A stretch of DNA of 62,616 nucleotides, filler included, from Dugesia japonica (taxonomy: Eukaryota): the NCBI GenBank assembly GCA_001938525.1. It is 5 parts of 5 records of this genome, joined end to end, with 100 filler letters (N's around TTAATTAATTAA, not from the genome) between each part and the next. Parts side by side here need not be neighbours in the genome. Positions count along the whole stretch, not along the records: positions 1 to 16,772 come from MQRL01575081.1; 4 more parts are not named here. One strand, given 5' to 3'. The position numbers were made by a program, and so were the translations under genes. Under the pieces are notes generated by a model. It searched no databases, was not told the DNA's origin, and was given only the letters and a program-made list of their open reading frames with translations. This document shows positions 1 through 62,616 of the stretch, piece by piece. Each line of letters starts with the position of its first letter. Positions within the stretch are counted from its first letter, which is position 1.

Positions 1-630
1 TCACATATTCCTATGTAAAAAATATAATGTTACATATTCTACAAAAAAATGTAATTTAATACTTGATGACTTTAAAATTATTATTCACTTAATTTACAAG
101 TTTTGTCAATTAATGCAAAAATATTTCATAAGGCTTTTTAAAACAAAAAAAATATTTAATTCATCAAGATATTATTATTATGAATTATAAAATTTCATCA
201 TTAATTTCACAATTTCAATTTTAAGAATTTATTTTAAAATCCCTAGTAATAGTAGAATCGGAGCATTTTTGCTCTCCATTTTTTTATCGCATATTATAAT
301 AATATATTGCAAATTATATGAATATATATTTTAGATTATTTTTTTATATTTACAATCAAAAAAACAAGTCCAAGTATAGGGTTCATGAAGCATGGGTGCC
401 CTAATTCTACTATTACTAAAATAGCCTCTGTCAATCCTTAAAAAATGAAATTTCAACAATAAATTAATCTAATTACATAATTTGTGTGCAAAATAGTTTT
501 TCCAACTAAATGAACGAGGAAAAAACAACCTCTCTGAAATAATATTGCCTAATATGATGCCATTTTTAAATTCCCATTTAAATTCATTGTGATTAAGTTT
601 TATTACATCAATAATTCTGGTGGGAAAGGT

Positions 631-675
631 TTATGTGCAGAGATTGAACCCCACTATTCCTTTACTAATAATAAT

Positions 676-734
<59 letters not shown>

Positions 735-3700
735 NNNNNNNNNNNNNNNNNNNNNNNNNNNNNNNNNNNNNNNNNNNNNNNNNNNNNNNNNNNNNNNNNN
801 NNNNNNNNNNNNNNNNNNNNNNNNNNNNNNNNNNNNNNNNNNNNNNNNNNNNNNNNNNNNNNNNNNNNNNNNNNNNNNNNNNNNNNNNNNNNNNNNNNNN
901 NNNNNNNNNNNNNNNNNNNNNNNNNNNNNNNNNNNNNNNNNNNNNNNNNNNNNNNNNNAATAATAAGAATAATGATTATTAACCGGATTTTATTAACAAT
1001 ATTGATCTCAGATTTATCAGATATTTTGCATTCTTCTAATGTTCTGTCATTGTTTAACAATTCATCTTGATAGGTTAATTTTATTTCATCTGAATTCAAT
1101 CCTATTTTATCTTGAATTTTATATTTTAAATCAATGATTTTCATGGTGTTCTGTATTTGAAAGGAAATTGTTTTCCCATCTATCGTTTTAACAAGAATTT
1201 GTATTTCAGTTCTAGAATCAATACTAAATTAAAAAAATTAATAATTNNNNNNNNNNNNNNNNNNNNNNNNNNNNNNNNNNNNNNNNNNNNNNNNNNNNNN
1301 NNNNNNNNNNNNNNNNNNNNNNNNNCTCATCATCCAATACATTAGATTGATAAACCAATTTCTGATCATCAGGATGCAATTTTAGTTGCTTTTGTATTTC
1401 CTTTTTTAAATCTTTTATTTTGCTATGTTTTTTTAGTTTTATTAAAAGTGTTCTCTTCTGCTTTGTTTTCACAAAGATTTTTATTCTAAATTTATTAATC
1501 AACTCAATGAAATTAATTATTTTGAAACCTTGATTTAGCTACAATAAATATCACGGATTCGTCCTTAATCTCATATTTCATCAAATCTTTGTTATTCTCA
1601 TTCAATATTATATCCTTATATTGTAAATCATATTTATGAAGATTCTTTCCTATTTTCTTTTCAGTTTCCCTTTTTATTTCAATAATATTCTTTGATTTTT
1701 CAACCTGAAATACTATCGTTAATCCTTCGATTATTAAGGCAATTATTTCCATTTCTTGTCTAAAATAATATAATAAATAATAATAAAACAGATAGATACT
1801 AGCGCACTGAATACCGCCCGCCAACGAAAAGATCTAGTAATTTTGGTGATCTAAGAAATTTACATTTTGATTGGTCGATAATTTGAAGATAATGTTTTTT
1901 NNNNNNNNNNNNNNNNNNNNNNNNNNNNNNNNNNNNNNNNTCGAATTTTCTATTTTTCCTTTTCTATTGTGTTCAAGTACTCTTGTATTATACTTATTTT
2001 TTTAGCATTTTCATGTGACATTGTTCACATACATAACATCTTGGTCTAGGTAACATAACCATGTTGAATTCCTTTTCTTTATTCTAATACCATGTCTAGA
2101 ATACTCAAATAATTAATATATGCCTGGAATTGTGACGTAATAGATTTCTTCATCGTAATCCTGGACGTTAGAATATCAGCCAAGTAATTTAAACAAAAAA
2201 TTAAATATCTTCGTGACACTAGTTATAATGACAAGTGTTATGACCCTTAAATTGGAGGAAGCAATTGTTTATCTTGATGATATACTGATATTTTCTAAAA
2301 CTGAGAAAGAGCATACAAAAAGATTGGAAAAAGTTTTTAATCAAATTAGAAATTCAGGTTTGAAATTAGGTTCTGATAAATGTATATATATGAAAAGTGA
2401 GATTCAGTTTCTGGACCATAACATTTTAAAAAAGGGTTTAAAAACTGATCCAGAAAAGATAAAACCAATTAAAGAATTTGAACAACCTAAGTGTTTAAAA
2501 AAACTTTGTGGATTTTTAGGGCTTACAAATTTTTACAAAAAATTTATTAATGACTATCCAAAACACTCGAGGATATTAGAAAGTTTGTGGAAACATTAAA
2601 AATAAATTAATTCGGTCAGATCAATGTAAACAAAGTTCTGAAGCTTTACAATGAGAATTAATGAAGGTTCCTATACTTATTTATCCTTATTTATATTTAT
2701 TTATATTTATTTAGATTTGTTCAAAAAATTCATACTAGATACAGATGCTAGCTTTGACACAAGTGGTGGAGTATTATCAAATTTAGAAGAACAAGGCAGT
2801 GAACGGGTTATAGCTTATGGATCAAAAGCTATGAGTAAGCATGATTTAGGTTATTGTATAACCAGAAAGAGCTTCTAGTAATATATTATTTTACGTAAGA
2901 TTATAAAGACTATTTATACAAAAAAAGATTTAAACTTCAAACTGATCACAAAACCATAACTTTAATGATTAATACAAAAAACCGATTACTCTACAATTCC
3001 AGACATGGATCAATTATTTAAGTAGTTTGGATATGATTATGGAATATAGAAAATGAAAATGTCATTTAAATGCTGACGCAATGTCGAGGAATAACTGCGA
3101 AACATGTATTCATTGTAAAATGAATCATGAAAATGCAAAAAAAGAGAAAATGAAAACTAAAGTCTTAGCAATTGAGCTTAAAACAAATGGTAATAAATGG
3201 CAAGAAAACTCTGAAGAAANNNNNNNNNNNNNNNNNNNNNNNNNNNNNNNNNNNNNNGAATTCAAAATTTAAGTTTTCAAATGATATCATAATGACAAAT
3301 AATAATAAAATTTGGATTCCTTTAGAATGCTGAAAAGTATTTGTAAGAAGTGAACACGAATCGCTATGTCATATAAGATCTCGAAAAATTGCAGCTCATA
3401 TAACAGAAAATTATGATTTGGAAGGCCAAGAAGAAATAGTAAAAGTAGTTACACAAAGTTGTAAAAATTGTAGATTAAGAAAAACACAAAAAACTAAAAC
3501 AAAATAAAAAATTATTAGTATTCCAGTTGATGACATCTTTGAAATCATTCATATTGATTTTTGTGGTCCTTTTAAGAAAACATTATATGGAAAACAATAA
3601 ATTTTAGCTATAATTGATAAATTCAGTAGATTTATATCTCTCAATGCAGTTGCACATCAAGATGAAAAAACCACTGAAAAATTTTCAAAAATAATTGGAT

Positions 3701-4399
3701 TTTGAAATATGGTGCACTGAGAATAATACAAAAAGATCGTGGAAAATCATTTGAAGCAAATCTATTCCAACAATTAGCTAAGGAATTTAATTGTGAAATC
3801 CAATAATCAAGTTCATATCATCATAGTAGTACTGGAATAAGTGAAAGACAATTTCGAACTATAAGAGATACAATTCATATTAGTTTACAGGATAAGAAAA
3901 TGCAGGACTGGGCAGAAATTTTACCAGAAATAGAATTTATGATGAACACCACAATTCAGAGAACGACAATATTTGGTTAGAAATAGACAAGGCCAGATGA
4001 TTGACAGGTCAGTTCACACCTCATAATATAAACAACAATAGGTGAGAAATTTCACGACTTAACTAAACTGCGATTTTTCACACCTTTGGCTTAAACTTTC
4101 ACACTCTAACTTTAAAAATNNNNNNNNNNNNNNNNNNNNNNNNNNNNNNNNNNNNNNNNNNNNNNNNNNNNNNNNNNNNNNNNNNNNNNNNNNNNNNNNN
4201 NNNNNNNNNNNNNNNNNNNNNNNNNNNNNNNNNNNNNNNNNNNNNNNNNNNNNNNNNNNNNNNNNNNNNNNNNNNNNNNNNNNNNNNNNNNNNNNNNNNN
4301 NNNNNNNNNNNNNNNNNNNNNNNNNNNNNNNNNNNNNNNNNNNNNNNNNNNNNNNNNNNNNNNNNNNNNNNNNNNNNNNNNNNNNNNNNNNNNNNNNNN

Positions 4400-4446
<47 letters not shown>

Positions 4447-5965
4447 CATTATTATTATTACTATTTTACTAATTAAAATAAAAATTTAATAAATAAAAGT
4501 CAAGTGATAGGAAAAATTTATTACAATCATAATCCAAAAAATACATTTCATTGTTTAATAGGCTTCATACTTCTTTAACAATCATATCACAGCAATGGAA
4601 TTAGTTGACATTGAAAAAAAACAACAATTATCATTTATTTTAAAATTTAACTTAATTATTAATTATATAATAACCATAAGCCATACTGTCATTTTTATTC
4701 TTCCAGAATCGCTTATCGTCCGTGCATGATAACGCGCTTTTCTGAGTTTCTACCGTATAAATCTGATGATTTATTGACCCGAAGGTGCTTTGATTTACTC
4801 TCTTTACTTCTGCTCCAATATATACGTCCAGATAGTTATCATGACGAATATCAATTTGTTTCAAACCGATTCCTTTAGCCTTCATTGTTGTACTGCCATC
4901 TTCCTTCTTCATGCTATGGCATTTGAGTCTTAAAAATACTCATTCAAGAAAATTTTCTTCCTAACACTCATCTGTAAATAGCCCAATCTTGTTGGCCACT
5001 TCACTCGAGTACAGAGGATGATCCATGGGATAATTACTTGTATCCAGCAGACCGTCAGATTTCACTTCTCTTAAGAGCATATCTTTGTTCACTCCGGTAC
5101 ATGTCAAGTAAAACCTATCTGTGTCACCTACAATAATATCAATTTTACAGCAATATTGATTTGGATATTTTTCCAACTCTTCATACTGTAACTTGTACAT
5201 GCGTAACTTGCTAAGATCGATCACCATCTGTCCAATGTAACTTGGCATATTTAGCTTTTTTGGCTTACAGCTTTTAATTCCTCTGCTATATCCATAGTCT
5301 TTTTGAATGTCGCTTTGCTCGTATATGTAACAAATTTCTTTTCATTATTGAAGAGTCGAAGATTCATGCGCTTCTTTAAATTTTCAACCGTCTTACCGTA
5401 CAAAGCATTATTCAGATGTAGCTCTTCTCGCGTTTATGTAATTCGCAAAAATTTCCGTCTGTTTAAATTTAATTATCCTATGTACTGCCGTAACATGAGC
5501 ACTTAGTTTAATATCTAACTCTAAAAATCGCCACTAGATAACATATTAGCTTTTCGGCTCATGTGTTAGCAGTAACGTTTTCACCTTTCATTCTGGCGGG
5601 TATTTATGCTCTGGCGTTAAAGGTAATTTATCAAACCAATCATGATGTTCGATATGTATATCCAGATCAACTTCCAACAAGTATCCAATTTCATTGTCAC
5701 ATCTTGATAATAATAACGTCTGATATTCTTCTTCCAACTGATATTCCGCTATAAACTCAAAGTCTATATGGTAAAGGCTGTGTTAAGATCTAACCATATA
5801 GATTATTTATATCGATATATAGCAGTGAGGTATTCTCATCTGTCAAAACGTAATGTGTATTTACAAATGTCATGCCACCTCTAATTCCTGATTCAAATAA
5901 CCTATGCATTTCCGGATCCTGTAGTAATTTTAATAGCCTATCCATTGTTTTGTTTATAATTTCAC

Positions 5966-6030
<65 letters not shown>

Positions 6031-9000
6031 NNNNNNNNNNNNNNNNNNNNNNNNNNNNNNNNNNNNNNNNNNNNNNNNNNATAATAATAATAATAATAAT
6101 AATTTCATATGGTTAATAAATAATATTTAAGGCTCATCATATTTTCATTGAAAAATTTTTAAGTTAGAGTGTGAAAGTTTAAGCCAAAGGTGTGAAAAAT
6201 CGCAGTTTAGATAAGTCGTGAAATTTCACACCTATTGTTGTTTATATTATGAGGTGTGAACTGACCTGTCAATAATTTTGTCGTGTCCCTGCCTAACAAC
6301 CTACTAGCGACGAATTTTTCTCCAGCTGAAAAAAAGTTACTCAAAAAATGAATTGATTGGAATGATAAAAAAAATTTAAATGAAAGAAATCTAAAGCGTA
6401 AAAGAATAATAAACAATTTAAATAACTATGAAAATTCCAAAAATTTCGAAAAGAATAATACAAATAGAAAATTTAATATTGGTGACGAAGTTTTAATTAA
6501 AAGAGAAAGTCCACATAAAAATGAAAACCGATATGAAAGACAAATAATAATCATAGAGAAAATATATGATAGGAATTTTAAATTAGAACGTACTAATGGT
6601 AAAAAAAATAATGAGAAATATAGATTGGCTAAAATACTTTAAAAACGGGGAATGTGCGATATGACTAATAATATAATATTTCACATTGACCTTTATATAA
6701 GTAAATCGACATATGTATGTTATAATAGGTGAATGCATGATTGAATGTTTGAATGTGTGTATGATTTTAGGGGTTAGGCATCATGCTTAACTGATTCCTC
6801 AAAAGCTATATATATATTTGTTACAATGCCATTTTGCGTTTAGAATATATATTTTATGCTTAATTCGTTTTCCAAGTCTAAAAATATATACAATACATAG
6901 TTAGAGATATGGGATATCTGAACAAGAATTCGAATTGTAGAATAGCACAAAACCAAATATCTATTCTTTACATTTGTACTTAATTGCGTCATCGGCCGAA
7001 CTTTATCTAATTAGTTGGTGAGAGCGTTGAGCCAGTGCTACCCAAATACTTATTCATTCAAAATTAACTTATTCACCTGTATTCGATAGCCCAAATTATT
7101 GATTTATTTGATATTCCATATTCATCGAATGTTTTTTCGTTCTCCAATATTTTATCTTCATAAATTANTATTTGCTTATCAACATTTATTCCTTTTTCAT
7201 ATTGAATTGCCTTTCGAAAATCTCCAATTTTTTGTGTTTTTAGAACAATAAGTTGAACAACACTTCCATCAATTATTTTCACGAATAATTCTATTCCTTC
7301 ATTTCTAATTATATTTAATTAATTTCTAATTATATTTAATAAATTAAAACAAACATTAAAACATCAATTGTTGAATATTCTCTAATCAATTCGTATTGAC
7401 NNNNNNNNNNNNNNNNNNNNNNNNNNNNNNNNNNNNNNNNNNNNNNNNNNNNNNNNNNNNNNNNNNNNNNNNNNNNNNNNNNNNNNNNNNNNNNNNNNNN
7501 NNNNNNNNNNNNNNNNNNNNNNNNNNNNNNNNNNNNNNNNNNNNNNNNNNNNNNNNNNNNNNNNNNNNNNNNNNNNNNNNNNNNNNNNNNNNNNNNNNAA
7601 ATTATTGATTAATTACAAATATGTGAAAAATATTGATCACAGATCCATTACATATTTGATAATCAGATAAATGTTTGTCATCATCCAATATTTTATATTG
7701 TTCATCATAAAAATGTGATTGTGATGAATATTTCTGCGTTGATTTCTCATCGATTATTTTTTTCCTAGAATAATGAAATAATCGAAATACAGATCGATAC
7801 AATCTAAATTCTGATTACTCAGTTAATTCTTCAGTTTTCATTGGATCAGTTGATTGGTTCATTATTTCATTTTTATAAACTAATTCGTATTCATTTTCGT
7901 TCAGTTTTGTTTTTTTATTTATTTCAGATTTGATATGTTTTATCGGAAATAATTTATTAATACATAAACTAAATAATTCTTTTTCTGATTTTCTGACGAA
8001 TATTTGTATTACATCACCATAATATCTGAAATAATAATTAAAAATAGCATTTTATTAATAAATTAATGATTGCTTCGATTTATCATCAACATTGATAATA
8101 GATTGATCAGATATTTGATATTGATCAATTGATTTGTCATTATTATCCAATATTTCACCTTTATAAATCAATATNNNNNNNNNNNNNNNNNNNNNNNNNN
8201 NNNNNNNNNNNNNNNNNNNNNNNNAAATCAATCTCTGATTGATCAGATATTTGATATTGATCAATTGATTTGTCATTATTATCCAATATTTCACCTTTAT
8301 AAATTAATATTAATTTATTAAGCTTTAACTGTTTCTTTCGTCCAATTTTCTTTTTTATATCTCTGATTTTATCAGATTTATCAGGATAAATTGGAAATAT
8401 TGATTCATCTGATGATGATTTAATAAATATTTCTATTACATCAGGATGTCTACATTAATAATTAATAATTAAATTTAATTGATAATCACAAACAAATCAA
8501 TATTGATCACAGAGTGATTACATAGTTTATAATAAGATAAATATTTGTCATTATCATCCAATATTTCATATTGTTCATCATCAAAATGTGATTGTAATGA
8601 ATATTTCTGTATTGATTTCTCATCGATTAATGTTTCCCTGCAATAATAAAATAATCGAAATACAGATCGATACAATCTGAATTATGATTACTCAGTTAAT
8701 TCTTCACTTGTAAATGTTTTCATTGGATCATTTGATTTGCTTATTTTTTCATTTTTATAAACTAATTTGTACTCATTTTCGTTCAGTTTTGTTTTTTCAT
8801 TTATTTTAGTTTTTATTTGTTTGATTAGAGATGATTTATTAAAACATAAACTAAATAGTTCTTTATCTGACTTTCTAACAAATAATTTTTTTACATAACT
8901 TCTACAATAATAAATTAAAAATCACATTTAATTAATAATATAATGATTGCCTCGTATCATAATCATAAATAATTACAGATTGATCAGTTATTTGATATTT

Positions 9001-11202
9001 ATCAAATGATTTGTCACCATCCAATATTTCACCTCCATAAATCAATATTAATTTATTAAAATTTTTTCGTTTTTTTTGTTTAATTTTGACTTTTATATCT
9101 CTGATTCTATCTGATTTATTAACATAAATTTGAAATATTGTTTCATCTGATGATGATTTAATAAATAATTCTATTACATCAGGATGTCTACATTAATAAT
9201 TAATAATTAAATTTAATTAATAATCACAAACAAATCAATATTGATCACAGATTGATCACATATTTGGTAATCAGATAAATATTTGTCATCATCCAATTTT
9301 TCATATTGTTCATCATAAAAATGTGATTGTGATGAACATTTCTGTATTGATTTTTCATCGATTAATGTTTGCCTGCAATAATAAAATAATCGAAATATAG
9401 ATCGATACAATCTAAATTCTGATTACTCAGTTAATTCTTCAGTTTTCATTGGATCATTTGATTGGTTCATTATTTCATTTTTATAAACTAATTCGTATTT
9501 ATTTTCGTTCAGTTTTGTTTTTTTATTTATTTCAGATTTGATATTTTTGATTGCAAATGATTTATTAATATGTAAGCTAAATAATTCTTTATTTGGCTTT
9601 CGAAAAAAAATTACTATTAAATCATCATCATATCGTCTACAATAATAATATTTAAAAATNACATTTAATTAATAATTTAATGATTGCCTCCAATTATCAT
9701 AATAGAAATCAATCTCTGATTGATCAGATATTTGATATTGATCAATTGATTTGTCATTTTTATCCAATATTTCACCTTTATAAATCAATATTAATTTTTT
9801 ACGCTTTAACTGTCTCTTCCCTCCAATTTTCTCTTTTATATCACTGATTTTATCAGATTTATCAGGATAAATTGGAAATATTGTTTCATCCGATAATGAT
9901 TTAATAAATATTTCTATTACATCACCAGAATGTCTATAATAAAAAATNNNNNNNNNNNNNNNNNNNNNNNNNNNNNNNNNNNNNNNNNNNNNNNNNNNAA
10001 TATTGATCTCAGATCCATCACGTATTTCGTATTCATCAATTGTTTTATTATCGATCATTTCTCTGCTTTGATAACTCAATTTTTGTAAATATTTCTTCAT
10101 TTGTGTTTCCGTTTCAATTTTAATTTTCATATCTCGAACTNNNNNNNNNNNNNNNNNNNNNNNNNNNNNNNNNNNNNNNNNNNNNNNNNNTCTCTACTTT
10201 TCTAATAAACATCGAAAAGTTTTTTCTATCTTTCATAACAAAAAATATTTTAATACTAAAAATAAAATTAATAATATTAAAATTCAATTAATAATTAATT
10301 AATTACGTTAATTTATCAACTGCATTGATGACAGATTTGTCACATATTTCATAATCCATCAATCTTTTCTCATCATTCAATTGTAAATCTTGATAAATCA
10401 ATTCTTGGTCTTTAGGAGCAATTTTTATTTGTTTTGCAATTTTGTTTTTCACATCAATAATTTTATCACAATTTTTTACATTAATTGAAAATTTTTTATT
10501 GGCAGTTTCAATAAACAATTCCATTTTATATCTGTTATTATTAATCAAATATAATCAATAATTAATTAATTATTACCTATTTATTAGTTTTTTAACATTA
10601 ATTATAGCCAAACTAATTATTCCGTAATCTTTTAATGTTTTATCATCATCCAATTCTTTATCATTATAAAATAATTGTTGCAAATCATAATCGATATCAA
10701 CCACTTTTGATATTTGAGATTTCAATTTGGAAACTTTATCAAACTCTTCAACTAGAAATGCAAAAATCTTCTCATTGACAGTTTCAACAAATATTCTCAT
10801 TCCTCCTCTAATATAAATAGAATCAATCAATAATAAATTATTCATTAGAAAATCAACCTCAGTCTAGTGACAACATTGATCATTGAAATATTATTTATTT
10901 GATAATCATTCAATCTCTTGTTATCTTCCAAAATTATTCCATCAAATAGTAAAATTTGTTCATTCACAGACAATCCTGTTTTCATTTCAATAGATTTTTT
11001 CACATCCATAATTATCATTTCATCATTTTCTAACAAAATAGCTACCAAATCATTATTGAAATTAACAATTAATTGAAATTTGTTTCTAAATTTAATTAAT
11101 TAATTCAATTCTTTCAGTAAAATAACCTCACTTTTTAAGCAAACTTTCTTCAATTTTTTCCTTCAAAATTTCTTCAAAAGAATTATCGAACATATTCGGC
11201 AT
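631..11202 (-). CDS. Spliced poly-ubiquitin-like protein gene, about 15 tandem divergent UBL domains
   Basis: Manual splicing of the minus strand gives one frame across every resolvable junction. Exons: 11202-11132 (MPNMFDNSF...), 11085-10858, 10807-10577, 10531-10307, 10255-~10000 (gap), 9933-9688, 9636-9427, 9372-9232, 9187-8951, 8901-8692, 8637-8494, 8449-8074 (gap), 8025-7819, 7764-~7618, an exon ending ~7355 (mostly in gap), 7304-7077, 1759-1529, 1485-~1326 (gap), 1223-984, terminal 664-631. Fully resolved internal exons are multiples of 3. Domains show ubiquitin-fold motifs (QILVKTIDGKTI, QQLFYNDKELDDDKTLKDYGI). Confidence 0.85.
666..735 (+). repeat. (TAA)n microsatellite in last intron, running into a gap
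   Basis: Direct observation. Confidence 0.95.
1950..2160 (-). pseudogene. Short inverted Gypsy RNase H C-terminal fragment
   Basis: Minus strand reads KSITSQFQAYINYLSILDMVLE*RKG, matching the ITSQFQTWINYLSS motif of other Gypsy copies in the window. Confidence 0.7.
3968..6305. mobile_element. Non-autonomous mini-Polinton/Maverick with TIRs and 6-bp TSD
   Basis: Near-identical inverted repeats ~4000-4119 and ~6155-6273, degenerate out to 3968/6305. Right end is CTACT (AGTAG). TSD AACGAC (3962-3967) / AGCGAC (6306-6311). Removing it restores integrase NTTIQRTTNFSPAE. Confidence 0.85.
4652..5940 (-). pseudogene. Protein-primed family B DNA polymerase, C-terminal half (Polinton type)
   Basis: Motifs GIRGGMTF, YIDINNLYG, NNALYGKTVEN, YIGQMVIDLSK, GDTD, KIGLFTDE, KAKGI, DDKRF; frameshifts and stops. 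Confidence 0.9.
7600..9933 (-). repeat. Three tandem copies of a ~740-bp, three-exon, two-UBL module within the poly-UBL gene
   Basis: Units start at 9933, 9187 and 8449 (spacing 746 and 738 bp). Exons and introns are similar between copies (e.g. repeated gtaatc...ttgtatcgatct intron). Confidence 0.9.
10858..11085 (-). CDS. UBL domain 1 exon; ends VTRLR, completed to RLRGG by the next exon
   Basis: CTG AG|gttgat...tattag|A GGA GGA ATG across the 50-nt intron 10857-10808. Confidence 0.85.
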
Positions 11203-25451: not shown

Positions 25452-25686
25452 ATTACAATTACAATTATTACGAGAAAACTTGTTAGACATAACCATTGTT
25501 TTACATCGTTTTACAGAATTCATTTAAAATAAAAGCTTAGATCAAAATTTGTTTTTTTTTGGATTTTGAAAATAAAAACAAATTTCGAATAAGTCAATTC
25601 CTAAAGAAGACTAATTCGAATTATAGAATTATTTTTAAAATCCAAATAAAAACAAATTTCGATCTAAGCTTTTATTTTAAATAAAT
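25452..25686 (-). mobile_element. Second copy of the 19280 palindromic hammerhead family, inverted and degraded
   Basis: Same arms (attcatttaa.ataaaagctt.gatcaaaa) and the same ~60-bp tail in reverse orientation; core decayed to caattcctaaagaagactaattcgaa. Confidence 0.7.
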
Positions 25687-26127
25687 AATCCGTAGATTAT
25701 AATTTTTATTCACAAAATTTTATAAGAAATGAATACGATATTATTATATTAAAACTAGTAAACAGAAAACATGAGCTCAACAACACATTTGGTTAATAGT
25801 TGTAATTATTAATGCATTTTCCCCAGACTATATTACCCATTTGAACAAAACTAATGACATTTACGAAACTGAATAGAAAAAGAGAAAATTACCATTTTGA
25901 TTGACTGATCACTTAGAATGTCGTGCCGGGTATTATGAAATTTTATTATCTACTATCGTCAGAAATAAACTTTTTATAACCGGTCATTTTTTAAACAATA
26001 AAAAATTTCAATTCCCAGTTAAAATAACCTAAAGAAAATTTAGAGTATTAGAGATTTCAATATTGAAAAGATTTGAAATTTTTAAAATTAATTAAAATTT
26101 TTGTAGATTATAATATCAACAAATACT

Positions 26128-26132
26128 AATAA

Positions 26133-26195
<63 letters not shown>

Positions 26196-26245
26196 NNNNN
26201 NNNNNNNNNNNNNNNNNNNNNNNNNNNNNNNNNNNNNNNNNNNNN

Positions 26246-26306
<61 letters not shown>
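26128..26306 (+). repeat. (TAA)n microsatellite
   Basis: Direct observation, with internal gap. Confidence 0.95.
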
Positions 26307-26307
<1 letters not shown>

Positions 26308-26736
26308 TGTTAGAAGTCTATTATAATTACCATAATATTATTAATGAAAATCCAAAAAAGGAGGAATAAAAATATATGCGATTATGATTTCAGCAATCAA
26401 CATACTTCAACCAGCAAACAAACATTGACCTTTAGTGCAACATGCTATACATTTGAATTCATAGTCAAATATTATTTATGCAAGATATAATTTTAATAAT
26501 TACTTATAATAAATATAAAATATCCTCACACCGCTCTTTTTATAAGCTCTTTACCACTCTACATTTCTGATAACTATTTTAACATTTTCAAATTAAATTT
26601 ATTAACTGCTATTATGTCACTTCTTAATTATTATTTCTGGGTATTCATACCTAACTTTATCTTTATTAGCAGCTATATATTTTACCAAAACTTAAAACTT
26701 CTCCAATTTTAAAATGTAATTTTGTAATTCCATACA

Positions 26737-26836
26737 NNNNNNNNNNNNNNNNNNNNNNNNNNNNNNNNNNNNNNNNNNNNTTAATTAATTAANNNNNNNN
26801 NNNNNNNNNNNNNNNNNNNNNNNNNNNNNNNNNNNN
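26737..26836. other. Artificial scaffold spacer
   Basis: N44-TTAATTAATTAA-N44. Confidence 0.95.
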
Positions 26837-29140
26837 TGTCGTCTGAAAATTATCCGACGAGTTCGTCTATCCACTACCCTCTCCCATATAGATTCCATTT
26901 CTAAGAAGAGGAAAACAAACAATCAAACTTAAATACAACAGCAATAAGATATAAAAAATAATTTATAAATGGTCATCACAAAAATTTATACAGATTCCAC
27001 TTTATCGTAAGGAAATTAGCAAAACAAAAATCACTCCTCATTCAAGTCTACTCCACCTTCCAAAGGGAACATCTCCGCGAGACAACCAAGGTCTGTCTCG
27101 TCTGGGTGCTCGATTTATCCTCTGGTCAGTATGTGAGCTATCAACTGTTTTGACTGGCTAATTTGACACTGCTTTTTAATCCAAAGTAGTGTACGATACA
27201 ATTCTGCTGGCATGAGCTAAAGAATGGAACCATTAACCGCAGTATTTGACTCATGACTTAGCTCCCCAAAACAACTAGTTGTCACTGACTGTTATTATTA
27301 ATATGAGAATTATACCAATGAAAAGGTAATAATTAAGGGGATGTCATTAATTATGATCATAATAACCTCGTTAGGAAAAATATAATAATAGTCTTAACAC
27401 TATCAATAGTAATAATAATAAGTGTCACTATAATAATAAGCAACGGGAACAAAAACTATTTTATCAACAATAATAATTATAGGAGTACCCATTATAATGC
27501 GCGAAAGCATAATAATATCATTGACGTCAGACATGATAATAATAACAACAATCATAACTCTAAATAATAATCACTCGAATAATATTACATATAATAGTAA
27601 TATTACATGTATAATAGTAAAACTCCTGATAATTTTAATGGGGTGATACTGATTATGATAAATAGCTAATATTAATACTAACGGCGAAAATTAATAGGAT
27701 GATTGTCACCCTCACCGTTATAATAATAATACCATTAATAATGGTAGTAATAATGAGGGTAATAATAATAAGAAAATTTCTATTAATAATAATAATCATA
27801 CTAATCATAACCAAATTAAAAAATTTATTTTCAAATTTCTGCGCGTTGCAGTTGCTTAGTGATTTTCCCAAACTGTTACCTACAATTCTAATAATATAGC
27901 GGTATTAATTGTCGACATTCAGCCGGAATCATCAGTTTTATTCGCAGAACCTTAGTCACAACAAACAAATATAGATAAAAACTATACAAACTAAGAATTC
28001 AATAAAATTATAACGTGTGTAGTTATATCCAGGTCAAACTTCAATGTTCACTCGTAACAAAGCATTGTATCTGTCAGCAGGTCAAAAAATGAAATCATCA
28101 CGACATGAACTAATATGACTTTTCCTAACAATGATTAAAATGCCATTTATGTGACCACTATCAAAAAGTACTATCAAAAAGCACTATCTACCCGGTGCCT
28201 GTTGTTTGTTTTGCTCGTCTAACCCCAACTGCCATATGTGTGTCTAATTAAATTCAGTAAATCGACGTGTCCTCTAGTTTGCATAACTATGATTCAATGC
28301 GAGTATTTTATTTTAAAATATATATAAATCCATATAATGATAAAAGATTTTATTGCAATAGTATAATTAACACTTCATATTGCAATGGAAATTATTTATA
28401 AAAAATTTAATTTATAAAAAGCTTCAAGTAAAATATACTTTTAAACAAATACATAATACAATACAAGATTTTTATATTTTCTATACAAATCATGTAACTA
28501 GTCTTCTTATAAGAAAAAATGTTCATCAAACCATTCCTCAATTCTTAGAAATATATTCACAACAGAAGTACAAATGAAGAGAGCAACATATCATTTTAAA
28601 CATTGCATTTTTAAAATCAAGTATCATATTATTAAAAACATTATATTTTCAAGAAGGAATTGAACCTTTTATTTATTATTTAGAGAATAATAGAACACAA
28701 TTAATTGATATTGAAGAATTAAAGAAAAGAATTAGATTTACTGATGAATAACTTAATTGTTTGCATAAACCGGCTTCATTTCAAACACAATTAACAAATA
28801 ATTCTAATTTAATTACTAATAATCAATCTTTAAATAAAAATGATTATTCAACAGCAATATTTAGTCAAGTTTTAAATGAACAATCTTATTTTTCTAATAA
28901 CTCATATCCGAGTCTTAATAACTCGTATATTTTTTATGCTTTGAAAAAAACCGACTCCAAGCAACTCTAAACAGACTCCGAGTTTCTATAACAGCAGACA
29001 GACTCAGACAGTCAGTCAGACTCAAACTCCAAGTTTCACTAAAAGAGGAATCTATAAATATCTTAATAAATTTCATTATTAATTATAAAGATGATGAAAA
29101 AGTAATGAATATATTTTCAAAGTATAAAGATAATCAATAA

Positions 29141-32100
29141 AGTGGTTTTGAAGCGAGTTAAAATTTTTGTGCTTTGATTGGGAATTATTTTTTTAAAAAT
29201 CTCTTATTTGATAATTGGAAGTCACAAATTAATCAAGAAATTAAAATAAATTAAATTAAGTTTAGGTACGAAAATTATGTGTAATCAAAGATTTATTCAA
29301 ATATTTTTTATACAAAAATATTTAAAGTTTCAAAATTTTTTAAATTAAATATTTTAGTAGCGAATGATGTTTTGTTTAAAAATTTTAAAAATTAAATATT
29401 TAAGTAGCGAGTGATGTTTTGGTTTATAATTTTGTGAAAGTTTTTAAATGAAATTTTGATAACAGATAATTATTTTCTTAAATTTTCGAAGTAATTTAAA
29501 TAAAGTTTTAATTTAAAATTTTAAATTTATTAGAAAATAATTCCAAATTGAAGCCTAGGTTTTAATTTGTTTGATTAAACAAATAATTATGTTATTAGTT
29601 TTTATTTGAAATAAATTTTATGAAGTTGAATATTGATGTTGATAATCTGAGTTCTCAAAACACATCTAACATGGTGGCAGCGGTAAACACCGATGCAATC
29701 ACAGACAGATTGTTGCCAAAAATATTTTGCAGAGGCGATGATCTAGAAATGTTTATCAAACGGTGTGAAATATTCTTTGCGGCAAAGAACATCGTTGTTA
29801 ACAAAGATCAGGAACTTTGGGTAACATGTATGCTTCATGAATATTTAATGGAAGCACATGTGAAGACATTGAAGAAAGTTAATGTATATCGAGATAGATT
29901 GCGATTAGCTTTTGAGAGCAAGAGATATGTAATAAAAGATTTTCAGAATCTTGTAAGCTATCGTGGTTGCGTTCTTTCAAACGGTGGAAGATTTGGTCGA
30001 TAAATTTTTAGCAAACGAGGAGCTTACGAAAGAAAATTCTTGTCAAAAATTCTAATAATTTGTGCAGATAATAAAAAGGCAGAAGAGGAAATAATCTTGC
30101 GAAAACACTATCATTAGTGGAAAAAATCGAAAAAAGAGAACCTATTAATGTAGTAAAGAGTTACGCGGGTGTAACACGCTGAGAAAGTTCTAGAGAGAGA
30201 AAACAAAATATTGATAGAGTTAAGAAAACAACTGAACTACAGTGGACATATAAAGAAGAGAGTGTCCAAAAAATTCTCATGTAGAATGTTGGACTTGTCA
30301 CAAAAAAGGGCATTTAAGTAGAAATTTTCCAGACAAAAAACCACCAAAATGTTTTGGGTGTGGTAAAATTGATCATATCAGAAGAATGCCACAGAAATTG
30401 TTTGCGCTAGATGTAAAAGACCAGGTCACAGAGTGGAAGAATGTTATTAGAACATTAATAAACCTAGGCTGAGAAATGAGATGCGACGAGTAAAAGTAAA
30501 AGTAAAGGTTTACAGATTCCTGAAAAGAGAAAGTTTCAATAATGAGGAAGCTAACAAAACAGAAGTGATAGGAACAATTGAAGAGAAACAGAATTTAGAA
30601 ATTTCGTATGATAAAATGCAAGGGAGACCGAGCATTTCAGTGACGATCAAGGGTGAACAGTTTATTGTTTGTTAGATACAGGAGCAAGAAAAATGTGATG
30701 AGCATGAAAGGATTTAATAGACTCGGAGAAACAATGTTAAGAAATGCGAATAACGGTCGCATTGTGCGAATAACAGCTCAATTGAAAAGATAAGTGTTGA
30801 AGTTGTAGTTTCAGAGGTGTGCAAGGAAATAACATTTATAATAGTAGAGAAATTAATACCAGATCTGATTGATGGAGTGGAATTTCAAAATACTTTTGGG
30901 TATCATCTTCAAAAAAAGTGCAAGGTAGACGTCAGTCATCATCGAGGCAAATTTGATTGCAACATCGATGCAAAATTTGGAAGGCAGGTACAGACGGGTG
31001 AACGATTTAGACATGCAATAGAGATTCAAGAAATTAACAAAGATCATAGATTGACAGCGATTATTCAGAATAACGAGGATGTATTTATGGCGGATAAATG
31101 GGACATTGGATGTACACACTTAACGAAGAATCGAATAATCACTAAAGAAGGTCCAATCAACATAAAACTTTATCGTCAACCAATGAATCTAGAAGAGAAG
31201 ATTGAAGAGGCCATCAAGAATTTGTATGATAACTGTATCATCCGGAAGTGTCATTCGCAATGAAATACATCATTAATCTGCATTGAAAGAAGGAAAAAAG
31301 GATATACCATTATGCTTAGACTTTAGACAGCTCAATGCAATAACAGAAAGACAAGCTTTGCCTATGCCAAATGTGGACAAAATGCTGGATGCCTTAGAAG
31401 GTACGCAGTTTTTTACCTCAATAGACTTGAAAAATGTATACTATCAAGTGGAACGCAGTGGAGATTCTAAAGAAAAGATGGCTTTTTCGATCAAACAAGG
31501 GAAATTTCGTTTCAATAGAAAGCCTTTTGGAATAACAGGAGCACCAGGTACCTTCCTGGAAATGATAAATAAAGTGATCGCAAAATTAAAAGGAACAATG
31601 GTTTATCTAGATGATATTCTCATATTTACCGAAACAAAGCAGCAACACTATGAAATATTCGATAAAGTATTGACAGAAATTAAGAATGCTGGTCTAAGAG
31701 TTAATCCGGAGAAATATCAATTCATACGAAAGAAGATAAAATTTTTGGGATACATTATCAGTAAAGAAGATGTCAAAGCAGGTTCAACTAAAATAGAAGG
31801 AATTAAGAACTTTGGTAAACCAAAATGTGTTAAGAAGATAAGAATCGTTTTGTGAATTTGCAATTACTATCGCAAGTTTATTAAAAATTATTCGAAAAAA
31901 GCTAAATTGCTGGAACAACTGTGTAGTGGGCCGAGTAACAAGAAAATTGTATGTGAAAACGAATTAGAAAAAGTTTTTAATGGAATGAAAGAACCATTAA
32001 TGATGTCTCCAATATTATGTTTTCCAGAAAGAAATAGAGGATTTATTTTGGACACGAATGCGAGTTTTGATATGATTGGGGCAGTACTATCTCAAAAGGA

Positions 32101-32712
32101 CAACAATGGGCAAGAAAGAGTAATTGCATATGGGTCAGACGCAATGATGAGTCATGAGAAAGGATATTGTACTACGCGGAAAGAATTACTTGCAATTTAC
32201 TACTTTTGTATTCATTTCAAACATTATTTATATGGGAAGAGATTTATCCTCAGAACATATCATAAAGCTATCACTTTTATGCTAATCACATCACAGTTTC
32301 AAACTTGGATTAATTATTTGAGCAGCATAGATATAAAACTGGAATATAGATAAGGATCGCTTCATACAAATGCGGATATGTTGTCAAGGAAGGTTCATGA
32401 CAGATGTTACATCCTGGAAGATACAAACGTAAATTGGCTTGAAAAAAACGTAGAGAAGATCAAAAAAATACTCAAAAGAGGGGATGGGAGTGGTTTTGAA
32501 GCGAGTTGAAATTTTTGTGTTTTGATTGGGAATTATTTTTTTAAAAATCTCTTATTTGATAATTGGAAGTCACAAAATAATCAAGAAATTAAAATAAATT
32601 AAATTAAGTTTATGTACGAAAATTATGTGTAGTTAAAGATTAATTTAAATATTTTTTATAGTTTCAAAATTTTAAAAATTAAATATTTTATTAGCGAATG
32701 ATGTTTTAAACA
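29141..32712 (+). mobile_element. Ty3/Gypsy LTR retrotransposon (gag-PR-RT-RNaseH), integrase core deleted, 3' LTR truncated
   Basis: 5' LTR ~29141-29671 ending CA; direct copy from 32489; PPT aaaagagggga; three gag CCHC knuckles; LDTGA protease; LCLDFRQLN and YLDD; FILDTNAS RNase H. Confidence 0.92.
29672..29684 (+). promoter_or_regulatory. Primer-binding site complementary to the tRNA-Leu 3' end
   Basis: TGGTGGCAGCGGT immediately after the LTR terminal CA. Confidence 0.8.
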
Positions 32713-32796
32713 AATATTTTGAAAAACAAATTTCGATAAGTAAAATTTATTTTCAATTGCAAAGATCAAAACGATGTTTTCTTATTTTCATAGAGG

Positions 32797-32829
32797 GTTC
32801 AATATTTCAGCTATGCCTTTTTCAGGAAC
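32797..32829 (-). ncRNA. Degenerate minimal hammerhead motif
   Basis: GTTC-CTGAAAA-A-GGC(ata)GCT-GAAA-TA-TT^GAAC; core G8 mutated to A. Confidence 0.5.
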
Positions 32830-33199
32830 TATTAATCCTCTAATTATTGGTCCCTTAGTAGACGAAGCATATTGTTTTAAACTTCTAGTTTAATTACCTG
32901 AAGTTGATTTACATAATTTTAATAAATTTAAATATTTTTAAACTTCATCCTTATTATTCGAGTTTTACCTAGAATTAAATTTTCAAAATCATGTGTAAAA
33001 AACAATTTCCAAGTTATATGTTTTAGAATATAAATATACCATTCCATTTCATTTATAAGGCATAAAGGAATATTCATTAATAGTCATAATTCTATATTCT
33101 AACACTTACTTGGAGTTCATACCCGTGTACCTTTAATTCAGTTCACAGTTCCCTTTAACTCATAAAAACAAAGACAACTAAAAAATTATAAACATTTAT

Positions 33200-34010
33200 T
33201 TGCAACTAATCAAAGGCTCCTGGATCGAGCCATTTAACAGGCGCGTCGTCCGTAAAGTCGAACGCAGCCTCGTCGTCTTCACTGTTTCACCTAGTCTATG
33301 TTTCTAGTTCTAGGTGGGTGGACAGGTCAGTGATTTATTGCCTTAGAAAATTTATTTTATTAGTGAGAAGATGCTTCGTTCTGCTCGCTAGTATGTCTTG
33401 TTTATTGTTCACAATCTCAAGCTTCTTTATAAATCGGTTTCGTTGCGTTAGATGACGAATTAATAAACGTTCATACCTTTTGACGTTCTACTAAAAATTT
33501 TTAAATGAGCTTATGGCACCGACGTAGACTAGTAGAAAGTCTTATCCTTGGCTCTAAAACAGAAATTTTAGTTTTATTCAACAATAATAGATACATCATA
33601 AGGAAAACAAATTCAGCAATTCAAGAAAGATTTAAGAGTAAAACATTATTTATACAAATTTTTTAATTCACATCATAGAGAGTACAACATCAGCTTCCGG
33701 AACGAGGAGTTTGTGTTGCTTTATTAACCATCAAGGGTTCTAATGGGATACGTTTTCGAAACGCTAACAGATCAGATGTCAGTTTATTTTCACGGTCATG
33801 GAGGGACTGGATTATGTCGACAAATGATTCGAGCTGGCGTTTTTAAATACGCTATTGCTCGTGGGAGGCTTCTGCTTCAGATTTGTATTTCCTACATCTA
33901 CGCTTATACCGACTGACTTTGGCATTCTCGGTTGAGACGTGGACCTCCCAATTTCGTTTGGCCAGGCAGTAAAAGTCCCAGGACAAGCCAATGTCTTCGT
34001 AATTCTCCCT
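33200..34010 (-). pseudogene. Unidentified two-ORF cassette, copy 1 (degenerate)
   Basis: SWDFYCLAKRNWEVHVSTENAKVSRYKRRC...PLEPLMVNK and PRIRLSTSLRRCHK...AFDF...WLDPGAFD align with 53680-54460. Confidence 0.7.
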
Positions 34011-37000
34011 CAATTTATTATGAAGGACAACGGATCGAGAACAAAATGTAGACAGTGAACGATTAATTGATTAAGTCAACAGAATATTTTATTATAAACT
34101 AAATAATGATAGAAGAATTAAAACGAACATTGACAAGATCTAAAATACTCAACAATTTAATTAAACCACCAATTTATTATAAACAGTAAATCAAATAGTC
34201 AAAGTTCAAGGAGAAGATGTCCCTGGATAAACAAGGTAATCCTCTAAGTCTATCTCGGTGAGAGGATAGGGCGCAGAGGGAGCTCTTTCGTGAGGCTAGT
34301 TACTATGTAACCAAAGCTAAGATTCATCACGACCCCGCTGATAGTCAGCTTCTAAAGGATCAAAATTTGATCGATCCGTTAGAATGCCCACTAAGGGATT
34401 ATAAGAATTGGTCACTCTTTTAAATACGAGGCGACTCACCAGAAAGCTTACCTCAATGATTTCTGTAGTCCATATATGCTGAGTCACTAAATAAGGATAA
34501 ACGTAAAATGAAAACAGAATCTAAAGCAAGCAGGTAAACACAACAATTAAAATGTAGCCTTAACAATAATAATGAACACTGATTTTATTAGTAAATATTA
34601 ATAAGTTGAAATGATTCCGAATTAAGAGTTATGATCTATGTTAACTTAAAATTATATGGGAAACATTTCCTGGAAACAGCTTAAATCTGTTTCGTCAGAG
34701 TGCTCCACCAGCTCTGGAAATAGACGATGAGCTATTAACTGTTTCAAATGTGCGACTTCCCGTTTTATCCGAATTAGGCACAGTGTACGTCACAACTCGG
34801 AAGGCATATTTCTAAATAGAAATTTGGGATAAGAATCAGTTGTATATAATGCATTGGGCCCATAACTCTCATAGAATGCTAATGACCATAATACTAGTTA
34901 GTTTTAACGAACCTGATAACCTCGATAGGTTGATGGAATAGCAAGAAAATTTATGTCGGATATGTTACTATTTAACATCATTTAAAAGTGATCATATTAA
35001 TAGTTCAGTTTGGCTTGGTGATATCTATATGATTCGTGACTTTTATAACCTTGATAGTAACCTCCTAAAATTTGCCTCTAGTTTGTGGGATTAGTCAATA
35101 TTAGTGATATTGAAAGATTAGCAATGCCTATAGAAGCAGCCACCATAGTGGTAGTCTCAACTATATGAACAGGACGTTTGAGCTTGGCGAATACAAATCA
35201 TCAGATATTTTGACGAATTAAAAATGCGTAAGGTAGCCGATTCAACTGTTCGTTTCAGTGATAGCATTCAACAGATAAGACTAGGCTAGCTAAAGGATAT
35301 GCTTAATTCGTAAGGGAGATCCACACTACCAATGAGGATGGTTAGGGTTAACATTAGATACCTCCCAAATTTAATACTGGTAAAATTACCCTTTAAAGTA
35401 GTAGTTTAATAGCCATGATAAAAATGATCATATCTGTAGAAACATTAGCAATAATTTTCAAAAAGTAATGAAAATATTGACATTAATAATAATGATAATA
35501 CTTATGATAATACCATGCATAGTAGTAAAGAATATAATGATATTTACAAAAAAATAGTGATAAGCGTTATCACTAATAATTGGTCATGATAATTGAAATA
35601 TAAAGTCGTAGGTTATCATGAGTCATGAAGTTTGCTAGTCATCTTGATAACCTAATTCATCGTAATTCTATTCACGACAATGACCTCATTGCCGAGAGAA
35701 ATTTAAATACCAATAGCTATCATGCTCATACCCATAAATTAGTAACAGTTTTACACATCTGCATTGGTCTTGCTCAGAATAAATCCAACACTAAGACTAA
35801 TGGCATAAACATTCTCGAGTTGAGTTATATACAGCGCGTGTTTAGTTAGTGGCATGATTCGAGTGTTTTGAAAGCTAGGATAACGCGGCTAATAGACAAT
35901 AACAACCAAGATCAGATATTGACATCAACGGCACTGTACATCTGCCATATTAATGGACTTTTCAAAAAAGCATGCGAATATAAAAAATTATCTGTCATTG
36001 GTAATTCACACGTATCGTAATTTTCTCCTGAAACACAAGGGATCAAAATTGTGGAAATTTAGTCTCATGTGTTCACCAAGTAATATATACGACGGATAAA
36101 TTTCTGATTCAGTTTTCTTATAACTGAAATTGATTAACCTGTTGATTTATACAGGATTTTTCTCCTATTCGTACAAAGAAGAAATTGATGTCTATTAACT
36201 GCTTTCTGATGGTTCTAGAGTTGGAAGCAAATTTCCTATCTTATCTGCAAATATTTTAATTTTTTATAGAAAACGAGTCACTTTAAACACCAAAACCAAA
36301 ATTCTAATCGGAGAATATTTATTGTTAATTATAATAAACAACCATAATAAAAATTAATAACACATGCTCACTCGTAATGGAAATAACTGCAACGAGGATA
36401 ATAATTGAACCAATGTAAGTATTTTCCTTTCGTGAATAACAGCAATAATTCTTCAAAATGATTACTCAAAATTTATTAGAGTTTTTTTTTGCTTAAATTT
36501 TCGGGAGGGGGTTTATATACCATTTAGACAACTCGGCTTTCCCCTTATTAGTTGCTATTTTTGTTTCTGCTATTTTTGTGCTTCGATTGGTGCCTTCTCT
36601 AAAATTCCTAAATTTTCTAAGATTTTCTTTGTTTTTGTACGCCTTGTGATTTCGATTCCTTTGTTTTTTGTTTATTCTGTGGCCTCGCATTGATCCAATC
36701 TTTATACCATTTCCTCAACACTTTCTGAAGGTATTTTTATCTTTTACTATCCACCATTAAATTTTTCTCGTCAAGGGCTTTCTGGTATTTCTTGTCCCGA
36801 TGTTTTTGGACCATCTGATGCAATGTTTTCCGTCTTTTTCCGATTTCCGACGTAATTAAATTATTTTTCTTGTAATAATTAATTAATTTTTCTTTCTTAA
36901 TTTCTGGTTTTATTTTTGATAATAATTTAATTTATTTGAATACTCTGGTAACTTCTTCTTAATTAAGGCTAGTTTGGTGTTATTTTTACCATTACCATTT

Positions 37001-37769
37001 ATTAGTTTTCTGATATTTTTTCTATTTTTTCGATCTTCTTGTAATTCTTTAAATAATTAATCCATCATAGATTTTTCCAAAATTGAGATCATTATTGATC
37101 TATCCTTATTTGAGATTTCACCAATTTAATTATTATTTCAGGCCCTTAAACTGTTTCTTTTTTCATGACCGAGCTTCACCCCAACAAATTGCTCCTCTTC
37201 TTGTTGAAATTCCGTCCCGGAATTTATAATTGTTCATCCCCGTTGCAGAATCCCCTAGTTAGACACATAGAATGCAGATCAAGAATGTAATTAAAAGTCA
37301 TTTAACATAACATATACATACATAAATAGTTAATACGATATACATCAATACAATATGAATAATGTTATGATTTCAATTATGTCTTCGAATGTTCCGTTTA
37401 TAGTTCATAATTACAATTTATTTACAACAAATCTTCCCTTTTTTAATCAATCTCTTCCTCACAAATTTCGGTTGGGATGGTAGAATTATACTTTGTTAGG
37501 ATTTTTGTAATGATGGATTAAGATAAATTGATGGCAGGTGACTATTTTGACTGGAATTGTGTACTGACTGATGGTGTGGTTAGATTCCAACATTGGGCGG
37601 TTGGGTTGAGAGTGGATTTCGGTGAATCTAGAAATACTAGTGATGAGTATGGTGTTCTTACTGGAGTGGTTGATTTGTGGTTTGAGTGTACTAGAGTCGG
37701 CGTTGGTTGCCAACAGAATCTATTAATTCTTTTAATTCAGTTTCAGTTATATAAAATTTTTTTAAAATA

Positions 37770-38563
37770 ATGCGTAGTGATTTACCAATTTGGAATAAAA
37801 ATAAAACATTTTTTAATAATAAAATTTTACTGAATAATTTTAGATTATTAATTATAGGATCTTCCGGCTGTGGAAAGAATGTATTATTAATAAAGATGTT
37901 ATGGATTATAATAATTTCATATTTTATTCTACAACTATAAATCATTGAATTACAAATATTAAAAAAATGTTTAGAGAATAATTTAACTAAGAAAGTTATG
38001 TTAAATATATTTAATATTCAAGATAAAATACCAGACGAAATAAATACTGCATATAGTATTGTTGAATGGTATAAAGAAAATATTAATAATTCTGATATGA
38101 AAACATTTAATAAAGATGAATATATAAACGAGTAAAATAAAATTGACGTTACATTTTCTAATAAACTTGAAGATATTATTTATTGTGATAATCTTCCTAA
38201 AAAAAGAATTTAGTTATATTTAATGATGTAGTAAATATGAAAAATCAAGATATTCAGAAATCTTATGTTACTAGAGGAAGACATAATAATTGTAATGTTA
38301 TTTATATCTCTGAAACTTATTATACTTTAGATAAAAACTCGATTAGAAATAACTCTAATTGTTTTATATTTTTCAAGTTAAATAAAAGAGATAAAGATTC
38401 GGTTTATCAAGATTTAATTAGTAAAATAAAGCCAGATAAAATGTCGTTTGATAATTTTATTAGAAATATCTGGAAAGAAAAATATAATTATATTTATTTA
38501 GACAGAGAAAAAGGAGAGATTATTGAGGATTTGTTTGAGTCTTTATCACTAGCACAGCGCTAA
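37770..38563 (+). pseudogene. Polinton/adintovirus A32-like packaging ATPase
   Basis: Walker A IIGSSGCGK (~37855), Walker B-like VIFNDV, TRGRHNNCNVIYISE and SIRNNSN; frameshifted. Confidence 0.85.
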
Positions 38564-38574
38564 AAAGATGGTTT

Positions 38575-39470
38575 TAGTAATTTATTATCATAAAATCTTC
38601 CTAATATATCTTCATTATTTAAATCAGTTATTCCATATGTAATTGGTTTAGTGTGATAAATTTTAGTTATTATAAATATTTCATTAGTAAATTTTGTTGT
38701 GTATCCTTTTTCAAATTTATTTTTATATTTGAATATTTTAACTCTATCACCTATTTGAAACTTTTGTTTAATTTCAAGATCATTGTTTTCATTGTGGCTA
38801 TTAATTATATCTTTTATTTTCTTAGTATTTTCTGATACTTCTTTTGGTGATAGCTTAATACTTGAATGAATTGAATTATTATATTCATTAACTATTTTAT
38901 CAAATAATGCTTTATTCTAATCCTGTTTCACAATTGATGTAAAATATTTAAACATTTTATTTTTCAAAGTTTTTATTAATCTTTCAGCAAAAACTGATTA
39001 ACCTTCATTCTCTATGTGAAATAATTTAATATTATTTTCATTTAGAAATTTATCAAAGTATTTTGATTTTATTGGTGATTCTTTATCAAACCAAATATAA
39101 TGAGGTATTCTATTATTTGCTTCAAATATATTTCATAAGCTTCTCTTAAAGATTCTTGACTTTTATTTATGATAGGAATACAAAAAGCATATCTTGTATA
39201 TAGATCAATACAAACTAGAATATATCTNNNNNNNNNNNNNNNNNNNNNNNNNNNNNNNNNNNNNNNNNNNNNNNNNNCAAAAAGCATATCTTGTATATAG
39301 ATCAATACAAACTAGAATATATCTATACTTTTCTTCATCAGTAAATTTTTAAACCATATCTGTAATATCACATCCCCATGTTTGATCTTTATTATGTATT
39401 TGTACTTTTAAATAAATTTTAGTTTTTCTATATTCATGATGTAATTCAGCTGCATTATTATTATTGGTCG
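38575..39470 (-). pseudogene. Polinton retroviral-like integrase
   Basis: AAELHH, RYILVCIDLYTRYAF, IWFDKE, AERLIKTLK, YNNSIHSSIKLSP, FEKGYT, GRFY; convergent with the ATPase. Confidence 0.85.
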
Positions 39471-40599
39471 GTTTATTTTAATTCTATCACATGATTCTTA
39501 TTATTGGTTGGAATTTTGGAATTCCAAAATTATAGGAGTGCCATTGGCCAACCTTCAGTACTTTGTATCTTTTTTTAATGATTTATTTTACTTAGATTTT
39601 CGAACACTCGAATTTTTCTTGTCTATAAACTTTTTAGAGGCTAATTTTAATTCGATAGGAAACCTTCATTTTTCAAATTTTTATAAAAAAATTTAATTTT
39701 CTTCTTTAAAATAAATTATTTTAATTCATATGATTTATTTTATTTAAATAAATAAATTATTTATTTTATTTTCTTCTAAAATATTAATTAGATGTTCATT
39801 TTTCGTTTTTTTCTGATCTAAAATTAATTTAATTTCACCGTTTTCTTCTACTAATTAATTTATTCAATTTATTTTTTCTTTCTTCGATTATTAATTCAAT
39901 GTGATTTTCTTAGTTTTGTCTAATGAAATAATTGTTATTCATTATTTTCTTTGTCCAGCTTATAGCTTCTATTATTTTTTTTCTTAGGCTTTCTTATTTC
40001 TTGTTGTAATTTTAGCTTTTGTAGGTTATTACGTTGGTTTTATTTACCAATCTTGGTCTTTCCTTTAATTATTTCTTTCTTTCACTGAACTATGGCTTTC
40101 CTTTGTCTGGATTCTTTCTTTCCTTATTTAGTGACTATCTTTTCACTTTCAGCTGTTCTTACCGCCATTTTTATTCTCTAATCAGGTGTTTCACACCAAC
40201 AAAATACTCTTCCTTCCGAAAAAAATCAGTCTTGGAATTTAGCACTATGGTTGACTTAGTCCTTCATATTTGCTCCTTGAAGGTTGCTTATGTGCTTTTC
40301 TACTCCGATCGATATCCAGCTCACGCGGACTTAAATATATTCATAATAACATTAAAATCAACATACACAATTGTACGTGGATTACCATATTGGCCTTATA
40401 GTTTTTTAAGAGAGCATAAGATTCAGATAATATAAAGTAATTGAGAATTATTTAATTTAGCCCATCATACTACATAATGTAAACAAGGACTTTTTAATTC
40501 AACATACCACATTTATTCACAAACTTAATATACTTCAAATTTTATAGTTAATATATAGTTAAGTTTATTTTGAAGGATCAAACAAAAGTTTCTGTTATC

Positions 40600-42700
40600 C
40601 TTCTAAGCGAAGAATAGAGATGACCATTGGATTCTCCTGAATGAATTGTTGTTGTAATTGGATTTTTTGATTTTCCAATATCGTTGGCAGATTGGTTTTG
40701 CAGTATAGAGCTTATTATTGCCCTAGGTTTTGCTAGTGCTACTTTGACCACGATTTCGTCATCGCCTGGTTCTGATGATTGAAGTTGANCTGGTTCTGAT
40801 GATTGAAATTGATTTTTTTGCTCATGTATCGAATTTCATAAGCCATAGTTATCCGGTTCTGTTGCTGTTCCGTTAGTTGTTTGTAAAGTGCTTCTCTCTT
40901 CTCAATTATTTCCAACAACTTTCAGTCGGTTGTTCTCTGTTCTTCCACGGCTTTCTCTGATAGGAGTTTAAAGTTTTAAAATTGTATTTGACTGGAACTA
41001 GTCGGGATATATTATTTCGACTGAATGTTACTTTCCTTTGTAGGTGAGCCATTGCCGTATCACGAAATACTGTTGCATCTATTTTTTCTCCCATGGCTTT
41101 ATCTGTTAAGGACTCGAAATTTTGGCATTGTACTTGACTCAACTGTAAAGCTTCTTCTACTCTAGATATCCGATCACTGTATGCATTAAACATTTTTTGC
41201 CAGTCTTCAGATGCTGCCTAATGATTATATTTTCACTGTATGTCATTAGTTGATTTCTTTTTGGGATATTGACCGATTTCATTTTTTTCACTTTATCGGT
41301 TACTTGTAACATACACAACTGGTTTGATCGCTCTATGATTACAACTAAGTCTTTACTACTTACTTTAAATCAGCACCTTCTCATGGTGTGTCCAGTTCTA
41401 CCGCAGTTGAAGCATCTTGGAATACTACATTGTTCTGCAAGATATCCTCTCCCTCTACACTGAGTACATTGTTTATCCGGTTGACATACTATTTCGGTAT
41501 GTTCTTTGCGATCACATTTTTTACATTTTAATCTACATGAGGCTAACGTGTGGTCCATTTTTCCGCATCTCGTGCATCCTTCCCCTTTAAAGATAAATTC
41601 GATATCCGATTCTTTTTTACATTGTTTCTCTGTATGTTCTAATTTGCCGCATAATTTGCATGGTTTTTTCCAACATAGTTTCTTTGGACGATATGATTCC
41701 CCACAATATTTGCATAGTCTATTTTTCCAGCACAGGTTTGCCAAATGACCAAGTTTACTACATTCACTACACTTGAAGTTTGCTTTATGTTTGGGTGTCG
41801 TTGGCTTCATTATTACTTCTTCCGTTTCGTTCCAGGTTTTTAACAATAATTGCATTGTGAATTTCGTCCTCTTTTTTGTTCTCTGAATTTTGATAGCCTT
41901 GACCTTAGGATATTTTCTACTATTGCTTCTACTTATACTTTTTGTACTGCAATGGCTAACCTATCTAACTCCTGCAGTTGAAATTTTATAACAAACAATT
42001 GTTGTCCCATTTGATCTGTAAGGTCGCCATATTCTTTTAGCACTCCCTGTTTATCCATTGTGGCTAGTTTCAACTCTCGATTGTGGTTCGCCATCGTTGT
42101 ATAATTCTCTTGTTCTTCGCTGATTGTTTGATTTTCTTCCAACCCTTGTAGGTTTAGGATTCCGTTTTATGATGGCCGGTTATCGATTCTCCTTTCTCTA
42201 GTTTGCTCTCTTTTTCTTCTTTTTACCCACTACTTCAGTGAAACCACATGAATCCATCGTTTCAATGGTTTCCACTTGCAGCCTGCAGAGTTTAAGGGGA
42301 TCAGTTACTGCATTTTCCCTTTTTTTGCTTACTGAGTCGAATTTGTCTAGTTTCTTTCTTAGAAATTTTTCGTTTATTGCTACAATTTTTCAATATATGT
42401 TCCTTTTCACCACAAGAATGACATATATTTTATCGGCCCAACAATTCTCTCTTGTATGACCCTTCTTCCCAGGTTTTTTGCACTTCTACATAACAATAAC
42501 TATCCTCGTTCTACTAGTATTACGTCATTCTTTTTTAGGACAGTTTAGTACTTGGTGGCCAATTTTCTGACAGTAATAACATTGTAACGTTGGTTTTGAT
42601 ATTCTTTCATTAGGTGTCCCTTTTTTCCACAGTTCCCGCATTTATTCTTTATAACGACAGTCAAAACGATGTGCTGTCCTTTTTGCCCTTTTTTATCCTA
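40600..42700 (-). pseudogene. Gag-like, multi-CCHC zinc-knuckle ORF remnant
   Basis: ORF 41370-41855 has seven CX2CX4HX4C-type knuckles (one degenerate); further knuckles near 42440-42590; coiled-coil segments; no pol seen. Confidence 0.7.
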
Positions 42701-42769
42701 TATTTACCCTTATTATTATCTTGGTTGTGCATCTAGTTGTTGTGTTGCTGGTTCATATTCTTGGTGTAT

Positions 42770-42869
42770 NNNNNNNNNNNNNNNNNNNNNNNNNNNNNNN
42801 NNNNNNNNNNNNNTTAATTAATTAANNNNNNNNNNNNNNNNNNNNNNNNNNNNNNNNNNNNNNNNNNNN
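42770..42869. other. Artificial scaffold spacer
   Basis: N44-TTAATTAATTAA-N44. Confidence 0.95.
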
Positions 42870-43407
42870 AATAATCACTAAATTTTAATGGAAAACTTTG
42901 TTTATAATATTGGTTAAACTAATAAACATAAAATAATCAGATAAAATAAATTTGGATTAGTGATTAGATACGTGCGTATTGGAACACCTTCAGTATTATT
43001 TCACTCAGAATCATAATGAAAAATGCTTGCTAATTAAAAGAGGTGTTAATTATTGGAACACGTTATAATAAGATTTATAAAAAATAATAATACTTATAGA
43101 AATTGTTATTTGTTATTAATTTGTTTTAGAAAATTTTCTTTGAATAGATAAAAACTGTTTTTCTTTATTTTCATGTCTTGTCGATCTTTGAGAAAATGTC
43201 ATTAATTCCTGTTTGATCATTGATGCTTATTTCAGTTAATAAAAATCCTATATTTCCTTTTTTTAAACTTGACTTGATCTTAACTCAAAATAATAATAGG
43301 CATGTGTATATGTGAGTGTGTAAGATTTTGATTGGTTAATATAAGTATGTGACATGTATGCAAGTAAAACAGAGAATATGACTCATACATGTGCAACACG
43401 TATATGC

Positions 43408-44060
43408 ATACGTTCGTCCCAAATTTTATACAAAAATTAAAGAATAATTTTATTTAAAATAAATTAAATTTCGTTAATGCAATATTAACCGTTCTATTGG
43501 ATAACCTTTTCCCTTCTGATTGATATCAGCATAACGCCGCACTCACAGAAGCTCCAAAATTTCTGGCTGTCGAGCATATTCAAGTGACTTAAAATCTTTT
43601 CAGCAAGAAAAGTTTTTATCATCTAATCTGTTTTAAAGTGATCAAATAAATGAGAAGGTCTTTAGAGTATGGTGTATGAACTAAAACATGCCAGTCTAGT
43701 TGTATAAGTAAACATGTGATCTAGCATTTTATTTTTGACACACAATATCATCTTACGCTTAACATCATTATATTCTATTCATTTTTCTTCTCTTGTTGCT
43801 TTTTACTTAAAACATTGATTGATTTTGTTTCGCTTTATAAGAGAATCTCAGGCAGAAATTCTGTCCTGTATATTGATGCGGTACCGATACATCTGGCGTG
43901 GTAAACATTCCAATTTGATGTAAACATCTGGGCACTGTTAATACCAAGTATTTCTCCAATTTTTTCAGTTATTCCATAGCAATCTGTTTCTACAAGCGCC
44001 AAAATTCCGTTGTTATCGGTATCAATATGTCGGTCAAAACATGGTACATTGATAAGATAA
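43408..44060 (-). pseudogene. Internally deleted mariner-like transposase remnant
   Basis: HTH-like ILALVETDCYGITEKIGEILGI and C-terminal SQKF...GVMLISIRREKVIQ*NG*Y resemble the mariner GIxxLPERWQKVIEQNGQY terminus. Confidence 0.55.
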
Positions 44061-45237
44061 AGTATATATGTTGAGATCGGGATAACACGCAAATGCATAA
44101 ACATACTCACTTAACATAACACATACAGAACAATACCATGCAGATACAATACTATATACATACATTTACTCCATACTATAAAAGGTAGATTTTGAAAAAA
44201 CCTTTAAAAAACTAATAAAATTTGCAATTTTCAAATGTATACGTGATTATATGTTAATATCTTAATTTTTAAATTTATTAAATCCACTTTTTTATGGGAT
44301 GGATTAAGTATTTATATAATGATCCAGCAAATCTAAATCCTCAGTAATTATACTCAATAAAATTCTCCAAAAACAATATTTATGGACTCATTTTTCAATC
44401 AGTATGATAAACAATTATGTAATTCATTGTTCCTAAATGTGCTTAAACTCTCCTTAATCACTATAATAAACATTTATATATTTGTGTGACAATATTATTA
44501 TTATGATTGAAAATACTATTCTACTTGATTTCAATTCAAGTCAATCTTTGATTAAGCTCTGAGATCAATTAATTTATATTTGTTATGTATATATATATAT
44601 ATATATGCTGATTAATTTTCAGAATTGACTGGATATTAAACAATGATGAAATTATACAATTTTTCGATGAAATAAATGTATATGATGAATCNAAAGGAGG
44701 TTTNCAAACGCAATAATACAGATTCTGAGAATGAAAAATTTATGAATAGTTGAGTGAGAACCAACATTCTAAGAGTTTTGTCATCAAAACAGAATAGCTT
44801 AAAAGTTAATTATGAAGATTATTTGAAATTCAAAGCAAGCACTATGCAGATTATGGACAATAATTTCAACTGAAATCATTTATTGATGTAATGGAAGAAA
44901 TATCAAACAATGAAATAATGCTATATCGTCATCAAGTGAAAGAAACTTTGTGAAATGGTCTGCATGCTCTGGTTCAAATTCGTTACTAAACAGTTTTGTA
45001 ATTCTCAGAAGAAAAGAATATGTGGAGAAACTTAAATTCAAACCAAAGTTATTAGAAAATATGAAATTTTTAATGAATAGTCTGGTGAAGTTTTTTAATC
45101 TGAAGCGACTGACGAATTATATGAGAACAAGAGAATCAAAGTGACAAATAGTCTGAAAGCTTATTTTAGTTGAGACCAGAAATAATAAATGAAATATAAC
45201 GAGTATTAAACTAAAATATGTTATTCAAATTCCAAAC

Positions 45238-47873
45238 TGTTATTGATAAACAAGAAAGTTACTATAATTTATTTGATAACTACACTTAATAAATATTAAA
45301 ACACATATCACAATTTCCTTTCTTTTAAGAGTTGATCGTATAAATGGGATTTGGCTTCTCTCTCTCTCGTTGGATATCGTCTTTTGGATTGTTCTAAGTT
45401 GTCTATAAGAACAAATTTTACATCGCTGGTGTTAACCATCGAATATATAGTACTAATGAGTGATTCGTCAACTGTTCCTTTTTTATTTCTGAATTCCCAA
45501 TTTAATCTTTTAACTTGGTGAAGATTTCGACGAATTACTTTTATTCCATCATCTAATTTTAACTTATAATTATTGAGAAACTTGCTTACCATCCACGGTC
45601 CTGTATATATTTTTTAAGTAAACCCCTCTCGTCTGCTTTTACCATTACCCAATCTCCAATATTTTATGTAGTGTTCTTATTTTCTGCTTTATTTTCTTTG
45701 GGAATCTGTCTTTTCTTTTCTGTTATTTTCTCCCTTTGTTTTTTAAAGTTATTATGAAAATCCATCTTGTCAATTTCTACATTTGCATTCGAAATATCTG
45801 CTTTCAAATCCATTTTTTCGCCAAATAAGTTTATTAAGCTGAAACATTAAGTTTTTTTGTTATTTGATGAACTCATACTTAGTTCAACAAAAGGAATTGC
45901 TTTAACCAACGATTGGTTATGTGACTTACAAGATAACTCTAATTTGTCTTTGGCTGTTCTAAATATACATTCTATAAACCCATTGCCCTGATGATAATAT
46001 GGAGCTGGAAATGATTGCTTCATTTGTAATTTATTACATAACTTCTTTTTTATTTCCGATTTATGTCGCAATATCATAATGAATGATCAAGTTTTTTACC
46101 GCTCTAATTTTTTCAGGATAAGTTGTTACTCCTTCGTTTGATATCATGCAACCCAAATCTTTTACTGAAGTTTTCAAAAAAACGCATTTCTTCGGAGATA
46201 ACTTAGCTCTCGACTGCTGTATTTTCTCTAACACCATTTTCAGTCTTACATTGTGTTCATCTAAGCTTTCCCAAAAATCAAAATATGTATTAAATATAAT
46301 ATTAGACATTTATCGAATTTTTTTCTCTGAGAACTAAATGCATTAATCTTTGAAAAGTCGCTAGTGCTCCATAAAGTCCAAAAAGCATGCAATTAAATTC
46401 ATACTGATTTTTTTGTGTAGCAAAAGATTTTTTCCTCTGTCTGTCACTTATTTGTACATTGTAATAATCACTAGATAAATCAATGCACTAAAGAATCTTG
46501 ATTCCACAAGTGAATTGAACAACTGCTGGTTATTTGAAATAGAATGTATAGGTTTTATTTTATTTTCTATAGTCTAACATAAGACACTCTATTCATAGCT
46601 ACAACTCATATATTCGCTAAGTTATCTTTATAAGGACTAAATAAAGCTTCCTTCAAACAAAAGTTATTGCTATTTACATTCGCTAAATCAGTTACTTCCT
46701 ATTTTTGCAAAATTGTAACTGTATTGTCTAATATATCTCTTAATGTACACATTTGAACCCCCTTCACACTTCTCGCACTATTATCTGGACCCTATGATAC
46801 AGTACTCTTTAGTTTCCCGTTAGCTTTCTTATTTTGGATATGAAAGTTACTTTTATTTCATCTAGAGTTACACAGCGTAATTTTTGTAAATTCGAGACGT
46901 TCATCTTTTTCAAATCTCTTATTCCTAGAATGACTTTTTGGAACAATTTATCTACAATAGTCATCTTAATTCTATTAATTTATTTCCTATCGTTACATTT
47001 ATAAAAGAATATTCAATTACATTAATCAGTGTGTCATTTTTACATATTAACGTATTGTTTGATCGAAATCGCTAGACTGTTGCATTTTCTTGGATCATTT
47101 GAAACAGTTTGAAATCCATGATACTAGACTCTGTTCTTTGATCGATAAAAACTTTCTCTTTTTCTTTTTCTACTTTGCCATTGATTATTACTTTGTTTGC
47201 AGCGAGTTCGTTTATTGTATCTGATATCTTTGTTCTTTGTCCTTTGTGAATTGGAAATTTCTGTCTTGAACCTCGAATATGCTCATCCAATTTTCTAATA
47301 TCGTCTGGATAATTGATATTTCTTTTTGTTTTATTTTGTCTTTCAGTTTTTCTTTCTTTTGAAACAATTTTCCAAAATTCATTATTATCTTCAGATTCCT
47401 TTTCATAATCATAACTGGCTTCATCATATTGAATATTAGAATTGTCATTCGTTTCTTCAGATCTTCTAGAAGCCTCTTTCTTAATACTGGATCCTTTTGC
47501 TGCTTGACAAAATTAAGATATATGTCCGGATTTCTTACAGTTCTTGCATAGTAATGGTTTGTTACAAATTTCGGGCAATATGACCTTTTCCATTGCAATT
47601 ATATCATTTTATTACTTGTTTGATCTTTTTAACTTGATACTTTTAAATCTGATCACCGATTTTTGTTCTTCGGCAAATTTTTTGAATTCGGTAATATGAA
47701 TAGAAATATTTTCTCCAATTGTAAATTTCTTCGAAAACATTTTTTTTTATTTAACCAATCGATAAGTTCTTCCAGCAATGATCGCGACGCCATGTTATTG
47801 ACAACCAATAAAGTTACTAAACTTTATTTGAAAACTACACTTAATAATTAATATTATTAAAACAGATATCGCA
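45238..47873 (-). mobile_element. Gypsy (Mag-like) element with very short LTRs, internally deleted and degenerate
   Basis: LTRs 47873-47793 (81 bp) and 45312-45238 (75 bp), both TG...CA. PBS-like TGGCGTCGCG after the 5' LTR; PPT aaaagaaaggaaa; TSD caaat/caaac. RT (LSPKKCVFLK) joined directly to integrase (PYYHQGNGFIE) and YTGPW. Confidence 0.85.
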
Positions 47874-50349
47874 CAAATCTGTGTACAAATTTTTAATCAA
47901 TCAAACAGCAGGCATAGTTTTTGATGGATTTTATCATTATGAAACAAAGACACTTTTCGGCTTACTATTAGATTTTTTCCTCTATAGTTTCGAAAATACA
48001 TGAAATTAATGTTAGTAATTTCATTTTCAGAGTTTATTTATTAATAGGCTTTTTATAAATTAATTATCATTTAATTAGTCTGACTTAAAACATTATGTTC
48101 TTTAAATAAATATTCAAATTTAAAAATATAAATTTTATTAAATTCAATTTTCTAAGTGATTAATTAATTCAAAAAATTCCAATATTTCGAAATTCTTTAA
48201 ATATATTTTCACAATTTCATTTCTAAATTTTCGAAACTTTGAACTTTTATTTATATTTTTTCCTTCGCTTTTAATAATTCACTTCTTAAATAAGTATTCC
48301 TTAATACTTTTTTAATATATTACTATTTTTTTCATTTCCTATTACTTTTGTTTAAGTCTTTCTAAGTTATAAGTAAGAATTTCTTAGAATCTGTTATTCG
48401 TTAATAAAATATTCTGGGCGATACCAACCATTTTAACACATTTTACTTCACATAAAATAGCAAAAAATTTTAAAAAATTTAATATCCCAATTCAGCTATT
48501 CATAACTGTTTTAATAAGGTTTCTTAAGCAACTTAGTGTACTGTAAACCTCAGTTTAAGTAAAGATGGTGTATTTGAATTTAAATTGACTGATGATGTTT
48601 ATGATTATGCCAAGTCGGTAACATTAATTAAAACAACACTATTGAGACATTTAACGTCAATGATTGTTTTAATTATGGAAAATGTTGGGTTATGAAGCTA
48701 AATTTCTACCATCATATCGAACCCAATGTAATTCAATCAAAGAATTGTTTAATATGGTAAAACCAAGATATTTATCCATTGAACCAATGGTTGAATCTAG
48801 AGAACAAGTAAAGGTTATGGGTTGTTTTTGGATAGAAACAACATTGTAATGATTTCGAAAAATGAGGATGTTTATGAAATACATATTACATGAGAGCTGT
48901 TTGTTTGGATTCATGTAAAAAATCGACGAGAGCTTAATTATTAGCTAATTCTAATGATTTTATAATAAAAAGACAATATATTCATTTTATTAAGTGTTAG
49001 AATGAAGGTTAGCGACAAAAATTTAACACAATAATGATAACAATTAAAAGGCTCCATTATAACGATTAACTTTGTATTTAATTACACAAATTTCATTATA
49101 AAATATTTTACTTGATTAAGAATCTTGATTCGATATTTATTGTTTATAACCAATATTATTTCTTTAGGATAATCTAAACTCATTTGATAAAAATAAAATA
49201 AAAACATTAAAAACACCAACAACACACAGATTCACAAAGTACAAAAACTACACATTGTTTCGACCAAGTATTTAGTTTACTAGCTACGTATTTCATTTTC
49301 AATTTAGATGAAACATTTGAACCTGAAAAAAATAACATATTTATCTAAAATATAATTTCAGTTAGTGCTAAGAAAAATTGTAATAAAAGATACTATATAA
49401 AATTATTAAATTAAATAATTGTATAGTTTTTCTTTACAAATGAACATAAATGATCATGTGTATTATTATAGTTAAAACAATCATGGTTGAAGTTTATTGG
49501 AAGTTCATTTGTGTTTCCCAGTGATTTTTATTCTTTAGAAAATTTAATTAGCAATACTAAAATTGAATCAGTAAGTATACTTTTATTCTAACACACAAAC
49601 TCAAAAATTATTAGCAAAATCTTCCGAAGAGAAGTTTTTTTCAATGAAAACACTGCTAATTTTAAACATAATTTATTTAACAAACATAAAGATGAATTTA
49701 TAATAAAATAACACAAAATAGAATAATTCTCCAAATTTAAATTATTTCAATTAATTTTTATTAGTTAAAATTTTTTTCAAATTATTTTCAATTGAAATAG
49801 ATTCAACAAAATTTTTTAGAACATTTTTTCTACATTTCTCTTCAACCCGCTTTACATTTTCTCGTTGTACAACATACCATCTGTCGTGAATTTTCCCAAT
49901 TTTACGATAAATACTTTTCATTTTTATTTTCTGTTTCTAACTTGACCAGTATTTAATATTCTATTTTGAATTGCATTTTAGTATATACTTCCGATATGTG
50001 TTCTTAAGGTCTCTTTAAAGTGTTAAACTCATGCCACATTATTTTGCTAACTCTCTTTCCGAATACAATCTCAAAAAAATCAAACATACTATCTTTTAAA
50101 TTTGCAAAAATTAAAAAACGTACACGACTTATTCATCAATTCAATACAGACAAATATAACTAACGAAATTATCTGAATTATAACACAGAACCAATACTAT
50201 TTTTTCGTTAAATAATATTTGGATTTTCCAAATGTTTACATTAACAGATATAACTTAAACTTGTTTAGCATTTTAATTGAAGAGATTAATTAACAAACTG
50301 AAGCACACGGGTATTAATAGGAATTCCGCGAAAAAATATTGATAATGAC

Positions 50350-52340
50350 CGAAAATATCAAAAAACGAAATTAATGTTAAAACAACTTAAAATACGAAAT
50401 GTATTTAGCGATGTCTTTGTCTCGAATACGCGACGGACAATGTAGATCATTTTACTGTGAGTGTCATTTATAAATTGAACATAAAAGGAAATCAAGAAGA
50501 CACTAATTTTGACGGATAAAGTCGAGAAACACAGATACAGGGATTTACCAGGAAACACAAGGATATGGATGAAATAAGCAGAAAGAAAATAGAGAACAAA
50601 GTAGAGGATAATTTCGGAAAGTCGGGTTATAAAAAGATCTTTTGGAAGTTTTAAAGCACCGGTAATTATTACAGAAGATTCATCAACGAGTAAGCAAAGA
50701 AATCCAGAATGTGAGAATAATGATTTCGCGGTCCGAGTAACAAAAATGGGTATTGGCAAAGATAACGTATTGAAAGGATTACAGGTAATAATCACGACTC
50801 ATTACATTTTCCCGAATATGAGCAGGAAATTAATCTTGGATACAGATTCCAATTCCGTACCATTAATGCAGTAATATCACAATGAGATAAAGATAGAAAG
50901 GAGAGAATAAATGCGTACAGATCACACTCGATTGCGATACTTGAAAAACAGTTTTGTATCATAGGTAAGGAGTTAACGGCGGTACACTATTTTTGGATGC
51001 ATCTTAAGCATTTTAAATGAGAGAATATTCATGTTCAGAAAAGACCACAAGGTGATTACGTTTATAATGCTAACTATAAAATTAATTTCGTCAAAATTTC
51101 AAATCTGGATCAATTATTTAAACAGCATGAATATTGTAGTAAAATACAGAAAGGGTTCTAATCATATGAATGCAGGCATGGTATTGAGAACTAAATGTGA
51201 AATCTTTTTCAGTTCTAGACGATGCACGAAAAAATTAAGAAACGAAAAATAAGAAAAAGATTAATAAATACAATCAAAGAAGAAGGAAAAATCGAGAACC
51301 AACAAAGAAACTCAAAAGAAGAGAGTAAGAATAAAACAATGATACCTGAGAACGAGATACAGAAGACAAAACGTAAAATACGCGGTTTATTGTGTCACGC
51401 TGAAGTCGAAGAAATAGTCAATTTTACGAATGAATTGGTGTATTGAAAAATATCTGTTGAGTCAAATTCACGAGATTGCCCGGAGATGTGAGATTTTTTA
51501 AAACTAGGGCTAAAACAGCAACAACAAAAGAGCAAATTAAGAAACTTAAATAGACCAAAATGTTCGAAATTACATTTGTGGATATATGCGGACTTATCCA
51601 AAAAAGGAAAGGACGAAAAAGTACACCAGTAATATGAGAAAATGAGGAAACCATAAAGAAAACGATTTTTGAAAAATGATTTTTGAAATTTAGCTGTCAA
51701 AAGGATAAAAGAGTAGATTATGAGAAGCCGTTCAAATCAAAGGTTATGGGAGAATTTGCAAAGAAGTTATATATCAAGTTTCCCGAGTCCTTATAATCAC
51801 CAAACTGAGCAGAGATACTTCCAGAGATAGAATTCAGATTAAATGAAACCATACAAAAGACGACAAGATAAAGTCCATCAGAGAATTTCTGGAAAACAGA
51901 ATAGTTAGGAAAATATGGCATGGGTCCAAAGAAATGTATATATAAGAAAGATCAGAAGAACAATGAAGAAATTCAATGTGGGAGAAAACATGTTATTAAA
52001 AGTAGAAACACGTAACTGTGGTCAAGACAAATATAAAGAACCATACAAAGATATCGAGAAAGTTCATGATAGACAAGAAATATTAAAAAAGTAGAATGTG
52101 AGCAGAAAAAAAGAAATGTGGAAAAATTTAAAAACTTCTGAAAGGGGTTATGAGGAAAGATGAATATTTTAAAAATTTATTTAATTTTCTTACAAAAAAT
52201 AATATAAAATGGAAATTTTAAAATGTAACATTTTTGAATTAACTTAAGTTCTTAAAATTTAAATAAAATGAAATAAATTTTTTTAAATAATAGTTTGCGC
52301 TTCGTTATTAAATTTTTAATTCAATAAATTTTATAGATTT
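50350..52340 (+). mobile_element. Highly degenerate Gypsy pol remnant with PPT and probable 3' LTR start
   Basis: LILDTDS, KELTAV, FQIWINYLNS, YRKGSNHMNA, LPEIEFRLN...IQKTTR*SPSE; aaagggg at 52141. Confidence 0.75.
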
Positions 52341-53032
52341 AATTAAATCGCAACCTGTAGTCTATGAATTTCTCGAAAATTTCAAAATTTCATAATTTCA
52401 ACTGTCACTTATGAACGCAAAACTGGAAATGAAAAAAATGAAAAACTACATACATTGTGAATTTTACGCACCGGGTGTTTCGAGTTTCAATTTTTACCTA
52501 CCCAAGCTACAAGGGTTACTCGGATATTTTTTAAAATATAATAATATATTTAATAAAAAAATATTTTAATAGATATTATATAGAATGTAAATTATGTAAG
52601 TATGTAAAAATAAAAATATCGATTTTATCAAATTACAAAAGGAAAAAGTCTTTTCACAATCCACTGATGTTAGTTTTATGGTCAGAAACGACTCTTTCAG
52701 ACCGAACTCTTCTATAATCTATAGCTCTTTCTCAAGTTGTTGCGAAGATGATTCAAATAGGGTATTTTTTGGTTAAGTTAAAAATGTCGAAAATGTCTTG
52801 CTCAAAGTGTCTTCTAGATATTCACTTTCAGCTTGCTGGATTACTTCATATTCATCTTCAACTGTTAATTCAAGAACTGGTCCGGTTCGACAAATAATTT
52901 TATAAATAATTCTTTTGCAATTATCTTGACATCATACTTAGTTGAAAATATGAAAGAAAATCATTTGATTGTGGATGAGGAAACCAGTATGATATTTAAT
53001 TTGTTTAATTTTAATTAGTAGTTCGATTAAAA

Positions 53033-53132
53033 NNNNNNNNNNNNNNNNNNNNNNNNNNNNNNNNNNNNNNNNNNNNTTAATTAATTAANNNNNNNNNNNN
53101 NNNNNNNNNNNNNNNNNNNNNNNNNNNNNNNN
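53033..53132. other. Artificial scaffold spacer
   Basis: N44-TTAATTAATTAA-N44. Confidence 0.95.
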
Positions 53133-53679
53133 CTACCCCCGGTCGAATCCATAGTGGGTCGTATTAACGCCTTCGGAGAGCGGCAGAGATATCAGGCGTG
53201 GACCGGTCCAAATCGCACGCATACAACTTCTTTCTCCTATCAACCAACCACTCCTCCTCCTGCCCCTGTGATACAAGCATTTATTGCGAATCTCTTATGG
53301 GGAGTCCAATAACCAGATGGGGTAGCTCACGTAGAGAATACCCCACCCAACACCGACAATAATATTAACCCATCTTAAATTTTGATTTGTTTAGAAATAA
53401 AAAAAGTGTTTCATGTTTTAGTTACTCCCAAATTGTTTTCTGTTCTGGTGTAAACGATTGAATATTAATATTTATTTTTCTTCCATAATTTTTATTTTAA
53501 AGAAGCGAAATTGATAATTAGAGGAATCTTAGTAGTTTTCAGTTCATAATATGGAAAACCAGGTCTATACTGTGTTTCTAGCGATAACCAATATCGGGCA
53601 CGGATTGATACTTTAAATGTGTTTTATTTTTAGTGCATTTCTTCTTTAAACCGGTTCCAGGCCCCGACTAAGAAAGTAC

Positions 53680-54460
53680 GGGAAGATAGCGACGACAAGG
53701 AAGTGACCTGGGATCTGTATAAACTGGCAANGAGACGGTGGGAGGCGGAGACCTCAACCGCCGCAGCTAAGGTAAAGCGCTATAAGCGGAAATGCCTGAT
53801 GTTTAAAGCCGAAGTGGATGCCACACAGAATCAAGAAAGGGTGTGGAAGTCCCAAGTTGAGGCTTTTGCCGACATTATCAAGTCCTATCAAGAACGGGAA
53901 AATCAGTTGTTAGATAGTATAGTGAAGTTGAGGGCCGCCACCCCATTGGCTCCTCTCATGATCGATAAAGGAACCCAAACTGGTCGTTCTTNAGTTATCT
54001 TATCCGCTTTGTTATTACTCTAATAAATCAATTTTTATCTAAACTTCTGTTTATTTCTTCAGAATTGGGGTTTTTTAGTGCCCAGAATCACATTTCTAAC
54101 GAGTTTGAAAAAGTGCCATAGAATTATGCGCCGCTTACTGGTCGAACGTCATCTAAAACGTAAGGCATTTAGGGCCATCCTCAAGCATCTAGCCCAGCGC
54201 GACCAACTTATAAAAAGTTAGATTTGGTCATAAGGAAACAAACGTATCTGGCGACCCAAACCAAAGCACTTGAGGCAGAAAATAAACAAATATTGTTGAG
54301 AAAGATAGAGTTTCTCAAACANNATATNGCCGACCTCTCCCGTCAGATAAACAACCCCACAACATTGCAATGGNATGATAACGACGATATTGTCGCATTC
54401 AACTTCTCCATGTCCNACCCAGACCAATGGTTAGATCCAGGCGCGCTGGATTTAATTTAA
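53680..54460 (+). pseudogene. Unidentified two-ORF cassette, copy 2 (helical/coiled-coil)
   Basis: ORFs 53703-54023 and ~54062-54460 are homologous in translation to 33200-34010 (-). Confidence 0.7.
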
Positions 54461-54703
54461 ATATTTTTGTTTAATAAATATCTGTAACCAGAAGTTTAAT
54501 TTCTTTTCTTTGATAATAACAATAAGGGAAAAATATTGAACCCGAAATAAAGGTTTATCGTTGTGTACCTTCCATTAAGAGTAAGGTCAACCGCCATAAA
54601 CTGAAAACCTACCACGGGGACGGTAGGGTAAATTCTTGAAAGGGTTCCCCTGAGGGCTGTTTTTTCCCCAGCACCTTTTCTGTGTCACTCAACTCGGGGT
54701 TTC

Positions 54704-54753
54704 ATTAAGTTTCATTACATCACTAATCCAGGGATGATGTAATGAAACTTAAT
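54704..54753. repeat. Perfect 19-bp stem, 12-nt loop hairpin
   Basis: attaagtttcattacatca / tgatgtaatgaaacttaat. Confidence 0.9.
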
Positions 54754-55219
54754 CCTAATGCATTTAGTTTGGAATTTAAAAATTGCTTCATAAATTGCAT
54801 CATTGGGTAACTATTACGTTACTGTTTTAGTATTTACCTGTATATTTAGTTGAGAAAAAAAATTTGCATACAAATTATGTCATCAGATTAATTTCATCGG
54901 TGTAATTTTATGTAATAGGATTAACTGTTTTCAAATTTTTCCAAGGAAAACTTTTTAGGCTTTTTAGGCTGTAAAACAGTCCAAATGTTTGAAACAATAT
55001 GTTCTATATATCAGATTTAAAAATATTTTACAGCTAACTGTTAAAAATTTTACTGGGATCATTTCTCACAAATGACAATTTTTCGAAAACATTTTTCTTC
55101 TCAAATAGGTGAGCAAAGTGTCTATTCGATAGTAAATGTTTTGCTGATTCTAAATATGTTAACCTAAAATTGCCAAAGGTAATACCCGATAAAATAAATG
55201 AGGTTTGGTAGTGAAAAAT

Positions 55220-56700
55220 CTTCAAAATTCAGAGTTTAGTGCTCAGATCTCTGTGCTCAGAGAACTGCTATTGACTCTAATTTGGTATTATTTTACTCAG
55301 GAAGAAAATATGATTGTACAAAGTTAAAATATCGTCTCAGGAAAAATGCTTCCTAACGAATATGTACAGCCGTCCTCCAGGATTTGGCGACATTTTTCGA
55401 AAATATCAAAAGTACCTCAACATTTATCAAAATTAATACTATTCGATAGAAAACTTTACGTGAGTACGAATAACAAGGGTAAAAATCAACAAATCTTATA
55501 TATAAAAGGTTATATAGAAAAAACAAGTACTTTATTTGGGAGTCCCCGATGAACATTAAAAAATAATTAAAAACACAAGTATATATCAAAATTAAAAAAG
55601 ATAATTAAATTTTCGACTAAAATTTATTTAATAAAAAATTTGATCAATCAGTCTGTTTTGTTTGTTATCTGGTTAAATTTTTCAAACTTTTTTATGTGAT
55701 GACTTTTTAATTGGTAATAATTTCAAGCTTCTTAGCTATTTTCAAGCTATTTAGTTAGTGATAATTTTTTAGACTTTTAGATTGTGATAGTAGATCATTT
55801 AAATTAGTTAATTTCATATGATAAAGATACAAGTCGCTGGTTGACAGTGGTCAGAGATTGGTTCCCAATGGTCAGAGATTGGTCAATTCGGGGAAACTTG
55901 GTCGGTTTTAGGTAATTTTTCGATGATTTTGGTTAATCAATTTCTTGGTAAGGGTGATTTGGTCAATTATTTTATTTAAATTAGTTAATCTCATATGATA
56001 AAAATACAATTCATTCCCAAGTACATTACAAATTAGTTGACCTTAATTAATGAAATGTTAATAAATTGTATGTTTAGAAAAAACAAACATTAATGTTGAT
56101 TGAAAATTTCATCGATTAAGTTAACTAATTAGGACAATTATTGCTTATTTTAAGTATATTCAGGCAGTTTTCAATTATTTTAGTAAAATAATTTTCTCAA
56201 TGAGATCAAATCGAATTAACTTTTAGTCAATTATGGCCTATTTGATAAGGAATTTCCTAATAATGATCTATTTACTAAGGAATTTCATTGGTCAAATTTA
56301 AATTTCCAACAAATAATTAGTCACCCCCATTGATTTTTAACATTTATAGTTATAAGATGATAAATAAATTATAAATTAATTAATAAATGATAAATTATTC
56401 TCATACATTGAATTTCAATAATAGTTTATTTTCTTTCCATATCATTACATTACCTCACCCGGTTAGTACAGTCTGTTCACATCCAGTCTCAAATTGCTAA
56501 CGCTCAAGACCGTTAGCTTCCAATCGAGTCCGTTCATAAATGAACTTGTCGATCAGCTTGCGTAGTTTTAACTAAGCTAAGGTCGATTACGGTATTTACA
56601 TATCCGGTAGCAGTGATTCTAAACGTTCACATACGGTCATGAATATACACCACTACAATTGTTTAAAAACAATCAGTCATCATCTTTTTAAAAAAAACAG
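55220..56700. repeat. Unclassified dispersed repeat shared with 14160-16330
   Basis: Same three blocks in a different order. Confidence 0.75.
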
Positions 56701-57060
56701 CATATTTATTCGTGATCACTGTTTTTTACAATTTATAACACAATTACAAAAATTTCAATTACATTTAATTAAAAAGACCATAACTAAAAATTACAGTGGA
56801 TAACTTCACAGAAAAATTAAATATTAATACAATTTGCTTATTTAATATTGTATGTAAAATTAATTAGATATAACTTTTAATATATCGAAAAATGTCCTTC
56901 CTGATTTACTTTTCAGAAGAAATTAGCTCCTATGTACTCATTAAATGCGTACATTCACATATGAGCGCACTTTATGCGTTCAATAGTCATTAATAAGGTC
57001 GCATTGTGTGTTTATTAACCTATATTATTTACTTTAGTATGATATGAATACACTTCGTGA

Positions 57061-57234
57061 ACTCCAAGGTTTCATATATATAATTGGGTAGTTAATATTT
57101 CACCAGGTTTCTTTTGGATTAAAGTGTCCAGAAAAGGAATCTGAAAGTCAATTGATTTCTCTAAAGTGAATTTAATATTAACTATCCAATTATATATGGA
57201 ACCATTTCACATTGGACATATATACCTTGGAGTA
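57061..57234. mobile_element. MITE-like foldback element
   Basis: actccaagg...ccttggagt ends; ggtttcatatatataattgggtagttaatatt pairs with aatattaactatccaattatatatggaacc. Confidence 0.6.
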
Positions 57235-57699
57235 GTAATACTACCATCAGCCAGAAAATTGGTATAATTAAAGGTGAAACAATTCTATCTGAGAGACTAT
57301 CTTCAGTAGATAGATAGTGGCTCCACGGCACAATTTTAGGGGACCCCTTCCATCCCGTGGGGGTCTCGAAAAATGCTTACGATGGAGCTATAATTTTTTG
57401 AATAGTTTTTTTATCTTGAAAATGTGTCTGTATTTTTAAATTTTAAAATTTGTGTTTTTGAGTTGCTAAGGGGGTTAAAATAAAGTAGGTCAAGTTGAGT
57501 TTGTGTGTGTGAAAATAGAAATTGGACGCGAAGGAGAGCTGGAGATCTTGGAAATAATTTTTCCAAAGCTTTTAAGAGTTGATTGTGATTGTACAAAAAT
57601 ATTGTCTACATTTTGTCTAAAAGACTTATGAAGTTGGATGTATGGCTTTTGCTAGAAATGTAGTGACGCCTGGACACAAAAATTTAAGGTGGAAATGGA

Positions 57700-58591
57700 T
57701 CTTATCTTCACAAACCAATAATCGAAACTATAATAAATTATAATGGCGATAGTAAGGATATATGTCTTGCAGCAATGGGATATGGATCAGAAGCAGATAG
57801 AAAAAAGTCTATTGCAAAATCAAAACCATTGTCTCTATGTGGTTCTTTGCAACTCGATTTCATGGATCAACCGAAATACCTTATTCCTGGTGTTAATGTT
57901 CATATTCGATTGAAACGATCATATTCTAAGATTTGTTTGGAATCTTCAGCTAATGAACCTAAATATGTATTACTAGATGCCAAATCAATGATTAGACGTG
58001 TACGCGTTGAACACTAGTACTAGTTGCTGACCAAATTTGGCTAAAAAACAAAATGCTGTTTATCCAATAAGAACCAAAAATGTCGTTGCATTTGCAATTA
58101 GTAAAGATAGTTCATCGTTTTATAAGGAACAAATCTTTGGTGATCGTCGATTGCCTAGCTTTATTTTGGTTACATTTCAAAGTGGTGAACAATATAACTG
58201 TACCAATTAAAGCTCGAGTTCAACATTTAAAAATCTAGATGCTGTTTCCGTTTCCTTGATGAAAAACACTGATTATCGAGAAATATATACTCAGAATTTT
58301 ACAAACGATAATTATGCTACATCATATATGCAATCTATCTTAATAAATATGGGATATTTGGATAAGAATATGAATTGTGGAATAGCACTTCAAGATTAAG
58401 GATAATTATTCATTCTTTAAATTTGTTCTTGCTCTAGATTTCGATATAAATCAGAGTCAATTACCTCAACAAAGAAATTTGAGATTGGATATCAAGTTTG
58501 CCTAAGCTTTAACTACATCGGCATATGTTCTCATTTATGGAGTATTTGAAAAAGAAATCCAGATTAAAGAAAATGAAAGGGTATTGGTTTA
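57700..58591 (+). pseudogene. Polinton/adintovirus major capsid protein (PY/hexon), C-terminal part
   Basis: LCGSLQLDFMDQPKYLIPGVNVHIRLKRS, LDAKSMIRRVRV, NAVYPI, EQIFGDRRLPSFILVTF, NLRLDIKFA match the Polinton double jelly-roll MCP pattern; frameshifted. Confidence 0.8.
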
Positions 58592-58929
58592 AAAATTGCA
58601 ATAAAGTAAGAGTTATTGTTTAATTTATTGTTTAATTCTATTCAGATTGAACGGAGTGCATCAAAGTTACTTGGATCAGTATTTTTCAGTAAACATTACC
58701 TTAATCGTGGATACTCATACAAAAAATCTGTGGAGAATATTATATAGCTGTTTACTTGAGAGACAACACTGTTTATTATAAAGAAGCAACATTACAGTTG
58801 AAAGTTTTACTTTCTTGTATTTGTAGAATACGAAATATATGTTTTATTGACGAATATCTTGTTCATTTTCTTAAATAGTACTAAAATATTACTCTATTTA
58901 TTTAAAGCGGTTATTATATATTAAATTTT

Positions 58930-59070
58930 TACATGGCTATTATGTAAATAAACCATATAATACACAGTTACTATGTAAATAAACCATATAATACACAGTT
59001 ACTATGTAAATAATACACTCATAAACCAATTGTAGTTAAAAAACTATTTACTTATAAGTTTTTTATATAA
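58930..59070 (+). repeat. ~31-bp tandem repeat; related array at 60430-60680
   Basis: ctatgtaaataaaccatataatacacagtta repeated; both arrays end cttataagttttt(t)atata. Confidence 0.75.
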
Positions 59071-62005
59071 ATAATACAAGAAAGAAACAAAATTATTATT
59101 CAAATCTATTTATTAAACAACAAAATAATAATAATTAAATTAATTCCAACCAAACAAATAAAATATCACAATAAATGACAATAAAGTTACAGCAATAAAT
59201 TTATTTCTCTTTTGGATCTTCAATTCTTCCTTAATTTTGTGCATGAATATTGATCGTACAATGAGTTCAACATATTCATATTTTCTCAATAGACCATTGT
59301 CGATCCTGCTTAGGAATTGAATGTCATCAACCATCATCATCCACTGGTAATTCATCTGCCAATTTTTTAATCTCTCTTTCCACTTGATTCATTTTGTCAA
59401 CGGATCCACTGGTAATTGCATCAGTAATTTGTTTAATTCCTCTTTCGACTTGGTTCATTTTGATCATTGTAAAAGTGTCTTATTTTACAAAACCTGCTGT
59501 TTATATACTTGCTATGATACACACATACTCGTTATTTGTGAGTTCCTGTTGGATATTATTTGCTATAATTTATATGATTAGTTGATATTTATTTTAACGG
59601 TTGCAATTAGTTGTTGTTTGCTTAAATTGATATGATTTGTTAATATTTGTTTTAACAGTTATGATTGGTTACCGGGTTATTATAAAAAAGATTGGCTTTT
59701 AAATTAAATTCACTTTTTATAAAATGAACACTTGTGAAATCATTATGGAAAACACTGTCCAAGGAGAGGAAGGGCTTGAAAAATGAAGAAATAGAAAATA
59801 TAATGGAAGCCAATGATGACGGAAAAATCAATATTAATGAAGAAAAAAGTTTTGAAGATGAAAAGGGGGAAGATACATGTCATGATGATGATGATGGTGA
59901 TTATAGTGGTTATATTGAAATTGAAGGCAGAAATTATGAAAATTATTATGGTAAGAGTTTATTTTATTATTATTTTATTTAATTGTTTTTTTTAGAATNA
60001 GCGTTGGAGATATTACATGAAAGATTATCAGACTTTCTTCGTGAATATATGCTGTTGATGATTAATGAATACTTTTAACATCTAATGCTGACAAAAGCAA
60101 TAGACATGTTTCAAGATATGAACAATTTCATCATAGAACTTCAATCGGATTTCCCTCTCAATGAAACAAGAACCATTATGAAATCGTAAAATAAATGATT
60201 TTGAAGGTGACTGAAGAATATGCAAAAACAATAATGTGTAAATAAATGTTATATTAATAAATATTTTATTACATAATTGTTTTCTTTTATTTTTTCTATA
60301 ATTATTAAATTAAAAAAAAAATTTTACTAAATAAATAAATACTAAGTTATACAATATTTTGAATAAATTAATGTACGATAATTAATTTTATGAACATACA
60401 TTTTTCGGGGTGACTTCTTTTTACATCGTTAATATGTAAATAGCATACTCATAAACTTTATAATACAAGGTAACTATGTATATTATACATTATACTAAAT
60501 AATATACTCATAAATCTTATAACACATGGTTGCAATGTAAATAATAGCCCCACAATCATTATAATACATGGTTGCTATGTACATAATACAAGGTAACTAT
60601 CTAAATAATATACTCATAAACCCTATACTCATTAATCCAATACAATCATAAAAATATTTTCTTATAAGTTTTTATATAGACTTATTAGTTATAAATGGAA
60701 AGGTTCCATGAATTTATGATTTTTATGAAAAAACGTTCAATGTTTTTATCATATTGTTCTCAAAAATGTTTTCAGCTAATATGTTTTCTATTATAAATTG
60801 CATCACTAATGAAATTCTTTATTAAAAATTGTAGCACTAATAAGATTTTCAACTCAATTCTTTGGTTATTTTGAAAATTGTTTTTTTTATTATTTTATTA
60901 ATGTAAATAATTGTAATGAGTAAAAAAATTAATGCATTAAGGATGCAAATTTGGTCCAACAAATAAGCAACACAAAATCACATTTCAAATAATTTTTAAC
61001 AATTTTTAAACTATTAAATATACTTCAAAGTCATTTTTGCAACACAAAAGATGCATTCATGCAACACACAAATATTTTAGCTCTAAGTTACTTTTGCCAG
61101 CCTATAGCCTGATTTTGATAGCAAACTCAAATATACCTTCAAAACACGAAAATTTTCACCCGTCACCCATTCTGTCGCGATTTTCATTTAAAAAACACAT
61201 TTTTACACTCACACAAGCACCGTTACATTTGAATTACTAAACCTTTTTACCATCACTTGTCCCCCATGTTCCTCTTTCAATCAAAGCAAAAATCATCCAA
61301 ATCCAACAAAATACCGCAACACTGGAACCTATTAACTGAAATCTGAAAACGCGTCACTGTAACCAACAGAAACATTTTTTGTAAAAGGTCATTAGATACA
61401 GACTTAAAAAGTCCATTCAAATACAACATCGAAACCTTATAAAAGATAAAATAGATAGAGGACACAAAAAGAAGAAGAAAAGAAAAAAAATTTTAATTTG
61501 GCGCCAAAATAATTTTCATCATAAATAATATAAATTTTACTTTTAAAAAAATATGAGTTTTGATATTGAAAATATTTAATAGAGTAAATCTTGTCACAAA
61601 TAATACTGCATTTACTCTATACATAGTCATTTAATATACTTAATTTTTCTACCTTTTTTAATTTTGACTTATTTCTTACCATTTCCCATACTTTAATCAT
61701 TTTCAATCATTTACACTATATTTTCCCGATTTACTTCTATTTAGCTATATTTTCCCTTATTTTCCATCATTTGCCACTATTTAACTATTTATAGCTATAT
61801 TTAGCTATATTTAACATATTTTCACTATTTTCATTTTGGTTTTAATGCATCTATTCATAGACTTCACTTAAAAAGTGTCATATATTAATAAAAGAAGATA
61901 ATAAGACTGAGTGAGACCTAGTATGATAAGCTTTTTATTTAAAATAATATAACTATTTCATATTTTTTAATAATCTGATTATTCTTCTCCTTATTTTCTT
62001 GCTTC

Positions 62006-62616
62006 TTGGTTCTCTGCTTGCTCATTAGTAAGGATTTGTGTGGGATACTAATGGTATCAGATTCCAGCACTAATGGTCTCATTACCCATCTAAAATTAAA
62101 ACATCACATTGAACTGAAAATCTTAGAAACTTCAAAACCACCAACAAAAATAATAAAAATTGATTCTTTCTTCAGTAAAAAATGTGAAAGCGTTGAAGAA
62201 ATTATATCAAAGCTTGTGGCGGTTGATGGACTTACTTTTCATCAAATTTCTAACAGAACTTTGCTTCAACGATTCTTCAAATCAGAGGGAACTGCTCTAT
62301 TAACCAGTAGAACACAAATTAAAACTTTTTTCATGAAAAACTTCCAGAATGTTAGAGGCACAATCACTAAAGAAATTGATGAAATTAAAGAATCAGACGG
62401 CCACTTTTCATTAAGCTTTGATTAATTGACATCTATCAGAAATCGAAGAATTTTGAACCTGGATTTACATTCGACTAGCCAATTATTTTCTCTGGGATTG
62501 ATTAGAGTAATGGATAGAATTACAGCAGAAAGGATGACGCAACTTGTCGAAGATTGGCTACAATATCATGTATGTATGGATGATGATGTTGTTGCATCTA
62601 TGACAGATGGAGCAAG
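62006..62616 (+). pseudogene. hAT transposase (BED finger plus DDE N-terminus), in-frame stop, runs off the window
   Basis: STNGLITHLKLKH BED finger, FSLSFD*LTS first catalytic D, SLGLIRV, MTDGA second D. Confidence 0.85.

Follow-up and report, generated by a model that had tools for sequence, protein, structure and literature searches.

The ubiquitin-like locus in the 62,616-nucleotide window (the whole stretch of DNA analysed) is a real multi-exon nuclear gene of a very AT-rich eukaryote, descended from polyubiquitin, and its predicted product, as read from the DNA, is a long chain of diverged ubiquitin-like (UBL) domains, each on a single small exon. Eighteen ubiquitin-like open reading frame (ORF) pieces lie colinearly on the minus strand from position 11202 down to about 984. 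An in-house UBL profile scanned across the window recovered all 18, on one strand and in consecutive order, and found no such segment elsewhere in the window. About 1,200 residues of the predicted product are resolved, and the array counts no fewer than 12 complete UBL domains, along with truncated UBL pieces in three pairs; the estimate of about 15 domains in the first-pass annotation describes the number of colinear units well, but some of these are only partial UBLs. The local DNA is about 20% GC, repeats abound in the neighbourhood, the flanks contain no recognisable genes (nor any E1-like, E2-like or JAB domains there), and the assembly copy is interrupted by gaps and transposon debris. 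Most probably the locus encodes a poly-UBL scaffold that cannot be processed, or a mimic of ubiquitin chains, and it may by now be decaying.

We rebuilt the exon-intron model base by base from the sequence (Table 1). As the first-pass annotation had proposed, the separate small ORFs are predicted to splice into one frame through short introns with uniform phase: 14 introns could be resolved (46, 50, 45, 51, 51, 54, 44, 49, 54, 44, 48, 54, 50 and 43 nt), every one of them in phase 2, and the lengths of the 13 resolved internal exons (228, 231, 225, 246, 210, 141, 237, 210, 144, 207, 228, 231 and 240 nt) are without exception multiples of 3. Retention of any intron leads to an in-frame stop after 1-6 codons. 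At the local composition the probability of a stop is 0.094 per codon, so that 47-82 codons would stay open by chance with a probability of only 1e-2 to 3e-4. Since there is no in-frame ATG upstream of exon 2, exon 1 is needed as the source of the start codon. At the other end, exon 19, the last resolved UBL, ends in NKIR without GG, and the true C-terminus lies beyond the gap at 735-958. The terminal mini-exon annotated previously is unsupported, as it would require an intron of about 319 nt (983-665) running over this gap and an ATT microsatellite, when the other introns measure 43-54 nt.

Table 1. Features of the poly-UBL locus and of the transposon block within it (positions along the window).
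Feature	Position	Strand	Remarks
Exon 1: ATG and 23-codon hydrophilic leader	11132-11202	-	start ATG at 11202; phase-2 donor GTGAGG
Exon 2: UBL1, 228 nt	10858-11085	-	PF00240 E=4.7e-12; spliced end is ubiquitin tail TRLRGG
Exon 3: UBL2, 231 nt	10577-10807	-	PF00240 E=1.3e-14; starts GGMRIFVE
Exon 4: UBL3, 225 nt	10307-10531	-	PF00240 E=2.8e-13
Exon 5: UBL4	9999-10255	-	gap 10141-10190 inside; 3' end and donor within gap 9948-9998
Threefold tandem repeat of ~737-nt three-exon (A, B, C) unit	7599-9933	-	repeat families D2, D4, D5; spacing 735-743 nt
A exons, full UBL	9933-9688; 9187-8951; 8449 to 8074 across gap 8175-8224	-	
B exons, UBL profile positions 1-54	9636-9427; 8901-8692; 8025-7819	-	HMM coverage
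C exons, UBL profile positions 29-72	9372-9232; 8637-8494; 7764 to ~7625	-	HMM coverage
Exon 15: 3' end of UBL exon	7355-7400	-	remainder in gap 7401-7598; donor GTTTGT, phase 2
Exon 16: UBL, 228 nt	7077-7304	-	PF00240 E=7.6e-12; single N at 7168; donor GTGAAT
Transposon-debris interval, 5.3 kb	1760-7076		between exons 16 and 17
Ty3/gypsy pol, 5'-truncated, frameshifted	RT 2159-2596; RNase H 2642-2875	+	Pfam RVT_1, RT_RNaseH
Ty3/gypsy integrase zinc domain	3334-3504	+	Pfam Integrase_H2C2
Ty3/gypsy probable integrase C-terminus	6352-6639	+	
Nested element bracketed by 142-nt inverted repeat (I5)	3976-4117 / 6156-6297		
Degraded family-B polymerase-like ORFs in nested element	4655-5945	-	motifs read by eye
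Exon 17: UBL, 231 nt	1529-1759	-	PF00240 E=5.7e-07; acceptor in phase with exon 16 donor
Exon 18: UBL, first 53 codons	1326-1485	-	3' end within gap 1247-1325
Exon 19: UBL, 240 nt	984-1223	-	PF00240 E=2e-14; possible donor GTTAAT at 983
Mini-exon of the first-pass annotation: 10 codons and stop	631-664	-	unsupported

The fold of these units is confirmed as ubiquitin-like (beta-beta-alpha-beta-beta-3/10-beta) by the agreement of Pfam, a PDB profile search and an AlphaFold model; the first and last of these had been suggested as checks at the outset, and both came out in favour of the UBL assignment. Eight of the 10 exon translations tested score 29.6-54.2 bits against PF00240, above its gathering cut-off of 25.4 bits, while a B exon reached 24.0 bits, under the cut-off, and the search with a C exon gave no match. 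The top sequence match in the PDB profile search is ubiquitin itself, with about 61 bits per domain. The model of exon 2 alone (pLDDT 92.7) is a beta-grasp with strands and helix ordered as in ubiquitin, and superimposes on ubiquitin chains in Foldseek with a TM score of 0.92 and an rmsd of 1.2 Å. Outside the recent triplication described below, most units are only 19-42% identical to one another and 25-37% identical to ubiquitin, yet each scores as a UBL, which indicates long-term selection for the fold. The equivalents of ubiquitin L8, I44, H68 and K48 are only partly kept, so that binding to standard ubiquitin receptors is uncertain.

Splicing of exon 2 to exon 3 re-forms a ubiquitin tail followed by the next start, RLRGG/M, which both validates the gene model and shows its polyubiquitin ancestry. 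This is the sole such joint among those resolved. A description of the joints as lacking GG is correct for the other 10 resolved ones and fails at the first. The codon split at the unit joints is mostly that of Arg. With the GG cleavage site lost at every resolved joint but the first, the product could not be cleaved into monomers. No hydrophobic stretch was found in the N-terminal leader, and a secreted role is therefore not suggested.

The centre of the array departs from the picture of uniformly divergent domains given in the first-pass annotation, and instead bears out its proposal of in-frame exon duplication: a three-exon block (A, B and C) has been copied threefold, with B and C, as judged from their profile coverage, being truncated UBL pieces. 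Amino acid identity among the A exons is 64-86%, and DNA identity among the units about 84-91%; the triplication is recent. In the alignment of the units, all exon indels are multiples of 3 and intron indels are not.

Five assembly gaps affect the coding sequence, and frame-breaking within them, a concern raised earlier, is seen at two when they are taken at their literal length. Exactly 50 N in the gap 10141-10190 would put the halves of exon 5 out of frame by 1; its N-terminal 21 and C-terminal 47 residues both fit the UBL profile. The gap 8175-8224 is flanked by a 74-nt duplicate that is 99% identical, and hence is not a simple continuation. The gaps 9948-9998, 7401-7598 and 1247-1325 each cover an exon end and an intron start; the estimated sizes of the first and last are consistent with one missing boundary each, and that of 7401-7598 with one missing exon plus the remainder of an intron. 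The single N in exon 16 lies in an nTA codon, which cannot be a stop. Gaps at 735-958, 1901-1940, 3220-3257, 4120-4399 and 6031-6080 fall outside the UBL exons.

Could the locus be a decaying relic, that is, a formerly working polyubiquitin-like gene now drifting neutrally as a pseudogene after transposon insertion and loss of splice sites? We consider this unlikely, though some features fit it. The donor of exon C3 (~7625) has mutated from GT to AT, with the nearest GT 4 nt downstream, where its use would alter the phase, and three paralogous A-type introns carry non-canonical GC donors in place of GT (9687, 8950 and 8073); usable splice dinucleotides are nevertheless kept in 13 of the 14 resolvable introns. 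Among the recent units dN/dS is 0.6-0.9, near neutral, and 1.0-3.6 for the C exons alone, and exons and introns have diverged alike in two of the three unit comparisons. Against such drift stand the complete lack of in-frame stops over 18 exon pieces in DNA of this composition, the restriction of exon indels to multiples of 3, and the absence from the recent units of the 5-8 stops that neutral drift predicts (none against 4.7-7.6 expected from divergence; simulated stop-free fraction 0.0006-0.007). The gene-poor, repeat-rich surroundings and the failure of searches to find a close homologue would also suit a relic, as would the nested degraded transposons between exons 16 and 17; however, these sit between two in-phase exons, at the site of a prior intron, and need not have destroyed the frame.

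The gene may be broken at this block, or the block may represent an intron that has swollen. No LTR pair was found for the Ty3/gypsy debris, and Pfam gave no match to the family-B polymerase-like ORFs. As an intron it would exceed the others 100-fold in length, which is one reason to think of two or more genes, an upstream one from 11202 to about 7077 and a second, shorter poly-UBL gene or fragment from about 1759 to 984, with transposon-filled intergenic DNA in between. An in-frame ATG three codons into exon 17 and a TGA one codon past the end of exon 16, reached when its donor is left unspliced, would serve such an arrangement. On the other hand, exon 16 has a good donor and exon 17 a good acceptor, both in phase 2, and about 30 nt of AT-rich, intron-like sequence borders the GC-richer transposon ends on both sides, as fits insertion into a pre-existing short intron. 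We regard separate genes as rather improbable.

There is very little likelihood that the locus is a diversifying immune or decoy cassette gene, with symmetric exons skipped or shuffled into many isoforms under positive selection: skipping or duplication of phase-2 exons is indeed frame-neutral, the three-exon block was recently copied in frame, some exon pairs have dN/dS values close to 1 or higher, and units 1 and 2 differ fourfold more in exons (16%) than in introns (4%; p=6.5e-5), but this excess is missing from the other two unit comparisons, pooled dN/dS is <1, phase symmetry is an automatic outcome of duplicating exons in tandem and no evidence of regulated skipping, and there is neither a signal peptide nor a link to any immune gene. 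Slimmer still is the chance that the symmetric exons act as splicing cassettes whose poly-UBL isoforms, variable in length and composition and under diversifying selection, work against the deubiquitinases and ligases of pathogens, as decoy substrates or by mimicking chains, while the cleavable first UBL is a modifier conjugated in its own right.

Altogether, the results lead us to favour, with some reserve, a polyubiquitin-derived split gene that encodes a poly-UBL chain, not separable into monomers, acting as a scaffold or ubiquitin-chain mimic. An intron lies in the codon matching ubiquitin Arg74, so that each ubiquitin-sized unit has an exon to itself, bounded by phase 2 at either end. The array grew as exons were repeatedly duplicated in frame and the copies diverged, the triplication of the three-exon block being the latest round. 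The product would persist as a single beads-on-a-string chain of ubiquitin folds, presumably in the cytosol or nucleus, where it may act as a non-hydrolysable mimic of linear ubiquitin chains or offer ubiquitin-binding proteins a multivalent scaffold. Cleavage of the first joint by deubiquitinases may set free the leader together with UBL1, ending in an exposed GG. Constraint on the sequence is weak, with the fold and the open frame retained. If expressed, the array shows a clear route by which polyubiquitin can change its nature: units become movable as in-frame exons through an intron in the Arg74 codon, and their multiplication, divergence and loss of cleavage sites yield a permanent chain of ubiquitin folds.

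Database searches found no close orthologue or relative of the array, and to that extent the earlier description of it as lineage-specific stands; the architecture itself occurs also in diatoms and an anaerobic gut fungus, and the claim of an undescribed system was overstated, long GG-less arrays of diverged UBLs being common among database proteins. Among the best-scoring 150 proteins from a library of 1.84 billion, 82 carry at least 8 diverged UBLs, and the GG tail is absent in 69 of these 82. We defined the class by at least 8 UBL domains, a median inter-domain identity of <50% and few or no RxRGG tails; these 82 have 8 to 22 UBL domains per protein and median identities of 25-50%. GG-less examples are Cylindrotheca closterium CAJ1957214.1 (1420 aa), Pseudo-nitzschia model Psemu1/23053 (1527 aa) and Pecoramyces ruminantium model Orpsp1_1/1175415 (892 aa), and the existence of many such proteins elsewhere argues that the architecture is viable. 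The resemblance is one of architecture (this gene has 12 or more full domains, identities of 19-42% and a single tail), and none is an orthologue, as the best exon identity to any is only 31-47%. In addition, the sole member whose DNA was examined (P0001, locus L001) is one uninterrupted ORF on its contig, in contrast to the exon per domain here. A literature search found no papers characterising GG-less diverged UBL arrays or the function of the class. Permanent GG-less poly-UBL chains are thus widespread among eukaryote-like proteins and unstudied, and as a class they may be of greater interest for further work than a single fragmentary locus. For the ubiquitin field they pose the testable question of whether mimics of ubiquitin chains that are encoded in the genome and cannot be cleaved are put to use by cells.

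ISG15 and FAT10 consist of two head-to-tail UBL domains without internal cleavage and use a C-terminal GG for conjugation. They share with the array the uncleaved head-to-tail arrangement that mimics a ubiquitin chain, but have two domains against 15 here, where a GG tail is present after the first domain only. Bacterial polyUbl proteins likewise carry ubiquitin-like domains in tandem, two or three per polypeptide, and their operons also include E1-, E2- and JAB-like genes (Iyer, Burroughs and Aravind 2006, PMC1779556); they are prokaryotic, whereas the array is a eukaryotic split gene without such neighbours. In SDE2, an N-terminal UBL is cleaved at a diglycine from a larger non-ubiquitin protein (PMC5131917), a precedent for cutting the first joint alone, although SDE2 has a single UBL followed by unrelated domains and cleavage here may occur, to judge from the RLRGG/M sequence.

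With canonical polyubiquitin (UBI4, UBB, UBC and UBQ) the array shares head-to-tail ubiquitin folds of about 76 residues and the RLRGG/M first joint, and no other solved protein fits its exon profile as well as ubiquitin does. However, canonical repeats are kept near-identical by concerted evolution, as opposed to 19-42% identity here, and each of them ends in RLRGG followed by Met1, from which deubiquitinases free monomers, a site present here, among the resolved joints, only between exons 2 and 3. Finally, polyubiquitin coding regions are usually intron-free, whereas in this gene a 43-54-nt intron lies at every resolvable unit boundary and, unlike in canonical polyubiquitin, the chain begins with an N-terminal leader.

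The first 16,772 positions of the window have a G+C content of about 20%, use the standard stop codons and contain 17 runs of N. In an ORF listing and a three-frame translation, open segments resembling ubiquitin line up along the minus strand from 11099 to 990. With an in-house profile of the ubiquitin-like domain (UBL), we found 18 UBL segments in order on this one strand and none elsewhere in the window. The probability of a stop is 0.094 per codon, and the chance of each 47-82-codon open stretch is 1e-2 to 3e-4. Junctions were read manually, base by base on the minus strand, and the coordinates were then verified by script. Of the introns, 14 could be resolved; each measures 43-54 nt and is in phase 2, and the lengths of all 13 internal exons (141-246 nt) are multiples of three. 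Retention of any of the introns leads to a stop within 1-6 codons, and the G+C content is 23% in exons versus 16% in introns. The splice dinucleotides are GT-AG in 11 introns and GC-AG in the three that follow A-type exons (AG/GCAATC), where no conserved alternative GT was found; either the three GC introns are genuine or the model is weak here. The small exons and short phase-2 introns proposed in the first-pass annotation are correct at every visible junction, and the locus is a real, neatly built gene structure.

No in-frame ATG precedes the domain in exon 2, so the model requires exon 1, which encodes a hydrophilic leader of 23 residues that lacks any hydrophobic stretch. At the other end, a candidate donor at 983 follows exon 19, and beyond it lie a gap (735-958) and an ATT microsatellite. 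The terminal mini-exon that had been placed at 664-631 is unsupported and needs an intron of about 319 nt.

Across the assembly gap in exon 5, the domain length predicts fewer missing residues than 50 nt would encode. The two copies that flank the gap in exon A3 (the A exon of unit 3 in the central repeat) diverge beyond their shared 74 nt, and the unit 3 spacing of 873 nt, once the duplicate and the gap (136 nt) are subtracted, comes to the 735-743 nt at which the other units repeat. The gap probably marks contig ends whose overlap was never merged, or a junction between two haplotypes, rather than a place of hidden exons. ATT/TAA trinucleotide microsatellites of about 22 copies each (666-734, 4400-4465 and 5966-6030) adjoin three assembly gaps and are probably their cause.

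Coordinates of the first exon, the transposon remnants and the assembly gaps at the poly-UBL locus
Feature	Positions	Strand	Evidence or effect
Exon 1	ATG at 11202, 71 nt	minus	base-by-base reading
Ty3/gypsy pol, 5'-truncated, frameshifted	2159-3977 + 6352-6639	plus	RVT_1, RT_RNaseH, Integrase_H2C2 (Pfam)
142-nt inverted repeat, 92% identical	3976-4117 / 6156-6297		brackets a segment nested in the gypsy-type integrase region
Degraded polymerase-like ORFs	4655-5945	minus	motifs DINNLYG and GDTDRF, read by eye
Gap inside exon 5	10141-10190		both flanks align to the UBL profile; out of frame by one base if exactly 50 N
Gap in exon A3	8175-8224		between 8101-8174 and 8237-8310, a 74-nt duplicate, 99% identical (repeat family D6)
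Gap over exon end and intron start	9948-9998		estimated length fits one boundary
Gap over exon end and intron start	7401-7598		estimated length fits one whole exon and the intron remainder
Gap over exon end and intron start	1247-1325		estimated length fits one boundary
Single N	7168		nTA codon; stop not possible
Single N	9660		in intron; coding sequence unaffected
Other gaps of the locus			in transposon sequence or the doubtful last intron; UBL exons unaffected

Eight of ten exon translations matched PF00240 above the Pfam cut-off. For a profile built from an alignment of 13 exon translations, the best match of solved structure is ubiquitin itself, at about 61 bits per domain. The AlphaFold model of exon 2 (pLDDT 92.7) has its strands and helices in ubiquitin order and superposes on ubiquitin with a TM score of 0.92 and an rmsd of 1.2 Å. 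Sequence identity is 25-37% to ubiquitin and 19-42% among the older units. The splice product of exons 2 and 3 reads ...VVTRLRGG/MRIFVETV..., in which the C-terminal tail of ubiquitin runs directly into the Met-x-Ile-Phe-Val with which the next unit begins. Because RLRGG/M is assembled across an intron, this splice is independently validated, and, judged by the residues at this joint, the array descends from a polyubiquitin. The introns lie at the codon matching ubiquitin Arg74, and the split codon still encodes Arg at most other joints. GG is absent from the other 10 of the 11 resolved joints, at which the cleavage site has been lost; the first-pass annotation had missed the tail retained at the exon 2/3 joint.

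The array has grown by in-frame exon duplication. Its centre (9933 to about 7600) consists of three tandem copies (units 1-3) of a unit with three exons and a length of about 737 nt, as traced by repeat families D2, D4 and D5 and by alignment. A complete domain is encoded by the A exon, whereas B spans positions 1-54 of the UBL profile and C positions 29-72, so that B and C are truncated, overlapping UBL pieces and not two halves of one clean domain. The units had been described as highly divergent, which holds for the older ones but not for the centre, a young threefold repeat. Indels between units are all multiples of three in exons but not in introns, and the pooled dN/dS between units is 0.62-0.85. 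No stops were observed in the units versus a mean of 4.7-7.6 expected when the observed substitutions are randomly placed, and only 0.06-0.7% of such trials were stop-free. Together, the lack of stops, the in-frame indels and the dN/dS values indicate that the frame is protected while the amino-acid sequence is weakly constrained. The protected frame speaks against the main rival explanation, a recently disabled relic, and the state of the C exon of unit 3 speaks for it: its phase-2 donor now reads AT in place of GT, use of the nearest GT, 4 nt on, would alter the phase, and the sequence after the exon falls in the gap at 7401-7598. Between units 1 and 2, divergence is four times higher in exons than in introns (16% versus 4%, p=6.5e-5). 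Higher exon divergence was dropped as a general signature of accelerated evolution, since it is true of only one of the three unit pairs.

The second rival, that the locus is two genes, concerns the 5.3 kb between exons 16 and 17, which consist of transposon debris. A good donor marks the end of exon 16 (7077) and a good acceptor of matching phase the start of the next UBL exon (1759), and the frame stays open when the two are spliced. About 30 nt of AT-rich, intron-like sequence adjoins both the exon 16 donor and the exon 17 acceptor before the GC-richer transposon ends, which fits a transposon insertion into a pre-existing short intron. Within the debris, the Ty3/gypsy pol includes reverse transcriptase, RNase H, the integrase zinc domain and, probably, the integrase C-terminus; a search for its LTR pair detected none. 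The reverse-transcriptase fragment has only metagenome matches, the best being a metagenome fragment with 59% identity. The polymerase-like ORFs gave no Pfam match; only their motifs, as read by eye, resemble those of a protein-primed family-B DNA polymerase. The segment bracketed by the inverted repeat may be what remains of a Maverick/Polinton-like element or of another type with terminal inverted repeats.

The stretch around the gene is fragmentary and transposon-ridden. Rfam and tRNA scans yielded no matches, and the flanking ORFs had no Pfam match except one to arrestin at chance level. A 166-nt direct repeat (14921-15086 and 15245-15410, 100% identical, 324 nt apart) surrounds the gap at 15087-15136; it arose either by tandem duplication very recently or as an artefact of the assembly. 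A 102-nt inverted repeat (14435-14536 and 14543-14644, 91% identical) with a 6-nt spacer forms a long hairpin, which could be a miniature inverted-repeat element. The G+C content of 16500-16772, which reaches the edge of the piece, is clearly above that of its surroundings, and 2.4 copies of a 31-nt tandem repeat occupy 16585-16657.

On the likeliest reading, the locus would encode one long chain of ubiquitin folds that deubiquitinases would not dismantle and that would stay in the cytosol or nucleus, where it would act as a multivalent scaffold or as a mimic of linear ubiquitin chains for ubiquitin-binding proteins. Conservation is only partial at the positions of ubiquitin Leu8, Ile44, His68 and Lys48, which speaks against easy binding. 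The first joint may be cut, and the freed piece, the leader with UBL1, would then carry Arg72 and a GG end, the ubiquitin features read by the E1 enzyme. The immune-cassette gene suggested in the first-pass annotation finds weak and inconsistent support.

Word-index protein searches found no close relatives of the exon 2 and exon 3 ORFs, and exon A1 (the A exon of unit 1), back-translated and scanned against JGI metagenome contigs, gave no match. When the exon profile was run in a full HMMER search against 1.84 billion representative proteins, 30,014 matches reached E<=1e-3, of which 1,202 reached E<=1e-30. Among the best 150 of the 30,014, 102 have at least eight UBL domains; the median inter-domain identity is below 50% in 82 of these 102, and the RxRGG tail is wholly absent from 69 of the 82 diverged arrays. 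Split genes on unannotated contigs would enter this library only as single-exon ORFs and fall below the top 150, a case that the word-index searches cover in part. Proteins of this class (for example, the library matches P0012, P0021 and P0193) have 8-22 or more diverged UBLs without diglycine tails, and reach 2,934 residues among the matches listed and 5,416 in one cluster member. Among the diatoms, Cylindrotheca closterium and Pseudo-nitzschia have such proteins, as do the anaerobic gut fungus Pecoramyces ruminantium and many other assemblies. A fixed position of the retained GG across the class was rejected, as the position varies where one or two GG tails are kept. The best identity between the exons described here and the class proteins is 31-47%, which is ordinary for the superfamily, and none of the class proteins compared is an orthologue.

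Our literature searches turned up no eukaryotic protein that has been characterised and carries at least ten diverged UBLs; on poly-UBL arrays they yielded only ISG15, FAT10, OASL, USP7, two- to three-domain bacterial polyUbl proteins (PMC1779556), variable short polyubiquitins of algae (PMC6332867) and annotation labels. The gene had been put forward as a candidate undescribed system; these searches returned no characterised counterpart, but the gene is one variant of an architecture already abundant in sequence databases. The GG-less poly-UBL proteins apparently form a large, unstudied class. For the proposed removal of UBL1, SDE2 provides a precedent, as its N-terminal UBL is cut off at a diglycine (PMC5131917).

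What the first reader, a model, noticed from the sequence alone, without database searches (positions are those of the whole stretch)
10795..10875. The only RLRGG motif is assembled across an intron
Seen: domain 1 ends ...VTRLR and the next exon begins GGMRIF, giving RLRGG-M only after splicing. No other readable junction has GG. Known: LRGG is the DUB cleavage and E1 activation signature. Inference: processing would release an N-terminally extended, conjugatable UBL plus a non-cleavable ~14-domain chain. Skipping exon 3 would remove the GG and could act as a splice switch.
Basis: partly seen in the sequence, partly recalled or inferred. Interest (0 to 1): 0.7.

Follow-up and report, generated by a model that had tools for sequence, protein, structure and literature searches.

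The report
Lone ubiquitin-tail junction in multi-UBL gene
A minus-strand gene of a very AT-rich eukaryote encodes about a dozen diverged ubiquitin-like domains, roughly one per exon. Only the first domain keeps ubiquitin's RLRGG tail, split by an ordinary 50-base intron, which suggests but does not prove that it is cut off the way ubiquitin is cut from its precursor.

Summary
Exon 2 (11085-10858, minus strand) ends ..V-T-R-L plus AG. A 50-nt GT-AG intron follows (10857-10808). Exon 3 starts A|GGA GGA ATG, so the spliced product reads VTRLRGG-MRIFVET. Of nine readable domain junctions this is the only one with Gly-Gly.

The split is not special. All 13 modelled introns (44-54 nt) are in the same phase. 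The junction introns of domains 1, 2, A1 and A2 split an Arg codon that lines up with the ubiquitin Arg74 codon split here. Each exon is therefore one repeat unit shifted by about two codons.

Domain 1 is a confident ubiquitin fold (pLDDT 94.7, TM 0.91-0.92 to ubiquitin) but its core is only 31% identical to ubiquitin. Among 298 comparably diverged domains in other multi-UBL proteins, none keeps L[RK]GG. The tail therefore looks selected, which favours cleavage after Gly-Gly.

No RNA read spans this intron, although four paralogous intron types of the gene are spliced in one RNA data set. Cleavage, conjugation and a splice switch remain untested. Similar unnamed multi-UBL proteins are common in eukaryotes, and two have the same layout. 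I rate this a variant of a known kind, of moderate interest.

The parts
11132..11202 (-). Exon 1: start codon at 11202-11200, encoding a 24-residue acidic leader (MPNMFDNSFEEILKEKIEESLLKK). The exon ends after two bases of a codon.
   Evidence: First ATG of the open frame. The junction reads ..SLLKK|NKFQLIV. One low-depth X8 contig runs unspliced through 11067-11281.
11086..11131 (-). Intron 1, 46 nt, GTGAGG..TTTAG.
   Evidence: Only in-frame GT-AG join of the leader to domain 1.
10858..11085 (-). Exon 2 (228 nt): ubiquitin-like domain 1 (D1), ending ..MINVVTRL plus AG of the Arg74-equivalent codon.
   Evidence: Pfam PF00240 E 4e-12. phmmer aligns it to ubiquitin 22-73. AlphaFold pLDDT 94.7 with a full beta-grasp. 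Foldseek best matches are ubiquitin, TM 0.91-0.92. Core identity to ubiquitin is 22/70.
10808..10857 (-). Intron 2, 50 nt, GTTGAT..ATTAG. This is the intron that splits the RLR|GG junction.
   Evidence: Not seen spliced or unspliced in RNA. An in-frame alternative acceptor 12 nt downstream (AG at 10797-10796) would delete GGMR.
10798..10868 (-). Codons for T-R-L-R / G-G-M: ACT AGA CTG AG (10868-10858) and A GGA GGA ATG (10807-10798).
   Evidence: Direct reading. Collinear with the polyubiquitin junction.
10577..10807 (-). Exon 3 (231 nt): Gly-Gly plus domain 2 (MRIFVET..KKLIN plus AG of an Arg codon).
   Evidence: Pfam PF00240 E 1.3e-14. phmmer aligns GGM-RIFVET to GGM-QIFVKT.
10307..10531 (-). 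Exon 4 (225 nt): YK plus domain 3 (MELFIET..VDKL). The preceding intron is 10576-10532 (45 nt).
   Evidence: Pfam PF00240 E 2.4e-13. Junction LINR|YKM.
9999..10255 (-). Domain 4 (IKIFFVM..SEINI), interrupted by the N run 10141-10190. Its 3' junction is hidden in the N run 9948-9998. The preceding intron is 10306-10256 (51 nt).
7620..9936 (-). Three copies of a higher-order repeat of about 735-880 nt. Each copy has an A-type UBL exon (9936-9688, 9187-8951, 8449-8225, plus a partial 8174-8074). Each also has a B-type composite UBL in two exons (9636-9427 + 9372-9232; 8901-8692 + 8637-8494; 8025-7819 + 7764-about 7620).
   Evidence: Repeat families. Exons are 82-94% and introns 83-98% identical between units. 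dN/dS is 0.62-0.92. The first B exon aligns to ubiquitin residues about 1-50 and the second to 48-69. Pfam hits.
9637..9687 (-). GC-AG intron after the first A-type domain. Its paralogues are 8950-8902 and 8073-8026.
   Evidence: X8 contigs join 9636/9688 and 8025/8074 with CT..GC ends on the + strand. Sequences.
7073..7400 (-). End of a masked UBL (..YELIREYSTIDVL, 7400-7355), intron 7354-7305 (50 nt), then the last exon 7304-7073 with the last UBL ending ..AIEYR and the stop codon TGA at 7075-7073. There is no Gly-Gly at the C-terminus.
   Evidence: Pfam PF00240 E 5.9e-12. The spliced joint 7304/7355 is seen in an X8 contig at depth 110.8 and in one X23 read. Sequence.

Best explanation
Shown:
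- This is a polyubiquitin-derived gene (11202-7073, minus strand, at least 15 exons, about 1,100 codons).
- It encodes a 24-residue leader followed by about 13 head-to-tail, strongly diverged ubiquitin-like domains.
- The gene is built from repeat-unit exons bounded by 44-54-nt introns that all sit after the second base of a codon. At the D1, D2, A1 and A2 junctions that codon is an Arg lining up with ubiquitin Arg74.
- Each such exon therefore starts with the two residues that correspond to Gly75-Gly76 of the previous domain. This is why the RLRGG motif is 'assembled' by splicing.
- Only exon 3 still carries GGA GGA. Other exons carry other residues there (YK, or none), so the remaining junctions cannot be cut by ubiquitin-type proteases.

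Inferred:
- Domain 1 has a fully ubiquitin-like fold but only 31% core identity, yet keeps R72-L73-R74-G75-G76 followed by Met. The tail is therefore probably under selection.
- The primary product is most likely cut after Gly-Gly by a ubiquitin-precursor-type protease (UCH or USP class).
- That cut would release leader-D1 with a free Gly-Gly end, plus a protease-resistant chain of about 12 UBLs that starts at Met and ends ..IEYR.

Whether released D1 is then conjugated is open (about 20-25%). The 0.5 below applies to the whole statement. I hold the structural part at about 0.85 and cleavage at about 0.45-0.5.
For: - Gene model: open frames, GT/GC-AG introns of one phase, and exon lengths that are multiples of three.
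- Four paralogous intron types of this gene, or of near-identical copies, are spliced in RNA contigs of run X8. These are 7304/7355, 8025/8074, 9636/9688, and the B-type internal donor 8691 joined to acceptor 7764.
- Ubiquitin family matches for D1, D2, D3, A1 and the last domain, E 4e-12 to 1e-14.
- D1 and D2 align collinearly with the polyubiquitin junction.
- The D1 model has pLDDT 94.7 and its best fold matches are ubiquitin, TM 0.91-0.92, rmsd 1.1-1.4 A.
- One Gly-Gly junction out of nine readable.
- Base rate: in 157 multi-UBL proteins from the 1.84-billion-protein library, domains with under 40% core identity to ubiquitin keep L[RK]GG in 0 of 298 cases and any GG in 2 of 298. At 40-50% identity the figure is 2 of 303. 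D1 is at 31%.
- Two unrelated multi-UBL proteins (P0020, P0050) have the same layout: the first UBL ends L[RK]GG-M at residue 84-88 and many UBLs without GG follow.
Against: - No RNA read or contig spans 10858/10807. Three raw RNA runs have about zero depth over exons 1-3, and the X8 contigs there are short, 3-4% different from the window, and may come from paralogues.
- D1 has changed several residues that ubiquitin-specific proteases and E1 contact (L8N, R42I, I44L, H68N, L71T), so the housekeeping enzymes may not accept it.
- The repeated part evolves almost neutrally (dN/dS 0.62-0.92), so the gene as a whole is weakly constrained.
- No orthologue or close paralogue could be fetched, so conservation of the GG codons could not be checked.
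- The base-rate comparison uses proteins of other taxa.
Confidence: 0.5

Rival explanations
1. Relic without processing. The RLRGG-M junction is a leftover of the polyubiquitin ancestor that happens to survive at one junction. The protein is never cut and acts, if at all, as one long multi-UBL scaffold.
For: - 103 of 157 related multi-UBL proteins have no L[RK]GG at all. In the 17 with exactly one, it sits at varied positions, including first, middle and last, as expected for patchy decay.
- The D1 recognition surface has diverged.
- dN/dS is near 1 in the repeats.
Against: A complete five-residue tail on a 31%-identical core is not seen in 298 comparably diverged domains. Neutral retention of five residues at about 31% identity would be roughly 0.3%.
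Confidence: 0.33
2. Decaying or non-functional tandem array. The locus is a young, unstable, TE-flanked repeat that is transcribed only incidentally, and the motif has no consequence.
For: - Transposon remnants lie between the two UBL genes.
- The locus has many assembly gaps.
- Only 0.31-0.76 of the sampled words are held by the DNA runs X1-X7 of the same species label.
- Expression is near zero in three RNA runs.
- dN/dS is 0.62-0.92.
Against: No in-frame stop or frameshift occurs in any readable exon over about 3.3 kb of coding sequence. All splice sites are intact. Spliced contigs exist in X8.
Confidence: 0.1
3. Wrong gene model at this junction. Exon 2 and exon 3 are not joined as predicted. 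Domain 1 would belong to a short product ending ..RLRLIF (intron retained), and the Met of MRIFVET would start a separate protein.
For: No read crosses the junction. Summed X8 depth is 5.8 and 16 over the two bins covering exon 2 (10744-11031), against 81-98 over 10312-10743. One X8 contig runs unspliced through intron 1.
Against: - Three things coincide: a GT directly after the split Arg codon, an AG 50 nt later in the same phase as every other intron, and GGA GGA ATG right after it. This is not expected if the GG codons were untranslated leader.
- The high-depth X8 pieces are short (87-157 nt) and carry 3-4 differences each, so they may come from paralogues and the depth is not a transcript boundary.
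Confidence: 0.07

Closest known systems
Polyubiquitin precursors (yeast UBI4, human UBB/UBC type)
   Same: Head-to-tail ubiquitin-fold repeats. The D1/D2 junction RLRGG-M(R/Q)IFV(E/K)T is collinear with the polyubiquitin junction that precursor-processing DUBs cut (the role of the junction is established knowledge).
   Different: - The repeats are only 27-37% identical to ubiquitin and differ from each other.
- Only 1 of 9 readable junctions has Gly-Gly.
- The last repeat ends IEYR, not GG plus a cap residue.
- An intron lies at every repeat border.
- A 24-residue leader precedes D1.
Ubiquitin or UBL fused to a cargo and cut off: Ub-eL40, Ub-eS31, FUBI-eS30, plant Ub-RUB1/NEDD8 (from general knowledge)
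   Same: An N-terminal ubiquitin-fold domain ending in Gly-Gly is directly fused to a downstream protein and would be released by one cut.
   Different: The cargo here is a chain of about 12 further UBLs rather than a ribosomal protein or a second modifier. The N-terminal domain is a diverged UBL with a leader. Cleavage has not been shown.
Unnamed eukaryotic multi-UBL proteins found, e.g. Cylindrotheca closterium CAJ1957214.1 (1420 aa, 'Ubiquitin-like domain-containing protein'), Pecoramyces ruminatium EP00833_P001383 (892 aa), P0020 and P0050
   Same: 5-26 diverged UBL domains in a row, mostly without Gly-Gly between them. P0020 and P0050 have L[RK]GG-M only after the first UBL.
   Different: No window domain is more than about 47% identical to any of them over a partial domain. 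Their gene structures and functions are unknown. Three literature searches found no description of this class.
ISG15 and FAT10 (tandem-UBL modifiers)
   Same: UBL domains joined without a cleavable Gly-Gly between them.
   Different: They have two domains and carry the conjugatable LRGG/GG at the C-terminal end. Here the only such tail is on the first domain and the C-terminus has none.
Bacterial polyUbl proteins of E1/E2/JAB operons (Iyer, Burroughs and Aravind 2006, PMC1779556)
   Same: Genetically encoded tandem Ub-like domains.
   Different: They have two or three domains, are prokaryotic and sit in operons. There are no introns and no relation to the ubiquitin-type tail seen here.

Membership tests
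Ubiquitin family (Pfam PF00240, beta-grasp fold) | Match to the family profile above its curated cut-off (25.4 bits) | tested here: met
   D1 46.1, D2 54.1, D3 50.1, A1 45.1 and last domain 45.6 bits. The first exon of the B type scores only 19.8 bits.
Ubiquitin family (Pfam PF00240, beta-grasp fold) | Complete beta-beta-alpha-beta-beta-(short helix)-beta fold | tested here: met
   The D1 model has pLDDT 94.7, with strands 3-9, 12-18, 43-47 and 67-73 and helices 25-36 and 58-61. Best PDB matches are ubiquitin at TM 0.91-0.92. Other domains were not folded.
Polyubiquitin precursor | Repeats identical or nearly identical to ubiquitin | tested here: not met
   Core identity to a ubiquitin unit taken from P0011 is 27-37% for seven window domains.
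Polyubiquitin precursor | Every repeat ends RLRGG and is followed directly by Met1 of the next | tested here: not met
   Only D1/D2, which is 1 of 9 readable junctions.
Polyubiquitin precursor | Last repeat ends in Gly-Gly plus one or a few cap residues | tested here: not met
   The protein ends ..IIWAIEYR followed by TGA at 7075-7073.
Conjugatable (type I) ubiquitin-like modifier | C-terminal Gly-Gly that is free or can be exposed by one cut | tested here: met
   D1 ends RLRGG followed by Met in the spliced product. This is met at sequence level only and depends on the predicted splice.
Conjugatable (type I) ubiquitin-like modifier | Processing by a specific protease and activation by an E1 | not testable with these tools
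   Needs biochemistry. Arg72 is kept, but L8, R42, I44, H68 and L71 are changed.
UBL-cargo fusion precursor (Ub-eL40, FUBI-eS30 type) | N-terminal UBL ending Gly-Gly fused in frame to a downstream protein | tested here: met
   Leader-D1-RLRGG is followed in frame by D2 through the last domain. Unlike known members, a 24-residue leader precedes the UBL.
UBL-cargo fusion precursor (Ub-eL40, FUBI-eS30 type) | Demonstrated cleavage between UBL and cargo | not testable with these tools
   No protein data.

The most novel reading that the evidence does not exclude
D1 is a lineage-specific, truly conjugatable ubiquitin-like modifier made from a precursor whose other half is a genetically encoded, protease-resistant linear chain of about 12 UBLs. 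That chain would be a built-in mimic of Met1-linked ubiquitin chains. The gene family grows by exon duplication and diversifies quickly, for example in conflict with parasites or mobile elements.
Probability: 0.1. Interest if true: 0.75.

Novelty: new variant of a known kind. Interest (0 to 1): 0.35.

Why it matters
If the single Gly-Gly junction is cut, this gene makes two products from one message. One is a new ubiquitin-like protein with a free Gly-Gly end. The other is an uncuttable chain of ubiquitin folds that resembles a linear ubiquitin chain.

That would give a simple test system for two questions: how far a ubiquitin fold can drift while its tail is still recognised, and what the widespread but undescribed multi-UBL proteins of eukaryotes do.

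If it is not cut, the locus is just one more fast-evolving polyubiquitin derivative. The split of the motif by an intron has no meaning of its own either way.

Tried and rejected
- **RNA proof of the splice.** My one read-laying run, on 7000-11300 with one RNA contig set and three raw RNA runs, gave no read across 10858/10807. Depth over exons 1-3 was almost zero. Most raw reads matched only short stretches and ran on into unlike sequence, so they come from paralogues.
- **Close relatives.** The search for homologous proteins with domain 2 found nothing. The exhaustive profile search found many multi-UBL proteins, but none closer than about 47% over part of a domain. The gene's own product is not in the library, so I could not check conservation of the GG codons.
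- **Organism.** I could not identify it. Run names are coded, and Rfam and tRNA scans were empty. Atlas look-ups of the PolB and RT remnants gave only 'Eukaryota' with mixed phyla.
- **Literature.** Three searches for diverged or uncleavable poly-UBL proteins found only ISG15/OASL/USP7-type tandem UBLs and bacterial polyUbl.
- **Splice-switch idea.** Exon 3 can be skipped in frame, and an in-frame acceptor 12 nt downstream would remove GGMR, but no read supports either. The 927-nt skip seen in X8 (7763/8691) has only a 22-nt anchor in near-identical repeats. It may be a strain with one unit fewer or a mapping ambiguity.
- **Diversifying selection on exons.** Introns are better conserved than exons between units 1 and 2 (about 95% against 85%), but not between the other pairs. 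The sample is too small to claim anything.
- **B-type composite domain.** I did not fold it, because its two exons cannot be given as one reference.
Full report
**What is there**

The piece is about 20% G+C. On its minus strand it carries a gene that runs from an ATG at 11202 to a TGA at 7075-7073. Three-frame translation shows a row of open segments that each look like ubiquitin. These segments can be joined by short introns, all lying after the second base of a codon:
- 10 are GT-AG and 3 are GC-AG.
- They are 44-54 nt long and 6-26% G+C.
- Exon lengths are multiples of three (228, 231, 225, 210, 141, 237, 210, 144, 207).

The product has a 24-residue acidic leader followed by these domains:
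- domains D1-D4;
- three copies of a 735-880-nt higher-order unit, each made of an A-type domain and a two-exon B-type composite domain;
- a domain mostly hidden in the N run 7401-7598;
- a last domain ending IEYR.

Pfam PF00240 matches D1, D2, D3, A1 and the last domain at E 4e-12 to 1e-14.

**The finding itself**

Exon 2 ends ..GTT GTC ACT AGA CTG AG at 10858. The intron 10857-10808 is GTTGAT..ATTAG (50 nt). Exon 3 begins A GGA GGA ATG AGA ATA TTT at 10807. The spliced product reads VTRLRGG-MRIFVET.

Of nine readable domain junctions, only this one has Gly-Gly. At least three more junctions lie in N runs.

phmmer against solved structures aligns D1 residues 24-75 with ubiquitin 22-73 and aligns GGMRIFVET with the GGMQIFVKT junction of polyubiquitin. 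The motif therefore sits exactly where ubiquitin's tail sits. Chance is not an explanation.

**Why the motif is split by an intron**

Every modelled intron has the same phase. At the D1, D2, A1 and A2 junctions, and in the second gene at 1824-665, the split codon is an Arg in the tail: RLR|GGM, LINR|YKM, DNWR|RY, YDTR|SY, and AKSR|IKIF in the second gene. These line up with ubiquitin Arg74, the codon split at D1/D2.

The exon is thus the repeat unit shifted by about two codons. Each such exon opens with the residues that correspond to Gly75-Gly76 of the previous domain. Exon 3 still has them, exon 4 has YK, and others have nothing comparable.

The split is a by-product of how an ancestral polyubiquitin-like array was cut into exons and then grew by exon duplication. 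It says nothing particular about regulation.

**RNA evidence**

My single reads call covered 7000-11300.
- The contig set X8, labelled RNA by guess, contains spliced joints. These are 7304/7355 (GT-AG, depth 110.8), 8025/8074 and 9636/9688 (both GC-AG), and the B-type internal donor 8691 joined to acceptor 7764.
- The exon-per-domain model, including the unusual GC donors, is therefore backed by RNA of this gene or a near-identical copy.
- Read direction in the stranded runs fits a minus-strand RNA.
- No read or contig crosses 10858/10807. Three raw RNA runs have about zero depth over exons 1-3. One low-depth X8 contig runs unspliced through intron 1.
- X8 contigs differ from the window by 3-4%, so other strains or paralogues are involved.

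The junction of interest therefore rests on sequence logic alone. Three things coincide: a GT directly after the split Arg codon, an AG 50 nt later in the gene's common phase, and GGA GGA ATG immediately after it.

**Is the tail a relic or is it kept?**

I folded D1 with a 28-row alignment. The model has pLDDT 94.7 and a complete beta-grasp. Its best structural matches are ubiquitin itself (TM 0.91-0.92, rmsd 1.1-1.4 A). Yet the D1 core is only 22/70 identical to ubiquitin, without gaps.

For a base rate I ran a profile of the window's 13 domains against 1.84 billion representative proteins:
- It found 27,551 matches. The top 150 are proteins with 5-26 UBL stretches.
- Most are unnamed eukaryotic predictions. 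Named examples come from a diatom (Cylindrotheca closterium) and an anaerobic fungus (Pecoramyces).
- In these proteins I cut out 1,349 ubiquitin-like domains that align to nearly full-length ubiquitin.
- Below 40% core identity, 0 of 298 keep L[RK]GG and 2 of 298 keep any Gly-Gly.
- At 40-50% identity, 2 of 303 keep L[RK]GG.
- Above 80% identity, 177 of 216 do.

A full RLRGG on a 31% core is therefore exceptional. This argues that the tail is held by selection independently of the rest of the domain.

Points against:
- D1 has changed several surface residues that ubiquitin-specific enzymes use (L8N, R42I, I44L, H68N, L71T), and most chain-forming lysines.
- The repeated part of the gene evolves nearly neutrally (dN/dS 0.62-0.92).
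- I could not fetch any orthologue to test conservation.

**Most likely mechanism**

Shown: the gene architecture, the ubiquitin fold of D1, and a single ubiquitin-type junction.

Inferred:
- The primary product is cut after Gly76-equivalent by a ubiquitin-precursor-type protease.
- This gives leader-D1 with a free Gly-Gly end and a chain of about 12 UBLs that no such protease can take apart.
- I put cleavage at roughly 45-50% and later conjugation of D1 at 20-25%.

The main rival is an uncut relic (about one third). Minor rivals are a decaying array and a wrong gene model at this junction.

**Comparison with what is known**

The locus works like a ubiquitin or UBL-cargo fusion (Ub-eL40, FUBI-eS30, plant Ub-RUB1) whose cargo is a tandem-UBL chain. 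It is not a polyubiquitin gene, because three of that family's defining features were tested and not met: near-identical repeats, Gly-Gly at every junction, and a capped Gly-Gly at the end.

It belongs to a large, apparently undescribed set of eukaryotic multi-UBL proteins:
- 103 of the 157 retrieved have no L[RK]GG.
- 17 have exactly one.
- Two of those 17 (P0020, P0050) have it after the first domain followed by Met, the same layout as here.

Three literature searches found no account of this class.

**Verdict**

The tail is real, unique in the gene and probably selected. The intron split is incidental, and cleavage, conjugation and a splice switch are untested.
- This is a new variant of a known kind. 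Interest is moderate (0.35).
- The organism could not be identified, and I did not fill or look up any N run.

Noticed in passing
window 665-1824 (minus strand): A second multi-UBL gene with at least three UBL domains (MEIIALII.., IKIFVKT.., IQILVKT..). Its introns are short and in the same phase (e.g. AKSR|IKIF, about 47 nt). No Gly-Gly occurs at its readable junctions, and both ends run into N runs.
   Followed up: partly
window 9687-9637, 8950-8902, 8073-8026 (minus strand): Three paralogous introns use a GC donor (AG|GCAATC..). Two of them are seen spliced in RNA contigs of run X8.
   Followed up: yes
window 9636-9232, 8901-8494, 8025-about 7620 (minus strand): The B-type units are composite UBLs. 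The first exon matches ubiquitin residues about 1-50 and the second matches 48-69. About 35 extra residues and an internal 54-nt intron lie between them, which looks like a partial internal duplication.
   Followed up: partly
window 7620-9936: Between repeat units 1 and 2 the introns are better conserved (140/147) than the exons (482/569) and than synonymous sites (pS 0.17). The other unit pairs do not show this. The cause could be gene-conversion patches, constraint on tiny introns or fast exon change.
   Followed up: partly
window 7763/8691: An X8 RNA contig joins the donor at 8691 to the acceptor at 7764, skipping 927 nt (one repeat unit) in frame. The anchor is only 22 nt in near-identical repeats. 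It may be a strain with one unit fewer, exon skipping or a mapping ambiguity.
   Followed up: no
window 2159-3977 (plus strand): Broken LTR-retrotransposon pol gene with stops: reverse transcriptase (PF00078, E 9e-11), RNase H (PF17917, E 2e-9), and downstream open segments to 3977 that may be integrase but gave no Pfam match.
   Followed up: partly
window 4655-6104 (minus strand): Broken open frames, higher in G+C (33%), that resemble a protein-primed family-B DNA polymerase of Maverick/Polinton-type elements. There was no Pfam hit. Atlas neighbours are eukaryotic clusters, one of which carries PF03175.
   Followed up: partly
window 14435-14644: Near-perfect palindrome: two 102-nt arms, 91% complementary, 6 nt apart.
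   Followed up: no
window 14921-15086 and 15245-15410: A 166-nt direct repeat, 100% identical, next to N runs. It may be an assembly duplication.
   Followed up: no
window 16500-16772: A stretch richer in G+C with repeated CCATGGCAACC-like motifs, running to the end of the piece. Rfam found nothing.
   Followed up: no
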